The notes beneath the pieces are model-generated. The model was not told where the DNA came from, ran no database searches, and worked only from the letters and a program-made list of their open reading frames with translations. The position numbers were made by a program, and so were the translations under genes. A stretch of DNA of 63,981 nt from a virus (lineage: Duplodnaviria > Caudoviricetes). The stretch is taken from positions 1-63,981 of the IMG/VR virus record IMGVR_UViG_3300014933_000403; one strand, written 5' to 3'. The stretch's first letter is position 1, and the number at the start of each line of letters is the position of its first letter. Of the stretch, positions 1 through 63,981 are shown piece after piece.

Positions 1-376
1 CAAGATACCAGAACGGGTTTCCTACGACAACATGAACGACACCGAGAGAATTCAGCATCTCAAAGACGAGAATGAGCATTTACGCACAATTGTAAGAGAT
101 ATTGAGGAAGACAGCCGGTTCAATCTGCTATTTGCATGCAACCGTAAGAACAACGAGATGGCCAGAGTGCTCAACCGATCAGTGATCTCTCTGGAAGATA
201 AATCTATAGAGAACTACCAGAAGATGGTGAAGGGTATGAAGGATACACTGAAGGTTACCCAAGAACTTTTTGATGAATACCTACACCTTGACGAAAACGG
301 AATCAGGGACACTGCTAAGGAAATAGAAGAGAAGGGCACCCCACTCATTGAGCAGAGGGCTACAAAAAGTAAATAG
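1..376 (+). CDS. Hypothetical helical protein; N-terminus probably lies at the other end of the window (ATG 63956)
   Basis: Frame is open from base 2 through the tracked ATG at 32; joining the ends gives MEKDSHPYTKIPERVSYDNMNDTERIQ... with no stop. Confidence 0.65.
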   Translation, partial: KIPERVSYDNMNDTERIQHLKDENEHLRTIVRDIEEDSRFNLLFACNRKNNEMARVLNRSVISLEDKSIENYQKMVKGMKDTLKVTQELFDEYLHLDENGIRDTAKEIEEKGTPLIEQRATKSK

Positions 377-398
377 CCCCGTAAAGAGGCTATTTACT
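368..398. terminator. Bidirectional intrinsic terminator-like hairpin
   Basis: AGTAAATAGCC...GGCTATTTACT inverted repeat between convergent genes. Confidence 0.65.
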
Positions 399-416
399 AA
401 AAATTCACTGATCAAC

Positions 417-629
417 TTATGCATTCGCTAAAGTAACCAACTGGGCAACTGTTTCCACTACTGAGTACTGGAATTGGTTACCAATGGTCTGGATATTTGC
501 ATGCAATGCAGTGTTATTACCGTTGTAAGGTAAGAACTGACACTGAGCAACCGGGAAGCCTATCTTATAGATATTCTTTGCCGGGTAGCTGTTGATCTCA
601 TAGACGTTTACTGAAATGTTCTGTGCCAT
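417..629 (-). CDS. Small hypothetical protein, possibly a virion accessory protein
   Basis: 70-aa ORF rich in N/Q/V/A with few charged residues; ends at the shared terminator. Confidence 0.6.
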   Translation of the reverse strand: MAQNISVNVYEINSYPAKNIYKIGFPVAQCQFLPYNGNNTALHANIQTIGNQFQYSVVETVAQLVTLANA

Positions 630-705
630 GGTATCATGTTTAATGAACCATAAAGCTGCCCCGTATCAGTGGTTTAAAAAAAATTCTGAAAAAAATTGTA
701 GAAAA

Positions 706-740
706 TATTTGGAAAGTAATGTAAGGTACATTACCTTAGC
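706..740 (+). promoter_or_regulatory. Bacteroidota -33/-7 promoter with embedded palindromic operator, copy 1
   Basis: TTTG(708)-N20-TACCTTAG(732); GTAATGTA-agg-TACATTAC palindrome at 716-734; near-identical copy at 10341. Confidence 0.75.
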
Positions 741-762
741 GTCCATAATCAAATGAAAACAT

Positions 763-912
763 ATGGCACAGATTTCTGCATCATTCCCGCCCGAGGTTAT
801 TGAGGAAGTGAACAAAGAGAAAAGTAAAGAACCAAGGGAAACAACATTTTCATCCATGGTGCTTATCCTTGTTGAGGAAGCACTGGATGCCAGGAAGAAA
901 AAGAAAAAGTAA
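763..912 (+). CDS. Ribbon-helix-helix (Arc/CopG-like) DNA-binding protein, 49 aa, not in the ORF track
   Basis: MAQISASFPPEVIEEVNKEKSKEPRETTFSSMVLILVEEALDARKKKKK: strand-helix-turn-helix pattern, first gene after the promoter. Confidence 0.65.
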   Translation: MAQISASFPPEVIEEVNKEKSKEPRETTFSSMVLILVEEALDARKKKKK

Positions 913-999
913 AACCCATCCCCCGATAGCCGAGATCGAATAGAAACCCGATGATCCGTTCAAAGGTATTTCTCTTGGCACATTTTAAAACCTGATCCC

Positions 1000-1164
1000 A
1001 TGGAAGTAGAGTTTATTTATTTGGAAGGTTTTACCACTCCTATGCCTGTCGATGACAAACAGATAAGGGAAGGTTGGGAAGAATTTACTTATCCGTTCAA
1101 GGCTTTAATTGCTGTGGGTATATTGTGTTGTTTTTATGTTGCATATAAGGTATCAACATGGTAG
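1000..1164 (+). CDS. Small membrane protein, 54 aa, not in the ORF track
   Basis: MEVEFIYLEG...ALIAVGILCCFYVAYKVSTW with a C-terminal hydrophobic helix. Confidence 0.5.
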   Translation: MEVEFIYLEGFTTPMPVDDKQIREGWEEFTYPFKALIAVGILCCFYVAYKVSTW

Positions 1165-1249
1165 ATTACAGGGTCATAGAAGCTATTGAAATGCAGATGC
1201 GTGGGTTCGGGAAGAACCGAATTAAAAGGTCATTTAAAAACAAAAATAT

Positions 1250-1888
1250 ATGGGACTCAACAAGGATACAGGTTCAGCCACCTTTGTCAATATCAAGGAA
1301 GGCCAGTTGTACACAAAGAAAAAGGGCGGTGAACCCGAGTTCTTCAAATCTCTTACCGGTACCATTATTAAGGTCAACTTTAAGGAGGATGAATTCAATG
1401 GTAAGAAGTTTGAAGTGGCTCAGTTTACCATCGTAGATGGCGAAGAAACCTTTGTACTTCAGATGAGAACCGATAGCGGGTATTTCCGTGGTTTCTCTAA
1501 TTCCCTTCGTTCTGGATATCCTGATCAGGTGTTTACCGTATCTGCCTCTTCTGTTAAGGGGGAAGGCGATAAGCCAAAGACAACATGCTTTATTAACCAG
1601 GATGGGTTGGCATTGAAATGGTATTCTACCAGAACTGATCCAAAAGATGTTCCGGAATTAGAGTCCCGTGAGTGGAAGGGTAACACGGAGTGGGATGGCA
1701 GCAAGCAGATTAAATACTGGAAGGATTGGTGGCTGTCGATTAAGTTTAACCATCAGTTGATTGCTTCTGCTGTTTCGGAAGAACAATCAGCCGGAGGCCA
1801 GGCTGCTGATTTTTACAGTCAGAAAAACTCAACACATTCTGCAAATGCAAGTGATTTACAAGAACCGCTTGAAGATTTACCATTTTAG
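1250..1888 (+). CDS. Putative single-stranded DNA-binding protein
   Basis: Beta-rich N-terminal domain, flexible tail, acidic end EDLPF; located in the replication module. Confidence 0.6.
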   Translation: MGLNKDTGSATFVNIKEGQLYTKKKGGEPEFFKSLTGTIIKVNFKEDEFNGKKFEVAQFTIVDGEETFVLQMRTDSGYFRGFSNSLRSGYPDQVFTVSASSVKGEGDKPKTTCFINQDGLALKWYSTRTDPKDVPELESREWKGNTEWDGSKQIKYWKDWWLSIKFNHQLIASAVSEEQSAGGQAADFYSQKNSTHSANASDLQEPLEDLPF

Positions 1889-1919
1889 AATGGTAGTTTT
1901 TTAAAATAATTTTATAGTT

Positions 1920-2816
1920 ATGTCGGAATTTATAGAAGAACAACCTTCAACGCAGCCGGATAGCCAGCTTGTAAAGTTTAGCGAGTCTGCTGCTGCGGTA
2001 GCGGCCATGAAAGAAAAGTGTAAAGGGCTTACCGTTGATGGCGTGAAGGATCATAAAGGTCTTGCCAAAGTTCGTGAATCAAGACTTGAGGTGAAGAGAA
2101 CCAGGGTTGATCTGGAGAAGTATGCAGACTCAATCAAGGCACCGGCTTTGAAGTTCTTGCGTACTGTTAATGAACAACTGAATCCGTTGGTGTATGAGAT
2201 GGAGCAGATTGAGAAACCTCTATACCAGATTGAGAAGGATATCGAAAAAGAGAAGAAACGTCTGGAGGAAGAGCGTATCCAAAAACGTGTTGATCAGCTT
2301 GGTCAATATGCTGCACCGTTTGATTTCTCCATCGTTAAGAAGATGTCTGAGAAAGATTTCAAGAAGTTTTTAGCTGAGGCTAAATCTACTTTCGAAAGAG
2401 AGCAGTATGAAAAACAGGTAGCTGAACAGAAGCTTAAATTGGAACAGGAAGAACTCGCTAGACAACAGGAAGAGTTACTAGCGCAGCAACAGCAGAAAGA
2501 AGAGGTGACACCTATTATTACTGAGGTGGTAGAAGTTATGGAGTCGCAAACGTTTGCCCCGATTCCAGAAGATCAACTCCCGCCTAAATATTTTGTAGAG
2601 GTGGGTAGTGTAGAAACTGCTGTTTTTGACGCTACTAAAATTGATGAAAGGATTTCGTTACTCAAGCGTGATTATGCCAAAATAAATGACCTTACCAGAT
2701 GGCTTGATGCTATATTGTACCCTTCGTTAGAAGATGCTCACCATAATGAGGTTCTGTTCGAAGCTGTCAGACACATCACCCACATCAAACTTATTTTCCA
2801 GGATCTCATAAAATAA
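1920..2816 (+). CDS. Coiled-coil phage protein (DUF1351-like)
   Basis: Long E/K/Q heptads; KVRESRLEVKRTRVDLEK pattern typical of recombination-module coiled coils. Confidence 0.5.
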   Translation: MSEFIEEQPSTQPDSQLVKFSESAAAVAAMKEKCKGLTVDGVKDHKGLAKVRESRLEVKRTRVDLEKYADSIKAPALKFLRTVNEQLNPLVYEMEQIEKPLYQIEKDIEKEKKRLEEERIQKRVDQLGQYAAPFDFSIVKKMSEKDFKKFLAEAKSTFEREQYEKQVAEQKLKLEQEELARQQEELLAQQQQKEEVTPIITEVVEVMESQTFAPIPEDQLPPKYFVEVGSVETAVFDATKIDERISLLKRDYAKINDLTRWLDAILYPSLEDAHHNEVLFEAVRHITHIKLIFQDLIK

Positions 2817-2821
2817 TTATC

Positions 2822-3313
2822 ATGCCTTGTGCTTGGCCCGGATGTTCATTTCATAATGTGGACGGAGATTACTGTCCCCGTCATAGACCAAAGGGACAAC
2901 CTAAGGAGAAAAAAGTATACCATATACCTAAGGTGAGTCCTAAGACCCAAGCCAGGCAGGAACAGCATAAGCTTGAGAATGCCGAGATGGATTTATTCTG
3001 GATGCAAGCAGAACGCGAGATCGATAAGAATCCATACTGTATGGAATGCGGTGAGTTTATTGATAAAGAATATTACCGTGCTGCCACAGCCCATATTTTC
3101 CCAAAAGGGATATTTGATTCAATCAAGGCTCACCCAATGAACAAATTATTCCTAGGAGCAGGGTGTGGATGCCACGATCGGACCCATAGGCTTGATACTT
3201 TTTCAAAAATGAAGGTCTGGAAGATAGCAGTTCATCGATTCCAGATATTCCGTCCAATGATCACAGAGAAACATAAATACTTAACCGAATTCGAAAAATA
3301 CGCTAACATATGA
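2822..3313 (+). CDS. HNH/NinG-like zinc-binding nuclease
   Basis: CMECG...AHIFPK...HPMN...CGCHDRTH motifs. Confidence 0.6.
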   Translation: MPCAWPGCSFHNVDGDYCPRHRPKGQPKEKKVYHIPKVSPKTQARQEQHKLENAEMDLFWMQAEREIDKNPYCMECGEFIDKEYYRAATAHIFPKGIFDSIKAHPMNKLFLGAGCGCHDRTHRLDTFSKMKVWKIAVHRFQIFRPMITEKHKYLTEFEKYANI

Positions 3314-4395
3314 AAGCAGTAGTAAACACTAAAATGTTGTGGTCGGCACTAACAAGCATGTCTGCAGCACAAGAAAATAAAAGCTTGATCCCAGTTCTTG
3401 AAAATGTAAAGCTTGTGTTTTCAGAAACCCAGGTTACGCTCACCTTATCCAACCTTAACCTGACCATCATAAGGTCTGTGCCAGCTAATGTTAAAGAACC
3501 GTTCACTACTCTTGTTCCGTACGGGGAGTTGAACAGGATCTGTGGCGTTCTTGCCGATGCTCCCATGGTTATTGAAACCAAGACAACTGGTGTAGTTATA
3601 TCATGCAACGAGGATGTGTTCAAGATTGGTAAGACCGATGATGCTAAAGACTACCCACCGGTACCATTGTTCGATGTAACAGATTCTGTTAAGGTAGATG
3701 GGACTGTTTTCTTTGCTTTGAATGCCGCAGCCGATTTCGCTCTGCCATCACATATGAATATGGAGAACGTGTGTTTGAATGTACATGATGGGATGATTGA
3801 TGTTGTTGGGTTGAACGGTCAAATCATGTATATCTCCACGACTCCTGTTGAATCAAAAATGTCGAAGAGGATAGCATTCCATTATTCATTCGTTGAAGCG
3901 ATAAAAAAATTCCAGGAGGCAGAGTTGTTCTTCTCTGACCGGTTCTTAAAAATAGTATCTGAAGATACAGAGGTGATCATCCGTGTGTCAGAGGCAGGGT
4001 TCCTGAATTACGAGCATGTGATCAAGAATATCCGCGAACCAAACTGCACTATGTCACCTATTGATCTGTATGCGTGTATGAATAAGATCATGATCTACAA
4101 ACCGGTTCTTGGGTTCTTCTTATACAAAATGAGCCTGGTCAAAGGGAAGGCAGTTATTGAGTTCGTTGATACCAACAAGGAATTGCGTTCTGAGATCGCT
4201 GCAACACATGACCTTAAACTTAGCATTACATTCAATGCGAAGTTTACGAAGACAGTGTTGTCTAATTTGCCGCCAGAGTGTGACTCAATAACGCTATCCA
4301 TCGCTGACGAAAAAACAGTTGTGTTTGTCAAGCCAGTTAATGACCCAACCACAACTATTATTATCACACCAGTTTATAACCAACCCACAAAGTAA
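3310..4395 (+). CDS. dnaN: DNA polymerase III beta sliding clamp-like protein
   Basis: 361 aa; IPVLENVKL, SNLNLTI, DYPPVP, FLNYEHVI, FNAKF and IITPV match DnaN motifs. Confidence 0.8.
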   Translation: MKAVVNTKMLWSALTSMSAAQENKSLIPVLENVKLVFSETQVTLTLSNLNLTIIRSVPANVKEPFTTLVPYGELNRICGVLADAPMVIETKTTGVVISCNEDVFKIGKTDDAKDYPPVPLFDVTDSVKVDGTVFFALNAAADFALPSHMNMENVCLNVHDGMIDVVGLNGQIMYISTTPVESKMSKRIAFHYSFVEAIKKFQEAELFFSDRFLKIVSEDTEVIIRVSEAGFLNYEHVIKNIREPNCTMSPIDLYACMNKIMIYKPVLGFFLYKMSLVKGKAVIEFVDTNKELRSEIAATHDLKLSITFNAKFTKTVLSNLPPECDSITLSIADEKTVVFVKPVNDPTTTIIITPVYNQPTK

Positions 4396-4396
4396 G

Positions 4397-4615
4397 ATGC
4401 CAACCGAATTAAGCCAGGCATGCCTAGAACTGATTAAAGCTAAGGCTTCTCGTATATCCATAAACGAGCGTGAGCGGTTCTACTATGAAGCTGGCATGAA
4501 GGCTGCACTTACTACCGATGAGATACATCATGCTGCAGGCCTTATAAGCGGTATTCCTCCTAAGCCAAAACCAAAGTACAAATACCCATACAATCCCAAT
4601 TACAAGAAAAAATAA
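4397..4615 (+). CDS. Hypothetical protein
   Basis: ATG follows the dnaN stop; start refined from the tracked 4319. Confidence 0.55.
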   Translation: MPTELSQACLELIKAKASRISINERERFYYEAGMKAALTTDEIHHAAGLISGIPPKPKPKYKYPYNPNYKKK

Positions 4616-4621
4616 ACCGCC

Positions 4622-4792
4622 ATGGAAAAGATGATTCACATCCACGCTAAATGCGATCAGTTTGAAATATTTGAAATTGTACCAGAGAAAAAGTGTGTGC
4701 AGAGATTGAAGACCATTCGAGATATGTTTAAAAACAGGTATAGTGATAAGTTGGTAGTTAAAACGCAGATTCACAACCCAACACTATTCTAA
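4622..4792 (+). CDS. Hypothetical protein, 56 aa, not in the ORF track
   Basis: Fills the operon gap; TAATG coupling to the next gene. Confidence 0.5.
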   Translation: MEKMIHIHAKCDQFEIFEIVPEKKCVQRLKTIRDMFKNRYSDKLVVKTQIHNPTLF

Positions 4793-5136
4793 TGACCTTA
4801 CTATCCATCATAGAAGAGGGCGAACGCAGGAAGAACATCGGTATGGAAGAAGCCGCTGATCACGCTGAGGAGGAATCTCCACAGTGGAAGCAGCGAGCAT
4901 TTAACCTTCTGGTGAGATACCTCAGCGAATATCCTAAGCCACATCAATTCCAGGCAGAAGACTTCCGGAACTGGTGTGAAATGGGTAAGTTTATTCAGGA
5001 GCCGCCTAGCAAGAGGGCTTATGGATCTATCGTGCTCAGAGCCGCCAAGCAGGGATTGATCAAAAAGATTGGCCACGCAACAGTAAAAAACGTGACAGCC
5101 CACCGCTGTTTCGCAACACTATGGGAAAGTATATAG
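4792..5136 (+). CDS. Conserved-looking phage hypothetical protein
   Basis: FQAEDFR...PPSKRAYG...AAKQGLI...H..ATLW motif set; operon position. Confidence 0.65.
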   Translation: MTLLSIIEEGERRKNIGMEEAADHAEEESPQWKQRAFNLLVRYLSEYPKPHQFQAEDFRNWCEMGKFIQEPPSKRAYGSIVLRAAKQGLIKKIGHATVKNVTAHRCFATLWESI

Positions 5137-5420
5137 CTATTGGGAATATCAATAAAAAGCCGTTCCCGAAAGAACCTGCTTATCCAATTGCTAAGGAAAT
5201 CCCTGACGTTGATCCTGTGGCAAGAGATGTGGCATTTATAGGTATGCTGATCGGCAGACATAGGCACAGCCTCTCCAGAGGAGTGAATAATCATTTTGAG
5301 CAGGAATTGAGTAAATTTATACAACAGGTAAAATCTCAGGCATATAGCAAAGGATTAAAGGATATGGATAGAATGCATGGAAAAATAGACACCTTAAATC
5401 AAGAAGAAGATGGAAAGTAG
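5121..5420 (+). CDS. Hypothetical protein
   Basis: Overlaps both neighbours in the operon. Confidence 0.55.
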   Translation: MGKYIAIGNINKKPFPKEPAYPIAKEIPDVDPVARDVAFIGMLIGRHRHSLSRGVNNHFEQELSKFIQQVKSQAYSKGLKDMDRMHGKIDTLNQEEDGK

Positions 5421-6120
5421 TTTCCCACACCCGGTAAACCCAAAATCAAACCCAAAGATCGTAGCACTCATCGGTCTACATGGTGCAATAGGTTATGGCC
5501 TTTACTGGTCAGTAATTGAAATGCTGCTCGCAGAGCCTGCAGGTAGGCTACAGTTGAAGCCCTGGCTTTACAGTGCCCTGACATCACTCATGAATCTTCC
5601 TAAGGAATACGATATGGAAGGATTCGTTTCAGATTGTATCAACACGGTGGAGTTATTCGCTACCGATGGTGATTACTTCTGGGATGAAACTATACAACCG
5701 GCAGCATTCAAAAAGAAACCTGCTGCTAGGGTAGCCACCATAAAATCCAACCCGGAAATACAGAAGAAATGGGCTGAACTAGAGAAAATACTCCCTGCCA
5801 ATATCACAGAGCGTTGGGTAATCATTAAAACGTTTATCACAGATGAAAAGCCTGACTTCATAGAACCATACGCCACCGCATGGAACATCTTCGCATCCTC
5901 CCAAAAGCTTGCCCAGATAGAAGCCATCAACGAGACCAGGAAGAAGAAATTCGCCACCAGGATCAAGGATGAATTATTCAGCTTTTATGCTATCTTGGAG
6001 GTGATCAAAAAGGATGAATTCTACCGAGGGTTGAAACAGGGGCAAGATTGGAAGGTGACATGGGATCACATATTCGAGAATGAAATGAATTACCTCAAAA
6101 TACTTGAAAAAAGAAAATGA
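5410..6120 (+). CDS. Putative replication initiator (DUF4373-like N-terminal domain)
   Basis: PKIVALIGLHGAIGYGLYWSVIEML N-terminus; C-terminal WN..A....L...I...RKK...WKVTWDHIF..NYLKILE domain; upstream of the helicase. Confidence 0.65.
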   Translation: MESSFPHPVNPKSNPKIVALIGLHGAIGYGLYWSVIEMLLAEPAGRLQLKPWLYSALTSLMNLPKEYDMEGFVSDCINTVELFATDGDYFWDETIQPAAFKKKPAARVATIKSNPEIQKKWAELEKILPANITERWVIIKTFITDEKPDFIEPYATAWNIFASSQKLAQIEAINETRKKKFATRIKDELFSFYAILEVIKKDEFYRGLKQGQDWKVTWDHIFENEMNYLKILEKRK

Positions 6121-6649
6121 CCAAAGACATCGTACTAGTAGAGTTGTTCAGCGTCATTGGTGGCTTTCACTTAGGTCTCAAGAACGCAGGATTTAATATT
6201 ACCCATTGTCTCTTCTCAGAGATTGATGATCACGCTATTGCTAACTATAAATACAATTTCCCAGATGCAGAACACATTGGATCTGTTCTAGATGTAAGAG
6301 GAGAGGATATTAGAGAAATGTTTCCTGATTCAACCATCGTTGTTACCTTTGGTTTTCCTTGTCAGGATTTAAGTATAGCAGGTAAAAGGCTAGGTTTTAA
6401 AGGTGCTAGAAGTAGCCTTTTTTACCATGCTGCTAGGATTGTCAGACAAATTCAGGCAGATTTGTATATATGGGAAAACGTGCCAGGACTAATGTCTTCG
6501 AATGGCGGTGATGATATCAAGGCTGTTTTCGAGGAGATGTATTTAAGTGGGTATATTTTTGATTTTGAAGAATTAAATACTAACTGGGTTCTCCCTCAGA
6601 ACCGAAGTAGGATTTACTCGGTTGGATTCAACATAAAAAATCTACAAAA

Positions 6650-7276
6650 ATGTTTAATAGAAACAGATGGTCACCCGAAGAACTTGAATCATTACGTCAA
6701 AATTATACAAGGCGTTCTTCTAACGAAGTGTCCAGACTACTTAACAGAAGTCCCAAGTCAGTTCGATCAAAAGCGGAAAGACTTGGCATTAGATTACTGG
6801 AAAACAAGGGAGCAGGGTCAGTACCTTGGACAGAATCTGAAAGACAAATTCTTAGGGATAATACAAACTCTCCCATTAGAGAAATTGCAAAGCTTATACC
6901 TGCACATACAATCATTGCAATTAAAGCACAACGATCAAAACTTAAATACTTCCCAGACCAAACCCCAAAACATAATAGTAACGGATACAATGTCAGATAC
7001 GGAACAGATGAGTCTGGGAAAAGAAAGTCGTTCATGGTACATAGAGATGTTATCGAACAATCTATCGGCAGAAAACTACTTAGTAGTGAGCAGGTTCATC
7101 ATATTGATTTCAATAAACGAAACAACGAAGAACCAAACCTTTTCTTATGCAGAGATGCAGAGGAACATAGAACTATTCATCATACACTTAACTATCTTGT
7201 TTCCGAACTGCTGGGAAGAGGCGTTATATGGTTTGATAGAGAAGAAAAAAAATATAAACTATGCCCAGAAAAATAG
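6650..7276 (+). mobile_element. HNH homing endonuclease with N-terminal Myb/HTH-like repeats, nested in an alternate frame of the methyltransferase
   Basis: WSPEELESL and WTESERQIL repeats; HR.VIE..IGRKL...EQVHHIDFNKRNN...NLFLC...EH..IH. Confidence 0.85.
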
Positions 7277-7293
7277 AGTAAGCAAAAGAAACC

Positions 7294-7503
7294 TTGCATC
7301 AACTGATGATAGTAATGCCGTTCGATTTCCCTCTCCCAATGAAACGACAAATGAACCTGTCGGATATTCTGGAGCCGGATGCTTCGGAGGATTACTTCCT
7401 ATCACCGAAGACGATTGCGGGTCTCTTGAAGGGTCAAGCGCCTCCACAACTGTTAGAACAATCACAGCAGGAGGGAACTCAGCCGGGATGCATTCCAACA
7501 TGA
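7294..7503 (+). CDS. Putative EcoHK31I-type methyltransferase beta subunit in the third frame
   Basis: NLSDILEPDASEDYFLSPKTIAGLLK resembles the beta-subunit consensus as I recall it (SLSDILE...KYYLS...CAGIL). Confidence 0.6.
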   Translation: MHQLMIVMPFDFPLPMKRQMNLSDILEPDASEDYFLSPKTIAGLLKGQAPPQLLEQSQQEGTQPGCIPT

Positions 7504-8412
7504 CGCTGATCATTAATGACGAAGGTGAATTTAAAGATCGTGATATGGCAACTGCGATTGATTCCAATTACCATAAAGGAACAGACTCGCATCGGCAGAG
7601 GTCTATGGTTAAAATTGAAGCCACCACCTTATTCGACCAAGACACCATGCCTACCATGCCTACCATGCGTAAAGGCGGTGCGATGACGATGACCAAAAAG
7701 CACAACTGGGATGTTGTAAAAATAAAATCAGCAACAAAGGATGGTTATGAAGAAGCAACAGTAGGAGATTCTATAAATCTGTCCATCCCCAACTCTGCCA
7801 CCCGAAGGGGCAGAGTTGGGGATGGACAGGCGAACACATTGGATACTCAATCAAACCAGGCAGTGATTGTAGCAAGCAGAGGTCGCGGAGAAAATAATGA
7901 GCAGACGCTAGAACCGAACACCACGAACACCACGAACACCATTACAGGAGTGCAGAAAGACAATATGGTCATGCTTGACACCAGACAGAAAAGCCATGAT
8001 CAAAAATCTGGCAAATCGGGCATCAGAGAATACACAGATGAATCACCAACCATCAGTTCAACTATACAGAAGGATGTACCGAAAGTGATTTCTCAGGAAG
8101 ACAACATGATGCTGCGTGATGGCAGAGACAACAGGTCTTGTCTTAAATCTGGAAGACAGACTGAACTGGGAATGGAAGGCGTATCAATCAGAAGGCTGAC
8201 AGAGGTGGAGTGTGAAAGATTACAGGGATTCCCTGATAATTAGACTAAGTATGGCATCTATGACAGGATGACTAAATTCAACAGAGTTAAGTTTGATTTT
8301 GACTCTATATCTGGGATGAAAGAAATATCACGATCAAGCAGGTATAAATTATGTGGCAATGCAGTAAGCGTATGTATGCCAGAACTAATTGGAAGAAAAA
8401 TACTACAGCAGA

Positions 8413-9903
8413 ATGGAATTGACTAGCCTAAATAAAGACCGGAAGAGAAGAAGATCATCGGATGACTTGCCGATGTATGGTAAGGTACCCCCAAATGCAA
8501 GGGACTTGGAAGAAGCCGTTCTTGGGGCTATTCTTTTGGATGCGTCTGTATTCGATACGGTATGCGAAATCTTGAGGGCAGAATGCTTTTATGTAGAGGC
8601 AAATCAAAATATTTTCAGTTCAATGTTATCTCTCAGGCAAAAGCAAATGCCTATCGATTATTTAACCCTTATTGAAGAACTGAAAGCGAAAGAAGTGCTT
8701 GATGCTATAGGCGGCCCGATTGCTATAGTTAAGATCACCAATCGCGTCCCATCATCTGCACACGTAGAAGCCCATTCCAGGATCATACTGCAGAAGTTCA
8801 TACAAAGAGAATTAATCCGTGTGAGCGGGGAGATCATTGGCGATGCATATGAAGACAGCGCTGATGTGAAAGACCTGATCAGTGAAAGCGAAAGAAAGGT
8901 ATTGAATGTCGCAGGGTTCTTCCAGAAGAAATCATATTCCGACTCGGCATCAGTAATAGCACGTACATTAAACATCATCGATGCACAGAGAAACAGCACA
9001 GATGACTTTACTGGAGTACCAACAGGGTTCCCTTCCCTAGACAGAATAACATACGGGTGGCAGCCAACAGATTTAATCATCCTGGCAGCACGACCATCTG
9101 TAGGTAAAACCGCACTGGCTCTCAACCTAGCGATCAATGCAGCTAGGCATCACAGTAAGCCAACACCGGTAGGACTGTTCTCTTTGGAGATGAGTGAGAC
9201 ACAGTGCATGAACCGTATCCTATCAGCTGAATCAGGGATCATGTTCGAAAAAATTTCCAGAGGCAAGATGAGTGACTTTGAATATGATCACTTTATAAAA
9301 GAAGGCGTAAGGAAGGTAGAGATCGCCCCACTATACATAGATGACACCCCTGGTCTTAATATATTCGAATTCCGTTCAAAGGCAAGGAACATGGTCACCA
9401 AGCAGAAGGTTGGGTTGATCATCATTGATTACCTACAACTTATGACAGGTGATGCCGGCAAAGGAAACAGGGAGCAGGAAATCAGCAACATCTCCAGGAA
9501 CTTAAAGATAGTGGCCAAGGAACTCAACGTGCCGATCATAGCATTATCGCAGTTATCAAGGCAGGTAGAGAGCCGTAAAGAAAATAAGATGCCTCAGCTG
9601 AGTGATCTCCGCGAATCGGGAGCCATTGAACAGGATGCAGATTGTGTTATGTTCATATACCGCCCAGAATACCATGACATCCTTACCAATGAGAACGGGG
9701 AATCCACAGCTGGCGAGACTCATATCAAGACTGCTAAGAACAGAAATGGCAAGCTAGGCATCACCAGGCTCAGGGCAAGATTTGAGATACAGAAATTTGA
9801 GGAAGTTCCGGATGAGCCAAACCTCCCTAAATGGACACCGGTGCCAACAAACGTGAAATCATTCTCAGGATCTGCGGACAAAGAAGAAGACACCCCGTTC
9901 TAA
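8413..9903 (+). CDS. dnaB: Replicative DNA helicase DnaB
   Basis: PP...LEEAVLGAILLD, AARPSVGKT (Walker A), FSLEMS, IIIDYLQL, LSQLSR, DLRESGAIEQDAD, KNRNG. Confidence 0.97.
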   Translation: MELTSLNKDRKRRRSSDDLPMYGKVPPNARDLEEAVLGAILLDASVFDTVCEILRAECFYVEANQNIFSSMLSLRQKQMPIDYLTLIEELKAKEVLDAIGGPIAIVKITNRVPSSAHVEAHSRIILQKFIQRELIRVSGEIIGDAYEDSADVKDLISESERKVLNVAGFFQKKSYSDSASVIARTLNIIDAQRNSTDDFTGVPTGFPSLDRITYGWQPTDLIILAARPSVGKTALALNLAINAARHHSKPTPVGLFSLEMSETQCMNRILSAESGIMFEKISRGKMSDFEYDHFIKEGVRKVEIAPLYIDDTPGLNIFEFRSKARNMVTKQKVGLIIIDYLQLMTGDAGKGNREQEISNISRNLKIVAKELNVPIIALSQLSRQVESRKENKMPQLSDLRESGAIEQDADCVMFIYRPEYHDILTNENGESTAGETHIKTAKNRNGKLGITRLRARFEIQKFEEVPDEPNLPKWTPVPTNVKSFSGSADKEEDTPF

Positions 9904-9904
9904 T

Positions 9905-10354
9905 ATGAAAAAGGATTCAGGATTCACTATAGAGGCATTAAAAAAATCAGCGGTAGCTAATCTCAACCCTCACCTATTCGAAGAACAGCCAAAAATAGAA
10001 TCCAAACTACCAAGGAAGCCCAGAAAAGACAGTAAAGCTAAGAAGGATATAAACAGTTGGCTCTGGGCATGGTGCCGCGAAAAGGGCTTAGAATTGAAAT
10101 TAGAGCAAGAATTCCATCCTGCTAGGAAGTGGAGGTTCGATTGGCAGATACCAAAGCTTATGATTGGCATAGAGTACAATGGTATTATGTCGGATAAATC
10201 AAGGCACACGACCGTTGTCGGCTATACTGGTGACATGGAGAAAATAAACGCAGCCCAATCGCTCGGATGGACAGTTCTTCAATACACCCCACTCAACTAC
10301 AAAAGCTTAATTTCAGATGTAGAAAAAATATTTGATAAATTATTTGGAAAGTAA
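9905..10354 (+). CDS. PD-(D/E)XK endonuclease (DUF559/Vsr-like)
   Basis: FHPARKWRFDW...IGIEYNG...RH...D.EK.NAAQ.LGWTVLQYT. Confidence 0.75.
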   Translation: MKKDSGFTIEALKKSAVANLNPHLFEEQPKIESKLPRKPRKDSKAKKDINSWLWAWCREKGLELKLEQEFHPARKWRFDWQIPKLMIGIEYNGIMSDKSRHTTVVGYTGDMEKINAAQSLGWTVLQYTPLNYKSLISDVEKIFDKLFGK

Positions 10355-10375
10355 TGTACTGTACATTACCTTAGC
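10341..10375 (+). promoter_or_regulatory. Bacteroidota -33/-7 promoter with embedded palindromic operator, copy 2
   Basis: 33 of 35 nt identical to 706-740; GTAATGTAC-t-GTACATTAC at 10351-10369. Confidence 0.75.
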
Positions 10376-10392
10376 ACTTCAAATCAACACCG

Positions 10393-10632
10393 ATGATAGA
10401 ACTTATTTGCAAACAACCGGCACTATTCATTATCGGAGATGAGATTCAGCCAAGTAGTCCTATCGTTGTCGGTCAAAAATATCACCTTCTTGATTACAAC
10501 GTTCTTTTTGAAAGGCTGTATTTCACACTTGTTGAATTCGGTAAAGACTTTGGTTTTGAAGCAGAGTTGTTTGAGATCGTTGATAAGACCCCTCACTATC
10601 GTCAATGGCAAAAAGAATTAAATCTTAATTAA
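10393..10632 (+). CDS. Hypothetical protein
   Basis: First ORF after promoter copy 2. Confidence 0.6.
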   Translation: MIELICKQPALFIIGDEIQPSSPIVVGQKYHLLDYNVLFERLYFTLVEFGKDFGFEAELFEIVDKTPHYRQWQKELNLN

Positions 10633-10717
10633 TGGGAACCTTTATTTTATCATACTTCGGTGGTGCTGTAGCGATATTCTGTATTGTATCGGTGTCCCGT
10701 TATTTAACCAAATCAAA

Positions 10718-10996
10718 ATGAGATTGATACTTTTTATTGTTAGTCTGTGCCTTATTTCTATTAGTGTCTGTTATTTACTTAAACCTGCAACCGTAGTTAC
10801 TACTGAGTCTCTCCCGGTAGATGCCGCTATTGCTATTTATAAAGCAGGGTATATGTCTGGACATTACAGAGGGGTGCTCCACCAGAATATTGACTCCACA
10901 TGGATAAAAGATTCTACCGAATTCTCAAACTATTTCCATTTACCCGCACCACCAAAGAAGGATACTATTAAACCAGGGTCTCTGAGAGCCATATGA
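10718..10996 (+). CDS. Membrane-anchored or exported small protein
   Basis: N-terminal hydrophobic helix; DST, DST and DTI motifs in the soluble part. Confidence 0.6.
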   Translation: MRLILFIVSLCLISISVCYLLKPATVVTTESLPVDAAIAIYKAGYMSGHYRGVLHQNIDSTWIKDSTEFSNYFHLPAPPKKDTIKPGSLRAI

Positions 10997-12420
10997 AAGT
11001 AAACCTGCCAGATATAACCATCATCTGTGTTGACTGTGTAAACTACGGTCAGGCAGTACGAGCAATAAAGAAATGCCTACAGGAAGTTACACCTGCTAAG
11101 GCGATTCTTATTACTAACATCCACTACCCAAACCCAGATGGCTTTGAGGTAGTGAATATACCCACCATCCGGACTAAGGAAGAATACAGTTACTTTATGA
11201 TCAAGGAACTGTATAAGCATTTCAACACATCCCATTGTCTGGTAATTCAGCATGATGGGTATATCCTTGATGGTAACAACTGGAGAGAGGAATTTTTGCA
11301 ATACGACTATATCGGTGCTCCATGGATTTATGAGCACAACCGGAACATAGGCAATGGCGGTTTTTCTTTAAGGTCATTAAATATGCAATCGATCTTGGGT
11401 CAAGACCCTAATATTACCATTACGCACCCAGAAGATCAGGTTATCGGAATAAACTTCCGCACCTATCTTGAAGAAAACTATGGGCACTGTTTCCCATCAG
11501 AAGAACTAGCAGACACGTTCTCATACGAATTAAAAGAACCTGCCTGTCCCACATTCGGGTTTCATGGGAAGTTCCATAAACCATACCAGCCAACAATAGT
11601 GATCAAACGTTCTGGTGCATTAGGAGATATTGTAGCGATTGAGCCGGTACTTCAGTATTACCACAAGAAAGGATACCACGTAGCAATAGACTGCCCCCCC
11701 GCAGCCTATATGCTATTCCACAACCACGCATACCCTATTAAACACGTAAGCCATATTGATCACGGAAGAATCAAATGCGAATTCATTGATCTTGATATGA
11801 CCTATGAGAACAAACCTAAGCAGCTGCATCTGCAAAGCTACTTTGAAGCTTGCGAAATCACAGATTATAAACTCACCAACCCAAGACTATACTTCCCAAT
11901 CACCCCCCAGACAAAGCTGTTTAAGAAATACGCAGTGCTGCACATGGATAAAAGGGATCAGCCTGGCAGGAATGTTTATGGGGTAGCATGGCATACAATC
12001 GTTAAGGAATTGAATATCCTAGGCTATGATGTGATCCAGGTAGGCAACCGCGACTCAGAACTCACATCGGCACTCCATATGCAGACCCCATCCGTTAATA
12101 TGCTCATGTGGCTTATTGCCGGTGCCGATCTGTTCATAGGCATTGATTCCGGACCATCATGTATTGCGGTGGCTTTTAATATCCCATCGATCATATTCTT
12201 TGGGCAGGTGGCACCAGAGTATATCCATCCGGACATGGCCAATGTACACATTGTATCAAACGGTATCGTATGCGATAAACCAAGGTGTTGGCATGAGACA
12301 GTAACCACTACCGGTCAGGATTGCTATATCGACAAACAACTCCCACCCTGCGTACAGTTCACAACAGAACAGGTGATTGATGCTATTTATGATGTTTACG
12401 AAATAATTAATAACCAATGA
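10993..12420 (+). CDS. Two-domain glycosyltransferase (DUF5672-like GT-A domain plus GT9/heptosyltransferase-like domain)
   Basis: LVIQHDG, YDYIGAPW, GNGGFSLRS, PED, FGFH; then GALGD and FIGIDSGPSCIAVAF. Confidence 0.85.
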   Translation: MKVNLPDITIICVDCVNYGQAVRAIKKCLQEVTPAKAILITNIHYPNPDGFEVVNIPTIRTKEEYSYFMIKELYKHFNTSHCLVIQHDGYILDGNNWREEFLQYDYIGAPWIYEHNRNIGNGGFSLRSLNMQSILGQDPNITITHPEDQVIGINFRTYLEENYGHCFPSEELADTFSYELKEPACPTFGFHGKFHKPYQPTIVIKRSGALGDIVAIEPVLQYYHKKGYHVAIDCPPAAYMLFHNHAYPIKHVSHIDHGRIKCEFIDLDMTYENKPKQLHLQSYFEACEITDYKLTNPRLYFPITPQTKLFKKYAVLHMDKRDQPGRNVYGVAWHTIVKELNILGYDVIQVGNRDSELTSALHMQTPSVNMLMWLIAGADLFIGIDSGPSCIAVAFNIPSIIFFGQVAPEYIHPDMANVHIVSNGIVCDKPRCWHETVTTTGQDCYIDKQLPPCVQFTTEQVIDAIYDVYEIINNQ

Positions 12421-12575
12421 TAACACTACTAGTAATTTTCGCGGTAACCTATGTAAGATGCGTTTGGCTGTTTCTTAACAATAAAGAGACTGCTACATCT
12501 TGCGCTTTGTTACGTTTTATGTCAATTGTTCTTGCTTTTGTGGCCTGTGTGTTAATAGAAAAATATTTACCATAA
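12417..12575 (+). CDS. Small two-helix membrane protein, 52 aa, not in the ORF track
   Basis: MITLLVIFAVTYVRCVWLFL...FMSIVLAFVACVLIEKYLP; ATGA and TAATG coupling on both sides. Confidence 0.55.
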   Translation: MITLLVIFAVTYVRCVWLFLNNKETATSCALLRFMSIVLAFVACVLIEKYLP

Positions 12576-13327
12576 TGATATACGACTGCTTTACTTACAA
12601 CGGAGAAAGAGACCTACTGAAGATCAGATGCGAGGAAATGAAAGGATTAGATGTGCAGCACATCCTAGTTGAATCAACACACACCTTTACTGGTATCCCA
12701 AAGGAGATCACTTTTAACGAGTTCGACCGTGAGTTCATCCACTTCCCAATCAGGCAGATAATCGTTGATGATATGCCCAACACCGGTAATCCATGGGATA
12801 ATGAGAAACACCAGAGGAACGCAATCATCCGTGGGCTAATCACCGTACCAGACGATGCAATATGCATTATCTCTGATGTGGATGAGATTCCAAGAGCATC
12901 TGCATTACTAGCCATCACAGAACTCGGAGAAGGTATCACAGCCCTCAGGATGGATAAGTTCGGCTATTACCTCAACTGTCTGGAGGGAGTGCAGAGTTGG
13001 GAACGAGCCAGGATGTGCGAAGTAGGCTATGTGAAATCATTCTCCCCAGACTATGTACGTAATTCAGGGTATGAGCATGAGATCCTGAATGCCGGTTGGC
13101 ATTTCTCATGGATGGGTGGTCCAGAAGTAATGAAGAGAAAGCTTGACTCATTTTCTCACCAGGAGTGCAACACGCAAAAACTCAGGGATGCATTGGAGCA
13201 TAAATACCAGACAGGAGAATCTCTCTGGGGTGATGACCATTGGCTTTTTGTTAAGGTAGATGAAGCGTTCCCAGAGTATGTATTCCGTCACCAAAATGTA
13301 TTATCCCACCTAATAAAACCAATATAA
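12575..13327 (+). CDS. GT17-family (beta-1,4-GlcNAc transferase-like) glycosyltransferase
   Basis: IYDCF.YNGE, VES..TFTG.PK, E.HQRN, ISDVDEIP, GWHFSW, K..SFSHQE. Confidence 0.85.
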   Translation: MIYDCFTYNGERDLLKIRCEEMKGLDVQHILVESTHTFTGIPKEITFNEFDREFIHFPIRQIIVDDMPNTGNPWDNEKHQRNAIIRGLITVPDDAICIISDVDEIPRASALLAITELGEGITALRMDKFGYYLNCLEGVQSWERARMCEVGYVKSFSPDYVRNSGYEHEILNAGWHFSWMGGPEVMKRKLDSFSHQECNTQKLRDALEHKYQTGESLWGDDHWLFVKVDEAFPEYVFRHQNVLSHLIKPI

Positions 13328-13959
13328 TGCCATTATCACTTAATGAGATTGGACTTTCCCATGGAACAGACAAAGCATCCAATGGCCACAACTACCTGAA
13401 GTACTACGAGCAGCATTTTGCTTCAATGAGGTATAAACCGGTAAGCCTTCTGGAGATAGGAATCTGGGAAGGTGGCTCCTTAAAGATGTGGGAGGAGTAT
13501 TTCCCTGATGGGAAAATATTCGGTATTGATATCGATGAGAAGATTCAATATGATAGCACCAGAATCAAAACATTAGTTGCCGACCAGGGTGACTCAAACC
13601 AACTTCGTGCTATCCTAGGCGATGATACCGATCTGGATATTGTAATTGATGACGGTTCTCATGAGGGCCTACACCAACTGATATCTTTCAATACAATCTT
13701 CCCTATACTGAAGCCGGGCGCATTGTACTGCATTGAAGACCTCCTGTGTACTTACGATAGCAGATGGAATGATCCGATTAACTTCCGCGATCGGCTCAAG
13801 CAGATGATTGAGGAGGTGAATATGTCTGGCAACATATCCAACGACCATATCTGTGCCAACAAAGAAGAAGCCGTTACAAAATACGGTGGCAGTTACTGGG
13901 ATAAACACATCGAATGGATATTCGTTTCATGTGGATTGGTGATCATTAAAAAAATGTAA
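13327..13959 (+). CDS. Class I SAM-dependent methyltransferase, sugar O-methyltransferase-like
   Basis: GTDK...H.Y..YYE, LLEIG...GGSL.MW, GIDI, DQ, IVIDDGSH, GALYCIEDL. Confidence 0.85.
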   Translation: MPLSLNEIGLSHGTDKASNGHNYLKYYEQHFASMRYKPVSLLEIGIWEGGSLKMWEEYFPDGKIFGIDIDEKIQYDSTRIKTLVADQGDSNQLRAILGDDTDLDIVIDDGSHEGLHQLISFNTIFPILKPGALYCIEDLLCTYDSRWNDPINFRDRLKQMIEEVNMSGNISNDHICANKEEAVTKYGGSYWDKHIEWIFVSCGLVIIKKM

Positions 13960-14693
13960 TGGAATACATAACGCTAGCGACCGTAAACTGGAATCAAAGA
14001 CCAGCTCTGGAACTCATGCTGAAAAGCTATGTGAAATATCACTATGCCGGGGAGCCACTCAAGATCCTGGTATACGATAACGACTCCTCCGATGATTCGG
14101 TTAAGTGGATGCTTGATAACAACATCCCATTCACCAAGTCCCCCACCAATATAGGTCATGAGAATGCGTTAAACGTGATATATAAGCAGACCAGAACCAA
14201 ATATCTCCTTGTAGTGGACACAGATATCGAATTTAAGGTGGATACACATGAGCATTATCTTCCCCAGCTTGACCCGTTCGTGAACATAGCAGCGGGTGAA
14301 TACATCGATTGGGACCGCATGGGCGATAGTAAAATAAAACCCAGACTCAGCCCATGGTTCTTTTTATTCGACATCAAGAAGATGAAAGAACTAGGCGTGA
14401 CCTGTTTCCGTGATCCGAACTGTACAGATTGGAGTTATGACGTAGGGTCATGGCTCACCGAGAAGATCATCGCATCCGGCTACACCTTCGTGAACATCCC
14501 CAGGCTGCCATCCGATCAGGACAGAGACCCTGTAGGTATGAAGTACAAAACCCATGATCACTTCACCAGGGTATCCTGGAATCTGGAGAACCATATGGAC
14601 AGACATGACGAGGTAATGATGAGAAGGGAGCATATCCTGTCCCGCTTGGAAGAATACAAAGACATTGTTTTACGCGATAAATTCATGTTATGA
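13959..14693 (+). CDS. GT2/GT-A glycosyltransferase
   Basis: VYDNDSSD, NIGH, LVVDTD (DxD), YDVGS. Confidence 0.8.
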   Translation: MEYITLATVNWNQRPALELMLKSYVKYHYAGEPLKILVYDNDSSDDSVKWMLDNNIPFTKSPTNIGHENALNVIYKQTRTKYLLVVDTDIEFKVDTHEHYLPQLDPFVNIAAGEYIDWDRMGDSKIKPRLSPWFFLFDIKKMKELGVTCFRDPNCTDWSYDVGSWLTEKIIASGYTFVNIPRLPSDQDRDPVGMKYKTHDHFTRVSWNLENHMDRHDEVMMRREHILSRLEEYKDIVLRDKFML

Positions 14694-15448
14694 ACAAACA
14701 AACACTAGGAGGAACACTATTCGTCCGTGATGGTTTGAAATACGATTACTGCTTTATGGAAGCCATTAAGTGTTTACTGTCTCTGTGCGATCAGGTTGTT
14801 GTTTTGGATGCTGGTAGTGAAGATGGTACCAGAGAGCATCTCATTATAATGGCTGAAAAGAATCCTAAGATAAAGCTTATTTTTACCGAATATGAAGAAT
14901 GGGATGAACAGAAGGGTCCAGAGAAGCTTTCCTATTTCACCAACAAAGCCATCCAACATAATGAATGCGATTGGAACTTCAACCTACAGGCAGATGAGAT
15001 CATCCACGAGAAATCGTTTGGCACCATCAGGAAAGCAATAGAAGACCCGCTAGCCGATGCTTTTCTGTGCAGGCGTATAAACCTGTGGAAAGACCCTTAC
15101 CACTATTTAAACGTCCCACAGGAGCGATTACCATGCAGCGACTATGTGATTCGTCTAGCCAGGGCAGATAAGAAATCTGTGGGTGATGGGGAAAGCCTTG
15201 ACTCTCTGGCTGACATGAGGTTTATGGAAGACATCCGAATATACCATATGGGGTTCGTCAGGAAGAAGGAAGTGCATCCGGATAAGATTCGTCATATGCA
15301 GGCAGGAGTGTTTGGTATCAACCCAGACCCGAAGCTGGAAGGCATGACCACCTTTGATCCATACAAATGGTTCTCAGATGAAGACCTTCTCTCAATCACA
15401 GAGGAGTTGCCAATATTTATTCAGAAATGGGCTAGCACAAGGCCGTAA
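14690..15448 (+). CDS. GT2-family glycosyltransferase
   Basis: VVVLDAGSEDGT, LQADE, IYHMGFVR. Confidence 0.85.
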   Translation: MNKQTLGGTLFVRDGLKYDYCFMEAIKCLLSLCDQVVVLDAGSEDGTREHLIIMAEKNPKIKLIFTEYEEWDEQKGPEKLSYFTNKAIQHNECDWNFNLQADEIIHEKSFGTIRKAIEDPLADAFLCRRINLWKDPYHYLNVPQERLPCSDYVIRLARADKKSVGDGESLDSLADMRFMEDIRIYHMGFVRKKEVHPDKIRHMQAGVFGINPDPKLEGMTTFDPYKWFSDEDLLSITEELPIFIQKWASTRP

Positions 15449-15457
15449 ATAATTACC

Positions 15458-16390
15458 ATGGAAGCAAAAAATAAGATCATAACCATCAAACACACGGTCA
15501 ATTCGGGCGATTTAATTGCAAATCTAGCATCTATCAAACACGTTTGCGAATCTATGGGAAGGAAGGCTTTGATATATCAACAGTTGGATATGGAAGCTAT
15601 CTATTATCCTGGGGCTACTCATCCAGTAACAGATGACAAAGGGAAGATGGTCACCATGAACAAAAAGCAGTTCGATCTTCTCCAACCATTGGTCTTGGTG
15701 CAACCGTATGTAGCAGGATTCGCTCCGTTTGAAGGTCAGGAGGTAATGGTGGATCTTGGGAAGATGCGTGGTGAGATGAATATCAATATGCCATACATGG
15801 ACATCAGGCTCTGGCCTTCCCTCATCTGGCCAGATATGTGTCCAGACATCTCTCAGCCATGGTTGGAAGGTGCAAATGTGATACTTGGTATTGGGAGGGG
15901 TATAAAGATAAATTACGACAAAACAGTTACAGAAGAAACTCCTACGGGACCACATACTATTCTTGCAGGGTCTTCAGTAACTAAATACGGGATACCTATT
16001 GAAGACAAGGTGATCATCAACTTCACCGATCGCTATCGGAACAGCAACATCCATTACTACTGGCTGAAGGAATACCAGGATCATATCGTTTTTGCCGGAA
16101 CAGCAGGCGAGCATAAATCCTTCTGCGATAAATGGAAGCTGGACATACCGTATCTAGTAGTAGATAATTTCCTTCACCTAGCTGAAGCCATCAGACATTG
16201 CCGTTTTTTCATGGGCAACCAAAGTATGTGCTGGGGAATAGCAGATGCTATGAAGGTTACCCCAAGAATATTAGAGTACTGCACATGGGTACCAAACTGC
16301 ACATGGGGCATCGGTCCAGATAGCTATGCTTACCTGTATCAGCACAATGCGGAGTTTTATTTTAAGAAACTTTTTAACCAAACGAAATGA
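15458..16390 (+). CDS. GT9-like (GT-B) glycosyltransferase
   Basis: SGDLI at the N-terminus; FLHLAEAIRHCRFFMGNQSMCWGIADAM at the C-terminus. Confidence 0.65.
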   Translation: MEAKNKIITIKHTVNSGDLIANLASIKHVCESMGRKALIYQQLDMEAIYYPGATHPVTDDKGKMVTMNKKQFDLLQPLVLVQPYVAGFAPFEGQEVMVDLGKMRGEMNINMPYMDIRLWPSLIWPDMCPDISQPWLEGANVILGIGRGIKINYDKTVTEETPTGPHTILAGSSVTKYGIPIEDKVIINFTDRYRNSNIHYYWLKEYQDHIVFAGTAGEHKSFCDKWKLDIPYLVVDNFLHLAEAIRHCRFFMGNQSMCWGIADAMKVTPRILEYCTWVPNCTWGIGPDSYAYLYQHNAEFYFKKLFNQTK

Positions 16391-16394
16391 TCAT

Positions 16395-16715
16395 ATGGAA
16401 CTCCAAGACTACCTCCACTTCTACCTAGGCTGCCAGGTTGTAACCAATCTAGGCACCGGCACACTACTACAGGTATCAGACCTATCTCTAAATGAACCAC
16501 CATATAAGGTAGGATTCGATTTTGATATACCAGAAGGAGCGGAGGTAGAATGGTGTTCTCCAATCCTAAAGCCTGCTACTTTGTTACGTAACACTCCTGA
16601 TGGGGAAATATGCCTCAACCAAAAAGGTGTTGGTGGCAGGGTGAAATGGATGTGCGATAATGGCTATGATGCATTTGGATTAATAGAAGCAGAACTAGCT
16701 GTCCCTAATGAGTAA
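16395..16715 (+). CDS. Hypothetical phage protein
   Basis: YLHFYLGC...PILKP...DAFGLIE pattern; start refined. Confidence 0.6.
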   Translation: MELQDYLHFYLGCQVVTNLGTGTLLQVSDLSLNEPPYKVGFDFDIPEGAEVEWCSPILKPATLLRNTPDGEICLNQKGVGGRVKWMCDNGYDAFGLIEAELAVPNE

Positions 16716-17190
16716 GAAATTAGTCGATAAAAGAAACAAGCAGATACATAAGATCGTTCTCTGCATGAGAGACCCGACTATAATGCTGTGCCTAGGTGCT
16801 AACCTCATGAAGGTATGGGATGTTTATGTTGGTATCACCAAGGATCGGGTAAAGCACCCAGTTGATATGATGATGCTTGCATGGGCTGCCAGACACCCAT
16901 ATTTCAAAAAGAAAGCCTTCCAGGAGGCGTTAAAAGAAATCGACCCGTACTTTATACCGAATACCGAACACTACGCAAGCATAAACGCCATGTTGGGTAG
17001 GATGAAGAAGAGAAAGTGGGTCGATCGTGCTGTCTATAAGGGATCACAGACATGGTTTATAACAACAGAGGGTAAGCTATTTCTGATAGATGTGACGAAC
17101 GCTATCAGAAAGCTTACCCTCGAACTGTTGGTTAAGGCCAAAACACCCGAAGGGATGAGATGGCGAAAGTTTAAATCAATGGGCGGTTAG
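16708..17190 (+). CDS. Winged-helix (MarR-like) DNA-binding protein
   Basis: SINAMLGRMKKRKWVDR...WFITTEGKLFL wing motif. Confidence 0.55.
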   Translation: MSKKLVDKRNKQIHKIVLCMRDPTIMLCLGANLMKVWDVYVGITKDRVKHPVDMMMLAWAARHPYFKKKAFQEALKEIDPYFIPNTEHYASINAMLGRMKKRKWVDRAVYKGSQTWFITTEGKLFLIDVTNAIRKLTLELLVKAKTPEGMRWRKFKSMGG

Positions 17191-17309
17191 TGACCGGTAC
17201 ACAACATAACACAAAACCGCGAATGAGAATATCTGGCAGGCGATCTCCCAAAGCTGCCTTTTTTCCTGTTCTTTTTGCATGACATTAGATTTAAGGTTGG
17301 TTAATAATG

Positions 17310-17630
17310 TTATTCGTAAACGACATCCATCTCAGCTTTCATCTGTTGGATGATCCTCACCACTCCCCACCTGGTCTTACCCAAATGTTCAGCGATAAGC
17401 CTGGCAGAAAGCTTGCCTTCGGTCCGGAAATAATTCTCCCGAACAAATTGACGGTCTTCCTCACTCCACTCACGGGAGTATTCCTTCCTCCAGCCTTCCT
17501 TACGAGCCATGTTCCAAATCTGATCCTTAGTGATCCCGAACTGGGATACTAAATGTTTGATGTCGGTGTCAGGGAAGAGCAGAGACAACTCGGTCTTCTG
17601 CTCTGGTGATAAAATAGGTGTGTTTGCCAT
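17310..17630 (-). CDS. HTH/Myb-like repeat protein
   Basis: LSPEQKTEL and WSEEDRQFVRENY...IAEHLGKTRWGV. Confidence 0.65.
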   Translation of the reverse strand: MANTPILSPEQKTELSLLFPDTDIKHLVSQFGITKDQIWNMARKEGWRKEYSREWSEEDRQFVRENYFRTEGKLSARLIAEHLGKTRWGVVRIIQQMKAEMDVVYE

Positions 17631-17658
17631 AGATTAAATTTAATGAGGTTTGTTAATA

Positions 17659-17811
17659 TTACCACCACTTGGTTTTGCAAGAGGAGGCAATGCAGGCTCT
17701 CTGACCTTTGTTGATTTTGGAATAATTCCTCTCAGTAGCACAGGAAGAAAGGAAAGCAATCACGATGATGAGTCCAATCACTAGGATTGTGAAGTCTGGT
17801 GTTTTTTTCAT
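17659..17811 (-). CDS. Small lipoprotein
   Basis: MKK, hydrophobic core and lipobox LSSC; two further Cys. Confidence 0.65.
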   Translation of the reverse strand: MKKTPDFTILVIGLIIVIAFLSSCATERNYSKINKGQRACIASSCKTKWW

Positions 17812-17828
17812 GTTGGTTGTTTGTTTGG

Positions 17829-18098
17829 TTAATAATAAACGATGCGTAAGTAGCTGCAATCTTTCCGGTTCATAGCTTTCTGAATCTGTTCTAACTCAGC
17901 CACAACCTCTTCGCCAGGATGCTTGCAGTTAGCCATGGAAATGTTCTCGAGCATTCTAGCTACTGAATAGATATGCTCATGGGTGTCTTCATCATTATCA
18001 GTCCACACTTCTTTCTGTGTTCCGATAAGACATACTGTCTCTGCGGTAATTTGGCTAACATGGATGTCAGCGATTCTCAGGATGTTGTCTAGTTTCAT
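17829..18098 (-). CDS. Hypothetical early protein
   Basis: In the tandem minus-strand operon; directly downstream of hammerhead 1. Confidence 0.65.
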   Translation of the reverse strand: MKLDNILRIADIHVSQITAETVCLIGTQKEVWTDNDEDTHEHIYSVARMLENISMANCKHPGEEVVAELEQIQKAMNRKDCSYLRIVYY

Positions 18099-18111
18099 TT
18101 TAAATAATATT

Positions 18112-18163
18112 GGTTAAGACCCTCCGAAGAGGGTTTCGCATATTCAATGCTCGTCAGTTAACC
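18112..18163 (-). ncRNA. Type I hammerhead ribozyme (HH1)
   Basis: Minus strand reads GGUUAA CUGACGA GCAU-UGAAU-AUGC GAAA CCCUC-UUCG-GAGGG UC UUAACC: full core, three stems, GUC site. Confidence 0.93.
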
Positions 18164-18367
18164 TAATTCAGCAACGGTTTCGTTTATTAATTCAATGACA
18201 ATATTGCATGTCCTATAGTCATTATGAATAAAGAACACCTTCTTAGTATCCCTGCATACAATAGCAACTGTTTTACCTTCTGCATCGTCATCATCTGACT
18301 CCCATAAATCTATATGGGTGTAATTTTGGTCATCGGTGTAATCGTTTCTTACTTCGAAAGTTTCCAT
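18158..18367 (-). CDS. Hypothetical acidic early protein
   Basis: 69 aa; its TAA stop forms part of HH1 stem I. Confidence 0.65.
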   Translation of the reverse strand: METFEVRNDYTDDQNYTHIDLWESDDDDAEGKTVAIVCRDTKKVFFIHNDYRTCNIVIELINETVAELG

Positions 18368-18378
18368 GGTTCGTAGTG

Positions 18379-18684
18379 TTATTGGTTAATAATTGGTTGT
18401 GAGGTTTGTTTATCCCGTGTGTAGGCTGAGATGGTTTCGTATACGCGATTCTCGCAGCCTTGGGGGAGGGTAATTGTGGCAATCCCATTAGAAAAAGAAG
18501 GTTTTACCTTTTCCAGGATCGTATCACCCAATTCTTTTTTAAGGTGGGTGATGAAAATTGCCTGAGCGAATGCCGGATATTTTCCATGATCATTGAGAAC
18601 AATGTGCATGAGAGTCGGTCGGGTGGGGACAACAACCAATGGCTGCTGATCCCAGAATGCGTTGGTGTGGGTGGATGGTTTCAT
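18379..18684 (-). CDS. Hypothetical early protein
   Basis: Operon position; ATGA coupling. Confidence 0.6.
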   Translation of the reverse strand: MKPSTHTNAFWDQQPLVVVPTRPTLMHIVLNDHGKYPAFAQAIFITHLKKELGDTILEKVKPSFSNGIATITLPQGCENRVYETISAYTRDKQTSQPIINQ

Positions 18685-18929
18685 TTGCTAAAGGATTGTG
18701 CAGCGTTAGATAATAAGAGTCCTAAAGCCTCTGCCTGTTCTTTGGTATCACAGTCAGCAACACACAGAACATATTCAGATGACTTACGCAAGTAAACACT
18801 CCAATAAGAATGCTGACCTTCGGCACACATTTCAACGTTGCCTTTGCCGTCATCAAATACAGGGCAGATTTCAACATTATCCCATTGGCGATTAGCGGGT
18901 TGGGGATAGAAATTAAGGTTTGTTTTCAT
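18681..18929 (-). CDS. Hypothetical early protein
   Basis: C...WSVY.R....CVAD.DT..QA pattern; operon position. Confidence 0.65.
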   Translation of the reverse strand: MKTNLNFYPQPANRQWDNVEICPVFDDGKGNVEMCAEGQHSYWSVYLRKSSEYVLCVADCDTKEQAEALGLLLSNAAQSFSK

Positions 18930-18935
18930 GGTTGG

Positions 18936-19121
18936 TTATGGGTTTATAGTTCCGTTAGCAATAAGGTCTTGGGCAGTTCTTCCAAACCAACCTTGCAGTT
19001 GGTAGGCAAGACCCGTGTCATGTAAATACTGCCATGCCTCTGTCTGTAATTCCTCAGATGCATCTTCTCCCGGGCCGAATCCTTCGGCAATGGAGGTAGC
19101 TAAGTAGGGTGTCATTATCAT
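18936..19121 (-). CDS. Conserved-looking small phage protein
   Basis: AWQYLHDTGLAYQLQGWFGRTAQDLI; start refined to follow the structured intergenic element. Confidence 0.7.
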   Translation of the reverse strand: MIMTPYLATSIAEGFGPGEDASEELQTEAWQYLHDTGLAYQLQGWFGRTAQDLIANGTINP

Positions 19122-19124
19122 GTT

Positions 19125-19195
19125 GGTTAATTTTTTTACCGACAATGCCCCGAACCATTTACGATTCGAGGCTGCCAGGCTACAAGGTGTTAACC
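19125..19195 (-). ncRNA. Candidate structured intergenic RNA of unknown class
   Basis: Closed by the same GGUUAA/UUAACC helix as both hammerheads; inner CUGGCA/UGUCGG helix and an 11-bp GCCUCGAAUCG/UGGUUCGGGGC hairpin. Confidence 0.5.
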
Positions 19196-19906
19196 TCACC
19201 TTATCACAAATCCGGTCATATCTTTCTTAGCATCTCCCTTGGCTTTTAAGCCTACCACAACACCTGATGGGTCATAATACCTCAAATCGGTCTCATCGCC
19301 ATTAATTACAGGGAATCCGTTCCAACTAGCAGGAAGTTCATTAAAGACAGCAGCAACATTCCCGCCTACCTTCAATATCTCCAGTGCATCAGCCTCATTA
19401 ACCTCAGAACGGGAGAAGGTAAGCTTGTATGGGGTGTTAAGGTATCTGCGGATATGGTTGGGGTTCTTGGTGTAATCGTAGAACAGGATGTTACGAACAT
19501 ATGGCTGACTCAAGAAATCGTTCCCTGTCTTCCTTTTAAGGATGGCAAGATGGTCAATATCAGATGTGCCATTAAGCCTGATGGCAACCATGGTGTTGGT
19601 CTTCTGTGCATGACGGTGAATAGCTTGTATTTCGATAGCCAACTGAAAGTAGAATTGCTCAATATCTTCAATCCAAAAAAGAGATTTGTTGATCCTGGAC
19701 AACTGCACATTGGAGAAACGACCTCTGCCTGCCGTATACAGACATGACTTGCGGCAGCCTTCAGAAGAGTATGGGCAGAGGTTAAAGCCTCTCAGAGCGG
19801 TCTCTGCCGGTGCCATGTACAGGATAAACGTTTCTAGAGCATTCTTAGCGGTCTTAACATTGGTAGAACCTTTGGAAAGAAGGTTTTTTACAGGTTTGTG
19901 TTGCAT
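19196..19906 (-). CDS. GP88-like Cys-cluster phage protein
   Basis: NLCPYSSEGCRKSCLYTAGRG, IRLNGTSDI, FYDYTK, LTFSRSE, GDETDLR, VGLKAKG; start refined to MQHKP. Confidence 0.7.
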   Translation of the reverse strand: MQHKPVKNLLSKGSTNVKTAKNALETFILYMAPAETALRGFNLCPYSSEGCRKSCLYTAGRGRFSNVQLSRINKSLFWIEDIEQFYFQLAIEIQAIHRHAQKTNTMVAIRLNGTSDIDHLAILKRKTGNDFLSQPYVRNILFYDYTKNPNHIRRYLNTPYKLTFSRSEVNEADALEILKVGGNVAAVFNELPASWNGFPVINGDETDLRYYDPSGVVVGLKAKGDAKKDMTGFVIR

Positions 19907-19921
19907 GGTAGTAGTTTTTAT

Positions 19922-19993
19922 GGTTAAGACGGGACAGAATCCTAGGGGGAGGATGTCTGCCCGTTTCGCGGATTCACCGCTCATCAGTTAACC
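19922..19993 (-). ncRNA. Type I hammerhead ribozyme (HH2)
   Basis: Minus strand reads GGUUAA CUGAUGA GCGG-UGAAU-CCGC GAAA CGGGCAGA...UCUGUCCCG UC UUAACC. Confidence 0.93.
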
Positions 19994-20592
19994 TAGAGCA
20001 TATTCATTGCTAGTTCATAGATATCAAGGTCATTCTCTTCACAGTAATCGAATGCAGCAGCCATACGCTTATTGTAGATGGCAGCCTGTTCAGCAGAATA
20101 CAAGGTTTCATTGTTTCTCACATCTATGTACTGAGTGAAATCGGTATCAGGATGGAAGCCCAAGCCTATGTAGTCAATACACTCTCTGAGGAAAGCAACA
20201 ACCTCAGCCTGTAGTGTATACTTGGCAAGCATATCAGCCTCCTCAGTATCATAAGCCTCTACAGAGTCATAAGACACCCAACAGAAACAATAACCTTGCA
20301 GAGAGTAGAAGGTCTCACCATTGAATTCTACAGAGTAGCATTCCTCATCTGTGGCAATACCATTGGCGTATGACCTGTTATAAAATTTGTTGGTGTCTGC
20401 ATTGTACACGATGGTGTCCGCATCATAGTCAGCTACCTCTTCATTCGATAGCATCTCAGTCACTACCTTCAGACTGTTCTCATGGTTGAAGTAGGGGACA
20501 TCCCAACCATTCCATAGGTCACCAAATGTGATACCTGCAATAGGTTGTCTGAAATGGTCTAGTGCGAAGAATTTAAGTGTGGGTGTGTTCAT
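19993..20592 (-). CDS. Hypothetical acidic early protein, probably two domains
   Basis: WNGWDVPYF N-terminal domain and GLGFHPDTDF..Y...DIYELA C-terminal domain. Confidence 0.7.
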   Translation of the reverse strand: MNTPTLKFFALDHFRQPIAGITFGDLWNGWDVPYFNHENSLKVVTEMLSNEEVADYDADTIVYNADTNKFYNRSYANGIATDEECYSVEFNGETFYSLQGYCFCWVSYDSVEAYDTEEADMLAKYTLQAEVVAFLRECIDYIGLGFHPDTDFTQYIDVRNNETLYSAEQAAIYNKRMAAAFDYCEENDLDIYELAMNML

Positions 20593-20627
20593 GATGTGTT
20601 TGGTTTATTGTTAGTAAATAAATGTGA

Positions 20628-20807
20628 TTAATACCCAAGCCAATGGGCAACCTTTGTGAGTGACCAATCTGTAACGTCAACCCAATTGCTAGCGTCTGTG
20701 CTGCTGCCATCAGGATAGAACTGAGTAGCTACCTCGAATGCTAATATTCTGCCGCAGCATTCTTTGGTGTCGATTCCGTGTTGGTGTAATGCGGTAAGTA
20801 AATCCAT
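20628..20807 (-). CDS. Small hypothetical protein, 59 aa, not in the ORF track
   Basis: MDLLTALHQHGIDTKECCG...WVDVTDWSLTKVAHWLGY; first gene after the putative promoter. Confidence 0.6.
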   Translation of the reverse strand: MDLLTALHQHGIDTKECCGRILAFEVATQFYPDGSSTDASNWVDVTDWSLTKVAHWLGY

Positions 20808-20852
20808 GGTTAAAAGTTTTAATGTGATGCCCTACATCGGGCGATTGTGAGT

Positions 20853-20886
20853 GCAATATACACAAGAAAACAATAAACACAACAAA
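20853..20886 (-). promoter_or_regulatory. Putative promoter of the early operon
   Basis: Minus strand TTTG-N21-GTATATTGC, an imperfect Bacteroidota -33/-7 match in an AT-rich gap. Confidence 0.45.
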
Positions 20887-21092
20887 ACAACAAAGAAATA
20901 TTTTCAGACATGACACAAGTGATTGAAACACATCCAATTGCGGTGTGAAATATTTTTTTCTTTAATGAGTGGTGAATTGTGGCAAATTATAAGCTTTACC
21001 AGTCAGCATAAATTGGCTGTAATGCAGGATCACCGGGCATTTCAGCGGTTTAAAGCCTCTGAGAATCGCACGGATGAGAATGAGTTGGGAGA

Positions 21093-21563
21093 TTATGCAG
21101 CAGTCTTGTTCTGAAGTGCTAGCTGATAGGCATTGATAGCAGCCTCAACCCTATTCCATTTCCATATGGAAGAATCGAATGAGTTGGCATCTGAATAGCC
21201 AAGGAATCGGGCTAATGATTTGCCTTTGAGACCTGTTGCAGCCTTGAATAATGGCAGCCTTGGGCGAGTGTTTAACCTGTGGTGGCAAGTGTATTTGAAG
21301 TATGACTCTAGGGCAGCATTCCTAGCATATGCAACCCTATCCTTCATCACACACCAATCTCTGAAGTCTGCGACCATAGAACGAACATTGGATGGGTAAT
21401 TTGCCCTTATGTACATCTCACCTTTGGAGTTGAGGAATGTCTCAATCCACTTGTATGAGTTGAACTTACTGTACTGTGAGTTGTCCATGTCTATATCTTC
21501 GGGTGATACGACAAAGGTAAATGCATAGCCATATACAGACCAAATTAGCCCTGATGTCAGCAT
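21093..21563 (-). CDS. Hypothetical protein with a possible C-terminal HTH
   Basis: FKAATGLKGKSLARFLGYSDANSF; start uncertain. Confidence 0.5.
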   Translation of the reverse strand: MLTSGLIWSVYGYAFTFVVSPEDIDMDNSQYSKFNSYKWIETFLNSKGEMYIRANYPSNVRSMVADFRDWCVMKDRVAYARNAALESYFKYTCHHRLNTRPRLPLFKAATGLKGKSLARFLGYSDANSFDSSIWKWNRVEAAINAYQLALQNKTAA

Positions 21564-21908
21564 CCTGCACCTGATAGCTATCTCTCACACAGAGCGACCG
21601 CAGCAGCCTGTTGCCACATCAGCTTTGCCTCGTTCGATGGTGGGGTAGGGGAGGGGCTGCGACCTCATGACACGATGTCTACTTAACATAATTATAGTTA
21701 TTAGGCTGATTTAGAGCGAGCGATTCCATGCGTCTGAAGTCAGTCTGGGCGATGGTTTCCGATAGCTGAAAAGCGACCCACCCCATGCGGCAGGAGTGCG
21801 TTTGCCCCTGTACCCTGGCGGCCGGTGGATCAGGTATGAACCCCTACTCACAGATTACAGGGTACCCGGGTCGTAATAGAAGGTACCCTCCCACTGACCA
21901 CTGGGCAT

Positions 21909-21935
21909 AAAAAAGCCCCCGTAAAGGAGGTCTTT
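21909..21935 (-). terminator. Intrinsic terminator
   Basis: Minus-strand GC hairpin followed by TTTTTT, downstream of the 21954 gene. Confidence 0.55.
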
Positions 21936-21953
21936 CTGCTCACAGAAGAAAGC

Positions 21954-22220
21954 TTAATCATCATAATCCCATGGCGATCTATACCCATACTCCCTCACCA
22001 GATCAGCTACAGTCTCCACATACTCAGCCGGTATTTCTCCTTCCTTCAGGTACTTATCGAACCTGGATCTTATTATTCCGGACCCTCTACAGATGCCAGA
22101 TCGGTTTAAAAGCGGCCTTTCTCTTAGCCAGGATGCCAATATCTGACCTTCAGGCTGCTGAATCGGTGGCTCCCATCCTTCTGGAGAACCGTATACCATG
22201 ATCACATGTTGAGTTGCCAT
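21954..22220 (-). CDS. Putative HTH DNA-binding protein
   Basis: WL......NRSGICRGSGI.RS.FDKYL...IP...L...VREYGY; resembles the C-terminal part of 23912..24178. Confidence 0.55.
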   Translation of the reverse strand: MATQHVIMVYGSPEGWEPPIQQPEGQILASWLRERPLLNRSGICRGSGIIRSRFDKYLKEGEIPAEYVETVADLVREYGYRSPWDYDD

Positions 22221-22274
22221 AATCGTTCTTTAATCTTTTTTTTAAGGGTCTAAACCCCGTGTTTTGGAGCATTT

Positions 22275-22793
22275 TTAGCCTTTTCTGCCTCTAAACTTAG
22301 CAGAAATCAGCTTCATCGATAAGTTCAATGCCAGATGTTGGTACATCCTGGTAGTACATAACGCATCCTTCGAAAGCTGTTTAGCCACTTTTACTATCCG
22401 AAAAGTGTATCTGATGTACGGTTTACCATACCTAGGCGTGTATTCATACGGTGTTGCGTATATCAATCCGCATTGCCCAGGCACTTCCGCATGATCAATA
22501 AGCCCTTCTGGGACCACATAGTAAAACCGGTTCACCCTCTTTCCCTGCAGCAGTATATCGTGCTTACTGGTTAGTGTGCCGTATCTGACCGAACCCATCG
22601 TCTTATTGAAATCAGCCTTAAAGTCTGCCCTAGACACCTTTACCTCGTATTCATACAGGTGTCCAGATGTAGAAACTTTCAATACATCACACTCCCATGT
22701 GCCTATGTAGTAGTTGGGCACAACAATCTCAGCCCTGGCTCTTGCTACCCATGACATCAGTGATACGGTTATATCGCATGCTCTTATCTTCAT
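22275..22793 (-). CDS. MmcB-like PD-(D/E)XK nuclease-fold protein
   Basis: ECDVL...EYEVKVSRADFKADF.K...NRFYYVVPEGLI...GLIY. Confidence 0.75.
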   Translation of the reverse strand: MKIRACDITVSLMSWVARARAEIVVPNYYIGTWECDVLKVSTSGHLYEYEVKVSRADFKADFNKTMGSVRYGTLTSKHDILLQGKRVNRFYYVVPEGLIDHAEVPGQCGLIYATPYEYTPRYGKPYIRYTFRIVKVAKQLSKDALCTTRMYQHLALNLSMKLISAKFRGRKG

Positions 22794-23284
22794 CTTCTTT
22801 TAAAGTCCTTATCATCATAGGTTAATGCACCAAACTTGAGGAAAAAGCTTCCTGTACCCTCTTTTGGGTCACCAGGCATCCATTTAACGCTAGCGGAAGG
22901 TGTGAATACTGGTCTGTCATTCTTATCTACCTTATACAAAGGCATTGCCTTGATCATATCTTCCTTAGTAGCCTCTTCCTCGGTAATACTATTCCCCTTC
23001 GTCACTGTTATTACCGGTGCCTTATCTGCCTTGATACCATATCTGAAGTGGCAGAAGCCATGCTGTGGGTGTCTGGGCAACCCGTTTAACCTGATCAGAA
23101 GTATATCCATATCTTCCTTGGTGAAGCCCGTAGCATCAAACTTAACTACGAATGTTTCTGATCCTGGTAGCTTGTCCTGTGCTTTCTTCCAGTATACGGA
23201 CCTGCAGGTACTATTGCAGAACCTCTTTTCCTTTTTGCCTGGCGTGGCAATTATTGGTTTATTACAGTTTAAACATTCGCTCAT
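22790..23284 (-). CDS. Zinc-finger protein
   Basis: N-terminal CLNC...KRFCNSTCR. Confidence 0.65.
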   Translation of the reverse strand: MSECLNCNKPIIATPGKKEKRFCNSTCRSVYWKKAQDKLPGSETFVVKFDATGFTKEDMDILLIRLNGLPRHPQHGFCHFRYGIKADKAPVITVTKGNSITEEEATKEDMIKAMPLYKVDKNDRPVFTPSASVKWMPGDPKEGTGSFFLKFGALTYDDKDFKRR

Positions 23285-23296
23285 AATGTAAAGTTA

Positions 23297-23320
23297 AACG
23301 ATTTAAACGTTTAAATCGTT
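23297..23320. promoter_or_regulatory. Perfect 24-bp palindrome, probable operator
   Basis: AACGATTTAAAC|GTTTAAATCGTT just upstream of the minus-strand -7-like TAACTTTA and ATG 23284. Confidence 0.6.
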
Positions 23321-23366
23321 GCAGGTGTGAACTCTTTACCGCATTTGGTGTATTGGCAGATCATGG

Positions 23367-23597
23367 TTACGGCTTTACTAGTTCTAACTGGTCTTCATTA
23401 AACCAAGATCCTTTCTCCGGTATGCCTGATACGGAATAAGACGGTTTATTCTGTACTGTGCTCACCTTGGTTACCATACCTTCCTTACCTACGATGCCAG
23501 GCAGTGCATCATACTCTGATCTCACACCATTTGATGTGGTGAATACTTGGTGTCCGTAGTTAACCACCTTTACTTTGTCTCCTAGATTGAATTTCAT
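23367..23597 (-). CDS. Small SH3/KOW-like protein
   Basis: KFNLGDKVKV...GMVTKV...Y.V...WFNEDQLELV. Confidence 0.65.
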   Translation of the reverse strand: MKFNLGDKVKVVNYGHQVFTTSNGVRSEYDALPGIVGKEGMVTKVSTVQNKPSYSVSGIPEKGSWFNEDQLELVKP

Positions 23598-23645
23598 ATT
23601 TGTTATTTTAATCCGTACACCCGCCAGATAAGCTGTTGACTGTCC

Positions 23646-23915
23646 TCATAAATCCTTCAATTTAAACTCTATGCAATTCCCTGCTCCATTACCCGCATCC
23701 TCACTCATTAATATCGGGAAAGCCACGAATGTGTCCAGGAATACCATACATACCCTGCATGGGATTTTGTTTACGGTAACACATGACCCTACCTTTAACT
23801 GGCCAATAGGTACGATCGCCTTATCTACCGGCACATTTACTCCACTCAGGTCTTTAATGATGGACGGAGCAACGATTATGGTCGCTATTGATTTTAAGAA
23901 GTCGCTTCTTTTCAT
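23646..23915 (-). CDS. Hypothetical protein with a TAT-like N-terminus
   Basis: MKRSDFLKSIATIIVAP. Confidence 0.55.
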   Translation of the reverse strand: MKRSDFLKSIATIIVAPSIIKDLSGVNVPVDKAIVPIGQLKVGSCVTVNKIPCRVCMVFLDTFVAFPILMSEDAGNGAGNCIEFKLKDL

Positions 23916-24178
23916 TTCTTATACCCATATTTACTGATCACCTTTATGATCTTCCCCAGGTTCTCCTCGCTGATCTGTCCCTTACTGATGCCGGTAGATA
24001 GATTCCCTTGGTTCACTCCTGCCTCTTGGCAAATAGCGGATATCTTTATCTGTTGGTTATCTCTGAACCATTTTAGCACAGATGTGTTGGTATCTGCCCA
24101 GTTTTTCACATGGCTCATATCCACGGTAGCTTTACCGTCTGTTAACCTTACTGATAGTATTTTAGTTCCTTTGCCCAT
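23912..24178 (-). CDS. HTH (Cro/XRE-like) regulator
   Basis: ISAICQEAGVNQGNLSTGISKG; first gene of a divergent promoter. Confidence 0.6.
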   Translation of the reverse strand: MGKGTKILSVRLTDGKATVDMSHVKNWADTNTSVLKWFRDNQQIKISAICQEAGVNQGNLSTGISKGQISEENLGKIIKVISKYGYKK

Positions 24179-24195
24179 GGTTGTTGTTTATTTGT

Positions 24196-24243
24196 CAAAA
24201 GTAAAATAATTATTTGGGAATACAAATAATATTTATAGCTTTG
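24196..24243. promoter_or_regulatory. Overlapping divergent Bacteroidota promoters
   Basis: Plus strand TTTG(24213)-N19-TAGCTTTG(24236); minus strand TTTG(24226)-N19-TACTTTTG(24203); both match TTTG-N19-21-TAnnTTTG exactly. Confidence 0.85.
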
Positions 24244-24261
24244 AGTTCTAAATAAAAAAAT

Positions 24262-24612
24262 ATGCATAACTACAAAAACGTACAAACAGGGCAGGTGATC
24301 TCTGCCACAGACTTTATGTCTTTAACTAAAAGCCGTAATGAATGGGCTGTATCTGATGAGCCGGTTAACGCAAAGGTCGAAACTATTGTTTCCCCCGCCA
24401 CACCTGCGGCAGAATTTCCTGAGTTCCCAGTTAATGAAGACCTGAACCATGATCAACCTACTATTGATCATGTTGTAACAGAAGATGATTTGAAAGATAA
24501 CCCATCACTGGTTGAAGAAGGTGTGCAGGAAGGAGAAACGATTCAGGTACCGGCTCCGGTTATTGAGGATGGTATTCCTGGTACCGAGCCAGAAGTGGAT
24601 CCCGCAGCATAA
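24262..24612 (+). CDS. Highly acidic hypothetical protein
   Basis: E/D/P-rich; HVVTEDDLKDNPSLVEEGVQEGETIQVP is LysM-like in pattern. Confidence 0.65.
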   Translation: MHNYKNVQTGQVISATDFMSLTKSRNEWAVSDEPVNAKVETIVSPATPAAEFPEFPVNEDLNHDQPTIDHVVTEDDLKDNPSLVEEGVQEGETIQVPAPVIEDGIPGTEPEVDPAA

Positions 24613-24746
24613 AGATAATCCGCTATTGTACGTTGGGGGTATATAAGTGAGCGTACTAACACCTGCCTGAGTAGGGTTTATTTGATCTCGGTGGTTAAAT
24701 ATGTCCTGGGTTATGAGTAAAATCAGAAGGCTCAGGCGGGTGAAAC

Positions 24747-24816
24747 GGGGAGGTAACTCAGGGGCAGAGTAGCAGCTTAGGCTTGTTAGTCGGTGGTTCG
24801 AATCCACCCCTCTCCA
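24747..24816 (+). tRNA. Atypical tRNA with a UAG (Leu) anticodon and an alanine-type acceptor stem
   Basis: GGGGAGG/CCTCTCC-A acceptor, ACTC/GAGT D-stem, CT-TAG-GC loop, GGTGG-TTCGAAT-CCACC T-arm; 70 nt, short variable loop, no encoded CCA. Confidence 0.75.
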
Positions 24817-24817
24817 C

Positions 24818-25054
24818 ATGACAGAAGAACAGCAGGCTAACTGGGATGTAATCCTGTAGTACTTAAAGGAGGAAAGATTTAAGATTGTTCCTAAGATATA
24901 TGATTCTCTGGAAGGTATTGGATGGATAGGTGCTCATCCGGACCGGATTACTATTGATCATACTACCAGGGCATCATATGTTCTTGGATTGCTTTCTAGA
25001 TTAGCAGACGATCTTACAGAGCGTAGGCATCGTGTTCAGTCTAGAATCAGGTAG
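24818..25054 (+). pseudogene. 78-codon ORF with an internal TAG at 24857
   Basis: MTEEQQANWDVIL*YLKEERFKIVPK...QSRIR. Confidence 0.4.
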
Positions 25055-25412
25055 TTCTGTTTTGAGATGGGTGACTAAGTTGGATAACATTGTAAAGTCA
25101 GTGCTGCCAACAGTTATTAAAGAGATGAATTAACAATACCCACTCTATCAAAACAGGATAATGATTATGTATCCTTTATAGGATGTAAAATTAATGTATG
25201 CTGACGGTACTAAGTATTGGCATCTTGTGATACTAAAAGTGAACTTGGTATTGAATCCAAGAGTATCGTAACAGGTTTTAAACATTAATTTTGACTTTAA
25301 ACATAATTAAACAGGATAATAACGGTTGTGGTATGTTGAGTTGTGGGATAAAAACCTGTTAAACAATCTTTACCACACCGTTATTTATTTAACAAATTAA
25401 AAATGAAAAAGT

Positions 25413-25631
25413 ATGAGTGCTGAAAAAGGTAAATGTATGGCGTGTGGTACTCAAATAGGGTACAATTCTATTGGATATTGTCATAAGTGTGCTTCTGATT
25501 ATTGGGCAAAACATGATGAAGAATACCCGTTTATAGTAAGATTTGGCGATGACCAACAAGAATTTAAAACAGAACAAGAAGCAGAAGATTTTGTTCGTGA
25601 ATTAAGAAGAGTATTTGTTGAAAGAAAATAA
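25413..25631 (+). CDS. Small zinc-ribbon protein
   Basis: CMAC...CHKC. Confidence 0.6.
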   Translation: MSAEKGKCMACGTQIGYNSIGYCHKCASDYWAKHDEEYPFIVRFGDDQQEFKTEQEAEDFVRELRRVFVERK

Positions 25632-25664
25632 CCCCTTAACCCTCTTCCCTTAAATAAAAAAGTT

Positions 25665-25952
25665 ATGATAAATATTTGCGATAGCTGCGGTGGAGTAATT
25701 GGTAGAGATTGTTTTAATCCTATTGAGTGCGCTCAAATTACCGCTAATCTAAATAATTATCAGGAACAACCCGTATTTGATAATAAGTTTAAAGAAGCGG
25801 TTGAATTATTGAGAAGTTTGGCTGATATACAAAACGGTGCGCCACTTGTTCGGGATGAGAAAGAATGGAATAATATTATGGAAGATGTTTACTCTTTCCT
25901 AAATGAATATGAGCCGTTAATAAAAACCCAATCTGAACAAAATATATTCTAA
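25665..25952 (+). CDS. Small Cys-rich hypothetical protein
   Basis: CDSCGGVIGRDCFNPIEC. Confidence 0.6.
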   Translation: MINICDSCGGVIGRDCFNPIECAQITANLNNYQEQPVFDNKFKEAVELLRSLADIQNGAPLVRDEKEWNNIMEDVYSFLNEYEPLIKTQSEQNIF

Positions 25953-25991
25953 CCCTCTCCCCTTAATGGGGGGGAATAATATTTAATAAGT

Positions 25992-26303
25992 ATGAGTAAG
26001 ATGATGGATGAAATGACAATTAATGAAATTGCAGAAATATTAAACATTGCAATGGATGATGGCGAATATCACACCCCTTATGCATCAGATATAAACTTAC
26101 ATGAGTTGTCAAATTCAAAAGCTGCCTATGGTTGGTGTAATATATCTAAGCATAATACTTACCATGATAAAGAAGTGTGGTTCAATATAAATTCAAACAC
26201 GGTTAAAATTTGGGAAAATAAGTATGTAAAAGGTAAAGCAGATTTAAACCTATACCGACCTATATACAATATTAAAAAATTATCTAACCTACTTAACCCC
26301 TAA
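25992..26303 (+). CDS. Hypothetical protein
   Basis: Member of the AT-rich tandem small-ORF array. Confidence 0.6.
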   Translation: MSKMMDEMTINEIAEILNIAMDDGEYHTPYASDINLHELSNSKAAYGWCNISKHNTYHDKEVWFNINSNTVKIWENKYVKGKADLNLYRPIYNIKKLSNLLNP

Positions 26304-26305
26304 CC

Positions 26306-26617
26306 ATGAAAGAGAACACAAAAGAACAAATGAATCTATCTAAGCATACATTGGAATTGATTGAAAGATTAGCAAATGATTTTGTATTACAGAATCACAC
26401 TGGATACCCACATTATAAAAAACTTGAAATTGCATCAGATATAAAACAAGGTGCAATTATAGCGTTAACCAGCCCCGACATTCTTGCATCAGCAGGATTA
26501 GTAAGGAAGGAGGAAGTAAAAGAAGACTTGCAAAATATGTCAAATAATTACGTAGTTCTTAACGGTCAATATGTAATTCCAAAAAGTGTTCTTGATATAT
26601 ATATTGAAAATCTATAA
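26306..26617 (+). CDS. Hypothetical protein
   Basis: Array member; shares G...ALT...I...AGL with the 4397 ORF. Confidence 0.6.
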   Translation: MKENTKEQMNLSKHTLELIERLANDFVLQNHTGYPHYKKLEIASDIKQGAIIALTSPDILASAGLVRKEEVKEDLQNMSNNYVVLNGQYVIPKSVLDIYIENL

Positions 26618-26635
26618 CCTCCAAAACAATAACAC

Positions 26636-26890
26636 ATGAAAACAGCAGAAGAAATACTTTCTTACCATGATTTCGATGTTCATTATTATGGTAGTGGTAA
26701 ACTGGAAGTATTATCCGCAATGGAAGAATACGCCTTCCAATTCAAACAACAACCCCTACATGGGGAAGATGTTAGTAAGATCAGATTAGCAGTAAGTGAA
26801 GCATGGGAAGAATGTAGTAAATGGGAAATGCACGATGGAACGGCTTTAACTCTTGCAGAATATTTGGATAAAAACCACCCAATAAAATAA
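26636..26890 (+). CDS. Hypothetical protein
   Basis: MKTAEEIL...AMEEYA.Q pattern; array member. Confidence 0.6.
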   Translation: MKTAEEILSYHDFDVHYYGSGKLEVLSAMEEYAFQFKQQPLHGEDVSKIRLAVSEAWEECSKWEMHDGTALTLAEYLDKNHPIK

Positions 26891-26894
26891 AACA

Positions 26895-27443
26895 ATGAAC
26901 AAAACACAAGAAATATTAAATAAGAAAGTAGCAATAGACTTCCCTGATGGTAATGGGAATATATTGAAAGTGTATAAAGAAGATGCAGTATTGTCTATGC
27001 TAGACGAGATGGTGTCTTCCTACACAACCGCAAAATCTACTGTACTCCAGATGATCCCATTCGAACTCAAAGGAGATCTTGACCGTTTTCAGGACGCTTA
27101 CCTACCGACATTGGTTGAAGCTGGCGTTAAGTATGAGACGGCTGTTACGATCATATCATCTGTATGGTTGTTCGTCAATAATGTATATTCCGGCTCTGAC
27201 GGTATGCCAACCGATATTGCCTTTGAAAAAAGACTTTCCTCACTGATCAATATGCATTCAAAGGAGAACGACAGTAACACCCCTGATTTCATCCTGGCTA
27301 AGTTTATATCTGATTGCCTGGAGAACTTTAATAAGGCTACGGTGGCTAGAGATAACTGGCAAGGCCGAGGCACCAAGCAAGACATAGAACCGATAGCGAT
27401 ACCAGGTTTTGAAGAAGCCTTATCCAAACTACCGATAGGCTAG
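26895..27443 (+). CDS. Hypothetical multidomain protein
   Basis: C-terminal LIN.HS.EN.SNTPDFILA...CL..F......RD.W domain. Confidence 0.6.
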   Translation: MNKTQEILNKKVAIDFPDGNGNILKVYKEDAVLSMLDEMVSSYTTAKSTVLQMIPFELKGDLDRFQDAYLPTLVEAGVKYETAVTIISSVWLFVNNVYSGSDGMPTDIAFEKRLSSLINMHSKENDSNTPDFILAKFISDCLENFNKATVARDNWQGRGTKQDIEPIAIPGFEEALSKLPIG

Positions 27444-27547
27444 TAGCGCCCGTTTTACCTTCCATACACCTATGAACTTGGTCTAAAAAGCCAAGTTTTT
27501 TTTGTTTGTAAACATTTTTCCGCAACTTTATGGTCTAAATCTATTTT

Positions 27548-28816
27548 ATGACCAACTCATACGAAGCAGCACTTCTTACCGCAACAGGCGGTGGTAGCCC
27601 TGCTCCTGACGCTGGCGCAGCCCCTGCCCCAGATACAAATGCTGCCCCTGCAGCACCACAACAACCTGCCCCATCTTTAGAATTACCTGAGCAACAACCT
27701 GCAGTAGAAGGTTGGGCACAGCTTTCTGAAGAACAGAAGTTTGATCTTGCTGAAGCAGCCAAACAGAATGCTGCCGCCAATGGCGGTGCTGCCCCTGCAG
27801 GAGATCAACCTACCGCCCCTACCGCCCCAAACACCGGTGCATTTGATGAAGCCACTTTCTTTGGCGAAAAAACTGGTGGTAAATTTAAAAGCTGGGATGA
27901 GATTGTTCCTCAGTTAGAGAAAGCACCTGTGACCGTTGAGGTGGTTAAAGCACCTGAGTTCATTAATGAAGAATCTAAGAAAGTATACGAACTGATTGCT
28001 GCCGGTAAAATAGATGAGGTGACTCCTATCTTACAGCAAAGAGCATTCATTTCTAATTTAGCTAACCAGGAGCCTAGAACTATCCTGGCAGCACATATCA
28101 AAGAAGAATACCCATCCCTCACCGCTGAACAAATCAATTACGAGATCGACCGCAGATACAGCGTGAAGGAATCCGATTACGATGAAGATCCTTTAGGATT
28201 AAGCACTGCGAAAGCCATGGCGGCCGACCGCATGAAGCTTGATTCAGAAAAGGCTAAAACATATTTTACCAGTAAGCTGGGTGAATTGAAATTCCCTGAT
28301 CACTCCCCTGTCGGCCAACAGCCGCGTGCAGCTGCAGAACCGGACCTATCGACTCCAGAAGCTAAAAAAGCATTGGATTTTGTAACCGGACTCCCTGAGT
28401 TGACAAAATCAGAGAAACTTTCTTTTTCCTACAAGTCTGATAGTCCTGTAAATCCTATTACTGTTGGAGGAGATATCCTTTTCCCTCAGGAAAAGATCAC
28501 AGCGATTAAGGATGCTATTGGTGATCACCCTGAACTTTATATTTTAAATCGATTCTTCTCGAAAGACGGGACGTTCGATGGCGATAAATTTGCTCAGGCG
28601 ATATACAAAATAGAAAACACTGACGAGATCATTGCCCAGGCAGCTAGTCAATCTCTGACCCAGACTCAAAAAGAGATGCTGATTCGGAGTAAAAACTACA
28701 ACCCTAGTCTCAATGCACCCGGAGGTGACTTCGACAAAACCGCTGATCAATCTAACCGTGAAGCCATGGAAAGATTTTTCAACATTCCCGCAGCAACTGC
28801 AGGATCGCCTGTATAG
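27548..28816 (+). CDS. Putative capsid scaffolding/assembly protein
   Basis: Acidic, A/P-rich N-terminus and helical body; directly upstream of the MCP, as in crAss-like head modules. Confidence 0.6.
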   Translation: MTNSYEAALLTATGGGSPAPDAGAAPAPDTNAAPAAPQQPAPSLELPEQQPAVEGWAQLSEEQKFDLAEAAKQNAAANGGAAPAGDQPTAPTAPNTGAFDEATFFGEKTGGKFKSWDEIVPQLEKAPVTVEVVKAPEFINEESKKVYELIAAGKIDEVTPILQQRAFISNLANQEPRTILAAHIKEEYPSLTAEQINYEIDRRYSVKESDYDEDPLGLSTAKAMAADRMKLDSEKAKTYFTSKLGELKFPDHSPVGQQPRAAAEPDLSTPEAKKALDFVTGLPELTKSEKLSFSYKSDSPVNPITVGGDILFPQEKITAIKDAIGDHPELYILNRFFSKDGTFDGDKFAQAIYKIENTDEIIAQAASQSLTQTQKEMLIRSKNYNPSLNAPGGDFDKTADQSNREAMERFFNIPAATAGSPV

Positions 28817-28898
28817 GTGACTAATCGTTGCTAGGGAGACCTCAGGTGGCAGAAAACCGCCTGATCAATTATTGTATTAACCCTAACACGAAAATAAA

Positions 28899-30308
28899 AT
28901 GACTACTCTTCCCGGTTTTTCACAGTCCGGCTTTGCGACCTCGCAGTTTAGCTATCCGGTGCTGTTGAATGACCTCAACTCAAACGACAGGTCTTTCTTA
29001 AAGACCCTTATCCGCAAGTATGGCGTAGAAAACTACGGCTTGTGGCAGTTACTCATGGGCAAAACTGCTACCTATGAGCGCTCAGATAATAAGCAGTTCT
29101 ACCATTATGAGAAGCGTCAGCTGCACCCTTCTGTATCCGTACAGACAACAGTAGCATCTACCGGTGCCGGTAATGCCGTGACCTTCCAGGTAGGAACGGA
29201 TTCTTACTACCAGAACGGAACCCTGTGTCCTGTTCGTGTAGGTGAGACCATGATCCTGGATTCATCAGGTATTCAGGTGAAGGTAACAGCCATCCCTTCT
29301 ACGGCTACTAATGCGTGGACTGTGACCGTTGTTCCAAACCTGACCACAGATAATATCGCTTCCGCAAATTCTTCATCCATTCTTGCAGGTGATGCCTTCC
29401 TTTTCCGTGGTAACATGGACGCAGGTGAGGGATCAAACAAAACCGCTGGTCTCGCTCCGGTGTATGACAAGATATTCAACTACACCACAGAACATCGTGA
29501 TGATTTTGATATCTCTGACTTCGCCTTGATTGAGAAGCAGGAGGTTATCCTCGCTGATGGCCAGCAGTACTACTACAACCTGGCTCAGGATGATATGAAT
29601 AAGAGGTACATGAACAACATGTTCTTCAAAGTAATGGAAGGTAATACCGTAAACAACCTGAACAACGGTACCTATGGTACTATCGGTGTTCAGCAAAGGG
29701 TTGCTGCCAACGGTTCTCAGGTTCAGTATACTGCCGGTAACCCAATGCGCTACGATTTCCAGACTCTGACAAGAGCCTTGAACTTCTTCGGTGCGCCTGG
29801 TGAATACCATATGCTGAATGAGTTCTACGCAAAACAGGCCATCGACAACATGTTGTTTGATCTGTTCAAAGGAACTTTCAATGCATGCACCTACGAATCA
29901 GTGGGTGGTAGCAAAGAAAGCGCTGCAGCTTACGGTTTCGATACCTTCAAGATGGACAACATCACCTTCCATATGTATTGCAATGCAATGTATAACACGG
30001 AGATGGTGTACAAGAGAGTGCCTCAGGCCTCTACCGGTTCTATCTACCGTGGGTATGCGATCTGTATTCCTCAGCGTATCAACCAAGATCCTAAGATGAG
30101 AGACGGAAGCGGTAACGCGATGTCTTACCCATCTTTCCAGATCGTTTGGCAGAAAAGCCCCGACGGAACACGTATCCAAACATGGGAAACTGGCGGTGCC
30201 GCCCCTGCGAACAAAACAACCGTTATGGAGCGTAATATCTCTATGATGAGTTATTTCGGGGTGCGTACTATTGCCCCTGTGCAGTATGCGTTATTCCTTG
30301 GTTCTTAG
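28899..30308 (+). CDS. Major capsid protein, crAss-like
   Basis: 469 aa with strong C-ending codon bias; YHYEKRQLH, RVGET, GT.GV...V...G, YGFDTF...TFH motifs. Confidence 0.8.
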   Translation: MTTLPGFSQSGFATSQFSYPVLLNDLNSNDRSFLKTLIRKYGVENYGLWQLLMGKTATYERSDNKQFYHYEKRQLHPSVSVQTTVASTGAGNAVTFQVGTDSYYQNGTLCPVRVGETMILDSSGIQVKVTAIPSTATNAWTVTVVPNLTTDNIASANSSSILAGDAFLFRGNMDAGEGSNKTAGLAPVYDKIFNYTTEHRDDFDISDFALIEKQEVILADGQQYYYNLAQDDMNKRYMNNMFFKVMEGNTVNNLNNGTYGTIGVQQRVAANGSQVQYTAGNPMRYDFQTLTRALNFFGAPGEYHMLNEFYAKQAIDNMLFDLFKGTFNACTYESVGGSKESAAAYGFDTFKMDNITFHMYCNAMYNTEMVYKRVPQASTGSIYRGYAICIPQRINQDPKMRDGSGNAMSYPSFQIVWQKSPDGTRIQTWETGGAAPANKTTVMERNISMMSYFGVRTIAPVQYALFLGS

Positions 30309-30333
30309 TGAGTTAGGAATATTAATTTAAACA

Positions 30334-30357
30334 ATACGCCCCTTTATTGGGGCGTAT
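30334..30357. terminator. Hairpin between the convergent MCP and HNH genes
   Basis: ATACGCCCC-tttatt-GGGGCGTAT followed by a T-rich tract. Confidence 0.55.
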
Positions 30358-30781
30358 CTGTTTTCTTCCATGTCTTCCCGTTTTTTACTCTATTGATTGC
30401 AGACTTGCACATGCCGAACTGAACCATCAGTTCTTTTGTTGACTTACCGCAAGTCCGTATGTATTCAGCAGACTCTTCCGTTAGCTTTGCAACAGTGCTA
30501 TTTCTTGTATTCTGTAAATGGGTGGCCCATCTAAAATTATCTGGGCCGTAGTTGCCGTCATTATCTACCCGATCTAGTTCTAATCCTTCCTTGTATCCTT
30601 CTATAACATCATCATAGAAATTTTTGAAATCGTCCAACCATCTTTGGCAAACGGTTATTCCGCGACCACCATATCTATGGTACCTGACTCTGGTAGTATT
30701 GTAGCACCGATCTTTCATGTCAGACCAAATTCCGTATAGTTTATGGCTTCTTAGTTTGTGCTGTTTTTTACGTTCTTTCAT
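30344..30781 (-). mobile_element. Free-standing HNH-type homing endonuclease
   Basis: LYGIWSDMKDRC...YGGRGITVCQRW...LDRVDNDGNY.PDNFRWAT...N, with a C-terminal HTH; start refined to MKERKK. Confidence 0.85.
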
Positions 30782-30969
30782 AAAATAAAAATACCCCAGA
30801 GGATGATTGGGGTAGAACCGAATTGAGACTTTCTCTCTCTTCGCCCAACCGCCCTCTGGGGCAGTTTCTGTGATAATTAATCTGGGTTCTACTTCAGACA
30901 TCACAAATCTAAAAACTTTTTCTCAAATCAACCCAACCAATTCATTAATTTTGGGAAGACACTACCATC

Positions 30970-31641
30970 ATGACAGCCAATTACGCATATCAATTCATAA
31001 ACTTTATGGCCCGTAAGAACCAAATCGCTCAGATCACTCCTGATGAATTTGGATACGCCATGACCGCTGGACAGAAAGGGTATCAAGAATATTTACTAGG
31101 ATTTGTTCAGCAGTTCCAACCAGGTAGACCTGTGCCGGTAGTTGGTTTAGGTATGAACAACAAAATATCTACCGATTTGTCCCCATTTAAAGTAGAGGAG
31201 AAGACGATAAATATAGCATCAAACATTGCCCCATACCCAGATAAATTCAGGTATTTAGCCCTTATGACTGACCCGTCAGGAAAAAAAGTGGACTGGATAA
31301 GTGATAACAAGCTTCCTGGAAGGATGAATTCAGTGATCGATCCTCCTACTGATACCGGCAAGTGCTGGTACAACGAAGCGGCAACCGGTTGGCATGTGTA
31401 CCCAAATGGTCAAATAAGTTCAGTTATTGTTAACTATTATGTAAAGCCTGATGATGTTGTTTGGGGTTACGATATTGTAGGCGGCAGACCTGTTTACAAT
31501 CAGGCGAAAAGTGTAAACCCGCAGTTCAATGATTCAGCTATGACAGAAGTGCTCGGAAGGGCGTGTAAGATACTTGGCCTCTCTTTCCAATCAGAAAATC
31601 TCGTACAGTTTGGTATGGAGGTTATAAACAAAGGAGAATAA
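30970..31641 (+). CDS. Tail ring (tubular) protein 1, crAss-like
   Basis: Y..INF.ARKNQ..QITPDEF...Q N-terminus; Y..KP.DV.WGY. Confidence 0.7.
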   Translation: MTANYAYQFINFMARKNQIAQITPDEFGYAMTAGQKGYQEYLLGFVQQFQPGRPVPVVGLGMNNKISTDLSPFKVEEKTINIASNIAPYPDKFRYLALMTDPSGKKVDWISDNKLPGRMNSVIDPPTDTGKCWYNEAATGWHVYPNGQISSVIVNYYVKPDDVVWGYDIVGGRPVYNQAKSVNPQFNDSAMTEVLGRACKILGLSFQSENLVQFGMEVINKGE

Positions 31642-31642
31642 T

Positions 31643-32308
31643 ATGATCACTCAAGTAACTTTTGGTGTTTTTGTAGAGCGAATCAAGCGTTATCTTTCTA
31701 ACGGATGGCCAGATATTGCCGACAACTATACCAGCAACGAGATCCTCCTTTACGTATATGAGGCTTTAGCAACCGCTATTACTACGAGTGCAAAGGAATC
31801 TTACAAGGTTGATGGGATATATTCTACGTACGAAGGATTTATTACAACATTTTCATTTGCTGCAAGTGCATTTACCCGGGACGCTAAGACCGGTTACTTC
31901 AAGGTTACACTTCCTGCACCACCTGTCGGGTTGCCACTAGGTTATTCCATAAAGGCACCCACTTTTGTTGGCGATGGAGCAGAGAGTTACCCTTTGATCT
32001 TCCTGCAATCGTTTAACCGTGCTAATGCACTGAAGATGCCAACGCCAAACTTTGGTATTTACTGTTGGCCAGAGAATAGAACATTGTTTTTATATGCTAA
32101 TGGTCAAAATTTAATGGCTCTTCCCCAGACACTTAATGTGCCTATGTTGACAGCTAGAGGCGCTACAGGATCAGATACCGATGTAATCAATGCACCGGAT
32201 GATGATATTGAGATGGCATTTAAAATAGTTATTGATAATATTACAGGACGAGTTGACAGACCAAAAACTCTCACCAATGCCGGTAATACAGTCCCAACAG
32301 CAAAATAA
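31643..32308 (+). CDS. Tail ring (tubular) protein 2
   Basis: Size, helix-sheet-helix layout and position between ring genes. Confidence 0.55.
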   Translation: MITQVTFGVFVERIKRYLSNGWPDIADNYTSNEILLYVYEALATAITTSAKESYKVDGIYSTYEGFITTFSFAASAFTRDAKTGYFKVTLPAPPVGLPLGYSIKAPTFVGDGAESYPLIFLQSFNRANALKMPTPNFGIYCWPENRTLFLYANGQNLMALPQTLNVPMLTARGATGSDTDVINAPDDDIEMAFKIVIDNITGRVDRPKTLTNAGNTVPTAK

Positions 32309-32314
32309 TAACCC

Positions 32315-33100
32315 ATGTCAGCACCTATACAGACAAATATTAAACTCAGAGATGCTGTTTACTCTTATCAGGAGCAGGCAAAGGGTAATGAAGCAGAGTT
32401 TCTGAGGCTGTGGAGACTTGCGTTCCGTGGGTTTAAATTCATGGGATTGAATGGATTCTGGGAGCCACAGACAGTTGAATTGGTTGTCAATGCAAACAAA
32501 ACAGCCACATTCCCCGCAGATTACATCAAATGGTGCAAGGTTGGGCAGTTAAATGCAGCTGGGGAATTCCAGACGCTTGCCGTCAATAACAACCTGACTA
32601 CTTACCGCGATAACGGGCCTAACCGATTAGCTGATATCACACCAGAGATTCAGCAGGCATTGCTAGGACCTTACTGGATGACCGGTACCGGTTTCTATGG
32701 ACCGACCGATGGCGAGTGGGCAGGCAACCAACAGAACTTCGGTTTGGGCAGCCACTTGATTCAGCCTGGGGAGTTTAAGATTGATGAGACAAATCGTGTA
32801 ATTATACTGAATACCAACTACCCGTATCCAAACGTGTGGCTGATGTATCTGTCTGCACCGATTCAGAATATGGACTACGAGATTCCTATGCAGTTTGAGG
32901 AAGCTATGATCGCCTGGCTAGCTTGGAAGGATACGCAGTTTATGCCTGCAAACAGTCATATGGCAGGTAATGATAAGCAGATGAGGGCAAGAGATTTTGC
33001 TCGCGCAGTGAGTCTTTCTAAGAAGATGTACAAACCATTTAATCTGGCTGAGGCAGAGCAGTATTACAGAGAATCATTCCTATGGGGGGTTAAAGGATGA
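32315..33100 (+). CDS. Tail ring (tubular) protein 3
   Basis: FPADYIKWCKVG, FKID....IIL, L.YLS, IPMQFEEAMIAWLAW. Confidence 0.65.
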   Translation: MSAPIQTNIKLRDAVYSYQEQAKGNEAEFLRLWRLAFRGFKFMGLNGFWEPQTVELVVNANKTATFPADYIKWCKVGQLNAAGEFQTLAVNNNLTTYRDNGPNRLADITPEIQQALLGPYWMTGTGFYGPTDGEWAGNQQNFGLGSHLIQPGEFKIDETNRVIILNTNYPYPNVWLMYLSAPIQNMDYEIPMQFEEAMIAWLAWKDTQFMPANSHMAGNDKQMRARDFARAVSLSKKMYKPFNLAEAEQYYRESFLWGVKG

Positions 33101-33402
33101 CGGGACAACAAAACATAACGCTTATTGTCGGATATCCTGGTCCGGACCAACAAAGGATGATCACATTTACTTTGGGTACATCTTATTTCGATGCCGCCCA
33201 GACAAATGTTATCTACAATTGTACTGGTGTTGATCCTTCAGGGAATAACTACACGGCCAAGGGTATGTTTGATAGGTTGTATAAGTTCAAGGTGACAGAC
33301 ATAGTACTCGTGGTACCTACACCTGTACGGACGGTTCGATATTTATTAACAAGCGGTAGCGGTCGTTTATTAACGAGCGGTTCCGGCAAATTTATACTGT
33401 AA
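33097..33402 (+). CDS. Small structural protein
   Basis: C-terminal repeat YLLTSGSGRLLTSGSGKFIL, like fibre-attachment peptides. Confidence 0.5.
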   Translation: MTGQQNITLIVGYPGPDQQRMITFTLGTSYFDAAQTNVIYNCTGVDPSGNNYTAKGMFDRLYKFKVTDIVLVVPTPVRTVRYLLTSGSGRLLTSGSGKFIL

Positions 33403-33863
33403 TGGCAGGAGAAGACGCTCGTATAAACCAGTTAATAGTTGCAGCTATTGACCTTAGCTACAAGTTTCCATTTGAGGCACCATCTGGCGATGTTGACCCT
33501 GTATGTAATACTTTATTAGCGTTAAAAGAAAATTTTAGACCTTATAAAACTTATGCAGCCCTAATAAGCCTTAGTACATTGAACGCACCTAAAGTATTAA
33601 ATTCTGATTTCGGGGCTACTACTTTTGCTTTTACTAATCCATCAAACGGAACTATCAATATAGTCCCGTCAACGGCTATTTTTACAGCTAACAAAACAGC
33701 ATTAGTTTGTGGTTCATATAATAATAGTGGACAACCATATTTTGTAACAGGAGTTCCCGTAGGAGATTCTTTATTTATATTAAAATTCACTCTTTACGAT
33801 GGAACAAGTACAGGCACACCTAATTTTAGCGATACATTCATTGAAATAAGAGTATATAATTAA
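33402..33863 (+). CDS. Short fibre or decoration protein
   Basis: RINQL N-terminus, PYKTYAALIS, C-terminal IEIRVYN; AT-rich. Confidence 0.55.
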   Translation: MAGEDARINQLIVAAIDLSYKFPFEAPSGDVDPVCNTLLALKENFRPYKTYAALISLSTLNAPKVLNSDFGATTFAFTNPSNGTINIVPSTAIFTANKTALVCGSYNNSGQPYFVTGVPVGDSLFILKFTLYDGTSTGTPNFSDTFIEIRVYN

Positions 33864-33864
33864 T

Positions 33865-36800
33865 ATGGGACCACAGACTCAATCTTTACGGCTACTAGGA
33901 ATGATGGATTACGACACCCCAAACGAGGTGTGGGTACCTGGCCGCCATAAGGTTGCGAGAAATATTATATTCAAGGGTGAGCCAGGCAACCTTCGAGGAG
34001 AAAAAATACCCGGGAATCGCAAGCTTAACTTTACTCCACCTGCAGGTAATAATGTGAACATCGGAAGATTTTGGGACCCCGTTCAGAAGAGGGTCTTTTT
34101 CTTTAACTATAATAGCAATGGTAATTCTGGAGTATACATCATCAATGATGACGAGAGTATTGTCACGCTGATACAAGACGGTACAAATACTACCGGTATC
34201 CCACTTTCTTTTACAGCAGACGGGGTAATTACTAGCGTAGATATTTTTTATGGCGATGATAACACTGGTGATATTTTATATTTCCTTGATAGCTTGAAAC
34301 GTCCGACTAAGATCAATATCAAAAGTTTCTTGGCTGGAACGTACAATCCTATTATCCGATCTTATATTGATGTAGCTAAAGCACCTCCACAGATGCCTAT
34401 CAAACCTGTGTATGAGAATGATGCTGATGTTACATCCAATCAATTGAGGAATATTTTATTCCAATTCAGCTACCGTTTTGTCTATGATGACAACGAGAAG
34501 TCTGTATGGAGTCAATATTCCATCGTGCCATTACCTTTTCAGCCGTATACCACACTTACGCAGGATGATTATCACTTAAACTCCAGGATCTCATTGTTTA
34601 TGAGCACTGGACCGTCTAACGTGAAAAAGATTGAGGTATCGTTCCGGTATGTGAAAGATGGAATTTTAAGCCCATGGTATCTGATATCAAGCTTTGATAA
34701 GGCAGCCTTGGGTCTTACTAGTAACGATGTATTCTGGTATAAGTTCTATAATAGCGACAATTACATACCTGTAGATCCTTTGGAGCAAAGAGAATTGCAG
34801 TCAATGGTTCCTCAGGAAGCTGCTGCTCAGTCCCTGATCAACGGGAATGTCTTAGCTTACACCAACATAAAAGAAGGCTACAACATTGTAAATGCCAATA
34901 CATCTGTTAACTCGCCTACTGAAAGTGGGAATACTTACTTCTTTGATTACAATGGATTACTGTTCTTTGCAACAATATCAGGTGTCGATAGCGGTGTAGC
35001 AGGCACAAGGATTAAAATTTACGTAGCAGGCACCGGTACGAATGTTAGTGGTACCGTAAGTGTATTCAATAATAGTGCAGCCTACTATAAAATAAATATG
35101 GTTGATGGGGCAGGTGCTGATAAAAGTATCAGCTACCTAGAGTCGGCATCGGTTCAAACAGTGAATGCCGTTCTTGCTGCTGTGTCTGGGTTGTTAGTAG
35201 CAGAAGGGTTTACTCAGGTATCTTTAGTGGATAATGTATTGATCGTAAGCTATCCAACAGCGATTACACTTTATTCTTCTGGAACTAGCACAACCGGTAC
35301 AGGGTTCGCATCACCTGTTAATGCCGCCACAACCAAATTTTCATACGCATTCCAATCTGCCTACACATTTGGTCAGATGTATTTTGACGAAGCGGGTAGG
35401 ACAAACGGTGCTGTAATAGCTGCAGGCGGTACATTCCAGACTGCTTTAGATAACGGGTCACAGAATATGTCACCTCAGTTAGTGATCAATCAACGTCCAC
35501 CTAAATGGGCTAGATCATGGGTGCCCGTAAGAACTCCGAACCTTACTTATTCCAAACGCCTGAACTGGGTGACCAATGGTGCTTACTCTGATGCTCAGGC
35601 TAATATTCTTGGGGTTAGATACGCTTATCTAGAGATTGATAATATCCGTCAGTATAATGAATTGATTCATGCTACCGAAGGGGTTGTTTCATACGGGTTC
35701 ACTCCTGGAGATCGTGTACGCATATCAGGTAGGTTTGCAGCTACCGGTGCTCCTGCTACATTGAATGCTACTTACGACTATGAAGTGTTGGGTGTTGTGA
35801 ATAGTTTCGTGGTAGATGGTATCACTAAGATTGGGACGTTTGTCCAAATATATTACCCTACTGCCGATATAGATGCCAACTTTAAGTTTGACGGCGCTGG
35901 TAATTTCCAGAACTACCAGATTCTTTTATATTCTTTGGCTAAACACCAAAATGCCACCAACCAGATATACTTTGAGTGTGGTAAGGCATTTGGTATAGGT
36001 AACCCAGGCACTGACCAGGCATATCATATTGGGTTGGAACAAACGCAGAGCGCTGATCTTGTCACACCGGCTAAGGTTACTCTTGCCAATGGAGATATGT
36101 TCGCTCGCCAGAGGGTCGTTTTTATAGGTCGTTCCGCAGTACTTAGTGCTGTTCCGATCGGGAATGGATTTTACTATGTGCGTCCTGAACTTACTATACC
36201 TACGACAATCACTAACGCAGTGTACACTCTGCAAGCTGCTACCGGTGCACAGGCAAACCCCCCACTGGTGCCTAGCTATGACCCTGCTGCTAATTTCTTC
36301 CTTAATAATTCAGTCAACCCTATAACTGTAAGGTTGAGGGCTAGCATTCCAATAACAGTTGACCTTGCTTTAAATGCATCTGTTCTGGCTACCATCAGTA
36401 CGCCTGGCCCTGTTGAGAAAGTGATCACACTTGTGAATCCGATCGCTATGAGTCCATCTGTTGGCTATACGGTAGAGGTTGATTCATATGTTACCGTTCC
36501 TCCAAGCGGTTATCTTAACATGCTTTTGGTAAACAGTGCCAATGTCGTGAACATGAACATAGGATCGTACAGTCTGACTGTTGATGTGATATTGAATGTT
36601 ACTATACCAATCATAGAAACCAGCTTCAGTGACGTATACAATATGATGATCAATAGCAATGGCCGTCCATCTGTATATGACCCTAACGCAAAGCAGGTTA
36701 CTGATGGTGTTTTGTTCCGGTACAGTCGACCGTATGATTTCGGAACAAATTTTAACGGGATGAGTATGTTTTACCCGCTCAACTATGATCGCTTTGATGA

Positions 36801-37830
36801 TTCATTTGGCCCTGTTATCCGTACCAGGATCAATCAAAATGAATTGAGGGTATTCCAGAAGGTTCGGGTTGGAAGAGTTGGTATATATGCTAGGTTCATC
36901 AAGAACAACGCAGGTGATACAACATTGATCACTTCTGATACTATCATCACGCCAAATAATATTGAGTACTATATTGGGGACTTCGGTTTATCGATACCTA
37001 GTTCTTTGGTTAGCAATGGCAATGTAGACTACTTCCCAGCAATTAATAAAGGAGTGTGGGTTAGGTTAAGCCAAGACGGTATGACACCTATCTCTGAGAT
37101 ATATCATATGCAGACATGGGCAGGGAATGTTTTACCTGCTTATAATACAGATACGGCTTACCAGTACGGTGGCATTGCTCGCATATGGGGTACGTTTAAT
37201 TACTTGAAAGATCGCCATGGGGAGGTTATATTCTCTCTTCAGGGTGGCGGCAGTAAAGTTCCGTACGCATTATCATTTGATGAAAAAGAGAATGCGTTTA
37301 GTTCTTTTTATGATTTCCAATCAGAAGCAATTCAGTCGGATAACATCGTTTGTGCCGGAAACAAGTTGATCACCTGGCAGGCAGGTATCCCGTATGTGCA
37401 TGATGATGTCGGAACAAACAGAAGATTCTATGGTTCTGGGTTCTTCCCATCCATTGATCTTGTGTTCAATGATAACCCAAATGTTAAAAAAGAATTCACT
37501 ACTGTCGGGTATGCTTCACCAATACAAAGCCAGGACTTATCTGAGCCTAGTGTGCCGCTGTGGGATGCACCGGTTATCGGTGATATATACACTGCATTGA
37601 ACCAACAAAGCAATTTGATATATGGTGACTTTGAGGCGAGGGAAAATATGTATTACGCAGCGTTCTGGAGAGCGGCCGTGTACAGCAATGTGTACAATGT
37701 TTATGATGTCTGGTCTGGAGATTACCTGAAAGGATTGTGGTTGCAAATGCACCTGAGATGTGGAACATATGGAGCAACTCATATCTTCTCACCGTTCGTC
37801 AATTACCTGGTATCACCAAAAGTCCTTTAA
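33865..37830 (+). CDS. Tail muzzle/stabilisation protein, crAss-like
   Basis: 1321 aa, beta-rich; GMMDYD...ARNI, P.KINI, FSYRFVYDDNEKS.WS, NVLAY.N.KEGY, RLSQDGMTPIS, LSFDE..NAFSSFYDF. Confidence 0.8.
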   Translation: MGPQTQSLRLLGMMDYDTPNEVWVPGRHKVARNIIFKGEPGNLRGEKIPGNRKLNFTPPAGNNVNIGRFWDPVQKRVFFFNYNSNGNSGVYIINDDESIVTLIQDGTNTTGIPLSFTADGVITSVDIFYGDDNTGDILYFLDSLKRPTKINIKSFLAGTYNPIIRSYIDVAKAPPQMPIKPVYENDADVTSNQLRNILFQFSYRFVYDDNEKSVWSQYSIVPLPFQPYTTLTQDDYHLNSRISLFMSTGPSNVKKIEVSFRYVKDGILSPWYLISSFDKAALGLTSNDVFWYKFYNSDNYIPVDPLEQRELQSMVPQEAAAQSLINGNVLAYTNIKEGYNIVNANTSVNSPTESGNTYFFDYNGLLFFATISGVDSGVAGTRIKIYVAGTGTNVSGTVSVFNNSAAYYKINMVDGAGADKSISYLESASVQTVNAVLAAVSGLLVAEGFTQVSLVDNVLIVSYPTAITLYSSGTSTTGTGFASPVNAATTKFSYAFQSAYTFGQMYFDEAGRTNGAVIAAGGTFQTALDNGSQNMSPQLVINQRPPKWARSWVPVRTPNLTYSKRLNWVTNGAYSDAQANILGVRYAYLEIDNIRQYNELIHATEGVVSYGFTPGDRVRISGRFAATGAPATLNATYDYEVLGVVNSFVVDGITKIGTFVQIYYPTADIDANFKFDGAGNFQNYQILLYSLAKHQNATNQIYFECGKAFGIGNPGTDQAYHIGLEQTQSADLVTPAKVTLANGDMFARQRVVFIGRSAVLSAVPIGNGFYYVRPELTIPTTITNAVYTLQAATGAQANPPLVPSYDPAANFFLNNSVNPITVRLRASIPITVDLALNASVLATISTPGPVEKVITLVNPIAMSPSVGYTVEVDSYVTVPPSGYLNMLLVNSANVVNMNIGSYSLTVDVILNVTIPIIETSFSDVYNMMINSNGRPSVYDPNAKQVTDGVLFRYSRPYDFGTNFNGMSMFYPLNYDRFDDSFGPVIRTRINQNELRVFQKVRVGRVGIYARFIKNNAGDTTLITSDTIITPNNIEYYIGDFGLSIPSSLVSNGNVDYFPAINKGVWVRLSQDGMTPISEIYHMQTWAGNVLPAYNTDTAYQYGGIARIWGTFNYLKDRHGEVIFSLQGGGSKVPYALSFDEKENAFSSFYDFQSEAIQSDNIVCAGNKLITWQAGIPYVHDDVGTNRRFYGSGFFPSIDLVFNDNPNVKKEFTTVGYASPIQSQDLSEPSVPLWDAPVIGDIYTALNQQSNLIYGDFEARENMYYAAFWRAAVYSNVYNVYDVWSGDYLKGLWLQMHLRCGTYGATHIFSPFVNYLVSPKVL

Positions 37831-37873
37831 CAATGAGAGAGATTTCGTTACTTTACTATATAAATCATTCATT

Positions 37874-38560
37874 ATGCCACTCCCATTATTAATCCCAGCT
37901 GCAATGGCAGCTTACAACCTGATCTCTGGGGCTGTAAAGAAAGGGAAGGCTAATAAGCTTGCAAAAGAAAATAAACGCCCTACAGCTGTTATACCTGATG
38001 AGGTAAAAATAAATCAGCAGATATCAAGAGATATGGCTCAGGAAGGTCTTCCTGCAGCCCAATACGCAAAGGCTCAACAAGAGATTGAAAAAAGTGCTGC
38101 AGCAGCTACCGGTGCTGCTACCGAAAGGAAGGGCGGTCTAGCTACTGTAAGTACTATCCAAGCTAATACTGACGCAGCTAAGAGTAATCTAGTGGCTCAG
38201 GACGCTGCTGCTAGGGTGGGGAATATAAAGAACATGATGTCACGTAACGATGTCACCGCCCAATGGAAAGATAAAGTGTGGGATTACAACGAACGTCAAA
38301 AATACGAAGAGAATGCTGCTGCAATACGTGGTTTAAGGGGTGCTGCTGCTGCTGATACTAATACTGGCTTAGAGATGGGCGCTAGCACTGCTGCTATGGC
38401 ACTGGAGTCTTTTGGAGGGAAAGGAAGTTCAGATGGGGCTATGAGTATACTTGGTGGTAAAAAATCAGCATCGGGTGGTGGTGGCGGCAGTTCACAAGAT
38501 ATCTTATCAAAATTAGACCCTGCTACGATAGCTAAACTACTACCTCTTTTAGGGTTATAA
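37874..38560 (+). CDS. Internal virion/ejection (cargo) protein 1
   Basis: A/G/Q-rich helical protein with a hydrophobic N-terminus, right after the muzzle gene; start refined. Confidence 0.65.
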   Translation: MPLPLLIPAAMAAYNLISGAVKKGKANKLAKENKRPTAVIPDEVKINQQISRDMAQEGLPAAQYAKAQQEIEKSAAAATGAATERKGGLATVSTIQANTDAAKSNLVAQDAAARVGNIKNMMSRNDVTAQWKDKVWDYNERQKYEENAAAIRGLRGAAAADTNTGLEMGASTAAMALESFGGKGSSDGAMSILGGKKSASGGGGGSSQDILSKLDPATIAKLLPLLGL

Positions 38561-38572
38561 AAAACAATAACA

Positions 38573-40228
38573 ATGGCTGATAATTTCTCAGGATTAAACG
38601 TTTCAACAGGGCAGGGCGAAGGTGCTGCTCATATCAACCATTGGGAGAACTTCTACAACACTATTGGCCAAATACAACAACGTGATCTAGCTCACCAAAA
38701 AGCTATTGTTGATGCAGCTAATAAGGGTAATCTTGAGATGGGCGAATTAGCTAAAGGATTACGCCCAAAAGATATACCTAAGTTTAAACAATATACTGAT
38801 AAGTTTACTGAAGCTGCTTTAATGGCGGCAAGTAAGGATGTCCAGAAAGACCCACACCAACTTGCCGAGTGGACAAAGAAAAAGAACGATGCCTACACCG
38901 GTGCTATGGCATGGGCGAGTACATCAAAACAGATTGGCGAATTCCGTAGCAAAACAATACCTAGTGCCGTCTTAAAAGATAAGGGTGTTGGCTGGAGGTC
39001 ACCAGAAGAACTGGATGAAATGTATAAGCAGTACGATGATATGGATTCTGATCAAATCACAAAGGCTCAATTAAATACTCCAACAAAATGGGTAATCCCT
39101 GCAGATACATTCCCTAAACAAGATTATGATAAGCATATTTTCGGTGACGTAGTTACTAAACCGGATATGCAGGAAGTAAAAGACCCTTCTGGCCGCACTA
39201 TCGCTAGGGAAACAAAGCAGATACAATCGTACGCACACAATACCCCGACTATCGCAAGTAAGACGGCGCAGGTTATTAATGGTGTAAGGGATGTTCGTCA
39301 AGCAGCTAAGGCTGAATTTGAAAAAGCAGACCCTGCTGTCATTAAACAAACTATGGATGATGCACAGAAGATTGTTGAGGCTGATCCTGACTCGAAGGGA
39401 ATGAAGTTACCTGTAGATTATGTTGGGTACGCCACCGCAAAAAATATTATCCAAGGAAAGCCAAAGGTGGTTGGCACCTCAGCATACGCAGAAGATCCTG
39501 GTTATAAACGTGAGCAGGATGAAGCATTTAAGATGAAGATGGCTGACAAAAATGCAGCAAAGGCTAAGAGCCTTGTTTATTTACATGCGTCACTGGCTAA
39601 AAAAACAGATGCTCCTCAGTCTGTCAACACTCAATTCATGTACGATGCGGCTAGGAATCCAACCAAAGATATTGTGGTGGGTAAAACAGCTAGCGGTAAC
39701 CCAATCTACATGAAGGGGACTCAGATCATTAATAATGCTATCCAAGCCATAGCCGGGGATAATCCTAAGAATGTTGACGGAGTTCAGCTGGACAGGTGGA
39801 CACTGGTTACCGAGGATGGCAGGAGGAGAATTCTGGAGAAGTTACTTCCAGAACTTGATGACACTAAAGGAGTAACAATTGATCAGCTTGCGAAAGGGAA
39901 TCCAAACAACCACAACGAGACAATCCAGGCTATTTTAGATCAGGTAAACTCCAAGTACAAACAGAATATTAAGATGGATGATATCAACAAGTATGCGATA
40001 CCTGTTTTTATCACCAAGAAGTATGTTCCAGACCCGATTAATAGCGGTCAAAAAATGTTAGTACTTACCCCTACATTTATCAACCCGGCTACCAATGATT
40101 TTGGTCAATTCCATAGTGCTATTTCAAATCAGGTTAACACCAAAAAGAAGAATCAGATGAGTACTGAGAACCCGAATTTTATCAGTTTCCTGCAACAGAA
40201 TGCAGGAAATGATGATGACGAGCAATAA
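38573..40228 (+). CDS. Internal virion/ejection protein 2
   Basis: 551-aa helical protein without Cys, in the cargo locus. Confidence 0.55.
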   Translation: MADNFSGLNVSTGQGEGAAHINHWENFYNTIGQIQQRDLAHQKAIVDAANKGNLEMGELAKGLRPKDIPKFKQYTDKFTEAALMAASKDVQKDPHQLAEWTKKKNDAYTGAMAWASTSKQIGEFRSKTIPSAVLKDKGVGWRSPEELDEMYKQYDDMDSDQITKAQLNTPTKWVIPADTFPKQDYDKHIFGDVVTKPDMQEVKDPSGRTIARETKQIQSYAHNTPTIASKTAQVINGVRDVRQAAKAEFEKADPAVIKQTMDDAQKIVEADPDSKGMKLPVDYVGYATAKNIIQGKPKVVGTSAYAEDPGYKREQDEAFKMKMADKNAAKAKSLVYLHASLAKKTDAPQSVNTQFMYDAARNPTKDIVVGKTASGNPIYMKGTQIINNAIQAIAGDNPKNVDGVQLDRWTLVTEDGRRRILEKLLPELDDTKGVTIDQLAKGNPNNHNETIQAILDQVNSKYKQNIKMDDINKYAIPVFITKKYVPDPINSGQKMLVLTPTFINPATNDFGQFHSAISNQVNTKKKNQMSTENPNFISFLQQNAGNDDDEQ

Positions 40229-40261
40229 TAATCTTATTTTTATGGGAGATTCATTCTACCC

Positions 40262-43200
40262 ATGACCGATCCACAAACACAAATAGACGAGGTTACACTA
40301 GATAAACCTATCGCAGGTACTAAGTTTAAGCCTGTGGGCGATGTGCCTGAAGGTATGTTTGATAACAAAATGTCCGATCAGGACTTCGCAGAACTTTTAA
40401 AGAAGCAAAAACCAAAGACTGTTGGCGAGGCTGCCGTCATTGGCATGTCACAATACATGCTTGATCAGAAGAAAAACTACCAAGGAATTAAGAATAATGA
40501 GCAGGTTTCTAATAGGATGATTGCTCAGTCGGCCGACAAACTAAACAAAGTAAATACTCAACAGGTACCCATCGAAGATGATAAGGCAGCAAAGGATTTA
40601 GCTAAACGCCAGGCTGAATTCGAGAGAGACCTGTATGCAGATTATAGTATCCCAGAAGATCAGCGTCATGAAGGATCTATCGTTAAGATGCCAAAAGGCA
40701 TGCGTAGTGATTACGTTGATCACCTAGGCATGAAGAATCCTGCTTGGACTAGAGAATATGTTCAATTGCGTAAAGACCCAGATACCGGTAAATTATCCTG
40801 GCAGGGGTACAACAAGCCTTCTGTAATCAGAGGAGAGAGTGATATTACTATGTTCAGTACCAGGTTTAAGGACGAAGGATTTACTGAGCAGGTTGATGAT
40901 AAGACAGGGCTTAAAAGCAAAGTGCCCACCAAAGAAGTGCAGGCGTTTTGGGATAAGCAGGCTACCGATAAAGATTACAGTGAAGAAGCTACCAGAGCAA
41001 CGAATTTATTGCGTAACATGGAGGCATCAGGCAACTACCGTGTGAGTAAAATGATGGCATCCAACCCTGAGTTATGGAAGAACTTCAAGGCAGAGACAGG
41101 TTTTTTAACTGGGCAGGATCTAAATGAAGGTGGTGCTATGCAGGCTGCCGACAATGCTATCATGAAGACATTTGAGATGGATACGCCATTATCCAAGGTA
41201 GCACCTCATTATGCTCCATGGGCAATCATGGATGCTATTGATAAGCATAACCAGTTCGCAGAATACACCGATAAATATAATCAGGATCAGGATAATATAT
41301 CAGCAAAACTTCGGTTAGCAGGAGAGCCTTCGCTTTACCAAAAAATGCCGGAGGCTTTCGACAGGTTGCACGAGATCGAAGCACAGATGATGCGTGATCC
41401 TAAAAGTGTATCCCCGGCAGACCAGAAACAGTACAACGCCATCAAGCTTGAGCTGACCAAACACACTCTGGAAACCATGAAGGATTCTCCTCTGTCTGCT
41501 GCGTTTAAAATGAAGGCTGCTGAATACAAGGTGAAGAATGATCAGCATTTAAAAGATATTGAATTACTCGGCACACCCGATGGCCAGGCTGCACTCTCCC
41601 TGTTATCCAAACAGGCAAAAGGATATGAGATGTCGCAAAGGCTGCCAGATTACTTCCCGGGTATGAAACAGGCAGAAAAAGAGCAGAAAGCTATCGATGA
41701 GAAAGGGGATTACTTTTCTTCTATAAAAACATTCCTGAGAGGAGTGCGTAATTCTACCGAGTCAATCAGGTCAGGAATCATGCGTGATATCGGGTTTACT
41801 GAAGACCAGATTGGGAAAGAAATTTCTGGTGAAAAAAAGTCAGAACTTGATTTAAGAACTCCTATACGTGCAGGTAATACCGCATGGGAGAAGTTAGCAA
41901 ATTTCTCAGACGGCTTGGGTGAAATGGCTGGTGGGTTAGCCCCGGTGATGGCTATGACCATGGCTGTCGGAGGCGGTTCTATTAGCGGCACCATACCTTT
42001 TATTCTACGGGAAGGTGTCCCATTCTTTCTACAAGGGCAGAACGATTATTACCGTGAGGCTAGAGCCAACGGGTTGGATAATGTAACCGCCCACTTAAAA
42101 GGAATTCTTGGCGGTTCTGCGTTAGTACTCAGCCAAAGTATTCTTCCAAAAGGAAAACTACTTGACCATGGCGTTATCAATAAGGAAATTGAAGAGGTGA
42201 TCAAGAAGGGTGTGGTTGATAAATCAGCACTTGAAAGTTTTTATTCAAAGTTCATATCTTCTGGTATCCACGCAACTGGTGCCGGCGCTGCCATCACTAC
42301 CGCTAACGGCATGGCTGATTGGGCTATGAATAGCTACATCAATATGCAGAAAGGGACGAAGCTTCCTGCCGACCAGCTTGAGCCAGGCAAGATTTCTGAG
42401 TCTGCACTGATGTTTGGTGTGATGGGATCGATTATGAATGGGGTCTCCTCATTTGGAGACAAGTCTGCAGCACGATCTATGGTGCTAAAGATGGCAGAAG
42501 ATCATCCGCTTACCACTCTCCGGGCCATAGATGACGCAATTACCATTTCAAAAACAGATGCATCTTATAACGAGACCGCACTGCAGCGAATGAAAAAGGA
42601 TGTGTCTGAGGCTATACAGATGAGTTACCCGGAAAGCTTTACCAAGGAACAAAGAATAGCAACGTTCGACCTGATCAAGAAAAAAGAAGAACTACAACAG
42701 GAGCAATCAACGGTAGGCTCTGAATTTAAAGGATCATTTGAGCAGAAGATTAAGGCAATTGATGATAAAATAAAAGAGGTAGCCGACAAACCAGAATCGG
42801 CACAAAAACATTTGGATGAGGTATCCGACCCATTATATAAAAAACTTGAATCAGAAGGCTACTTTGATGTTCCATCTAAGAAGGAAGAGAAGAAAGCTGA
42901 AGACCAATCAAAAAAAGAAGCAGCTGTGGCCAAGTCGGAGTCGGCCCCTGTATTGATTCGCCATGGCGAAACTGATTCAAACAAGCTAGGCCTTACCGGT
43001 GCAGCTGATGATCCATTGAATGAGAAGGGCAAAGTGCAGGCTGAAAAGCTTGGCGAAGAATTGGCGGCAAGTGGGATTAAGAACGTTGTTACGTCACCAA
43101 TGACCCGGGCACAGGAAACAGCTGAAGCGATTGTTGGGAAGACAGGTGGCGAGGTGGTTACTAATGATAAGCTTGCCGAGTGGAATACTGGTGCAGATAA

Positions 43201-43654
43201 AACACCAATCTCTGAATTCGATACCAAATATTGGGTTAACCATCCAGATGAAGCACCTCCCGGTGGTGAAAGTTTTAACCAGTTCAAAGGAAGGGTGCAG
43301 TCGGCCAGAGATGAGATATCGGGTTTGAATAAAGAAACTGCTGTGGTTACCCACGGTAAGGTTCTTAAAATGATGGACGCTCTTGATCATAACAATGGGG
43401 AGTGGAATGAGAAAGCAAAGGCTGAGTTTTTGAAGGATAAAGATTTTGAGAATGCCACCCCGTACAAGGATGGGAAGAAATTCTCGCCAGAAAAAGTTGA
43501 GGTAGAGAAAACCATCGATGATAAGATTCAGGAGAAGCATGGCCGCACACCAGAAGAAATTATTAAACAAATGAAGGAAGAAGGTTCTCTTAAAATCAAA
43601 TGCCCTCCAGGATCAAAAAGAAAAATGCCACTCAGAGAAATCGTTAAATCATGA
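40262..43654 (+). CDS. Large ejection/polyvalent protein with a C-terminal histidine phosphatase domain
   Basis: G/A-rich hydrophobic central helices; IRHGET...SPMTRAQETA...LAEWNTG...GGES...VVTHG. Confidence 0.8.
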   Translation: MTDPQTQIDEVTLDKPIAGTKFKPVGDVPEGMFDNKMSDQDFAELLKKQKPKTVGEAAVIGMSQYMLDQKKNYQGIKNNEQVSNRMIAQSADKLNKVNTQQVPIEDDKAAKDLAKRQAEFERDLYADYSIPEDQRHEGSIVKMPKGMRSDYVDHLGMKNPAWTREYVQLRKDPDTGKLSWQGYNKPSVIRGESDITMFSTRFKDEGFTEQVDDKTGLKSKVPTKEVQAFWDKQATDKDYSEEATRATNLLRNMEASGNYRVSKMMASNPELWKNFKAETGFLTGQDLNEGGAMQAADNAIMKTFEMDTPLSKVAPHYAPWAIMDAIDKHNQFAEYTDKYNQDQDNISAKLRLAGEPSLYQKMPEAFDRLHEIEAQMMRDPKSVSPADQKQYNAIKLELTKHTLETMKDSPLSAAFKMKAAEYKVKNDQHLKDIELLGTPDGQAALSLLSKQAKGYEMSQRLPDYFPGMKQAEKEQKAIDEKGDYFSSIKTFLRGVRNSTESIRSGIMRDIGFTEDQIGKEISGEKKSELDLRTPIRAGNTAWEKLANFSDGLGEMAGGLAPVMAMTMAVGGGSISGTIPFILREGVPFFLQGQNDYYREARANGLDNVTAHLKGILGGSALVLSQSILPKGKLLDHGVINKEIEEVIKKGVVDKSALESFYSKFISSGIHATGAGAAITTANGMADWAMNSYINMQKGTKLPADQLEPGKISESALMFGVMGSIMNGVSSFGDKSAARSMVLKMAEDHPLTTLRAIDDAITISKTDASYNETALQRMKKDVSEAIQMSYPESFTKEQRIATFDLIKKKEELQQEQSTVGSEFKGSFEQKIKAIDDKIKEVADKPESAQKHLDEVSDPLYKKLESEGYFDVPSKKEEKKAEDQSKKEAAVAKSESAPVLIRHGETDSNKLGLTGAADDPLNEKGKVQAEKLGEELAASGIKNVVTSPMTRAQETAEAIVGKTGGEVVTNDKLAEWNTGADKTPISEFDTKYWVNHPDEAPPGGESFNQFKGRVQSARDEISGLNKETAVVTHGKVLKMMDALDHNNGEWNEKAKAEFLKDKDFENATPYKDGKKFSPEKVEVEKTIDDKIQEKHGRTPEEIIKQMKEEGSLKIKCPPGSKRKMPLREIVKS

Positions 43655-44040
43655 TAGAAATACACATCAAGTCAATACCTAAAAGCCAGCACAGATATGA
43701 AACATGTGGTGACTATTTTTATGATGCTGATGGTGTATTACAAATCAGAGTTACAGAGATGGGTAACTCATTCTACGAGACCGCAGTAGCAATCCACGAA
43801 ATGTTTGAAGAGGTATTAACAAAATTTCGTGGACTATCTGAACAAGAGATCATGGATTTCGATCTGTATTATGAGAAGAGAAGGGAATTGGGATTAGTCC
43901 CAGAAAACTCTGAACCAGGCTTTTCTAATGAGGCCCCGTATATGAAAGAGCATATTGCAGCACAAGCAGTTGAAATGCAGATGTTCGCTATGGCTGGTCT
44001 GTCTTGGGCTGATTATGAACAAAAAATAGACTCGTTATGA
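43651..44040 (+). CDS. Small putative metal-binding enzyme (HExxE)
   Basis: RYETCGDY, AVAIHEMFE, EPG, APYMKEH; ATGA-coupled to both neighbours. Confidence 0.55.
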   Translation: MIEIHIKSIPKSQHRYETCGDYFYDADGVLQIRVTEMGNSFYETAVAIHEMFEEVLTKFRGLSEQEIMDFDLYYEKRRELGLVPENSEPGFSNEAPYMKEHIAAQAVEMQMFAMAGLSWADYEQKIDSL

Positions 44041-45305
44041 AGTCAGTAAAAAATACAACGGTGTGCGTAGTGGATTATGGATACTTTTTCCCCATTGCGG
44101 AGAGGCTAGCCAGGGACTGCGATAAAGTATACGTTACTACTATGTGGCAGGATTCAATGCCCAAATGGAATAAGTATGCCATCGGAATGGGGATGGATAA
44201 TGTTGAACGTGTGGATAGCATTTGGGATGTGATTGACGAGTGTGATTGGTTTGTGTTCCCCGATCTGTATCAGGCAGGGCTGCAGGAATATCTGGTATCC
44301 ATAGGTAAGGTTGTATTCGGTGCTCGTTATGGTGAGGATATGGAAATTTACCGAGATGATCTCAAAGAACTGATGGAGAAAGTAGGATTACCAGTAAACG
44401 ATTACAACGTTATCGAAGGGTTCTCAGCACTTAAAAAATACCTTAAAAACAAAGAAGACCTGTATATAAAGACCAACCTTATCCGTGGGTCTGGAGAAAC
44501 ATTCCATTATATCAGCCATAGGCTATCTGAAAGCCGCCTTGACCGCATGCAGGAGATCCTTGGAGCGTTTAAGGAAGAAGCTGTGTTTGTGGTGGAGAAA
44601 CCAATACCTGATGCCGTTGAGGTAGGATATGATGGATTTTCTATAGAAGGACAGTTCCCTGAGATCGCGATGTGCGGTATTGAGGTGAAAGATTGCGGAT
44701 ATGTTGGCGGTCTGGTACCGTATGAATCGTTGCCGGAATGCGTTACCGAGGTGAATGAAAAACTATCCAAGGCGTTTAAAAAAACCAATTACCGGTGTTT
44801 CTTCTCTTCTGAGATCAGATGGGATAAGAAGACAGGATACCTTATTGATTCCACCAACCGTGCTCCAAATCCTCCCGGGTTTCTGATGTGTGAGATCATA
44901 GATAATTTCTCTCAGGTTTTGTGGGAGATCGCTAATGGGGAAGTACCGGTTATTAAGCCTGCTGCCAAGTTTGGTGCTCAGGTGATCATTAAATCCTCAA
45001 TGGCGGCACATTCCCCACAGGCTGTGTATTTCCCTTCCAAGGTGAAAGATCGGGTTAAAATCCAGTGCCCAATGATCAAGGATGGCGTTTTGTATTACAT
45101 ACCGCTTACTGAAGATCATGAAGAGGTGGGTATTGGAAGTGTGATCGGGCTTGGTGATACCATGGAAGAAGCTATCGAAGATGCGAAAAGGATAGCCGAG
45201 ATGGTGGAAGGTGACAGTATTTCCATAAATTGCGATGACTTGGTGAAGGCTAAAGGCCAAATCGAGAAAGCTGCTGAATACGGAATAGAACTCTTTAAAA
45301 AATAA
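44037..45305 (+). CDS. PurD-like ATP-grasp ligase
   Basis: VFG...MEIYR..LKELM...GLP, YIK....RGSGETF, VVEKPI, YLIDSTNR.P.P; 422 aa. Confidence 0.75.
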   Translation: MKSVKNTTVCVVDYGYFFPIAERLARDCDKVYVTTMWQDSMPKWNKYAIGMGMDNVERVDSIWDVIDECDWFVFPDLYQAGLQEYLVSIGKVVFGARYGEDMEIYRDDLKELMEKVGLPVNDYNVIEGFSALKKYLKNKEDLYIKTNLIRGSGETFHYISHRLSESRLDRMQEILGAFKEEAVFVVEKPIPDAVEVGYDGFSIEGQFPEIAMCGIEVKDCGYVGGLVPYESLPECVTEVNEKLSKAFKKTNYRCFFSSEIRWDKKTGYLIDSTNRAPNPPGFLMCEIIDNFSQVLWEIANGEVPVIKPAAKFGAQVIIKSSMAAHSPQAVYFPSKVKDRVKIQCPMIKDGVLYYIPLTEDHEEVGIGSVIGLGDTMEEAIEDAKRIAEMVEGDSISINCDDLVKAKGQIEKAAEYGIELFKK

Positions 45306-45308
45306 CCA

Positions 45309-48300
45309 ATGCCATCATACTCTCCAGACTGCATATTCACTCTTACGCTACCGGATGGATCAAAAAAAGAATTCAAAGGGGAAGAAGCGTTTAAGCAGCA
45401 TTTGGCTGAGAATGATTTAAAACCCCCTAAACCAATAGAAGAAGGTAGTGGTAGTGTAGGGGATGCAAAAGGAGTAACCCCATCTGATTTTTCAAAACAA
45501 ATGGAAGAAAAGCATGGTATTACTTTGGACTTAATGGGTGATTTGAATAAAAAAGGTGCATTAGGTGATTTAACGCTATCGAGAATAGAAGTGCCAAAAG
45601 ATAAACAAGGAAGTGGTATCGGTAGTAAAGCAATGGAAGATATTGTAAAGTATGCAGACGAAAATGGTAAGCGTATTGTATTAACACCATCAACCGATTT
45701 TGGTGCAACCTCCGTTAATAGACTTAAAGACTTTTATAAACAATTCGGGTTCGTTGAAAATAAGGGAAGTAATAAAGACTTTACTACCAAAGAAACAATG
45801 TACCGAGAACCAATTAAAAATGAAACAACCCCAACAGAAGTAAAACAATCACCAAAGCAATTAGCCGATCGTATCCGCAGCCTAAAAAGCGATAAAGGAA
45901 CATTGAACGTATTACCAGACCTAGGTCTTACCAAAGCTATTTATGATGGAGCACTTGAATTCTTAGCTAGCCAGGTAGAAAAAAATACAGAATTCGGTAA
46001 AGCTATTGAAGCTACCGTTAACTGGGTAAATGAAAATATGTCCGGAAAGAAGTGGGGCGAAGCGATGTTTAGAAAGCATATGGAAGATCAGGATCAATCA
46101 TTATCCAAGCCTGCAAAATTTGATATAGCCAAAGAAGATGCGAAACACGTTGCTGAGTTAAAAAAGGACGATGTAGAAAATAAAGTCATCTCTGGTAAAA
46201 CAGTTTCCACCAGAGTCCCAACATCTGCCGGCACTGATCAGTCTGCGGTACATAAAACAGGTGACAACGTAGCTAATCTGAAAGAAGCACGTAAATCTCC
46301 TAGTAATTACATGACCATCGCCCAGACGATTGCCAGCTACGACCTTATGAGAAGATTTACTGATCCTAAAGATGTAAAAGCGATAGAGAAGGGTCTCCTT
46401 CCAAAATCAAAAGGTGGTAGCCCAGAACTGCAGGCAAAAGGAATGGAAGCTGCCGATCGTGTGTATAAGGATTTTGTGCGTAAAGTAGCAGATAACCTAT
46501 TGTGGCTGCACGATAGCGTTCCGGATGATGTTCGCAAGGTTTCCGAGAGGTGGTATGACGGGGCTAATGTATTGGCTCAGAATCTTGCCAAAAAATATAA
46601 GATGTCAAATGAACAGGCATCAGCAGTACTAGCATCTTTAAGCCCACAGATGGATTGGTATAAAAATATCAGTCTAGCTGAACGTGTTATTGATATTGTT
46701 AAAACAAAATCAGATTTCATTATTGATCAAAAGATCATTGATAAATACGTAGAACTTTCTGGCAGAGGTCAGGTAATGAAAGGTGAATCAAAAGAAGCAT
46801 TCGATGCCAGGATGCAGAAACAAACAGAAGATGCAAAGAAGAGTGCAGCCGGGTTACTTGGCAAAAAACTATCCGAAGACCGCGACTATTTCCCTCAAAT
46901 GTTACGATCTTATGATGAGGCATACAATTCAAAATCATACAACGTATACTCTCCAAATGGTGACATTATAGGCGTTGCAAAAAACAAACCAGATAAAAAA
47001 GGAGTTGCTGCCTATTCAAAGGTGGGGTGGCAAGGGTATAGTACTATTGATAAAGCAATATCGTTAGCACAGGACGGCTCCCCTGAAAATATATCAAAAC
47101 AGTTGGGAGAAGAACATAAGGTTCGAAGCTTTAATAACAACATCTCTGATCCTAATTCAAAAACACCGCATGTTACTATTGACACACATGCAGTAGCTGC
47201 TGCATTTCTGGAGCCATTGGCAGGCAGTGATCAAAAAGTGAAGGATAACTTATCCGGCAAAGGATCTGCTGAAACGGGTATATCCGGTACGTATGCTGCA
47301 TTATCTGAGGCTTACGATATGGCTGCAAAAGAAAGAGGAATACTTGCTCGCCAGATGCAGTCGATAACCTGGGAAGCTGTAAGGGGGTTATTTAAAGACA
47401 CGTTTAAAAGTGATGCAAAAAACAAAGAAGCTGTATCTCAAATATGGAAAGATTACGCTAACCATAAAATAAATATCCATGAAGCAAGACAACGGGTTAA
47501 TGATGCTGCCGGAGGAATTGAGACCCCAAGCTGGTCAAGATCAAGTAATAAAAATGCTGTTGAGGGAAAAGACTCCAATAAATCAGGAGACGTATCTGAA
47601 CCAGGCTCTGTGGGGAGCGACCGAGGAACCGGACGAGGAAATGATAAACTCGGTAAAGCCGAAGTGGTTCGACCAGCTGCCAAAAAATTAGCAGACCAGG
47701 TTCGTGAACTTAAATCCAAGAAAGGTAAGCTGTATGACGCAGGCTTAGGTGTTCCTGTCGCTATCTGGGATGGTGCAATAGAAACTATCGCCACAGCTAT
47801 TGAACTCGGAGAATCGATCGTAGATGCCGTTAAACAAGGAGTGCAGCATATTAAGGATAATCATACTGGTGACCCGGTAACAGATAAAGATATCGTTGCT
47901 GCTCTGCATAAAGAGTTGGTTGATTCTGGTCATCTTGATGATCAGCAGAAAAAAGAACTTACCCAGTACAGAGTTGCAACTGCTATCGGTAACCTAGACA
48001 AGGGCAAATCTGTATGGCAGAAAATAAAAGATTTCGTATCCAAGCCGAAAGATATGATCAAAGCCGGTGTTAAAATGTTCCATGCGGCATCGTTTGAAGG
48101 AAGAGAAATGGCTAGAGATACCATGGCTGCTATCAGGGGTATTAAAGGAGAAGAGAACAGAAAGAATGAGCAGGCAGATGCAGAGCACCATAAATTAATG
48201 AATGATTGGAATAGCATCCCTCATCAAGATAAAGTAAACTTCATCCTTAGCATTGAGAACCCGAAGATGTATGGAGATGCTACTCCTGAATATAAAGCCA

Positions 48301-50486
48301 TGGCTGATATGTACCGCCAGCGTATGGATGATGTATTCGATATTTTAAGCAAGATCAAGGATGTTCCATACACCGAAGATTACTTCCCTCACTTCTGGGA
48401 GAAACCAGATAAAGCAGGTGCTCACTTTGCAGCAGTGCATGCGAAAGCACCATTAGAGGGTAATAAATCATTCTTGAAGCAGAGGTTCTTTGCTGATATC
48501 CTTTCCGGATTAGAAGCTGGTTATAAGTTGGCAACTGACAACCCAGAAGAAATGGTACGTTTGGCTGAGACCAACGCCTGGAAGTTCGAGGCTGCTCATA
48601 AGGTGTTTAAGGAAATGAAGAGGGACGGCCTGTTGAAATTTTTCAAGACCGGTGGTCAGCCGGAAGGATGGCAGTTGGTGGAAGATCCTTTGTTTAAACG
48701 TATGAGCAGCTTTGTTACGGAAGAAGGCACCGCTAAATCAAGTTCTGGTGGGTACTATATGCCAGAGCCTGTAGCTTATGTGGTTAATAACTACCTGAGT
48801 CGTGGATTCGCAGGTAAAGGCGTGATCATGAAGAATGCCTTCCAATCAGCAAGAGCATACAACAACGTTAAGAACTTGTTCCAGTTAGGGTTTGGGATGT
48901 TCCACTTAACTACCACAACCATGGATGCTACCGTAACCGGTGCCGCTGAGGGGGTTAGGTTACTTACTGCAGGCAAGCCAAGCGGATTTGGACAGTTACT
49001 GAGTTCGTTGGCTGTTCTTCCTAACATAGGCAAAACTCTGTATGTTGGCGATAAAGGCATCAAATCGTACAGGCAAAAGGGGATAATGGATGAATCTGTG
49101 CGTGGGATGATCGATGCGAACGCAAGAACCGGTTTAAGCAAAATATACACTCTTGATTCATATTACAACCTGAAGAAAGGGATTGGTAAACTCAGAGCAG
49201 ATAAAGATTTTTCACAACTGCCGGGAGTCGTTAAGAACCTTGTGCTCACCATCCCTGAGATTGCCGCCAAACCATTGATGGAATGGTATGTTCCCCGTCT
49301 TAAAGTGGGAGGTATGATCCGTACCGCAGAGAACGAAATTATCATGAAAGGTGGTCGCGGTGAACTTTCTCCAAAAGAGATTGCCAGAATATACCAGAAA
49401 GCCGGTGATTCCATGGACGATCGTTTAGGACAGATGGTTTATGATAACCTGTTCTGGGATAAAACTATGAAGGACATGGCATTTCTTACCATCCGTTCGT
49501 TCGGTTGGACAGGCGGTACTATCCGGGCCTTCGGTAAAGGAACACTAGAAGCCCCTGAGTCAGCTAAACGATTACTGAAAGGGCAAGGACTTACTTCAAA
49601 CACAGCCTGGTTACTTACCCTACCTGCCATGGTAGGAACTTACGGGGCAATGTACCAATACATAATGACTGGGAAGAAGCCAGAAGAATGGCGTGATTAC
49701 TTCTTTCCTAAGGACGGTACAAAGAATGCTGACGGAACTGATCACAGGGTTTCTCTTCCCTCCTACATGAAAGATGCATTCTCATATGCCAAAGATCCTG
49801 GTAAGACATTGGCTGATAAAACATCACCAATTATCAACGAAGTGATCAGCCTGTTTGAGAATAAAGATTTTTATGGCACTGAGATATACTCTGGGAATTT
49901 GATTGAAAAAGGAGTTGATATTTTAAAATACGAGGGGGAATCATTTATTCCATTCTCCTTCAAACCACAGAGTTCTTCCGAAAAGGAGCCATCACTCAGA
50001 CAGAAGGTTGAACAGAAGTTCGGTATTATGCCGGCTAAAAAGGAATTCCAACAAACCCCAATACAAAATAAAATATCCGTGGCGGCACAGAAATCATTTA
50101 AGGATGAGGTTAAAACAAAAGCTGATGCCGAACGTATATCTGCTCGTAGAGAACTCAGGAATGACTTATTTGCCGGAACAAAGTGGAATGACATACCTAA
50201 GGAGGTTAGAGATAAAGCCAGGCTTACGAGCAATGGGCAGCAGGCATACATCAGGGATGCCAAGCTGAACCCTTACCATAGAATCTTCCGCGATCTTCCT
50301 TCCGAGCAACAGCTGAAGGTGTGGACAGAGATGAAGCCTGAGGATAAAAAAGAATATAAACAATACATCAACAGGGTATCATCGTTCATAAACCTGGCTA
50401 GGACAAAGCCGGAGTTCTTTGATACCCCAGAACTCAAGGATGCTTATAAGGAAATCACTCATCATGACCTTCCTAAGGAGAAATAA
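45309..50486 (+). CDS. Giant polyvalent ejection protein with GNAT, DNA-glycosylase-like and LPD38-like domains
   Basis: VPKDKQGSGIGS...LKDFYKQFGF; LSPQMDW..N, VTIDTHA, MQSITW; C-terminal SP...ENKDFYG.EIY. Confidence 0.75.
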   Translation: MPSYSPDCIFTLTLPDGSKKEFKGEEAFKQHLAENDLKPPKPIEEGSGSVGDAKGVTPSDFSKQMEEKHGITLDLMGDLNKKGALGDLTLSRIEVPKDKQGSGIGSKAMEDIVKYADENGKRIVLTPSTDFGATSVNRLKDFYKQFGFVENKGSNKDFTTKETMYREPIKNETTPTEVKQSPKQLADRIRSLKSDKGTLNVLPDLGLTKAIYDGALEFLASQVEKNTEFGKAIEATVNWVNENMSGKKWGEAMFRKHMEDQDQSLSKPAKFDIAKEDAKHVAELKKDDVENKVISGKTVSTRVPTSAGTDQSAVHKTGDNVANLKEARKSPSNYMTIAQTIASYDLMRRFTDPKDVKAIEKGLLPKSKGGSPELQAKGMEAADRVYKDFVRKVADNLLWLHDSVPDDVRKVSERWYDGANVLAQNLAKKYKMSNEQASAVLASLSPQMDWYKNISLAERVIDIVKTKSDFIIDQKIIDKYVELSGRGQVMKGESKEAFDARMQKQTEDAKKSAAGLLGKKLSEDRDYFPQMLRSYDEAYNSKSYNVYSPNGDIIGVAKNKPDKKGVAAYSKVGWQGYSTIDKAISLAQDGSPENISKQLGEEHKVRSFNNNISDPNSKTPHVTIDTHAVAAAFLEPLAGSDQKVKDNLSGKGSAETGISGTYAALSEAYDMAAKERGILARQMQSITWEAVRGLFKDTFKSDAKNKEAVSQIWKDYANHKINIHEARQRVNDAAGGIETPSWSRSSNKNAVEGKDSNKSGDVSEPGSVGSDRGTGRGNDKLGKAEVVRPAAKKLADQVRELKSKKGKLYDAGLGVPVAIWDGAIETIATAIELGESIVDAVKQGVQHIKDNHTGDPVTDKDIVAALHKELVDSGHLDDQQKKELTQYRVATAIGNLDKGKSVWQKIKDFVSKPKDMIKAGVKMFHAASFEGREMARDTMAAIRGIKGEENRKNEQADAEHHKLMNDWNSIPHQDKVNFILSIENPKMYGDATPEYKAMADMYRQRMDDVFDILSKIKDVPYTEDYFPHFWEKPDKAGAHFAAVHAKAPLEGNKSFLKQRFFADILSGLEAGYKLATDNPEEMVRLAETNAWKFEAAHKVFKEMKRDGLLKFFKTGGQPEGWQLVEDPLFKRMSSFVTEEGTAKSSSGGYYMPEPVAYVVNNYLSRGFAGKGVIMKNAFQSARAYNNVKNLFQLGFGMFHLTTTTMDATVTGAAEGVRLLTAGKPSGFGQLLSSLAVLPNIGKTLYVGDKGIKSYRQKGIMDESVRGMIDANARTGLSKIYTLDSYYNLKKGIGKLRADKDFSQLPGVVKNLVLTIPEIAAKPLMEWYVPRLKVGGMIRTAENEIIMKGGRGELSPKEIARIYQKAGDSMDDRLGQMVYDNLFWDKTMKDMAFLTIRSFGWTGGTIRAFGKGTLEAPESAKRLLKGQGLTSNTAWLLTLPAMVGTYGAMYQYIMTGKKPEEWRDYFFPKDGTKNADGTDHRVSLPSYMKDAFSYAKDPGKTLADKTSPIINEVISLFENKDFYGTEIYSGNLIEKGVDILKYEGESFIPFSFKPQSSSEKEPSLRQKVEQKFGIMPAKKEFQQTPIQNKISVAAQKSFKDEVKTKADAERISARRELRNDLFAGTKWNDIPKEVRDKARLTSNGQQAYIRDAKLNPYHRIFRDLPSEQQLKVWTEMKPEDKKEYKQYINRVSSFINLARTKPEFFDTPELKDAYKEITHHDLPKEK

Positions 50487-50529
50487 ACATTTTCCGATAA
50501 AATAGGTATTTTTGGTAAACTCTACTAAA

Positions 50530-51039
50530 ATGTTCACTGCAAACTACTCTGTATCTCAATCAGCAACCGGCACAACTGGTTATGTTACCGATACAAGCGA
50601 TTATACTTCTGAGCCGCACAATACATTTGTTTCCAGAACATTGAATATTTACGATGTTTATGGGAACAACCTAGGGCCAGGGTTGTGGCCATTTACTGAT
50701 GGAGATACATACCCATTTGCAGTTACCCCATGGGATTTATCACTTAGAATAGAATTAAAACTAGTTTCCAGCGCTCCTGTTACTGGTAGTGTATACACGA
50801 AGACAGGCATAGCAGTGCTCACTGTTTTATCATACTTGTTTGGCGTGGCAATCGCACAGAATATTGCAGCCAACCCATCTATCGTTAACCAAGTTGGATA
50901 TCAGGACGCTATGTCTAGATTCTGGACTGACCTGAAGAATGCGGTTAATATGGGTAGCTACTCCCAACAACAGCTTGCCCAAACCTTTCTGGATGATATT
51001 TACTACCTGTACCAAAATAAAACAACCTTTTTCGGATGA
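50530..51039 (+). CDS. Putative tail hub or fibre adaptor
   Basis: Beta-then-helix layout; upstream of the fibre gene; preceded by the -7-like TATTTTTG. Confidence 0.5.
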   Translation: MFTANYSVSQSATGTTGYVTDTSDYTSEPHNTFVSRTLNIYDVYGNNLGPGLWPFTDGDTYPFAVTPWDLSLRIELKLVSSAPVTGSVYTKTGIAVLTVLSYLFGVAIAQNIAANPSIVNQVGYQDAMSRFWTDLKNAVNMGSYSQQQLAQTFLDDIYYLYQNKTTFFG

Positions 51040-51635
51040 TACCATCAACTACCATAACTCTGTCGGGCGAACTAGCCAAGATCAGCGGAGGTTTATCCGG
51101 TGCCGATAATAAGGTGAAGGCTATGCTTTCTGATGGCCCGGGTGAGGCTGATATTCGCACTGTGTTCCTGCTTAATTTTTACTCAGACATGATTGACTTT
51201 GCTGCTGCTGTTCTTCCAGGATCTGCAGCACTTAGCCAGATTGCGTTATATGCATATTCTCTTTGTGGCGAATATATCCCGAGAGCAGTTGAGATTGTAA
51301 GTGGCCAGACAGGCGTTATTGTGGTGAACCCCGGTACGAACGTATCGTCCTTTGTCAACTATCAAAGCGATTTCGTTGTTGGGGATGTCGGTGCTCCTAT
51401 AGCCGCAGGAGACACATCGTTCACCATTAACATTGGTAAGAACAGGGTATGGAGTAACCAGAGTGTTACCGTTAGCCGAGATCAGGCTATTCTTCCTCAG
51501 GATAAGCCTGGGTACGTAAGCTATAGTGCCATATACGATACCGTATCTGGTTTAGTCACCATTACATTCACCGAGGCTGTGCAAAATTCACAACTTTACA
51601 TCATAGCATTTAATTACCTAGTCATTTTATCATGA
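51036..51635 (+). CDS. Putative tail hub or fibre adaptor
   Basis: Helical N-terminus and Ig-like beta C-terminus; ATGA-coupled to the fibre gene. Confidence 0.5.
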   Translation: MIPSTTITLSGELAKISGGLSGADNKVKAMLSDGPGEADIRTVFLLNFYSDMIDFAAAVLPGSAALSQIALYAYSLCGEYIPRAVEIVSGQTGVIVVNPGTNVSSFVNYQSDFVVGDVGAPIAAGDTSFTINIGKNRVWSNQSVTVSRDQAILPQDKPGYVSYSAIYDTVSGLVTITFTEAVQNSQLYIIAFNYLVILS

Positions 51636-54600
51636 AAAAGTTTTTACTGATCCTTACGTGCATCTGCATTTCCTTTTTGGCAAAATCTCAGGTGCCGGCA
51701 GGAGCGGCATCTCCTAAATCACCGTCTGGCTTTGCTGAGTATGGGTACCTACTTACCGATAGTGCTGGAATCGCTGCTAAAAGAGATACATCTTGGAGTC
51801 CAAAGTATACAGGATCTTGGGTTTACTGGCAGAATCCAGGCGTTGACTCTGCCTTCTGGGTATTTAACGGGAAGGCTACCGGGAAGAGATGGGATAAGGT
51901 TGTGATCGTAAGCGGAAGTTATTCCCCAGGCACAGGTACGGTTACAGCTGTTATAGCAGGAACTGGCATGAACTTCTCAACCATAACATCGTCTGGTCAG
52001 GTAAAAGCTGATACGCTTGTATTATCAACAAGACTTCATGTTGATAGCGTTGCTATGCGTAAGGTTAATTACACAGACACGGCAGCAATGCTAAGTGGTT
52101 ATGCAAAGACAGGTAATGTACCTGCACAATTTAATTTATCAGTAAATGCACCAATAGTTAAGTCAGGTACTTACCCTAATATTACTGTATCAGCAGATAC
52201 AGGTAGGGCAGTAGCAGAATTAGTTACGGGTGGTTCTTTAAATAAAGTAAGGGATAGTTTGCAAGCCAATATAACCGCAGCGACAAGCGGAGTAAGTTCA
52301 TTTGGATTTACTAATGCAAACGGTATTTCAGGTATAGTAACTAACCCAACATCAACCCCAAATCTTACATTAAGTTTAGGGGCTATTACACCAACATCAG
52401 TATCAGCAAGCGGTGGAATATCATCTGCTACTTTATATTCAAGTGGGACTATATTAGCAGGTAATACTATGGCTTTAGGTGGTGCTACTATTATTCCAAC
52501 TACTGGGTTAAATATGAATAGTGTTAGTGGTACATTAGGTAGAGGTGTAGATGTGCAAATATCAGGCACAAGTTCAGACGCTAATTATGCTTATATAGGG
52601 GCATCAGTTGGTGCTGCAACAGGGGTAAATTATGGTGCTTATTTACGTGCAGAAAATTCTTCTGCAAATAACTATGCTTTATGGACTGAAACGGGTAATG
52701 TTTATTTCGGTTCATTACCTTTTGGGTCGGCAGGAACAGACTCCTTATTGGTAACAAGTGGTGGTGTAGTGAAAAAGATAGCTGCTTCTTCTTATCCTTT
52801 ATCATCATCAGTAGTTAAATATACTGATACTTCATCAATGTTATTACCTTATTTAAGGAAAAGTGATACTGCATTTATGATGAGTAATCACTTGCTTATT
52901 TCAGATACAGCTAATATGCTTGCAAGGGGATGGTTGGCTAACCGTTCAAAAGATAGTATATCTGTTTTAAGAGCATTAATAAATACTAAGGGTGCAGGTA
53001 CAGTAACATCCGTAGGGCTTTCTTTACCATCCTTTATAACAGTATCAAGTTCTCCTATTACAAGTTCAGGAACAATAGTAGGTACACTTGCAACCCAAAC
53101 CGCTAATAGAGTATTTGCATCAGCTACAAGCGGTTCACCTGAACAGCCTACTTTTAGGTCATTGGTAGCAGCAGATTTACCCGACCTTTCGGGTTCTTAT
53201 ATAGTAAATGGTAATTCTCAACAAACAGCAGACTTCAACATTAGCGGCAACGGTGTAATAGGTGGTAAACTTGCTTTTGCTTCAGCTTCTTTATCAGATG
53301 CAACTTTAATAAACGCAAGCGGTGGAAGTACGGGATATTCAAGGGGATTTGATTTGAATATAAACCCAACTACTTCTGAAAATAGAGGTATATCATTAGG
53401 GGTGGGAGGTACTACTACGGGAACAAATTATGGTATTTATTCTTCGGTATATGGCGGTAGATATAATTATTCTTTCTATTCATACAGAGGAAACCAAAGA
53501 TTTACAGATACTACGTTCATGCCCGATAGTGGCAGAATATATATCGGTTCATCGGGTTATTATTCAACCAATACAGCCGTTCAGGTTTCAAGGTTACTAA
53601 ACGTATCAAATTTTCCGTCAAATTCGGCACACGCATTTAGTGATGCATCGCAATTTGATGTACCAAATGCGCCTTACGCAAGCTATGACGCTGCATTGAG
53701 ATTTTACTATCATGGCGGTTCGGGTTCGCCTCACGAACACTATAACGGGTTTCAGTTTGCCCCGTCAACACTTGGTACACCTGTTTATATAGGAAGATTA
53801 ACAGGTTTATATTCGGGAACGCATAATATGACTGATGCCGTAATTACTAATTTCTTCGCTACTGTTTATGAGGACACAACACACTTCGCATCCGTTCCTA
53901 CTGATAGAAACTTTCTGTTATATAGTACAAATCCGAATGGGGGAAGAATACAGACACTTGGTGCATTGGATATATCTGGTAAATCTTATTTGAGAAATAT
54001 GTCAAATGGCAGTAGTTCAGATAGTGTTGTTACTGTGGTTAATGGAGAATTAAAAAAGATTGCACAAACATTTGGAAGTGGTACTGTAACAAGTGTTGCA
54101 GCAGGAATAGGAATGAGTTTTACTACTATTACGGGAAGTGGTTCTGTTAATGCAGATACAACTGTATTATCTACAAAAGCAAATGTTACAGCATCTTTAT
54201 TGCCTAAATTAAATCTATCCGATACGGCTTCGATGCTAAGTAACAGACTTAAAATAAGCGACACACTAACAATGCTATCTCCTTATTTAAACGATGCTTA
54301 CAATGGTCTAACCAAATCAAGTAAAAAGGTAAAATTAGGAGGGTTGCTTACTGAAAACACAACCATAACGGATAGCACATTCTCAATGTTATTTACTAAC
54401 ACCAAAAAAATAAACAATTCAAGCAAATTTGGGCAGAATGGTGAATTGAATTTATGGGGGGTAACAGCAGATGATAATACCCAACTTTTGTATGCAGGTA
54501 ACTACGGTTCACTATCGGTTAATTCAGCAGCTACATACAACCCATATTACAACGGTATTTACACAGCTAACGCAGGTATTACTTACTATAATAACGCAGG

Positions 54601-55594
54601 GAATATAGGTGGTTCGGTTCCAGTTAGTTCAGCAACAGCATGGGGCTTATTTGCTAATACAGGTAACATAGCAAACGCAGCAGGAGTTCATGTAAAAACA
54701 CCAAACCAAACAGTAGGCGGTACGACAGTAACAGGTAAGACAACAACATACGGAGGTATAGTAATAGATAATTTTAGAGATAGTTCAAGTATCCAAAGTA
54801 AGTTTCAAAACCTATACGCTATAAATCAAAAGGGAGCGCATGACACATCATTATTCAATGGTATAATCACAGGTAATATAATCAACGCTACTACATTAGG
54901 CGGTACTTTATCAACAGCAGCACAACCAAACATTACAAGTGTGGGGATATTGAGTAGTATTAATTCATCAGGGGCATTATCAGCAAATACAGGAACATTC
55001 ACCACATCAACTAATGGACAGCTAGTAATTAATCATACAAATACTTCTGGAACAAGGGAGGGAGATATATTATTTACAGAGAATGGGACTAATAAAGCAT
55101 TAATTAGAAGTACCACAGGCGGTAATTCATTTGCTTTTTATGATTATGCTTTAGGGGCTTACCCCCTTATATTATCATCAACAGGTACTGCAACATTTTC
55201 TAGTTTAGCGGGTAGCGGAAGTAGGGCTGTATTAGCCGATGCTAGTGGGGTATTATCTGCCCCTGTATCAGATAGAAGTGTAAAAGAAAATATTAAACCA
55301 CTTTCATTTAGCACTAACGATTTTATGAAGTTGCGACCTGTATCATTCACTTATAAAAAAGGGTGGCAGAATTACGGGACAGGGAATCAGATAGGATTTA
55401 TTGCACAAGAAGTAAAAGAGGTATTACCTAACAGTACATTCACTACACCATCCACAGGTAAAATGGGTTACAATGAAATTGACATGATACCCGTATTAGT
55501 TGACATAGTTCAGAAACAACAAAAAAAAATGGATGAATTGAAAGCCATGAATAAAGCATTATTACAAAGAATTATTAAATTAGAAAATAAGTGA
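51632..55594 (+). CDS. Tail-fibre-like protein with an N-terminal signal peptide and a C-terminal S74 intramolecular chaperone
   Basis: MKKFLLILTCICISFLAKS|Q; GTVTSV repeats; SDRSVKENI, LRPVSF.YK, GFIAQEV, terminal coiled coil. Confidence 0.85.
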   Translation: MKKFLLILTCICISFLAKSQVPAGAASPKSPSGFAEYGYLLTDSAGIAAKRDTSWSPKYTGSWVYWQNPGVDSAFWVFNGKATGKRWDKVVIVSGSYSPGTGTVTAVIAGTGMNFSTITSSGQVKADTLVLSTRLHVDSVAMRKVNYTDTAAMLSGYAKTGNVPAQFNLSVNAPIVKSGTYPNITVSADTGRAVAELVTGGSLNKVRDSLQANITAATSGVSSFGFTNANGISGIVTNPTSTPNLTLSLGAITPTSVSASGGISSATLYSSGTILAGNTMALGGATIIPTTGLNMNSVSGTLGRGVDVQISGTSSDANYAYIGASVGAATGVNYGAYLRAENSSANNYALWTETGNVYFGSLPFGSAGTDSLLVTSGGVVKKIAASSYPLSSSVVKYTDTSSMLLPYLRKSDTAFMMSNHLLISDTANMLARGWLANRSKDSISVLRALINTKGAGTVTSVGLSLPSFITVSSSPITSSGTIVGTLATQTANRVFASATSGSPEQPTFRSLVAADLPDLSGSYIVNGNSQQTADFNISGNGVIGGKLAFASASLSDATLINASGGSTGYSRGFDLNINPTTSENRGISLGVGGTTTGTNYGIYSSVYGGRYNYSFYSYRGNQRFTDTTFMPDSGRIYIGSSGYYSTNTAVQVSRLLNVSNFPSNSAHAFSDASQFDVPNAPYASYDAALRFYYHGGSGSPHEHYNGFQFAPSTLGTPVYIGRLTGLYSGTHNMTDAVITNFFATVYEDTTHFASVPTDRNFLLYSTNPNGGRIQTLGALDISGKSYLRNMSNGSSSDSVVTVVNGELKKIAQTFGSGTVTSVAAGIGMSFTTITGSGSVNADTTVLSTKANVTASLLPKLNLSDTASMLSNRLKISDTLTMLSPYLNDAYNGLTKSSKKVKLGGLLTENTTITDSTFSMLFTNTKKINNSSKFGQNGELNLWGVTADDNTQLLYAGNYGSLSVNSAATYNPYYNGIYTANAGITYYNNAGNIGGSVPVSSATAWGLFANTGNIANAAGVHVKTPNQTVGGTTVTGKTTTYGGIVIDNFRDSSSIQSKFQNLYAINQKGAHDTSLFNGIITGNIINATTLGGTLSTAAQPNITSVGILSSINSSGALSANTGTFTTSTNGQLVINHTNTSGTREGDILFTENGTNKALIRSTTGGNSFAFYDYALGAYPLILSSTGTATFSSLAGSGSRAVLADASGVLSAPVSDRSVKENIKPLSFSTNDFMKLRPVSFTYKKGWQNYGTGNQIGFIAQEVKEVLPNSTFTTPSTGKMGYNEIDMIPVLVDIVQKQQKKMDELKAMNKALLQRIIKLENK

Positions 55595-55800
55595 CCAGGT
55601 ATCAAAAGGTAATGATCATTGTGGTAGCTTTTATTATAGTAACTGCCTTCTTATATGTGATAGCTTCTCTTATTAAGATTTATGCAGATAAATAGGTAAT
55701 AAAATCAAATTAACAAAATGTAAAATCACCGAAATTTTCAGTAATTTTTCGGTGTATAACCCAAACCAAGCACTATTACCTTCGTAAAATTTAATAAGCA

Positions 55801-56100
55801 ATGGAATTCAACATGGAACAGGTGGTTAAAAATCTTCAAGATGATTTCTCTCAGATGAGGCAGGACTTAACTATGATAAAAGATGCATTGATAGGAACGG
55901 AGTATAACGAAGATGGATTTGTTCATAGGGTTAAGAAGCTAGAGGGGAAAGCAGAAGAAACTGATAAATATATCAGAAGCGAAAAAGACCGCCTTATTGC
56001 CAGAGACCAGCGTGAAAAAAGATCGGCACTATATCACGGGATCGTAGGCGTTTTGATCACAGTAATCTGAATTCTTTGGTCATATAATTCACACAAATAA
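55801..56100 (+). CDS. Coiled-coil protein with a C-terminal TM helix (holin/antiholin-like); TGA at 56068 interrupts the helix
   Basis: ...YHGIVGVLITVI*ILWSYNSHK; first gene of the lysis cassette. Confidence 0.5.
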
Positions 56101-56111
56101 AACACATATAA

Positions 56112-56345
56112 ATGGATACTTCAAACATTAAAGACACGCTCACGACCATATTTGGTGTGGCGGCAGCGGTATCAGGCAGCATTTTAACAGCGGCATCTAG
56201 CGGTTTACATATACCAGCATCGGTGCAAGCCATCTGCGGTGTATTGGCCGCTGTATCTGTTGGAGTGATTGGGTACCTTACTGGGAAGGCACCTAACGCT
56301 ACTAAAAAAACAGATTCCCAGGCTGCTGACGGTAACACAAAATAA
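56112..56345 (+). CDS. Holin (two TM helices)
   Basis: NIKDTLTTIFG plus two hydrophobic helices and a charged tail. Confidence 0.7.
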   Translation: MDTSNIKDTLTTIFGVAAAVSGSILTAASSGLHIPASVQAICGVLAAVSVGVIGYLTGKAPNATKKTDSQAADGNTK

Positions 56346-56350
56346 TACCT

Positions 56351-57037
56351 ATGAAAACATGGAAGGACGTGTCTCCACCATGGCAAAAGATCATACTTTT
56401 TACATTGCTATCAGCGTTAGTAATCGCATTACTTTGTGCATGCAATACGGAAAAGAAAATAGCCAGGGATGACCAGAAATCTGTGGATAGGGTAAATGCA
56501 AAAGCCCCCCTTCAAATACCAGTTGTTAATGCTTATCTGCAAGGTCATCCTATAGATACCGCTACCAAGATCATACTGTCCCCTGGAAAGGAAATTATAG
56601 TCCACCAGACCAAGATTGTTAAGGATACATCTGGACGGCAACAACTGATCGATTCTGTAAAGAAAGCACACGAGAACGAGTTAAACTGTGGGCAGGCCGC
56701 TGCAGATGCGTACGACCTAGGTTGGGACGAATGCGAGAAACAATACCTGGCTAATAAAATAAAAGCTAAGTGCCCTCCGGATACCACTAAGTTGTCATTC
56801 ATGACCAGTGAGACAAGGCGATGGCAGGATAGCTTTCATTTAAAAGATAAAGAAGGTGCAACAAAGGATGGCGTTATCCAAACATTACATACAAACGTAG
56901 CAGACGGTAAGAAAGAGATAAACCGGCTGATGTGGTTTCTTATCGCAAGTGTCGCTATTCTTATTTTGTCCCACGTAGCTAGAAGTTATATGTGGAGTGC
57001 AATCTTATCAGTTAAAAATTTATTTAAAAAGGCTTAA
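56351..57037 (+). CDS. Unimolecular spanin-like lipoprotein
   Basis: Lipoprotein signal ending LLCAC and C-terminal TM helix LMWFLIASVAILIL; between holin and endolysin. Confidence 0.65.
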   Translation: MKTWKDVSPPWQKIILFTLLSALVIALLCACNTEKKIARDDQKSVDRVNAKAPLQIPVVNAYLQGHPIDTATKIILSPGKEIIVHQTKIVKDTSGRQQLIDSVKKAHENELNCGQAAADAYDLGWDECEKQYLANKIKAKCPPDTTKLSFMTSETRRWQDSFHLKDKEGATKDGVIQTLHTNVADGKKEINRLMWFLIASVAILILSHVARSYMWSAILSVKNLFKKA

Positions 57038-57038
57038 T

Positions 57039-57485
57039 ATGAAATACTCTCCAGTTGATATAGCAAGGCAATATTTATTCGTTAGGGAAGCTAGCCCGAA
57101 TTCTGGAAACAGGGTAGAGGCTATCCAAAAGTGGTGTGGCGGGTTGAAAGGAGAGTCATGGTGCTGCTATTTTGTTACAATGGTACTTGATATATGCTTT
57201 GAAGGGAAGTCTATAATACCAAGACTTGGCGCATGTCAGGATGTATATGATTTGGCAAAGAAAAATAACTGGATCACCGCCAAGCCAGTTAAAAATGACC
57301 TGTTCGTTTATGTGGATGCTAATGACCATGCTCACCACATAGGGATAGTGACAGAAGATGGCGGTAAAATTGGTATAGCCGGTAACACAAGCGAGGACGG
57401 GAATAGTTCGAACGGGACCGGCACATTTGAGCATTCAATATCCACAAACCCAAAGTCTGTTAAGTATATACGTTACCCAAGATGA
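57039..57485 (+). CDS. CHAP-domain endolysin
   Basis: RE...NSG, WCCYFV, HHIGIV, IAGNT; start refined to MKYSP. Confidence 0.85.
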   Translation: MKYSPVDIARQYLFVREASPNSGNRVEAIQKWCGGLKGESWCCYFVTMVLDICFEGKSIIPRLGACQDVYDLAKKNNWITAKPVKNDLFVYVDANDHAHHIGIVTEDGGKIGIAGNTSEDGNSSNGTGTFEHSISTNPKSVKYIRYPR

Positions 57486-57539
57486 TTGTTACAAATGAAA
57501 AGTATACTTTTATCCAGCAGTTATACAGCTATGGTTTTA

Positions 57540-57578
57540 AAGAAGACCCCTTTGTTGGTTAAGGGGTCTTCTTTTATT
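57540..57578 (+). terminator. Intrinsic terminator after the lysis cassette
   Basis: AAGAAGACCCCT...AGGGGTCTTCTT followed by TTATT. Confidence 0.75.
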
Positions 57579-57607
57579 AAAGTCCTAATCCGTAAAGTTT
57601 CGTTATT

Positions 57608-59986
57608 TTGTATGAAAATAATATCAAAGTGAGCAACAGACCATTTACCACACCGGATTTTGACGCTTTACTGAGCATGCAGTTTGATGTTCCTAGCGAA
57701 AAAAGAAAACCCGAATACGGGTTGAGGGTGTCAGAACAGATGTGGAATTTTGTTTCTTTTGGCAACAATGGGTATTATCAACAACGATACGAGCAGTGGA
57801 ACTTAAATGAACAATACGCCAAGGGTACCACCAGTAACAAGGAATTTAAGCCGCTGATGGGTGTAGAAGGTAACCAATCGTTAATTAATATCGATTGGCA
57901 GTTGATCAAAGTAATACCAAGATATGTTCAAAATATATTAGGAAGCTTTCTTTCCCGCGATGAAATACCTTCAGTAAAAGCTACCGATGCCCTAGCCCAA
58001 AAAACAAAGAAAAGAGAGAAAGCCATCTCCCAGATGTACATGGAGGAGCAAGAGAAGATCAGAGCACTGGAACAAGCAGGCGGTATCAAGATTGCTACAG
58101 GGTTTGTTCCGGAAGACGAAGATGAGCTGGATATCTACTACAAAATTGAATACCGGTTGCCTGATGAGTCCTTCTTTGAAGAAACTACCGCTCAGATCAT
58201 AGAGAACAGCGGCAAGGATTATTTAAAAAGAAGACTGTGCCGCGATGGTATCATTACCAACCTGATGGCCACCAAGCTGATCAAGCTTCCAAAACAGCCA
58301 GGCAAAACATTATCCAACAGATTACGCATCAGAAGGTGCAAGCCAAAGAACTCTGTTTACAATATTTTTGAGAATGAGAACGGTAGTGACGTATCAATTT
58401 TTGGTGAAGCCTATCCATTAAAGATTTCTGAAGGCAGAAGGTTATATCCTAATGTCGATGAGAAAACATGGTTTGAATTAGCCCAGGTTGCCCAGACAGG
58501 TCTTAACCAAACGGATAGCCTTACTTGGTACGAATCCTATATTTCTTCTTTCAACCGCCCGTATGACGATTATTCGATCCTCGTGTATGATTACGAGGTA
58601 AAAGTATTTGATCAGGAATATCACGTTGAATTTAAGCGTGAGGATGGTTCTATGGGTCTCCATCAGAAGAAAGGTAAACCTGGACCATCTGCGACCACCA
58701 CACCGGTTAAATCAGACATGGTTAATATTTACTGTGGCGTATGGGCAGTTAATACCAAGGTGATGCTTAAATGGGGTATTGCCGAAAACATCCTTCGTCC
58801 ATACCAAAACGGGGTGGATGCGTTTTTAAACTACTCTGTCGTTTACCCGGATGCAGATGGATTTTATGTTCCTTCCTTACTAGAGCGTGGCATTCCTTGC
58901 GTTCGTGCTATGATCATGACCGTTCTCAACATTGAGAAGATGGTGTCTCAGATGAAGTCAGATGGTCTTGAAGTGGATATCGCACACCTACATGATCTTG
59001 ATATCGGCACGGGGCCACTGAACCCACTCCAGCTTCTGAAAGTTTATGATCAGACAGGTCGTGCATATTATGATTCTACCGATACTACCGGTACCGGCTT
59101 TGGTGACCAAGGCAAGTCTCCTTTCCGCGAGATAAAGACAGGCGGGAATGCTGCTCAGATAAATATGCTTATCGCTCTCTATAATTTTTGGCTGCAGAGG
59201 CTGAATGATGAGTGGGGGGTGAATCAAGATAGTTTGGGAGGTATAGTTCCGGCTAAACGAGGTAAGAGTGTAAATGAAAGCCAGGTTAACGCAGCTAATA
59301 ACAACACTGAGTATATCTACGATGCATATACCGAACTGATGGAGCAGAACGCCACCAAGATTGCATACGCTTTGTGGGATATGATCGTTCTGGAAGGTGA
59401 GGAATATAAAGAAATGGCAGGCATCTCCAGAGAGATGATGGATGCCACATACGATGTGAACATCAACATGGTATCTAAGGCTGCCGATGCTGAGATGGTT
59501 AAGATGATCGTAGAAGAATCGATCGCTGCAAAAACACTTTCTCCTGCACAGGGTGCGAAGATTTACAAGATGCCGCTTAAACATGCTATCCTGTATCTGG
59601 AACAGAAAGAGAAACAAGCTGCTAAGAAAGCTAAACAACAGCAGCAGATGTCAATGGAGATGAACCAGAAGATTCAGGAGATGTCTACTCAGACTAAGAC
59701 CAAGGGTAAGATTGATGAGATTGCTGCTCAGGCTCAAGCTAAGGTTCTTATTGAGAAGGCTCGCGGCAATACTGAATCATACAAAGAGGTGGTTAAATTA
59801 GTAGCTAAGGTGTACGAAGATGCGATTGCTTCTGGCGATCGGGCTAGTTTGGATAAACTTACCCCACTGATGGATTATATCATACAGGCTACCGTTGGGC
59901 AGCATGAGCAGGATAATCAACCTCAACAGCCTCAGGGTCCGCAGCAAGGCCAGGAGCAGCCACAACAACAAAATCAAGCAGCGTAA
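57608..59986 (+). CDS. Portal protein, crAss-like
   Basis: 792 aa; EK.K.EYGL, YAKG, NIDW..I.VIPRYV, YDQTG..YY, GVN...G, Q-rich tail; exact start uncertain. Confidence 0.85.
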   Translation: MYENNIKVSNRPFTTPDFDALLSMQFDVPSEKRKPEYGLRVSEQMWNFVSFGNNGYYQQRYEQWNLNEQYAKGTTSNKEFKPLMGVEGNQSLINIDWQLIKVIPRYVQNILGSFLSRDEIPSVKATDALAQKTKKREKAISQMYMEEQEKIRALEQAGGIKIATGFVPEDEDELDIYYKIEYRLPDESFFEETTAQIIENSGKDYLKRRLCRDGIITNLMATKLIKLPKQPGKTLSNRLRIRRCKPKNSVYNIFENENGSDVSIFGEAYPLKISEGRRLYPNVDEKTWFELAQVAQTGLNQTDSLTWYESYISSFNRPYDDYSILVYDYEVKVFDQEYHVEFKREDGSMGLHQKKGKPGPSATTTPVKSDMVNIYCGVWAVNTKVMLKWGIAENILRPYQNGVDAFLNYSVVYPDADGFYVPSLLERGIPCVRAMIMTVLNIEKMVSQMKSDGLEVDIAHLHDLDIGTGPLNPLQLLKVYDQTGRAYYDSTDTTGTGFGDQGKSPFREIKTGGNAAQINMLIALYNFWLQRLNDEWGVNQDSLGGIVPAKRGKSVNESQVNAANNNTEYIYDAYTELMEQNATKIAYALWDMIVLEGEEYKEMAGISREMMDATYDVNINMVSKAADAEMVKMIVEESIAAKTLSPAQGAKIYKMPLKHAILYLEQKEKQAAKKAKQQQQMSMEMNQKIQEMSTQTKTKGKIDEIAAQAQAKVLIEKARGNTESYKEVVKLVAKVYEDAIASGDRASLDKLTPLMDYIIQATVGQHEQDNQPQQPQGPQQGQEQPQQQNQAA

Positions 59987-60678
59987 TGGCACCCATCAAC
60001 CCAACCGATAGTACAAAAATATCTGACAAAATACGTCAGACTATGGCTGTTAAGCCGGATAAGGCAAAGACTGCTGATAAACCATTGACTAAGGCCGAGT
60101 TCATGGCCAACACGGCCGCTAGTAAGCCTGCTCCTAAGAAATTAAAAATATCCGATCTGAGAGAGGTGGATGCCGCTACCGGCTTAAAGGTTGGCGAGCA
60201 AAACAAGATGGGCACTTCCGTTGACCCTATAGTAGTAAAGAAAATAGTTGCCGCAGCCAAAAAGCATGGTGTTGACCCAGCAACTGCTTTAAGTATAGCA
60301 CTTAATGAGACAAGCTTGAACCCAAAGAATGGGTACATGGGCAAGGATAACTACTTTATGCTTAACACGACTGATGAGTTGCCTAACAAAGAGAATGTGA
60401 TGCACTCCATAAAGGATGTTGGAAGTATAGAGACCTTCATGAAAGTGTTTAAGCATAAGATGGAATACTCGGCCAAACTTGGAAAGACAACCGAAGAGGA
60501 CCTCATCCAAGGATACAATGGTTACGGTAAATTAAAGAATACCGGTAACCTATATGGCATGAAAGACCCTGTGATTGATTTCGCTAAGAACCCTGTTTAT
60601 GGTAAGAAAATAGTAGACCTCAGGGAAAATATTATTAAAAAGTCACCAGAGATCATGGCGATGCTTAATGACGAATAG
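59986..60678 (+). CDS. Lytic transglycosylase (SLT)/lysozyme-like protein
   Basis: IVAAAKKHGVDPATALSIALNETSL, IQGYNG, Y.KKIV. Confidence 0.6.
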   Translation: MAPINPTDSTKISDKIRQTMAVKPDKAKTADKPLTKAEFMANTAASKPAPKKLKISDLREVDAATGLKVGEQNKMGTSVDPIVVKKIVAAAKKHGVDPATALSIALNETSLNPKNGYMGKDNYFMLNTTDELPNKENVMHSIKDVGSIETFMKVFKHKMEYSAKLGKTTEEDLIQGYNGYGKLKNTGNLYGMKDPVIDFAKNPVYGKKIVDLRENIIKKSPEIMAMLNDE

Positions 60679-62772
60679 TTACGCATTCATTGAGTACAGG
60701 TTGATCACCTTCCTAGCTTTAGGTTTTTCTTTTTTCCTCTGTTGAAAATCACCCATGATATTTAAGAGCATCATCATGAACCCGATAACCTGGTCATATT
60801 TTGTCCGGTTGGAAGGATCAAATTCTTTAAGTTCTGCGAGCAGGCCCGGATACCAAATTTTATGGCAGTATTTTTCTATGTATAAAACAGCCAATTCAAT
60901 TTGCTTGGCAAACACGAATGGATCGGCAGAACTTGCACCGTATCCCATGTCTTTATCTGAGTTCTTCCTTGTTTGATCAATAGCCACATCCGGTTTTTTA
61001 CCTAGCATCGGTAGACAGTTGGCATCCATGAAATTCGGCATAGTGTTCCCGAAGTATTTAATGAATTCCTGGGTGGCATCCTTTTCCACGGTGATCGTAC
61101 AGCCAAAGTACATGGAAGAAAGCAATAATTCCCGCCAAAATAATTCAGTCAGCTTAGGTCTCCCAATATAAAACGCCACAGGGTCTCCACCCTCCTCATC
61201 CTCATCTTTACTAATATCCAGCTTCCTTCCTATCCAGATCGTTCCCTTTGACCCCAATTCGACCGTTTTATCGAATCTGTATGTATCTGACCCGCCACCG
61301 TAGTTGTGCCCGTTTAGCGGCCTTACAATGCCATAGCCATCCATGGTGAATTTATTGGATTCCCCATCGTTAAGGGTCTTCCTCATGTACCATTGCCCAG
61401 CTTTGTCATCATGGAATTCAACTTTCTTTGAGATCAGGTTGTAAACGAACTTACCCCTTCTCAAAGGTTGGGGGTTTTCTTTCATGACTTTCTCCTGTGC
61501 CTCTATGTTCGCCAGGTTGAACGGGGACACGATATCACCGAAGTCGAACATGTGGCTTTCCTGAGTGGGATACATCCTCTTTTCCTCAGAAATATCATCA
61601 TCGTCCTCCAGAAGGCTCAACCGGTGCTCCAGGTACTTCTTGGCACCCATTATCAAATATTCTTCAGGCACACGCTCAGATGCCTCTACTTCTAGATTTT
61701 TTTGCTTCAGATATTCTAGCGTCTCCTCATCTGGTGGTTCAATAACACTTTCGCCATACTGGTCGATAAACCCACCCAAGCCATCGTATGCCGGCTTGAA
61801 GTATTTAACCATCTGCTTAGGAAGCTTATTGATGGCGTATTTGAATTGATCAGCGAGTTCGTAAAGTTTTTTGAAGTTATTACCACCTTGGTTTGGTGGG
61901 TTGACAGTAGATGGGAAATAAGCAAAACCTACCCTAGCGGCACCACGAACCAACACCTGCTTTAAGATTGACCAGTACTTACTGATATCCATTTTGAGCA
62001 TCTTACCACCTTCGTCCACCAATACGAATGACCAACGACCAGAGTCATAGGCATTAAGGGTGGTATCCCTTTTGGTAATGATACCATTCAAACCCTTCCT
62101 TGACGTATCAGCAACGCCTTTTTTTGTCTTGCTTTTAGATGGTCTTCTCAGCACAATCTTTTCCTGAGGATCTTCCGGACCATCGGTAACAGGTCTCAGG
62201 AAAATTGGTAATCCCTTGAATCCTGGCACGATCATGTTGGTAAACATATCCGATACGTCAGCACCGGTCTTTGATATGTTACCAATCCTTTTGTTTGCAG
62301 AAAATGTAGCTATATGTGTCTCAATACAGGTACCGTGTGAGGTAGCGCCTTCCCTTCTAGCCTTGCCTCTGATAATTGCCGCGATGAATGGGATATTATA
62401 ACAGAACTGAAAGAACAAGAAAAACAACCTGTCACACTCACGGTAATCTGGTCTTCTTCCATCCTCCAAAGTCCAGTAGGTAAGCCAATAATAGTACCAC
62501 ATGTTTAAAAACTTGGGCACCCCCTTGACCATGATCCAATGTCCTTTCTCACATTTATCTAGTTCTTCATTGGCGTATGCAAGTTGTTCTTTTGTGTAGA
62601 TAGGATCACCATCAGAATCAAACCTGATGTTCTCGGCTTCCATGAACTCTGGTAATTCCCGCCTGCGGAAGTACTGCTTCTTCTTAGGTAGATCATGACC
62701 TTCGATGGTGCTCAGTTCTGGCACATCTGGTATCTCACCTTCGATTCCGTATATGGTTATTTTTTGCGGCAT
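60679..62772 (-). CDS. terL: Terminase large subunit, crAss-like
   Basis: PDYRECDR, KARREGAT (Walker A variant), VDEGGK (Walker B), STVN, GGSD, FY..RP, RTKYD nuclease motifs. Confidence 0.92.
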   Translation of the reverse strand: MPQKITIYGIEGEIPDVPELSTIEGHDLPKKKQYFRRRELPEFMEAENIRFDSDGDPIYTKEQLAYANEELDKCEKGHWIMVKGVPKFLNMWYYYWLTYWTLEDGRRPDYRECDRLFFLFFQFCYNIPFIAAIIRGKARREGATSHGTCIETHIATFSANKRIGNISKTGADVSDMFTNMIVPGFKGLPIFLRPVTDGPEDPQEKIVLRRPSKSKTKKGVADTSRKGLNGIITKRDTTLNAYDSGRWSFVLVDEGGKMLKMDISKYWSILKQVLVRGAARVGFAYFPSTVNPPNQGGNNFKKLYELADQFKYAINKLPKQMVKYFKPAYDGLGGFIDQYGESVIEPPDEETLEYLKQKNLEVEASERVPEEYLIMGAKKYLEHRLSLLEDDDDISEEKRMYPTQESHMFDFGDIVSPFNLANIEAQEKVMKENPQPLRRGKFVYNLISKKVEFHDDKAGQWYMRKTLNDGESNKFTMDGYGIVRPLNGHNYGGGSDTYRFDKTVELGSKGTIWIGRKLDISKDEDEEGGDPVAFYIGRPKLTELFWRELLLSSMYFGCTITVEKDATQEFIKYFGNTMPNFMDANCLPMLGKKPDVAIDQTRKNSDKDMGYGASSADPFVFAKQIELAVLYIEKYCHKIWYPGLLAELKEFDPSNRTKYDQVIGFMMMLLNIMGDFQQRKKEKPKARKVINLYSMNA

Positions 62773-62805
62773 AATAAAAAAGCCCCGCTCGGAAAGATGC
62801 GGGGC
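62773..62805 (-). terminator. Terminator-like hairpin abutting the terL start
   Basis: Minus strand GCCCCGC-N10-GCGGGGC-TTTTTTATT-ATG. Confidence 0.6.
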
Positions 62806-62833
62806 CGACCGTATCGGTCCTTATATTTTGTGA

Positions 62834-63790
62834 TTAATCTTCTTCAAATCCGGTAACCTTAAAAGCATTAAGCTGCTTACCAAATGTTTCGCCATCAGAT
62901 GTCATAGCAAATTCGCTCAGAGCATCTACCGGTGTTTTATCTGGTGGTATGTCGGTGATAGGTGCCTTGGTCTTATTCCAGATAGCTGACCCGTTTGATA
63001 CCAGGATCTCCTGCTTATCCAATAAGTCCTGTACCCAGTAAGCAATCTTAACGCGAGGGTCAGAGAATGTTCTGAGGAAGAATTCAGGATTAGTGTAAGC
63101 AATATCCTTGTAATCTTCCCTGATTGAATCGATCTCTCTGTCTTCGCTGGTCTCTGGGATGATGAATGGAATATTCAGATACTTGGCATGTGGCAACATT
63201 TCGCTGTTACGTGCATCCTGAGCGAGTTTAAATGCTTTCTCTCTTTGTGCTCCTTTCTCTGCTTTAGCACGATCGATAGCACCGAAATCAAGCATTTTAT
63301 ACATAGGCTTGGCGTTGTTATAACGCTGTGCTAATGGGTGTTGATTTTCGCATTGGTTCATGCACCAAAGGAAATTCATCCTTACCTGATCATAGGAAGG
63401 AATACGTAATTCGCCATCAACCATAACCAATGCATCTCGGTTGGTGTGATTCTCCAGAACTTTAGGAGATACTTCTTTCCCGCCTGGCTCCTGCTCATCT
63501 TTAAAGAAGGTCTGCAGACCATGGATGTATCTGATTGTTCTTGGCAGCCACTGGATCATCCTTCCCTTTTTCTGAAGTTCTACCAGCTGCTCTACCGATG
63601 TGGTATGCGGGATAGGCTTTGTATCTTCTGTCACATCGTATGGCCAGAGGATAATGTCTTCAATCTTTAAATACGTTGGAGGTCTCGTGTTTCCAATTCT
63701 GTGTGCGGGGTCGATTGTTTGAATCTTCCGGAAGTAAGTCAGCGTTGCTGTCTTCTTCAGTGATGGGGCCTTGGTAGGTTTAGGTGCCAT
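62834..63790 (-). CDS. Conserved-looking crAss-like head-module protein
   Basis: RTIRY..G.QTFFKDEQ...LVMVDGELRIP...A...PEFFL...D pattern, recalled from genes that flank crAss-like MCPs. Confidence 0.5.
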   Translation of the reverse strand: MAPKPTKAPSLKKTATLTYFRKIQTIDPAHRIGNTRPPTYLKIEDIILWPYDVTEDTKPIPHTTSVEQLVELQKKGRMIQWLPRTIRYIHGLQTFFKDEQEPGGKEVSPKVLENHTNRDALVMVDGELRIPSYDQVRMNFLWCMNQCENQHPLAQRYNNAKPMYKMLDFGAIDRAKAEKGAQREKAFKLAQDARNSEMLPHAKYLNIPFIIPETSEDREIDSIREDYKDIAYTNPEFFLRTFSDPRVKIAYWVQDLLDKQEILVSNGSAIWNKTKAPITDIPPDKTPVDALSEFAMTSDGETFGKQLNAFKVTGFEED

Positions 63791-63981
63791 TTTTAACGTT
63801 TTGAGGAGGGCTGAGTTTACAGTGCTCCGGTTAATGATGGCATAAAATTAGGGGATATGGTAAAATAAAAATTAAAAATATTTTTGGGATATCAAATGAA
63901 GATGTATTTTCACATCGTCAATCCGAATTAAGTAGGCGTGTTTAATTCGGGTTGGATGGAGAAGGATTCACATCCCTACAC

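Follow-up and report, generated by a model that had tools for sequence, protein, structure and literature searches.

The window, the whole 63,981-nucleotide stretch of viral DNA analysed here, carries a gene for a C5 cytosine methyltransferase (MTase) on the plus strand, as are all features described below. Its frame-0 ORF (6117–8243) encodes 708 amino acids and has homologues (P0001–P0013); Pfam recognized PF00145 as the sole domain of the protein (E 1e-42). A distant relative, P0111, has an intein-splicing Pfam domain. The ORF comprises motifs I–VIII, a read-through insert, a variable region and motif IX and is ended by an in-frame TAG (8241–8243), where comparison with relatives showed a Trp codon (GFPDNWT). 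The same frame continues from 8244 to 8426, and ORF reading and homologue alignment placed motif X (GNAV, 8355–8366) in this part, downstream of the TAG in the window's copy. Motifs I (FSxxGG), IV (PCQ), VI (ENV), VIII (QNRxR), IX (RRLTxxExxRLQGFP) and X (GNAV) are all present in frame 0. Motif VIII (PQNRSRIYSVGF, 6594–6629) provides the last host codons 5′ of the insertion described below, with the VGF codons at 6621–6629, and motif IX (IRRLTEVECERLQGFPDN, 8187–8240) was assigned to the main MTase frame by ORF reading and homologue alignment. Within 6117–8426 only two stops occur in the MTase frame, at 8241 and 8424, compared with 59 and 57 in the remaining frames. A preliminary description of this DNA had placed three ORFs here, in the frame beginning at 6117, at 6650–7276 (208 aa) and at 7294–7503 (69 aa), and all three were found at these positions. 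It had also described the long frame as open across the two smaller ORFs, which holds, without mentioning the TAG between motif IX (GFPDN) and motif X.

Alignment of homologues revealed an in-frame insertion cassette of 732 nt, equal to 244 MTase-frame codons, at about 6630–7361, directly after motif VIII. Since VG(F/Y) codons occur at both ends (6621–6629 and 7359–7367), its borders are uncertain by approximately 9 nt. The cassette is present in 16 of the 20 aligned MTase homologues and absent from the remaining four, which agrees with the earlier proposal that an HNH gene invaded the MTase gene. Many close homologues are without it. The empty site is defined by the uninvaded loci L088 and L090, with the reading QNRERYYFIGH|IGT..FPITEND, and the cassette is in phase with the MTase frame at every locus. 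Frame 0 is continuous in uninvaded homologues (QNRER..VGH..FPITEND..TVRTLTGGG), and a reading of the MTase from frame 0 through frame 1 back to frame 0, by an intron and a frameshift, was therefore dropped. A first broad locus scan by whole-protein alignment gave uninvaded genes only, which later formed the comparison set. When contigs were scanned for the insert, viral contigs yielded one locus, and genome contigs 135 pattern matches with none confirmed. Because the 5′ junction and the cassette tail share no significant direct repeat at the DNA level in three loci (p 0.14, 0.83 and 0.99), a recoded duplication is at most suggested by the pattern of the +1-frame peptide (F.FP..LSDIL).

The second ORF (6650–7276, +2 frame, 208 aa) is a hidden HNH endonuclease gene. 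Its ATG lies 20 nt inside the cassette behind an A-rich leader, and 85 nt of the cassette follow its stop. Eleven of the 12 PHROG families matched by this ORF are annotated as HNH endonuclease, with phrog_19902 as the best match (E 1e-15), and the HH..N..N..H..H residues are invariant across six HNH sequences. The assignment rests on these PHROG matches and the conserved motif, since the score of Pfam HNH_3 (PF13392), 23.6 bits, is below the curated cut-off of 24.8. A PDB sequence search with the HNH profile gave nothing at E ≤ 0.01. The HNH proteins of five relatives (loci L083, L084, L085, L086 and L087) are 49–69% identical to that of the window. Only two called homologues were found among 5.8 billion proteins, a scarcity that fits a hidden nested gene. 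The HNH nuclease gene is probably a selfish element.

Across the HNH ORF the MTase frame has no stop, compared with 27 in the third frame. When the HNH ORF was shuffled by synonymous codons, a mean of 6.96 stops appeared in the MTase frame; shuffling of codon order gave a mean of 8.39, and in both cases none of 20,000 shuffles reached zero stops. At codon level, C or T comes after each of the ten xTA codons of the HNH ORF, and A comes after none of the six xTG codons. The same analysis was extended to the five distinct, diverged relatives named above, for which DNA was available. All six loci combine an HNH ORF with a stop-free MTase frame, where shuffles predict 2.1–9.2 stops; the zero-stop frequency was 0/5,000 in four loci and 0.0012 and 0.036 in the other two. 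As shuffles of HNH codons practically never reach zero stops, the open MTase frame is not due to chance: it is held stop-free by selection. The preliminary description had suggested such selection and had named stops in the host frame of close relatives that still methylate as an observation that would speak against it; the HNH overlap of the five relatives contains no stops. A younger cassette that spread horizontally could in part account for the reduced synonymous change in the HNH ORF.

The peptide that the cassette adds in frame 0 is 37–50% identical among relatives. In the part encoded by 7152–7271, the frame-0 insert shows higher identity (0.62–0.69) than the HNH frame (0.53–0.61). AlphaFold2 predicted the insert to consist of helices; its pLDDT was about 60–90 as part of the complete MTase and averaged 71.9 when the insert was folded by itself.

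The third ORF, here called ORF-X, is read in the +1 frame from a TTG (7294–7503, 69 aa) and was recognized by profile match and frame conservation. It reads FDFPLP..LSDILE..YFLS..AGLLKGQ and has in-frame ATGs at 7306 and 7315. In the five relatives the corresponding ORF begins with MRKIEE, MRKLEE or MRKIDE at an ATG 10 nt upstream of the HNH stop. The window has retained this ancestral start, ATG 7261, which overlaps the last HNH codons, but the reading from it (7261–7281) is truncated by a TAA at 7279–7281. The new ATG supplied by the cassette is conserved in all six invaded loci, and comparison with uninvaded loci indicated that the start codon and the first 30 or so residues of ORF-X derive from the cassette tail. 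Against a profile built from uninvaded +1 ORFs only, ORF-X scored 32.3 bits (E 6.6e-10), while 200 shuffles did not exceed 1.8 bits. In the invaded loci, frame 1 has the highest amino-acid identity over 7302–7457 (0.41–0.80 vs 0.24–0.42), in alignments of four to six sequences that were guided by the frame-0 protein and comprised 36–91 codon pairs in some windows. Beyond motif VIII the first position of frame-0 codons is the most variable, and the +1 frame exceeds frame 0 in conservation, in invaded and uninvaded loci alike.

The +1 frame is also open in the uninvaded phage C5-MTases, where it overlaps motifs VI–VIII. Among 139 distinct uninvaded genes, 129 have a +1 ORF of at least 100 codons, with a median of 168 codons compared with 40 after shuffling, and third-position variability drops to 0.17–0.25 around motif VIII. 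Judged from these sequence comparisons, the +1-frame ORF of the uninvaded relatives is under purifying selection, and ORF-X is a genuine coding frame that has been conserved and represents a very large +1-frame ORF family at this locus. Coding in the third frame, as proposed in the preliminary description, is in this respect supported by frame conservation and by the profile match. The profile of the family was matched by 5,872 representative protein clusters. Its long members include the variable region and motifs IX–X and constitute the second chain of two-frame C5-MTases; in L084 and L090 the first chain ends with ..MTLLRV* and is followed by a second ORF. Pfam and PHROGs gave no match for the window's 69-aa ORF-X, and the third-frame ORFs of relatives matched phrog_16143.

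A predicted complex of ORF-X with the MTase scored 0.85, compared with 0.00 for the best of three controls. Of 80 solved complexes, 58 attain the mark applied to this score, as do 2 of 110 mismatched pairs; the prediction runs share at least 37% of their contacts, and the partner pLDDT is at least 53. The prediction was run on custom alignments, and its score may reflect memory of monomeric MTase folds, in which the strand matching that of ORF-X comes after motif VIII in cis. With this reservation the model supports binding of the ORF-X product to the MTase.

The 69-aa ORF had been compared with the beta subunit of M.EcoHK31I. According to the available parts of PMC2836561 and PMC3404938, M.EcoHK31I is a C5-MTase of two polypeptides in which beta is nested in another frame of the alpha gene and carries motif IX, which alpha lacks. 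The locus resembles this system in having a small alternative-frame polypeptide inside a C5-MTase gene, here predicted to associate with the large chain. However, motif IX (IRRLTEVECERLQGFPDN) stands in the main frame here and is absent from ORF-X, whereas these sources place it in beta for M.EcoHK31I. ORF-X is therefore not a homologue of M.EcoHK31I beta but belongs to the +1-frame ORF family. Unlike that subunit, it resembles the segment after motif VIII of monomeric enzymes: the best matches of its profile in the PDB, both weak, were to Dcm residues 246–280 (E 1.7 and 2.1). The heterodimeric MTase of the preliminary description is likewise not supported as it was stated, and a two-chain enzyme may be inferred with the complex prediction (0.85) as its sole basis. 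As in split C5-MTases of the M.AquI type, as far as these are covered by the available part of PMC3404938, relatives such as L084 and L090 occur as two consecutive chains; in contrast to that type, the window's gene keeps motifs I–X in a single chain, with the small ORF nested inside it instead of following it. In the literature accessible to our search, the +1-frame ORF family was not found described beyond M.EcoHK31I.

The window's copy differs from P0001, a relative with 99% identity, by two nonsense changes, TAG 8241 in the MTase and TAA 7279 in ORF-X. P0001 has W at the position of the TAG. It is known from its protein and has Ala at the MTase codon overlapping 7279, where a single-base change would give CAA in the ORF-X frame. 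The HNH ORF is intact. From these two stops, the methyltransferase of this genome is probably crippled, and the three-product state may hold for relatives rather than for the window's copy. Recoding of the TAG at 8241 by a suppressor tRNA was considered and rejected, as the only tRNA is a Leu tRNA (TAG anticodon). Long open segments in the window end with TAA (24), TGA (17) and TAG (11); there is no sign of recoding, since all three codons terminate long ORFs. Among public sequencing runs, no RNA run with the locus was listed. For the public DNA contigs (four runs of one study) no differences or joints were listed; they leave 8241 uncovered and are uninformative on both stops and on an empty allele.

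HNH homing endonucleases occur in phage group I introns and inteins, and free-standing homing endonuclease genes split host genes. The cassette is like these elements in that a selfish nuclease gene sits at a conserved host site with host function preserved. It differs in that the gene is left unsplit and shows no detectable element for splicing at the RNA or protein level; here the stop-free read-through would preserve host function. A closer parallel is offered by the ShiLan domain and the Pacc40 gp60 insertion, described as HNH endonucleases that lie hidden, out of frame, within DNA methylases of actinobacteriophages (Arsenault, Gosselin and Gogarten, Genes 2025, PMC11855218). As far as the available text of that paper describes them, ShiLan-type insertions share with the window a conserved site in the gene of a phage DNA methylase, close homologues without the insert, a host frame that is stop-free through the insert, the lack of an intron or intein signature, and an HNH ORF in an alternative frame beginning a few bases into the insert (here an ATG at 20 nt). 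This likeness to the ShiLan type (PMC11855218) is one of architecture. In the window the host is a C5-MTase and the site lies directly after motif VIII. An A-rich leader and an ATG open the HNH gene, compared with a GTG in the available account of the ShiLan type, and 85 nt separate its stop from the end of the insert, whereas there the stop falls within the last 4 nt (PMC11855218). The read-through peptide is conserved and confidently predicted as a helical bundle here, whereas the same account gives poor confidence for ShiLan, and a further difference is that a host ORF in the third frame has had its 5′ end rebuilt by the cassette (PMC11855218). Introns were checked with Rfam in our analysis and with RNAweasel/MFannot in theirs. 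The repository or supplements of PMC11855218 may hold similar C5-MTase cases. The out-of-frame HNH trick was already published in 2025 (PMC11855218), and the window is a richer example rather than a new kind.

We consider it likely that the locus as a whole is a phage C5-MTase gene with a stop-free, out-of-frame HNH cassette and the nested third-frame ORF-X. The gene was invaded right after motif VIII by the 732-nt cassette, whose +2-frame HNH codons, as the shuffles show, are chosen so that the MTase frame has no stop. The MTase would be translated through the cassette without splicing and gain a predicted helical insert of 244 residues; the HNH protein would be translated from the internal ATG 6650 behind the A-rich leader and would act as a homing nuclease on uninvaded alleles. 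Comparison with uninvaded loci shows that the cassette cut the +1 ORF and provided it with a new ATG, which overlaps the HNH stop, and with a new N-terminal part of about 30 residues. The ORF-X product may be a small trans-acting piece of the enzyme, its FxFP strand pairing with those of motifs VII/VIII. A more far-reaching idea treats the cassette as a mobile element that is adapted for invasion of DNA already read in two frames, bringing along a stop-free read-through that folds into helices and a new +1 start and N-terminus coupled to the HNH end. One 2.3-kb locus would then yield three proteins, with the +1 product as a trans-acting structural strand of a seemingly single-chain MTase. We regard these propositions, taken jointly, as tentative and somewhat short of an even chance.

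Phage group I introns that carry HNH genes and sit at conserved catalytic sites are a classical finding, and the cassette could be such an intron or another self-splicing one, removed from the mRNA, with the open host frame being incidental. Insertion at a conserved motif would suit this, and introns with ORFs, above all large ones, can escape Rfam models. Yet Rfam yielded no intron family, neither when the whole window was searched at the gathering score nor when 6400–7700 was searched at E ≤ 10. The cassette has only 20 nt ahead of the HNH ATG and 85 nt behind the HNH stop, and stops are absent from the host frame at 6/6 loci where 2–9 would be expected. Together with an insert that is in phase at all loci and encodes a conserved, predicted helical frame-0 peptide, this makes an intron quite unlikely. 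That the insert is instead an intein or a true functional domain, with the HNH ORF as a spurious overprint, is hardly credible. The insert keeps the frame, is conserved and has been predicted to fold, and an intein-splicing Pfam domain is known from the distant relative P0111, but the ends of the insert are not intein-like: it starts with Asn-Ile-Lys and is followed by Gly, where Cys, Ser or Thr is expected. Pfam found PF00145 alone and no intein domain in the 708-aa protein, PHROGs matched HNH families in the +2 frame and nothing for the frame-0 insert, and Foldseek of the insert model against the PDB returned generic helical bundles only (best E 0.54) and no known fold.

The third-frame ORF might be untranslated and conserved only because the MTase frame, or the DNA itself (e.g. 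as a homing site), is under constraint. It overlaps conserved MTase sequence, the window's TAA stands six codons past the ancestral ATG, and all ten motifs are already present in frame 0 of single-chain MTases. Against these points, conservation beyond motif VIII is higher in the +1 frame than in frame 0 at invaded and uninvaded loci, the +1 ORF is stop-free far beyond the shuffled length in the 139 genes (median 168 vs 40 codons), the new ATG from the cassette is kept in 6/6 loci, long family members run into motifs IX–X as a real second chain, and the predicted ORF-X/MTase complex passes; we hold an untranslated ORF to be unlikely. TAG 8241 and TAA 7279, relative to P0001, could also point to a decaying pseudogene whose long open frame arose by chance or through misassembly. 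This is very improbable: the shuffle tests rule out chance for the architecture, all three frames are conserved in relatives at 38–59% identity, and the damage appears confined to this copy.

The preferred reading, a C5-MTase gene with an out-of-frame HNH cassette, extends the 'hidden HNH' class of 2025 beyond the methylases of actinophages to the C5-methyltransferase of an environmental phage, with selection rather than chance maintaining the open host frame in diverged copies. It shows a selfish element entering an already dual-coding stretch with both host frames spared. The locus further points to a very large, mostly unannotated +1-frame ORF within phage C5-methyltransferase genes, on which standard gene callers perform poorly, and so bears on phage annotation and on the build of anti-restriction enzymes. 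If the trans-acting strand reading is true, thousands of 'monomeric' phage C5-MTases would be two-chain enzymes.

The locus lies within the replication module of the phage, in a window record of 63,981 bases with an estimated completeness of 89%. The ORF listing returned three overlapping reading frames on the plus strand: a C5 cytosine methyltransferase (MTase) ORF of 708 aa at 6117..8243 (frame 0; PF00145, C5 DNA methylases, Pfam E 1e-42), an HNH ORF of 208 aa at 6650..7276 in the +2 frame, and a 69-aa ORF at 7294..7503 in the +1 frame, here called ORF-X. The three-frame layout claimed in the preliminary description was thus recovered. Within 6117-8426, the first frame contains two stops (8241 and 8424) and the remaining frames contain 59 and 57; a 52-aa ORF on the same strand (8268..8426) shares the frame of the 6117 ORF. 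Upstream of the MTase (5410-6120) is an ORF with a weak match to Lin1244_N (E 7e-4, under the cut-off), and downstream (8389-9903) a DnaB helicase overlaps the MTase end with its start. Contigs of four public runs from one study show a word depth of 153 to 2,114 from position 6000 to about 6300-6743, where they end, and the remainder of the MTase locus is present in these runs at a depth of at most 40.

It had been proposed that a host frame open across the HNH gene is unlikely by chance, and shuffling of the window HNH ORF bore this out. When the HNH protein was held constant and its synonymous codons were shuffled, a mean of 6.96 MTase-frame stops was counted; codon-order shuffles gave a mean of 8.39, and with neither type did any of 20,000 shuffles reach zero stops. 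After each of the ten HNH codons that end in TA the next base is C or T, and A never follows any of the six that end in TG. Each of the five distinct invaded loci (MTase genes carrying the insert) available as DNA retains a +2-frame HNH ORF together with a stop-free MTase frame across it. Zero-stop shuffles were obtained in 0 of 5,000 for each of the relatives L083, L084 and L085 and at fractions of 0.0012 for L086 and 0.036 for L087, L084 and L087 containing just part of the HNH ORF. Because the retrieval of these loci depended on local matches and did not require an open frame, the open frame of the relatives is not a selection artefact. The three-frame arrangement is real and under selection.

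A protein search yielded 1,061 MTase relatives at E ≤ 0.001, and 20 sequences drawn from the best 120 were aligned. In 16 of these 20, an insert of approximately 244 residues separates motif VIII (QNRxRIYxVGH) from G..G....FPI.E, while four (P0079, P0017, P0022 and P0054) are uninterrupted. By alignment with uninvaded relatives, the insert of the window covers 6630-7361 on the plus strand (732 nt, in phase); VG(F/Y) codons at both ends leave the borders ambiguous by about 9 nt. DNA-level duplication between the cassette ends was looked for and was not detectable. A requirement for frameshifting in MTase synthesis was considered and rejected: the frame-0 sequence past the insert (GYSGAGCFGGLLPITEDD..TVRTITAGGNSAGMHS) already agrees with uninvaded enzymes, and the MTase therefore requires no frameshift. 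Scans with the insert alignment found one viral and five metagenome loci, and no locus in the reference genomes scanned; since the viral locus and one of those from metagenomes are identical, five distinct invaded loci remain, with 38-59% identity in the insert. In P0003, a protein of the MTase alignment (A1), a second in-frame insert, about 235 aa long, falls precisely between GFPDN and WT, where the window has its TAG, and in P0009 about 190 aa are inserted ahead of motif IX. Judged from the alignment, these may be further hidden cassettes.

The 208-aa ORF scored 23.6 bits against Pfam HNH_3, just under the cut-off of 24.8, and matched eleven HNH-endonuclease families in PHROGs (best E 1e-15). 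The HNH proteins of the relatives are 49-69% identical to that of the window, and the HH..N..N..H..H residues are invariant. Among 5.8 billion sequences, only two HNH homologues appear as called proteins, which fits a nested gene missed by gene callers. Residues 2-83 (window 6653-6900) comprise two repeats of W..SE...L...S..(V/I)S..LNRS.KSVR.KA.RLGI, and the N-terminal half matches phrog_323 ('transcriptional regulator, D5-like'; E 5.6e-13); this half is probably the DNA-binding part.

Rfam searches found no intron family, either in the whole window at gathering score or in 6400-7700 at E ≤ 10, and Pfam found no intein domain. The HNH ORF is flanked within the cassette by 20 nt ahead of its ATG and 85 nt after its stop; the insert begins with Asn-Ile-Lys, and the next residue past its end is Gly. 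A search of public RNA runs found none that contains the locus. From the sequence features we infer that the cassette is not spliced out. The frame-0 read-through peptide shows 37-50% identity among six sequences. In 7152-7271, using an alignment guided by frame 0, conservation of this frame exceeds that of the HNH frame (0.62-0.69 vs 0.53-0.61), and frame-0 codons are most variable at their third position. AlphaFold2 predicted nine helices for the insert, with pLDDT block means of about 60-90 in the whole protein and a mean of 71.9 when folded alone; Foldseek matched the model to no known fold (best E 0.54). In the portions of the literature available to us, the closest published system comprises two insertions in actinophage methylases, the ShiLan domain and that of Pacc40 gp60, each with an HNH gene out of frame, a host frame described as stop-free and no intron or intein signature (PMC11855218). 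The ShiLan HNH gene is reported to start 18 bp into the insert, and its read-through peptide to be modelled with poor confidence, which differs from the nine-helix model of the window insert.

A sliding frame comparison across the invaded loci identified frame 0 as the selected frame in 6117-6626. In 7302-7457, amino-acid identity was highest in frame 1, the frame of ORF-X (0.41-0.80 vs 0.24-0.42), and variation was greatest at the first position of frame-0 codons; past approximately 7450, frame 0 was again the selected frame. The ORF-X start codon of all five relatives is an ATG lying 10 nt ahead of the HNH stop, and the peptide begins MRKIEE, MRKLEE or MRKIDE. Ahead of the cassette, the +1 frame of invaded loci is closed, spanning 15-19 codons around motif VIII, and the cassette tail provides a new ORF-X start and about 30 residues (..PFDFPLP..).

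The window retains this ATG at 7261 and has a TAA at 7279 in the ORF-X frame. Compared with P0001, a 99% identical MTase, its reading shows three differences only, all on the plus strand: V388A (codon 7278-7280), one additional copy of a tandem 9-nt unit (ACCACGAAC) encoding a three-residue NTT repeat (7908-7940), and stop709W (8241-8243), TAG in the window and W in P0001. If V388A is a single-base change at 7279, frame 1 reads TAA in the window and CAA in P0001; on this basis the window carries a nonsense change at each of the two point differences, interrupting ORF-X in one case and the MTase in the other. The HNH ORF is intact, and TAG serves as an ordinary stop elsewhere in the window. The sole tRNA gene of the window, a tRNA-Leu with anticodon TAG (24747-24817), is not a suppressor. 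Taken from the sequence comparison, the pairing is suggestive of a functional link between the MTase and ORF-X, or of selected loss. The pair could reflect selected loss of the enzyme or, alternatively, sequencing error; the public contigs list no difference at 7279, and 8241 is outside their coverage.

For the complex prediction, P0001 was paired with ORF-X, using alignments A1 and A4, respectively. The score was 0.85, against 0.00 for the best of three controls; the mark applied to this score is reached by 58 of 80 solved complexes and 2 of 110 mismatched pairs. Contact agreement between the runs was at least 37% and partner pLDDT at least 53. In the model, the MPFDF stretch of ORF-X (residues 8-12) pairs with the motif VII/VIII strands of the MTase (residues 147-153 and 165-171), and there are further contacts at 686-699, in motif IX, and at 751-762. 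The prediction supports binding of ORF-X to the MTase, and its pass may reflect likeness to solved folds, because the alignments were made in this analysis and monomeric MTases hold an equivalent strand in cis. In a PDB profile search, the best matches of ORF-X were weak (E 1.7 and 2.1) and fell on the segment of Dcm that follows motif VIII (residues 246-280). The preliminary description had likened ORF-X to the beta subunit of M.EcoHK31I, a chain nested in another frame which, in the accounts available to us, carries motif IX (PMC2836561, PMC3404938). ORF-X, in contrast, is without motif IX and is therefore an analogue of this subunit in layout and not a member of its family; apart from this homology, the earlier interpretation was largely right.

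Unexpectedly, uninvaded MTase genes also contain an ORF-X-like peptide (..GFYPKIESGYTLSDIL..EV..KYFLS.K..) in the +1 frame, overlying motif VIII. Several observations indicate that this +1 ORF is under selection. A motif search located motif VIII in 148 of 160 uninvaded loci, giving 139 distinct ORFs, and in 129 of these the +1 ORF across motif VIII has at least 100 codons. The median +1 ORF length is 168 codons vs 40 in synonymous shuffles, and for 109 genes the observed length was reached by 0 of 200 shuffles. Among 31 uninvaded genes, third-position variability drops from about 0.6 to 0.17-0.25 around motif VIII, past which the +1 frame is conserved better than frame 0. Against a profile of uninvaded +1 ORFs only, the 69-aa ORF of the window scored 32.3 bits (E 6.6e-10), and 200 shuffles scored at most 1.8 bits. 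A profile of 46 +1 peptides matched 5,872 representative clusters at E ≤ 0.001 and 3,493 at E ≤ 1e-10. A literature search, judged from its search results, found no paper on such a widespread +1 ORF.

Several arrangements of the enzyme halves were observed. Among close relatives (L084:1-1917, L090:1501-2205; P0014, P0016, P0017) are split enzymes, whose first chain ends in ..MTLLRV* with the second ORF next, and circularly permuted proteins that begin with the motif IX-X half. In a less closely related group (L045:3001-4537, also L036 and L053), the motif I-VIII half stops and the motif IX-X half lies further on in the +1 frame, the conserved +1 ORF over motif VIII being a third, separate piece.

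Eight of ten +1-family members submitted to Pfam match the C-terminal part of PF00145 (profile positions about 188-324). The long sequences inspected run on into motif IX, three of them reaching motif X too. The long members of this family are the second chain of two-frame C5-MTases.

Follow-up and report, generated by a model that had tools for sequence, protein, structure and literature searches.

The window, the whole 63,981-nucleotide stretch of viral DNA that was analyzed, carries on its minus strand a run of small genes with three RNA elements (HH-A, HH-B, and E3) in the gaps between them. As the sequence-only reading had noticed, all three are bounded by the same closing helix, GGUUAA/UUAACC, which can be read directly in the sequence, and each either begins at the stop codon of the preceding gene or overlaps it (TAG of g2 at 19995–19993, TGA of g3 at 19198–19196, and TAA of g7 at 18160–18158). 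The features of this region, from upstream to downstream, are as follows.

20808..21092, minus strand: intergenic region of ~285 nt, presumed promoter of the hammerhead operon
20628..20807, minus strand: g1, 59 aa (ORF call; no PHROG or Pfam match)
19993..20592, minus strand: g2, 199 aa, phrog_9945, function unknown (ORF call and PHROG)
19993-19922, minus strand: HH-A, 72-nt type I hammerhead (complete core read in the sequence)
19907..19927, minus strand: predicted post-cleavage g3 leader, 21 nt, UUAACCAUAAAAACUACUACC; ATG at 19906
19196..19906, minus strand: g3, 236 aa, Pfam GP88 and phrog_1617, function unknown (Pfam and PHROG)
19195-19125, minus strand: E3, 71 nt, GGUUAA + 59 nt + UUAACC (closing helix as in HH-A and HH-B)
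18936..19121, minus strand: g4, 61 aa, phrog_3908; DUF7417 under the Pfam cut-off
18681..18929, minus strand: g5, 82 aa (ORF call)
18379..18684, minus strand: g6, 101 aa (ORF call)
18158..18367, minus strand: g7, 69 aa (ORF call)
18163-18112, minus strand: HH-B, 52-nt type I hammerhead (complete core read in the sequence)
18099..18117, minus strand: predicted post-cleavage g8 leader, 19 nt, UUAACCAAUAUUAUUUAAA; ATG at 18098
17829..18098, minus strand: g8, 89 aa (ORF call)
17659..17811, minus strand: g9, 50 aa (in frame with ORF 17659..17859)
17310..17630, minus strand: g10, 106 aa, weakly matching a D5-like transcriptional regulator PHROG (phrog_323, E = 1.3e-7)
17284..17308, minus strand: ribozyme-free leader cassette TTATTAACCAA... 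(repeat family D3, 72–80% identity)
17063..17121, minus strand: long inverted repeat at the operon end (a weak Ref64 match is the same hairpin)

The presumed promoter region has no called ORF, is T-rich, and contains ...TATATTGCAC...; a sigma-70 scan gave nothing convincing. The g3 protein matches Pfam GP88 with 118.4 bits (residues 10–235 on profile positions 3–228) and phrog_1617 with an E value of 8e-66. An in-frame ATG at 19984, which sits inside the ribozyme core, was rejected as the g3 start in favor of the ATG at 19906. The N-terminus of g9 is hydrophobic and ends in ...LSSC, resembling by eye a signal or lipobox sequence. The inverted repeat at the operon end, which overlaps the 3' portion of the plus-strand ORF 16708..17190, may be a terminator.

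Leaders in this operon have a common form. The ribozyme-free cassette at 17284..17308 spans 24 nt from the first T of TTAACC to the ATG at 17280, with sister copies at 17812-17836 and 18369-18393, and the leader head TTATTAACCAA lies 21–24 nt ahead of the ATG in three ribozyme-free genes of the hammerhead operon. The g3 leader UUAACCAUAAAAACUACUACC is part of a different repeat family, D2. A Shine-Dalgarno-like 4-mer at positions −20 to −5 occurs in only 6 of the 64 ORFs of at least 100 aa, which marks the genome as SD-poor, in line with the earlier reading, and fits a Bacteroidota-type host, without proving one.

The identification of two of the three elements as hammerheads held up, as both HH-A and HH-B are, by sequence, canonical type I hammerheads with a complete catalytic core. 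Common to the two are stem I and the residues C3–A9, G12–A14, A15.1–U16.1, C17, and G10.1–C11.1. HH-A is laid out as GGUUAA / CUGAUGA / GCGG-UGAAU-CCGC / GAA / a long stem III bearing a single bulged U / GUC / UUAACC, and HH-B as GGUUAA / CUGACGA / GCAU-UGAAU-AUGC / GAA / ACCCUC-UUCG-GAGGGU / C / UUAACC. The predicted cuts, C19928 | U19927 in HH-A and C18118 | U18117 in HH-B, would leave leaders of 21 and 19 nt, as originally proposed. The G of the g2 stop codon is the first stem I base of HH-A, and stem I of HH-B encloses the g7 stop codon. The three helices of both elements are retained in the minimum-energy fold with ~40 nt of native flank per side, and both fold more stably than shuffled sequence, HH-A with an energy of −27.4 kcal/mol (z = −3.84).

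A covariance model, R1, was built on 134 phage hammerheads. In a search of the whole window with filters off, it scored HH-B at 71.9 bits and HH-A at 57.5 bits, values that are partly by construction because both are in the training alignment; the next match had 9.4 bits (E = 9.2), and no third hammerhead was found. The motif GGTTAA-N20-50-TTAACC occurs twice in the window as compared with 0.17 expected, a count reached in 2 of 100 shuffles, with a gap range that picks up HH-B only. The pattern CTGANGAG-N8-20-CGAAAC has three matches in the record, namely HH-A, HH-B, and one at 24353 in a plus-strand ORF; the last was rejected as a hammerhead, as by eye it forms no stem II. The Rfam families Hammerhead_1, Hammerhead_3, Hammerhead_II, HH9, HH10, and RAGATH-1-hammerhead have the same catalytic core and three-way junction as HH-A and HH-B, but neither element reaches the gathering score of any Rfam 15 hammerhead model. 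HH-A has no match, whereas the core of HH-B aligns to RAGATH-1-hammerhead (model positions 26–77; 19.7 bits) and HH9 (16.4 bits), both far under the gathering scores of 52–56 bits.

HH-A and HH-B belong, as judged from their sequences, to a large phage subfamily. A scan of viral contigs specifying only the core and loop II yielded at least 119 loci, which are phylogenetically non-independent, and 109 of 120 core-pattern matches gave a complete hammerhead parse; these counts are biased in that the pattern fixed loop II and the parser demanded paired stems. Across 134 sequences, 99.4% of cells were paired (63% in shuffles) and 699 cells had changed on both sides (201 in shuffles), and sliding the partners reduced pairing to 31–36%. 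Stem I is 6 bp in all parsed hammerheads except four (5 bp) and is flanked by an unpaired A on its 5' side (position −1, 140 of 143) and AA on its 3' side (+7, 139 of 143; +8, 122 of 143). The same flanks occur on HH-A, HH-B, and E3, with U instead of A at +8 of HH-A; this and the bulge in its stem III count against HH-A. Loop II is mostly UGAAU, its sequence being fixed by the search pattern. Because the 6-bp stem I is open and offers no obvious loop to make the usual loop–loop contact, high activity at cellular Mg2+ would depend on a putative role of the conserved flanking A/AA and loop II.

The placement of these ribozymes is likewise regular, as judged with crude ORF calls (longest ORF of at least 50 codons, first ATG). 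In 90 of 123 cases, the ribozyme contains or adjoins the upstream stop codon, which then lies at an offset of −9, −8, −3, +1, or +11 from the core; the leader is 18–33 nt in 100 of 135; and 75 of 144 ribozymes, HH-A and HH-B included, have stops in all three frames within their 5' portion. Clusters of two to four hammerheads were seen at 26 loci, spaced by 180–1800 nt apart from one 3.8-kb gap, and on one 5.3-kb contig four hammerheads flank single small genes. None of 36 hammerheads (by parse or model) in 12 loci was detected by Rfam at gathering, and the subfamily is in practice invisible to the Rfam hammerhead library. The nearest relatives found, in which g3 is at most 70% identical, do not share these hammerhead positions, which casts doubt on a required function at precisely these junctions. 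In 20 viral loci inspected, no subfamily hammerhead adjoined g3, and an R1 search of 100 loci found only two with a subfamily hammerhead, 1.3 kb away.

The third gap RNA, E3, has the closing helix attributed to it, but it matches no known ribozyme in Rfam or with R1. It directly adjoins the g3 stop codon, with the g4 ATG at 19121, and contains an 11/8-nt internal loop and a ~16-bp hairpin (−25.2 kcal/mol, z = −3.55). E3 was rejected as a hammerhead, having the closing helix and flanks without the catalytic core. Rfam gave no family at E ≤ 10 except a spurious sRNA match, and no homologue was found in 80 g4-upstream regions, in viral contigs scanned with a 23-base pattern, or among A-GGTTAA...TTAACCA frames of all fetched loci. 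The most likely reading of E3 is a structured hairpin between cistrons. Its closing helix borders the g3 stop codon and sequesters the 9 nt of the g4 leader, so E3 could link translation of g4 to termination of g3; alternatively, it could be a protein-dependent processing site. That E3 instead represents an undescribed class of self-cleaving ribozyme in the socket of the hammerheads is highly unlikely. Its A-GGUUAA...UUAACC-AA frame, identical to that of the subfamily, has a chance probability of ~0.03 by a rough estimate made by hand (~60 positions x 4^-7 x 7 TTAACCAA sites), its fold is stable, and novel ribozyme classes have been discovered beside hammerheads, a strategy described in passages of PMC10085705. 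However, lacking a homologue, E3 has neither covariation nor a conserved loop in its support, another hairpin displaces the closing helix in the minimum-energy fold with native flanks, and a plain coupling hairpin or RNase III-type site is simpler.

We consider it likely that HH-A and HH-B are genuine type I hammerheads of the phage subfamily that would cut the operon RNA into three pieces and act as an insulating cassette. Upon transcription of the minus-strand operon from ~20.9 to 17.1 kb, each ribozyme would fold as a three-way junction, and, by established hammerhead chemistry, C17 would use its 2'-OH to attack the phosphate that follows. The products would be g1–g2 ending in HH-A, g3–E3–g4–g5–g6–g7 ending in HH-B, and g8–g11. 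Upstream pieces would close on the compactly folded ribozyme, bearing a 2',3'-cyclic phosphate at the 3' end, and downstream pieces would begin with a 5'-OH, followed by a leader of the standard kind, ~20 nt long, unstructured, SD-less, and headed by UUAACCA. Each ribozyme would constitute a self-contained intercistronic cassette that combines stop codons with a cleavage site and supplies the first part of the following leader. Incoming frames would meet a UAG or UAA codon at or within stem I and a UGA each in the core and in loop II. Such a cassette would insulate the stability and translation of each segment from its neighbors. The hammerheads probably cut a long message into separately handled pieces.

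In bacteriophage T7, the early polycistronic transcript is processed by RNase III, a protein-dependent reaction that gives 5'-phosphate and 3'-OH ends, and after the intercistronic cuts each upstream mRNA is left with a 3'-terminal hairpin. The cut proposed here differs in being RNA-catalyzed, with correspondingly different ends; E3, as a two-stem hairpin with an internal loop, is, speculatively, nearer to a T7-type site than the hammerheads are. Hammerhead insulators placed before a coding sequence, such as RiboJ, trim the upstream context and leave a defined 5' leader. RiboJ was engineered from a satellite-RNA hammerhead and an added hairpin, whereas here a natural type I hammerhead is set into the stop codon of the gene before it. 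Type I hammerheads have also been described in RNA genomes of eukaryotic viruses, where they fill short intergenic UTRs and have their cleavage site a few nucleotides upstream of the following start codon; the paper concerned proposes a translation role for them and sees no clear loop–loop contacts. Those described here are instead DNA-encoded in phage, with conserved flanks and a conserved loop II.

The arrangement of hammerheads exactly between phage genes is already known. Protein-free processing of long polycistronic phage RNA by clustered hammerheads is not a new idea, having been proposed in 2011 (Perreault et al., PMC3088659), and the sequence-only interpretation of protein-free processing, possibly gated by ribosomes, is as a whole partly supported. 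In passages of that paper, hammerhead clusters flank prophage genes, and three clusters cleave in vitro and one in E. coli cells. As here, several hammerheads lie in a transcription unit between small phage genes of varying identity, and the role proposed is to divide long transcripts of the phage into mRNAs the length of a gene or an operon. The clusters tested were instead from Clostridium, Azorhizobium, and Agrobacterium. Its main text makes no mention of stop codons, and these passages mention neither a stem I shared across a locus nor a constant 6-bp length of stem I flanked by A and AA, nor a leader of fixed length; its supplements may bear on these points.

The same paper raises ligation or circles as an alternative. 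For the present operon, the excised segment 19927-18118 (g3 to g7 plus HH-B) might be circularized or segments re-joined, with the shared stem I docking a 5'-OH end on the 3' end of the next ribozyme for hammerhead reversal or a host RtcB-type ligase. Within loci, pairs are identical far more often in stem I (38 of 57) than in stem II (2 of 57) or stem III (3 of 57), as compared with 10.8% stem I identity between loci; only type I topology keeps the catalytic bulk on the cyclic-phosphate fragment (PMC3088659, in part); and on a Paraflavitalea chromosome two hammerheads ~160 nt apart surround a segment without a long ORF. We nevertheless regard this as unlikely. Stem I differs in 19 of the 57 pairs, RtcB and RNA-ligase Pfam domains are absent from the record (89% complete), and the UUAACCAA head also precedes three ribozyme-free genes in the window, which points to a leader constraint and not to pairing between ribozymes. 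Spliced or circular products were sought and not found in the earlier work ('data not shown' in the part of PMC3088659 concerned).

The stop codon at or in the 5' part of HH-A, HH-B, and E3, and its like placement in the 90 subfamily members noted above, would be expected if a terminating ribosome at stem I kept the ribozyme unfolded, such that the cut reported upstream translation. Such gating seems improbable: compact genomes and the cassette's own stops in two or three frames give the same geometry, and hammerheads usually fold and cut once the 3' strand is made, here 52–72 nt past the stop. The overlap may rather reflect a compact cassette with its own stops. The shifting positions among relatives, along with flanking genes that vary between clusters (here and in passages of PMC3088659) and other hammerhead types beside g3/g4 homologues (type II at locus L056 and type III at L207, by eye), could alternatively mark a passenger or selfish cassette, active or decaying, that moves with small accessory genes and confers no expression benefit. 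To this we assign a low probability, as the core is intact, compensatory covariation is heavy, and the conserved flanks and precise intercistronic placement argue for purifying selection on a working, positioned ribozyme.

Two RNAs in the minus-strand operon belong to the hammerhead class, and judging by their sequence they probably function as ribozymes and cleave the operon transcript. A third RNA, E3, has the same closing helix and is not a hammerhead.

19993-19922, minus strand: hammerhead HH-A, between genes g2 and g3
19195-19125, minus strand: element E3, between genes g3 and g4
18163-18112, minus strand: hammerhead HH-B, between genes g7 and g8

The minus strand, read against the ORF list, agrees exactly with the geometry of elements and genes described in the sequence-only reading, and the two elements called hammerheads there have the full core. 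Both carry the type I sequence (C3-U4-G5-A6-N7-G8-A9, G12-A13-A14, and an H17 other than G), as CUGAUGA...GAA...GUC in HH-A and CUGACGA...GAA...GUC in HH-B, and the core columns are invariant across an alignment of 134 phage hammerheads (A1) that includes these two. Both also have the core-flanking pairs G10.1-C11.1, A15.1-U16.1, and N1.1-N2.1. As had been noted, stem I, the closing helix GGUUAA/UUAACC, is identical in HH-A and HH-B. The two also have a UGAAU loop II in common, carried on covarying stems (CGG/CCG versus CAU/AUG). Adenine is found at -1 and +7 in both, and position +8 is U in HH-A. With ~40 nt of native flank, the minimum-energy fold retains all three helices in each ribozyme.

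The claimed overlap with upstream stop codons is likewise present. The TAG at 19995-19993 has one base in stem I of HH-A, and the TAA at 18160-18158 falls within stem I of HH-B. Predicted cuts after C19928 and C18118 would give leaders of 21 and 19 nt, respectively, the lengths proposed earlier. Hammerhead self-cleavage would leave 5'-OH and 2',3'-cyclic phosphate ends at these sites. The start of g3 (Pfam GP88) is ATG 19906, with residue 10 of the protein aligned to position 3 of the GP88 profile; an in-frame ATG inside the ribozyme core was rejected as the start. R1, a covariance model built from A1, was searched against the complete window with filtering disabled, and scored HH-B at 71.9 bits and HH-A at 57.5 bits, values that are partly due to construction because both are in the training set. 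The remainder scored ≤9.4 bits, and a third hammerhead was absent from the window by this search. A plus-strand match to the core pattern at 24353-24383 (CTGATGAG...CGAAAC) was discarded as a chance occurrence; it lies within an ORF, and stem II is impossible there.

Routine annotation misses these ribozymes, as Rfam 15 at gathering reported none of 36 subfamily hammerheads in 12 test loci. The whole window searched against Rfam at gathering yielded tRNA and no ribozyme, and no hammerhead was found in E-value mode with 16900-21300 (4.4 kb), 19110-20010 (0.9 kb), or 19910-20005 (96 nt). An 86-nt slice around HH-B gave weak matches only, to RAGATH-1-hammerhead (19.7 bits; gathering, 56.3) and HH9 (16.4 bits; gathering, 52). 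Neither element reaches the curated gathering score of the Rfam hammerhead models (clan CL00010, RF03152), which is a failure of the library threshold and not of the hammerhead class definition. Since Rfam was uninformative, the class was tested directly by pattern scan and covariation.

Viral contigs were scanned with a pattern in which only CUGANGAG-NNN-UGAAU-NNN-CGAAAC was fixed, with nothing specified for the pairing of stem II, A-U closure of stem III, H17, or stem I. Matches occurred in at least 119 loci, as compared with a chance expectation of <1 for 20 fixed bases (a rough estimate in which the size of the collection is assumed). Among the matches listed, 109 of 120 parsed as full hammerheads, with paired stem II, A-U-closed stem III, H17, and stem I; several of the 11 others are hammerheads with one imperfect stem. 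In the 134-sequence alignment, 99.4% of cells were paired, compared with 63.2% in shuffled alignments and 31-36% when partners were slid. This set was pre-selected for pairing, whereas the 109 of 120 listed matches that form all stems were picked by core sequence alone. Two-sided changes numbered 699 cells versus 201 in shuffles, and were seen in 14 of 16 pairs (covariation score 0.813 versus 0.157 in shuffles). Covariation thus supports three helices with an open stem I, in which both the 5' and 3' ends lie. Loci L001-L003, which are copies of the window, were excluded before counting, along with 12 of 156 hammerheads having identical sequence and flanks; A1 omits a further 10 that are truncated at the locus end or whose stem III exceeds 26 nt. 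The subfamily statistics describe a pattern-ascertained sample, with a strict parser and crude ORF calls, in which loci are not independent lineages. Variant hammerheads missed by the strict parser were seen in L144 and L185; these end in ...GGUC/UUAACCAA and have a mismatched or interrupted stem III, and in one L144 variant ~75 nt are inserted into stem II.

The anatomy of the subfamily is narrow. Pair 10.1-11.1 is G-C in 134/134 sequences, 15.1-16.1 is A-U in 133/134, and the last pair of stem I is A-U in 116/134. Stem I is 6 bp long except in four parsed hammerheads, in which it is 5 bp, and stem II has 4 bp and a 5-nt loop in 137/144. Stem I is preceded by A in 140/143 cases and followed by two bases that are A in 139/143 and 122/143. 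Loop II is mostly U-N-A-A-U-like also in 41 members from the same loci that were not selected by the pattern. No internal loop in stem I and no pseudoknot were found. The plain 6-bp open stem I would otherwise lack a tertiary contact with stem II of the kind that gives fast cleavage at physiological Mg2+. The natural candidates for such a contact are loop II (UGAAU) and the adenines at -1, +7, and +8, as the sequence conservation suggests.

The position of the ribozymes relative to genes was determined by taking as the upstream ORF the longest one (≥50 codons) ending near the ribozyme, and as the start the first downstream ATG opening ≥40 codons. Of the 144 hammerheads, 123 have an upstream ORF, and in 90 of these its stop begins at offset -9, -8, -3, +1, or +11 relative to the core C. 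Leaders of 18-33 nt follow in 100 of 135 cases. Each offset corresponds to a part of the ribozyme. Stops at -9 and -8 draw on the conserved A(-1) and G(1), those at -3 are UAA or UGA triplets at the end of stem I, and those at +1 and +11 are the UGA of CUGA and of loop II, respectively. On its own, the cassette therefore stops two frames. All three frames are stopped in 75 of the 144, including HH-A and HH-B. The sequence-only reading had suggested that ribosomes terminating on stem I might gate cleavage. Stops built into two or three frames weaken the argument from stop-codon overlap to such gating, as the same overlap is equally expected of a compact, self-terminating cassette.

Hammerheads of one locus often share stem I. 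It is identical in 38 of 57 within-locus pairs (26 loci, two to four hammerheads each) versus a between-locus baseline of 10.8%, while stem II is identical in 2 and the stem III hairpins in 3 of the 57. The commonest stem I, GGUUAA/UUAACC, occurs in 45 of 144 hammerheads and 28 of 104 loci. An SD-like 4-mer is present in the leaders of 10/38 hammerheads of this type versus 40/74 with other stems; SD-like leaders are scarce in the window as well (6 of 64 ORFs). For this window, we favor the explanation that the phage places a common leader before many of its genes and that the 3' strand of stem I forms the head of this leader. The motif TTAACCAA occurs seven times on the window's minus strand, six of these between 17135 and 19130, and the ribozyme-free genes g7, g9, and g11 carry the 11-mer TTATTAACCAA 21-24 nt before the ATG. 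The whole leaders of these three genes form a repeat family, D3, with 72-80% identity over 25 nt.

17284-17308, minus strand: D3 leader copy, its head identical to that of the hammerheads' 3' products
17812-17836, minus strand: D3 leader copy, with the same head
18369-18393, minus strand: D3 leader copy, with the same head

Comparable solo copies are located upstream of ATGs in other loci of the GGTTAA type (L101, L102, L109, and L192). Solo motifs number 52 on the same strand versus 36 on the opposite strand, a weak excess in which several of the apparent solos are hammerheads dropped by the parser or by de-duplication. As a general phage leader motif, TTAACCAA was rejected: in 0.92 Mb of hammerhead-free loci it is not enriched before starts, ranking 35th of 420 letter permutations. 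Identical stems might instead serve to make ends interchangeable, with the excised g3-g7 block and its HH-B being circularized or re-joined. Such a phage would have exonuclease-resistant or rearranged mRNAs, that is, a viroid-like cycle of cleavage and ligation on the messengers of a DNA phage. We consider this unlikely. The record contains no RtcB or RNA-ligase domain at its 89% completeness, and Perreault et al., who raised the idea of ligation and circles, did not detect such products (PMC3088659).

E3 was correctly described as closed by the hammerheads' helix, and it abuts the stop codon TGA 19198-19196; 3 nt separate its end from ATG 19121. The A...AA frame of the hammerhead subfamily is also present around it. 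E3 folds stably, at -25.2 kcal/mol (z = -3.55). Within the closing helix lie an internal loop of 11/8 nt and a hairpin of ~16 bp capped by a GUAAAU loop; the helices measure 6, 6, and 9 bp, and a second internal loop is 1/3 nt. When native flanks are included, the best fold loses the closing helix, and a hairpin between the g3 end and E3's 5' loop takes its place. R1 run on the window did not match E3 and gave no hammerhead resemblance. The region 19110-19210 had a spurious sRNA match only in Rfam (cmscan, E ≤ 10), and at the same threshold the twister, twister-sister, pistol, hatchet, HDV, and hairpin family models did not match. No homologue was found upstream of 80 of the 283 g4 relatives or by a pattern scan of viral contigs. 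Among all fetched loci, the only other A-GGTTAA...TTAACCA frames belong to one variant hammerhead and one stretch of L039. An intrinsic terminator was ruled out, as a U-run after the hairpin is missing on both strands. E3 offers no covariation to draw on, and its possible functions are therefore given as an order of preference only. A translational-coupling or regulatory hairpin is preferred because the helix buries the 9-nt leader of g4 and touches the stop codon of g3. An RNase III-type site or the remnant of a replaced ribozyme comes second. The T7 early-type site cut by RNase III has about two helical turns of double-stranded RNA with an internal loop, and E3 may resemble it. That E3 is a new ribozyme seems very improbable.

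The ribozyme positions are not conserved among relatives of g3, of which we found 208 viral and 508 metagenomic ones, all ≤70% identical. R1 was run on 100 g3 loci, comprising 80 metagenomic loci and 20 of 80 viral loci, the latter also viewed by eye, and none has a subfamily hammerhead next to g3. In a pair of metagenomic contigs (L296 and L297), a single hammerhead of the GGUUAA type is located 1.3 kb upstream of g3; its core contains a UGA stop, and its leader is 19 nt long. No relatives of g2 were found. Exact-pattern scans with the 5' half of either hammerhead and with the E3 ends gave no matches in collections from which records very close to the window may be missing. In unrelated phages, inspection by eye revealed a type II hammerhead in the intergenic gap just downstream of a g3 homologue (L056) and a type III hammerhead in the intergenic gap ~60 nt upstream of a g4 homologue (L207). 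A 5.3-kb contig (L367) has an array of four hammerheads at 1020-2110, between single small genes. One of these has stem I GGUGAA/UUCACC, compensatory with respect to GGUUAA/UUAACC, and two are variants, with CCGAUGA and with U at 10.1. The unconserved positions, the other hammerhead types beside g3 and g4 homologues, and this array show free gain and loss of the hammerhead cassettes, as would fit either an insulator or a passenger. Four loci (L004, L006, L020, and L024) have a conserved element of ~45 nt after a terminator-like hairpin downstream of a g3 homologue; it is closed by CCUUUG/CAAAGG, and its two inner hairpins covary between loci. Outside viral contigs, the GGTTAA-type pattern had two matches in genome contigs, one being a Paraflavitalea chromosome (Bacteroidota), and R1 on 151 sampled Bacteroidota genomes found the subfamily in one, the seed itself. 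The Paraflavitalea locus (L366, 1500-1750, minus strand of the locus) has two GGUUAA-type hammerheads ~160 nt apart with no long ORF between them, and excision would release a small RNA, ~165 nt long, that ends in a ribozyme on the 3' side.

Perreault et al. in 2011 reported that multiple hammerheads flank prophage genes and proposed the processing of a long phage transcript; three clusters cleave in vitro and one in cells, and splicing or circles are mentioned as possible (PMC3088659). The observations of the sequence-only reading, its elements and geometry, hold, and its interpretation is supported in part; its central idea, that self-cleaving RNAs constitute an mRNA processing system, is this existing hypothesis. 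A 2019 review still gives the purpose of these hammerheads as undefined (PMC6765202). Our literature search, which covered texts without their supplements, found no account of a locus-wide shared stem I, stop codons built into phage hammerheads, a stem I fixed at 6 bp and flanked by A and AA, a narrow leader length, or ribozyme-free leader copies. With two ribozymes of identical stem I, the operon is a clean test case for the role of phage hammerheads. It has built-in controls in E3, a non-ribozyme in the same frame, and in the three genes that carry this leader head but no ribozyme. The fixed stem I with its A/AA flanks, the built-in stops, the 18-33-nt leader, and the locus-shared stem I give concrete hypotheses that are open to mutation and could tell apart an insulator role, a leader-standardizing role, and the ligation of interchangeable ends.

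The 63,981-bp IMG/VR record is estimated to be 89% complete and encodes a DnaB-like helicase, a methyltransferase, a large terminase subunit, virion proteins, and one tRNA. Relatives of the helicase are ≤48% identical and come from uncultured fecal phage contigs, and a DNA similarity search of the region against GenBank phages gave no matches. Genes on the minus strand extend from ~24.2 kb, where there is a divergent regulatory region, down to ~17.1 kb, and two features suggest that the ribozyme-containing stretch is a separate transcription unit.

21930-21916: terminator-like hairpin
upstream of g1 (20807): gap of 285 nt

Between this hairpin and the gene at 21563-21093 is an ORF-free, G+C-rich stretch of ~330 nt (21570-21900, minus strand) that may be a structured RNA; it had no Rfam matches at gathering. 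Gene g9 (17659-17811, minus strand) encodes a 50-amino acid peptide whose hydrophobic N-terminus, ending in ...LSSC, resembles by eye a lipoprotein signal.

Follow-up and report, generated by a model that had tools for sequence, protein, structure and literature searches.

The question raised by this locus was whether a self-cleaving RNA lies between two small phage genes and, if so, what it does there. The window that was analysed is the whole stretch of 63,981 nt that makes up positions 1 to 63,981 of the IMG/VR virus record IMGVR_UViG_3300014933_000403. The record is that of a tailed dsDNA phage; it is linear, is estimated to be 89 % complete and encodes a DnaB-like helicase, a DNA methyltransferase, a sliding-clamp-like factor, virion proteins and a large terminase. 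A minimal hammerhead ribozyme of 52 nt, with the stop codon of the preceding gene inside its stem I, had been predicted on the minus strand at 18163..18112. This element (HH1) and a second copy (HH2) both sit within a block of small minus-strand genes, which has the replication module on one side and the structural module on the other.

Inspection of HH1 bore out the hammerhead assignment. All of the features that define the type I class were present within 18163..18112, and the CUGACGA core, the 4-bp stem II with its UGAAU loop, the UUCG-capped stem III and the GUC site were each found where they had been predicted (Table 1). The C3-A9 core was accompanied by G12-A13-A14 and the A15.1-U16.1 pair, by C18118 as H17, and by three helices of which stem I is open; U18119 and C18118 form the U-H of the GUC site, and the G10.1-C11.1 pair of stem II is present as G18150-C18138. 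Hammerhead consensus places cleavage 3' of H17, and the predicted scissile bond between C18118 and U18117 agrees with the position originally proposed. The embedded stop codon was also confirmed, the UAA at 18160-18158 terminating the 69-aa ORF 18158..18367, and the same habit was seen across the family. The label "minimal" proved misleading, since A18164, A18111 and A18110 lie outside the 52 nt and are conserved in the family; the functional unit is approximately 18164..18110.

The minimum-free-energy fold of the 52 nt reproduced the three-stem layout exactly (-15.2 kcal/mol; z = -2.65), and two of 200 shuffled sequences were as stable. Stems I, II and III were all retained in the fold when approximately 50 nt of flanking sequence was added on each side. 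The ATG of the 89-aa ORF lies 13 nt past stem I, which places the start at +14 from the end of the ribozyme.

Table 1. Coordinates in the window of the two predicted ribozymes and of the features around them.
Feature	Position	Strand	Basis
HH1 whole, compact type I hammerhead including flanking A(-1) 18164, A(+1) 18111 and A(+2) 18110	18110..18164	-	sequence, fold, R2, flank conservation
HH1 stem I, 5' strand GGUUAA; UAA is the stop of the 69-aa ORF	18158..18163	-	sequence, ORF map
HH1 catalytic core strand CUGACGA (C3 to A9)	18151..18157	-	sequence; relatives invariant except N7
HH1 stem II (4 bp, GCAU/AUGC) and pentaloop UGAAU	18138..18150	-	sequence, fold
HH1 GAAA core strand	18134..18137	-	sequence, fold
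HH1 stem III: A15.1-U16.1 (A18134 opposite U18119) and five G-C-rich pairs, UUCG loop	18119..18137 (including the GAAA strand); hairpin 18120..18133	-	sequence, fold; covariation in relatives
HH1 predicted scissile bond, 3' of C18118 (H17) and 5' of U18117	18117..18118	-	hammerhead consensus
HH1 stem I, 3' strand UUAACC; predicted 5'-hydroxyl end of the downstream RNA	18112..18117	-	sequence, fold
A/U-rich leader without Shine-Dalgarno motif, to the ATG (18098-18096) of the 89-aa ORF	18096..18111	-	sequence, ORF map
HH2, type I hammerhead, predicted cut C19928/U19927	19993..19922 (19921..19994 with flanking As)	-	descriptor, sequence, R1, R2, fold
UAG terminating the 199-aa ORF, with its A as the conserved A(-1) and HH2 stem I beginning at its G	19993..19995	-	ORF map, sequence
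GP88-family gene, 236 aa	19196..19906	-	PF17338 E = 5.6e-34 (residues 10-235); phrog_1617 E = 8.2e-66
RNA segment from the predicted double cleavage, 1810 nt, with five ORFs (236, 87, 82, 101 and 69 aa)	18118..19927	-	coordinates, ORF map

HH2 was located 1.8 kb upstream of HH1 on the same strand, between a 199-aa ORF (phrog_9945) and the GP88-family gene. The two copies have stem I, with identical halves, and the UGAAU loop in common, and HH2 carries the A19994 and A19921 cap that, with this loop, belongs to the family architecture. Its stem II reads GCGG/CCGC as against GCAU/AUGC in HH1, a difference of two compensatory changes; its core, CUGAUGA at 19987-19981, has U at N7 in place of the C of HH1, and its long, bulged stem III is unrelated to that of HH1. 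When HH2 was folded with its flanks, stems II and III were kept and stem I was lost to an alternative pairing in the minimum-free-energy structure, and folding of this copy may depend on context.

The true start of the GP88-family gene is the ATG at 19906, 15 nt past HH2 (+16). A mechanically called ORF of 262 aa (19196-19984, minus strand) was rejected; its start ATG belongs to the CUGAUGA core of HH2, and the Pfam and PHROG matches begin near ATG 19906. The start of this gene is likely to be misplaced in automatic annotation.

A type I descriptor, consisting of the core words and stems of at least 4, 3 and 3 pairs, was run on the 64-kb window. It returned two sites, compared to a mean of 0.015 in 200 dinucleotide-preserving shuffles, of which three had one site and none had two. 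A blastn search of 17300-19200 against a phage collection gave no match.

Relatives were sought by pattern in viral contigs. The first scan, in which the core and a GGUUAA stem I were fixed and stems II and III were left free, matched at least 120 stretches and gave at least 154 instances, 140 of them unique among the matches listed. Eighteen of these sequences, including HH1, were of equal length and aligned without gaps; all 288 pair cells were standard, 7 of the 16 pairs had changed on both sides, and the covariation score was 0.477 compared to 0.088 in shuffles, with none of 500 shuffles as high. The covariance model R1 was built from these 18 sequences and gave, in the window and 99 loci, 150 matches among those listed. 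In the R1-derived alignment of 138 distinct sequences 98.9 % of 2153 cells were paired, compared to 75.1 % after shuffling, and none of 500 shuffles came up to the observed figure; these values have to be read bearing in mind that this alignment was fitted to the model. Both sides had changed in 12 of its 16 pairs, the A15.1-U16.1 pair was invariant in all 137 relatives scored, and G10.1-C11.1 was G-C in 137 of 138. Loop II of the 13-nt class, which comprised 112 of the 138 distinct sequences, had U (112/112), any base, A (105/112), any base and U (102/112) in order.

In the second scan the fixed elements were the core, a 4-bp stem II with a G-C closing pair, the U-N-A-N-U loop and CGAAA; no constraint was placed on stems I and III, and at least 120 stretches were again matched. 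In 103 new loci there were 125 matches listed, 120 of them with a fully paired stem II and 117 of them complete hammerheads. Among the matches listed, stem I measured exactly 6 bp in 116 of 117; an A occupied position -1 in 115 of 116 and position +1 in 116 of 116. The sequence of stem I was diverse, GGUUAA being found in only 4 of these 117. The idea of a sequence-conserved GGUUAA/UUAACC stem I was thus discarded as an artefact of the first pattern. Thirty-two members of the second scan, none of them from the window, were used to build a second model, R2; its rows had been pre-selected for pairing, so that its 100 % pairing is by construction. All six stem I pairs occurred in several Watson-Crick forms in this alignment of pre-selected rows, and support for stem I that is free of such selection comes from the 117 complete hammerheads among the 125 matches of the second scan. 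The core strand was invariant except at N7 in both the 18-sequence and the R2 alignments, and H17 in the relatives was C in 113 and A in 15 of 128 matches listed.

The search with hammerhead models, one of the checks proposed for the assignment, gave a divided answer: Rfam had no match to HH1 even at E ≤ 10, and the model R2 detected it at 69.4 bits (E = 7.7e-17; span 18165..18109). R2 also detected HH2 (38.1 bits, E = 4.7e-8), and the next match in the window scored 10.2 bits. The score of HH2 with R1 was similar (36.6 bits, E = 7.2e-8). A third, weak R1 match at 43234-43280 on the plus strand was rejected as probably due to chance; it consists of GGTTAAC and TTAACC 34 nt apart within a 1130-aa ORF and has no core.

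At the Rfam gathering score only a tRNA, and no hammerhead, was reported over the whole window; at E ≤ 10 only a chance snoRNA match was reported for 18000-18300, and neither RF00163 (type I; gathering score 34 bits) nor RF03152 matched at HH1 or HH2 when run over the whole record. Twelve related loci that contain approximately 30 copies gave no hammerhead at the gathering score. In permissive scans RF03152 scored 25.9-28.6 bits on four of the five copies of one locus (gathering score 56.3), and RF00163 gave 19.9 bits, below its cut-off, on a relative in a five-copy locus. Since the related copies were missed as well, the silence of Rfam at HH1 reflects curated models that are blind to the whole family and not a defect of the site.

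That HH1 is a chance look-alike or an inactive relic, for instance a terminator-like hairpin beside core-like words, is extremely improbable. This explanation could draw on the lack of any Rfam match and on a z-score of only -2.65 for the isolated fold; it is opposed by the 0.015 sites expected per window, by a second copy with compensatory changes, by the E-value obtained with R2, by hundreds of covarying relatives and by a terminator scan of the minus strand that had no site at HH1. HH1 and HH2 are members of a group of compact type I phage hammerheads in which stem I has 6 bp and an A/A cap, stem II has 4 bp and loop II is a U-N-A-N-U pentaloop. Judged from their sequences, both copies are very probably active self-cleaving ribozymes.

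The architecture of the family contains more than the core needs, namely an A/A cap at position 7 of stem I, set lengths of 6 bp and 4 bp for stems I and II, and the pentaloop. In the GGUUAA class A was found at -1 in 98 %, at +1 in 98 % and at +2 in 81 %, and the stem was not extended in 139 of 141 of the matches listed. Natural hammerheads cleave rapidly only when loop II makes contact with stem I, about six pairs away from the core. Because the cap and the loop are conserved without a core requirement, and because such contacts are known, we infer by analogy that the A/A cap and the U-N-A-N-U loop form a tertiary contact that would speed catalysis. Inspection of HH1 by eye for a pseudoknot between loop II and the flanks found only three possible pairs.

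The position of the ribozymes relative to genes was regular. Among the 141 unique sites listed for the GGUUAA class, 38 had the UAA of stem I as the upstream stop codon, 24 the UGA of the core and 18 a UAG formed by A(-1) and G1, and the remaining stops were mostly within 8 nt upstream; 136 were followed by an ATG, the spacer having a median of 16 nt and the start position an interquartile range of 15-19. The second scan gave a similar picture among its 128 sites listed: the stop overlapped the ribozyme or A(-1) in 92, was 1-8 nt upstream in 17 and further upstream in 17, and no ORF was found for the other two. The start codon in these matches had a median position of +21, approximately 20 nt past the ribozyme.

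HH1 and HH2 are interpreted as genuine ribozymes that are predicted to cut a polycistronic message, and that probably provide gene-by-gene punctuation in a host that does not use Shine-Dalgarno sites; both the cleavage and the fates of its products are inferred. Punctuation is the most likely function, although it is held with less confidence than ribozyme activity itself. During transcription of the block each ribozyme would fold and cut on the 3' side of its GUC. Type I topology means that nearly all of the ribozyme would stay with the upstream RNA, which would retain its stop codon and have two hairpins and a 2',3'-cyclic phosphate at its 3' end. The 5'-hydroxyl would be borne by the downstream RNA, in which six stem nucleotides and an unstructured A-rich leader of about 20 nt would precede the AUG. 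The 6-bp stem I, being A/U-rich and capped by a mismatch, would dissociate after the cut and make it effectively irreversible. On general principles of RNA decay and of initiation in Bacteroidota, the outcome would be that stability and translation of adjacent cistrons are uncoupled.

The close apposition of stop codon, ribozyme and start codon is also compatible with a translation-coupled switch, in which a ribosome that is ending the upstream ORF would cover stem I and the core and block folding, so that the cut would be made only after, or without, upstream translation; the leader, held beside stems I and III until then, would need the cut to become free for Shine-Dalgarno-independent initiation of the following gene. 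In favour of this alternative, which we regard as possible but clearly short of even, are the stops that overlap the ribozyme or A(-1) in those 92 of 128 listed members and in both copies of the window, the AUG only about 20-22 nt from the cut, so that the initiation region touches stem I, and the A-rich leaders without Shine-Dalgarno motifs. Tight gene packing alone, however, would bring any intergenic element up to a stop codon, the hammerhead core has a UGA anyway, A/U-rich stems readily contain UAA, and in 34 of the 128 members listed the stop lies upstream of the ribozyme. A more elaborate version of the punctuation reading, in which the ribozyme is a translation-enabling standard junction for hosts without Shine-Dalgarno initiation, combines a very large uncatalogued subfamily, the embedded stop, the A/A cap and pentaloop as a new minimal tertiary contact, and a cleavage-made leader (5'-hydroxyl, A-rich, about 20 nt) that the next gene needs to be initiated efficiently; as a whole it is speculative and rather unlikely.

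The genes around the ribozymes gave few functional clues. The 69-aa and 89-aa ORFs on either side of HH1 had no family match in Pfam or PHROG. The sole gene of the block with a functional hint is a 106-aa ORF downstream of the gene that follows HH1 (17310-17630, minus strand), which matched phrog_323, 'transcriptional regulator, D5-like' (E = 1.3e-7). At 24747-24817 on the plus strand, where the minus-strand block meets the plus-strand genes, lies a lone tRNA-Leu (anticodon TAG).

A terminator scan of the minus strand from approximately 21.8 to 16.5 kb returned one weak site only, inside the GP88 gene, so that HH1 and HH2 probably both lie within a single transcript. A G-C-rich hairpin with a T run after it, at 21916-21930 (minus strand), was the best terminator-like site in the block and may mark the end of a transcription unit upstream of the one that carries HH2 and HH1.

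Cleavage of one transcript at both ribozymes would release the 1810-nt segment listed in Table 1. Pairing between the 5' end of this segment and the ribozyme at its 3' end could allow religation into a circular RNA, or exchange with other cleaved RNAs. The stem I halves of HH1 and HH2 are identical, as this would require, and in type I ribozymes it is the fragment with the cyclic phosphate that keeps the catalytic body (PMC3088659). Religation is nonetheless very unlikely. Stem I was the same in only 15 of 86 within-locus pairs and the HH1-type stem I occurred in 4 of 117 members, among the matches listed, and this diversity reduced a universal stem I for trans-ligation to a minor rival. A 6-bp, A/U-rich, mismatch-capped stem favours product release, and no RtcB, RNA_ligase or AAA_33 kinase was found to be encoded in the 89 %-complete phage record. 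Circular or spliced products were sought for other clustered hammerheads and none was seen, according to Perreault et al. (PMC3088659), who give this as data not shown.

A host that lacks Shine-Dalgarno initiation is part of the punctuation reading. A Shine-Dalgarno-like word preceded only 4 of the 51 ORFs of the window, the upstream regions being A-rich and G-poor, and the leaders that follow the ribozymes in relatives were A-rich. Initiation from A-rich regions without Shine-Dalgarno sites is the style of Bacteroidota. A scan of prokaryotes with one genome per species gave only seven matches; the long contigs were from Paraflavitalea (a complete chromosome) and Niabella, both Chitinophagaceae, and one of the seven was on a Pedobacter MAG. 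The Paraflavitalea copy is a complete family member. The host is most likely Bacteroidota-like and does not use Shine-Dalgarno sites.

The ribozymes occurred in arrays of one to seven copies per locus and never on both strands, with a median spacing of 408 nt and a range of 120-1758 nt in the loci listed. Copies within a locus had the same stem I in 15 of 86 pairs, compared to 1.8 % between loci, and had a stem-loop II or a stem III in common in only 3 of 86, in each case among the matches listed. In 80 loci around GP88-family relatives (42-70 % identity; 399 kb) neither R1 nor the descriptor found a hammerhead, and in 20 of these 80 loci Rfam at the gathering score found no other ribozyme. 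As none was present in these loci, the adjacent genes evidently work without ribozymes.

This patchiness, together with positions that vary relative to shared genes in other contigs, is what would be expected of selfish or neutral passengers that spread with small accessory genes in and between phage genomes and bring no benefit to expression. The excess of shared stem I sequences within loci, as from spread inside a genome, and the small size of the flanked genes, mostly without assigned function, point the same way. Such a passenger status is nevertheless unlikely. The structure is under strong purifying selection, with near-perfect pairing and many compensatory changes, the orientation is strictly co-directional with the genes, and the fixed geometry of stop, leader and start argues for integration into gene expression; recent copying is rare, as judged from the 3 of 86 listed pairs noted above. 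Punctuation of the message remains the preferred interpretation.

Type I hammerheads in bacterial, phage and metagenomic DNA were reportedly described by de la Pena and Garcia-Robles in 2010 (cited in PMC6155905), and HH1 belongs to an already known class, the phage hammerheads, which has been recognised since 2010-2011. Hammerheads in phage and bacterial DNA, including type I examples, and their clustering near small non-conserved ORFs are in print (PMC3088659; PMC6155905; PMC13725137). The role of bacterial and phage hammerheads is still called an open question in PMC6155905. Compared to the type I bacterial and phage hammerheads of Perreault et al. 2011 (PMC3088659), HH1 has the same core, the same open-stem-I topology, a place between genes with small non-conserved ORFs as neighbours, and a persistent link to phages; the subfamily of HH1 differs in that RF00163 has no match at HH1 or HH2 and only the sub-threshold score quoted above on a relative.

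The closest precedent for punctuation is the clustered hammerheads that flank phage genes and that cleave polycistronic constructs of approximately 2 kb in vitro, as described in section 6 of PMC3088659. In the same section of that paper the prophage clusters of Clostridium scindens, Azorhizobium caulinodans and Agrobacterium tumefaciens likewise have several co-oriented copies that bracket genes or short blocks of variable identity. Processing of the polycistronic RNA into gene-length pieces was proposed there and cleavage was shown in vitro, whereas cleavage is predicted here. Unlike the prophage clusters, HH1 and HH2 are type I, have no evident pseudoknot and have another candidate contact, the A/A cap and pentaloop.

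Among Rfam families, the RAGATH-1 hammerhead RF03152 was the best sub-threshold match to the relatives, with stem I, core, GAAAC, stem III and GUC all aligned. An additional hairpin and linker upstream of stem I in RF03152 have no counterpart here; the relatives scored about half of the gathering score and the hairpin region was not aligned.

Placement just before a start codon also has parallels. The HHphage hammerhead of haloviruses HF1 and HF2 lies 13 nt before a start, with a transcript 5' end mapped near the cut, and a fusarivirid type I hammerhead lies 7 nt upstream of a start codon with RACE support. By analogy, this placement suggests that cleavage defines the 5' end of an mRNA. The likeness has limits: HHphage comes from other hosts and genome types and has a core with unusual insertions, and fungal RNA-virus hammerheads, which are found in intergenic or 5' regions, are eukaryotic and tied to cap-independent initiation.

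RiboJ is an engineered insulator, derived from a type III satellite ribozyme; its hammerhead, inserted ahead of a coding sequence, standardises the 5' end whatever the upstream context, and a hairpin was added to expose the Shine-Dalgarno site. RiboJ and HH1 are both self-cleaving elements before a coding sequence (by prediction in the case of HH1), but HH1 is natural, is type I and is followed by a leader without a Shine-Dalgarno site. In the literature searched there was no description of the A/A-capped 6-bp stem I, the pentaloop, the embedded stop, the fixed leader or the size of the family; earlier hammerhead alignments may include members.

The family is abundant in viral metagenomes, with at least 120 stretches in each of the two scans. 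Its regular layout of stop, ribozyme, A-rich leader and start gives a concrete and testable hypothesis, in which ribozyme punctuation would set the ends of mRNAs and perhaps also enable Shine-Dalgarno-independent translation. Every copy that was checked was missed by the curated Rfam models, and the annotation of phage genomes probably lacks these ribozymes; with a model of their own they would be annotated, and gene starts such as that of the false 262-aa ORF would be corrected. The A/A cap and pentaloop may constitute a very small natural tertiary contact, which would be of interest to ribozyme engineers.

Several variants were seen among the relatives. One extra base, usually U, was present after A9 and before stem II in 15 of the 150 R1 matches (for example, at loci L029 and L048). 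In approximately 15 of 140 unique members (for example, L038, L039, L040, L029 and L048) stem III resembled an intrinsic terminator, with an A/U base, a G-C-rich hairpin and a U run supplied by the 3' strand of the stem; in these members the upstream RNA might be ended by termination or by cleavage, with one element serving for both. Locus L255 had five sites of another hammerhead subclass on its minus strand, beside one A/A-capped member; stem I of this subclass is of the CCACA/UGUGG type and 5 or 6 bp long, the flanks have G or T in place of A, and the stem II loops are longer. The contig of L076, which has four of the hammerheads described here, also carries the Rfam DUF805b RNA motif (RF02914, 38.9 bits) at 250-282 on the minus strand.

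Follow-up and report, generated by a model that had tools for sequence, protein, structure and literature searches.

A predicted self-cleaving type I hammerhead in an intercistronic spacer of an uncultured tailed phage, and the covarying phage family to which it belongs

Hammerheads have reportedly been found in the human microbiome (a 2011 JBC paper is said to describe them), and the seeds of the Rfam family RF00163 (Hammerhead_1) are mostly eukaryotic satellite and Schistosoma-like sequences. For prophages, the relevant sections of Perreault et al. 2011 (PMC3088659) describe multiple hammerheads that flank genes, report that all of them cut in polycistronic in vitro transcripts of ~2 kb, note that the flanked genes are not constant, and propose that such clustered copies cut long phage transcripts. 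In a halovirus, according to the same sections, 13 nt separate a hammerhead from the start codon that follows it, and its cut falls no more than 3 nt from a mapped 5′ end (PMC3088659). The part of a 2019 review that deals with bacterial and phage hammerheads nevertheless gives their biological role as undetermined (PMC6765202).

The locus described here lies in a 63,981-nt IMG/VR record (IMGVR_UViG_3300014933_000403; hereafter the window, meaning the whole stretch of DNA analyzed), which is ~89% complete and represents a tailed phage encoding a DnaB-like helicase, a DNA methyltransferase, a portal and virion proteins. Two hammerheads, HH2 (19993..19922) and its paralog HH1 (18163..18112), fall within a series of small minus-strand genes (24178..17310); both are on that strand, and five ORFs lie in the 1.8 kb that separates them. 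This kind of element is already known, and HH2 is an ordinary, well-supported phage hammerhead; that it is self-cleaving and transcribed within this early-type cluster of an uncultured tailed phage is, in our judgment, very probable.

Compared with the copies treated in the pertinent sections of Perreault et al. 2011 (PMC3088659), HH2 and HH1 similarly have a canonical core and occur as several copies flanking genes or short blocks whose identity varies, and, as in other clustered phage and prophage hammerheads, they share one orientation and are flanked by phage operon genes. Unlike the set presented there, they are of type I: stem I is always 6 bp with an invariant A on either side, stem II has 4 bp and a U-N-N-N-U pentaloop, and there is no evident pseudoknot. 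HHphage of haloviruses HF1/HF2, as characterized in that source, likewise sits in an early polycistronic region and precedes its start codon by 13 nt, comparable to the 13–15 nt that follow stem I here; however, it carries atypical core insertions and has an archaeal host, whereas the HH2 core is fully canonical (PMC3088659). Type I hammerheads of eukaryotic RNA viruses, in the portions of the literature that bear on them, also lie just upstream of the coding region and leave a short leader once cut, but they are linked to cap-independent translation, whereas the present case concerns a DNA phage and internal initiation on bacterial mRNA. Twister ribozymes, according to the corresponding part of the 2019 review (PMC6765202), occur in the same gene neighborhoods, occupy phage-like intergenic slots and have been assigned the same proposed role in mRNA processing, although their fold is unrelated to that of HH2. 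RF00163 has the core in common, and also the layout in which only stem I is open, yet it matches neither HH1 nor HH2 at E≤10; stem I of the present copies is short and lacks an internal loop. Nor do HH2 and HH1 delimit a viroid-like or retrozyme circular RNA element, since the 1810 nt between their predicted cuts are ordinary phage coding sequence in a 64-kb DNA phage record.

HH2 occupies the spacer between a 199-aa gene of unknown function upstream (20592..19993, minus strand; phrog_9945) and a GP88-family gene downstream (19906..19196, minus strand; PF17338, phrog_1617; 236 aa), the true start of which is the ATG at 19906. Its 5′ end, G19993, is the final base of the upstream gene's stop codon TAG (19995–19993), and 15 nt separate its 3′ end from ATG 19906. 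Reading of the sequence resolves its 72 nt, in order, into the stem I 5′ strand GGUUAA (19993–19988), the catalytic core strand CUGAUGA (C3–A9; 19987–19981, including an ATG at 19984), the stem II hairpin (GCGG, 19980–19977; loop II UGAAU, 19976–19972; CCGC, 19971–19968), the core GAAA (G12 A13 A14 A15.1; 19967–19964), the stem III hairpin (19964–19929), UC and the stem I 3′ strand UUAACC (19927–19922). Stem III comprises ~14 bp under a 6-nt loop, CCCCCU, in segments of 5, 4 and 5 bp separated by the bulged U19934 and the bulged C19955, and its first pairs are A19964–U19929 (A15.1–U16.1) followed by C–G. Every position that defines the hammerhead core is therefore present (C3 U4 G5 A6 N7 G8 A9, G12 A13 A14 and A15.1–U16.1), the cleavage triplet GUC (19930–19928) conforms to N-U-H with H17 not G, and the topology is type I, with stem I open and stems II and III closed by loops. 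From the canonical hammerhead core, the scissile bond is predicted between C19928 (position 17) and U19927, so that UUAACC would form the 5′ end of the downstream mRNA once cut. Family comparison further marks a conserved unpaired A directly 5′ (19994) and another directly 3′ (19921) of stem I. A stem I internal loop or a pseudoknot partner of loop II was looked for in HH2, and neither was found.

In folding calculations, an 86-nt stretch containing HH2 reaches −28.9 kcal/mol (z = −3.8), a value equaled in none of 200 shuffles. In isolation, the hammerhead fold of HH2 (−26.8 kcal/mol) lies 0.6 kcal/mol above the minimum free energy (MFE) of −27.4 kcal/mol, while the MFE structure of HH1 is exactly the hammerhead fold (−15.2 kcal/mol); in ensembles with 80-nt flanks, stem I has a pairing probability of ~0.25 in HH2 versus 0.49 in HH1.

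HH1 is a 52-nt type I hammerhead with a predicted cut between C18118 and U18117, and it is embedded in much the same way: the stop codon TAA of its upstream gene (18367..18158, minus strand) forms the last three bases of the stem I 5′ strand, and the ATG of its downstream gene (18098..17829, minus strand) lies 13 nt past stem I. Its core, CUGACGA, differs from that of HH2 solely at the variable position 7, and its stem I, stem I flanks and loop II are identical to those of HH2; stem II is GCAU/AUGC, and stem III has 6 bp and a UUCG loop. The initial annotation, which had reported the same stem I and loop II in both copies, a stem II changed from GCAU/AUGC to GCGG/CCGC, an extended stem III in HH2 and a predicted cleavage between 19928 and 19927, is borne out on each point: both versions of stem II are paired, the change between them is compensatory, the ~14 bp of the HH2 stem III with its two single-base bulges stand against 6 bp in HH1, and the predicted bond agrees with the canonical core position. 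Its further proposal of selection on structure is also supported, and by far the greater weight of that support comes from an alignment of 95 members of the family; HH1 and HH2 by themselves contribute compensatory changes at 2 pairs of stem II and along the whole of stem III. As a separate observation, a 13-mer in the last codons of the upstream gene (20010–19998, minus strand), 4 nt 5′ of HH2, is one base off the HH1 stem II/loop II hairpin; its chance expectation in the window is ~0.1, and either a remnant of an earlier copy or coincidence could account for it.

To delineate the family, we used a search pattern that fixed the core, the stem II closing pair, the loop UGAAU and the first base of stem III, and this pattern scan recovered at least 119 viral-contig loci. 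Among the 120 matches listed, a strict parser accepted 114 as complete type I hammerheads, of which 100 are unique, and the stem I and stem III pairing of members is to that extent pre-selected. In an alignment of 95 members from the matches listed, 99.7% of the 1367 pair cells hold standard pairs, compared with 64.5% in shuffles and at most 35.9% when the partners are slid against each other. Both sides have changed in 12 of the 15 pairs, with 468 double-change cells versus 132 expected, and the covariation score was reached in none of 500 shuffles. The three inner stem II pairs, which the search pattern left free, are paired in 100% of the 95 members with 4–5 pair types each, and the columns of the hammerhead core are invariant in the same aligned set. 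The three helices around the core are hence backed by covariation across the family.

Searches of the window single out the same two copies. The 24-base pattern spanning the core, stem II and loop II occurs twice with at most one mismatch, versus 0.02 occurrences expected, and none of 100 shuffles contained two or more; a descriptor scan for complete type I or III hammerheads returned only HH1 and HH2 with good stems. R2, a covariance model built from 93 sequences of other viral contigs with the window's own sequences excluded, scored HH2 at 59.5 bits (rough E 5e-12) and HH1 at 68.7 bits (rough E 3e-14), and with filters off it gave no further match at E≤1 across all 63,981 bases. The Rfam 15 hammerhead models (RF00163, RF00008 and RF02275-7) matched neither copy at gathering scores over the whole window; RF00163 run alone had no match in the whole record, and no hammerhead family appeared at E≤10 in 301 bases around HH2. 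Since these models report neither copy, the assignment of HH2 to its class rests on the motif and on our own models. A gathering-score scan of 12 related loci, in which at least 13 members lie, was likewise negative for hammerhead families; the current Rfam models overlook a large group of type I hammerheads from phages. At the same threshold, the window yielded no match to twister or any other ribozyme family. Against 50,697 phage records, neither megablast of 4 kb around HH2 nor blastn of the 79-nt HH2 element gave a match. We found no description of this subfamily in the literature; the supplementary alignments of PMC3088659 may already contain members.

Several weaker candidates in the window were rejected. 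The one near hit to Rfam at the site, a match to the Bacteroidetes sRNA FopS on the strand opposite HH2 (19898–19969, plus strand), reached 20.3 bits where the gathering score is 56 (E 0.64) and is probably noise produced by the UUAACC...ACCAUG leader together with the hairpin. A third CTGATGA...GAAA (24353–24382, plus strand) lacks a stem II and is situated in an ORF, a weak core at 41793–41832 (plus strand) has only 3-bp stems and falls within a long ORF, and a match to model R1 at 30325–30439 reached 10.8 bits; all three are attributed to chance.

Beyond the core, the members share a regular anatomy that was not specified in the search. Stem I is 6 bp long in all 100 unique members listed, each of which has an A directly 5′ and another directly 3′ of it; in 89 of the 100 a second A follows on the 3′ side. 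Further paralogs in the same contigs carry the 5′ A in 41 of 43 cases and the 3′ AA in 32 of 43, and their loop II is mostly U-N-N-N-U. The A's that bracket stem I and the U's of loop II suggest a putative tertiary contact between stem I and loop II. The cleavage triplet of the 100 unique members listed is GUC in 95 and GUA in 5, and their commonest stem I, GGUUAA/UUAACC, occurs in 24. As a hint to the host, leaders that follow copies of this GGUUAA type mostly lack a Shine-Dalgarno-like motif, which is present in 6 of 23 cases, versus 32 of 60 for other stem I types.

The position of the ribozyme relative to its neighboring genes is equally regular. Among the 100 unique members listed, the ATG that opens the next ORF lies 10–25 nt after stem I in 69, 26–40 nt in 11, more than 40 nt in 15 and less than 10 nt in 3, with none in 2 (median 20 nt). 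On the other side, the stop codon of a long upstream ORF abuts or overlaps the ribozyme in 53 of the 100 listed, lies 2–15 nt upstream in 14 and 16–60 nt upstream in 8, while 25 have no long ORF. Stop-codon overlap and ATG spacing thus form a family rule, and HH2 has both. The anatomy of the family is very regular in its invariant A's on both sides of stem I, its set spacing to the start codon that follows and its overlap with the stop codon that precedes.

Copies also cluster, with 28 of 117 locus strands carrying 2–4 copies, mostly 0.2–1.1 kb apart. Within a locus, 39 of 57 pairs of copies have the same stem I, compared with 13 for stem II and 10 for stem III; between loci, the corresponding counts among 1895 pairs are 409, 148 and 88. 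The most conserved part of the family outside the core is the stem I 3′ strand plus AA. Such sharing may result from common descent, or from the way stem I overlaps stop codons and the leader downstream; a more speculative explanation is that the products of different copies may have to re-pair. Taken with the family regularities, the sharing of stem I within a genome provides testable handles on the role of hammerheads in phages.

The most likely role of HH2, as we infer it from these features, would be to cut a polycistronic early mRNA. The RNA would fold into three helices around the conserved core and cut itself after C19928, leaving an upstream message that ends in a compact ribozyme with a 2′,3′-cyclic phosphate and a GP88-family message that starts with a 5′-hydroxyl and a 21-nt leader (UUAACC plus 15 nt) ahead of the AUG. 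Together with HH1, 1.8 kb downstream, HH2 would divide a long transcript into pieces free to differ in stability and translation, and the two cuts would release an 1810-nt piece with five genes (U19927..C18118). HH2 and HH1 therefore mark two likely sites of mRNA processing, with any consequence for expression depending on the presumed cleavage and on co-transcription of the flanking genes, which their orientation and tight spacing, and only these, suggest.

Signals that might delimit the transcript were also surveyed. Terminator-like hairpins with T-runs occur at 21779–21930 (minus strand), in a 390-nt gap of the minus-strand cluster, because of which the cluster may comprise more than one transcription unit. 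At its head lies a promoter-like motif with the consensus TTTG ... TAnnTTTG (24226..24196, minus strand). The motif occurs 3 times in the whole window versus 2.39 expected, which is not above chance, and it is its position alone, as the head of the hammerhead-bearing operon, that is suggestive. Two such motifs (TTTG, 17–23 nt, TAnnTTTG), divergent and overlapping, fall exactly between the divergent gene clusters (24196–24243) and hint at a Bacteroidota-type host. A sigma-70 promoter scan of 17,000–24,700 was uninformative, as it gave 9 sites versus 16.3 expected. Nearby, at 24747–24817 (plus strand), is a single tRNA-Leu gene (anticodon tag), to which the Rfam tRNA model assigns 48 bits in agreement with ARAGORN.

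It is also possible, though on balance we doubt it, that HH2 serves chiefly to activate translation of the gene that follows and that the separation of messages for differential decay is secondary; either the cut or the compact fold would yield a short 5′-hydroxyl leader and free the start region. The tight spacing between stem I and ATG (10–25 nt in 69 of the 100 listed; 15 nt in HH2 and 13 nt in HH1) is in keeping with such a function, but it may merely mirror the compactness of phage intergenic regions. The conservation of the stem I 3′ strand plus AA, which paralogs have in common (stem I is the same in 39 of 57 within-locus pairs), also speaks for it. A precedent comes from type I hammerheads in the 5′ UTRs of RNA viruses, for which self-cleavage is described as needed for eukaryotic translation initiation in the portion of a 2026 study devoted to them (PMC13725137); however, that portion concerns cap-independent translation in eukaryotes, whereas in bacteria translation starts internally on uncut polycistronic RNA.

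A further reading starts from the sharing of stem I. Because copies in one genome tend to share it, the products of different copies could re-pair and religate: the 5′ end of the 1810-nt piece (U19927..C18118) would pair again with HH1, and the reverse reaction would yield a circular or trans-joined mRNA. The stem I and flanks of HH1 and HH2 are exactly alike while their stems II and III have diverged, the same imbalance is seen across the family (39 against 13 of 57 pairs within loci, 409 against 148 of 1895 between them), and the type I topology keeps the whole catalytic core on the fragment that bears the cyclic phosphate. On the other hand, a 6-bp stem I with four A–U pairs should dissociate fast, some loci hold copies with differing stem I, and overlap with the stop codon and leader or recent common descent could explain the sharing as well. 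In the sections of Perreault et al. that address the matter, spliced or circular products were raised as a possibility, looked for and not detected (PMC3088659). We consider such a reaction at HH2 and HH1 highly unlikely. A broader version, in which the family is an uncatalogued type I subclass whose A-capped 6-bp stem I docks on a U-N-N-N-U loop II and whose products are religated into circular or reshuffled mRNAs, strikes us as a long shot; were it true, the five-gene HH2–HH1 piece of 1810 nt would be the circular or reshuffled product here.

Very improbable indeed is a role for HH2 as a structured spacer that does not cut, that is, a hammerhead-derived 3′ stabilizing hairpin or a protein-binding element. 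The alternative pairings of HH2 in its context would fit such a spacer, as would its absence from the orthologous site: 80 loci of GP88 homologs (42–70% identity) gave 0 model matches and 0 core motifs, and for that reason we regard the link between HH2 and GP88 as not conserved. This absence is also consistent with the non-constant flanked genes reported in the prophage sections of PMC3088659. Against a spacer stand the catalytic core positions, all intact in both HH1 and HH2, and the core columns, invariant in the 95 aligned members while the helices vary freely, a combination that points to selection for catalysis rather than for a hairpin.

That HH2 is a chance motif in coding sequence, at the N-terminal end of a longer, 262-aa form of the downstream gene, has a negligible probability, for although a listed ORF (19984..19196, minus strand) begins at the ATG inside the core CUGAUGA and crosses HH2, the Pfam GP88 profile aligns from residue 10 onward of the protein translated from ATG 19906 (profile positions 3–228 of 230 on residues 10–235), alignments to GP88 homologs in other contigs begin at residue 1–3 of that protein with none showing an N-terminal extension, and HH2 scores 59.5 bits with the independent model R2. 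The ORF through HH2 is an artifact, as the initial annotation had claimed in stating that the ORF track wrongly extends the downstream gene. HH2 thus adds one more well-supported phage hammerhead and corrects the start of a GP88 homolog from 19984 to 19906.

Returning to the family, its occurrence in cellular genomes is limited. R2 run against 101 genomes of one bacterial family gave 1 match, the seed genome itself, and the GGTTAA-type pattern was recovered from 12 bacterial contigs, six of which, judging by their names, we take to be Bacteroidota, plus one Balneolaceae; the family is rare in chromosomes. One complete bacterial chromosome (L213, 3868–4074, minus strand; also L214 and L215) carries a tandem pair of GGTTAA-type type I hammerheads separated by ~165 nt in which no ORF is obvious, an arrangement from which a short RNA would be excised by two ribozymes with identical stem I. 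In two viral contigs (L037, ~3080–3154, and L108, ~7945–8019, both plus strand), a hammerhead directly follows the 3′ end of an apparent tRNA gene (GGTTCAAACCC...), which suggests, from the sequence context, that some copies may sit at tRNA–mRNA boundaries.
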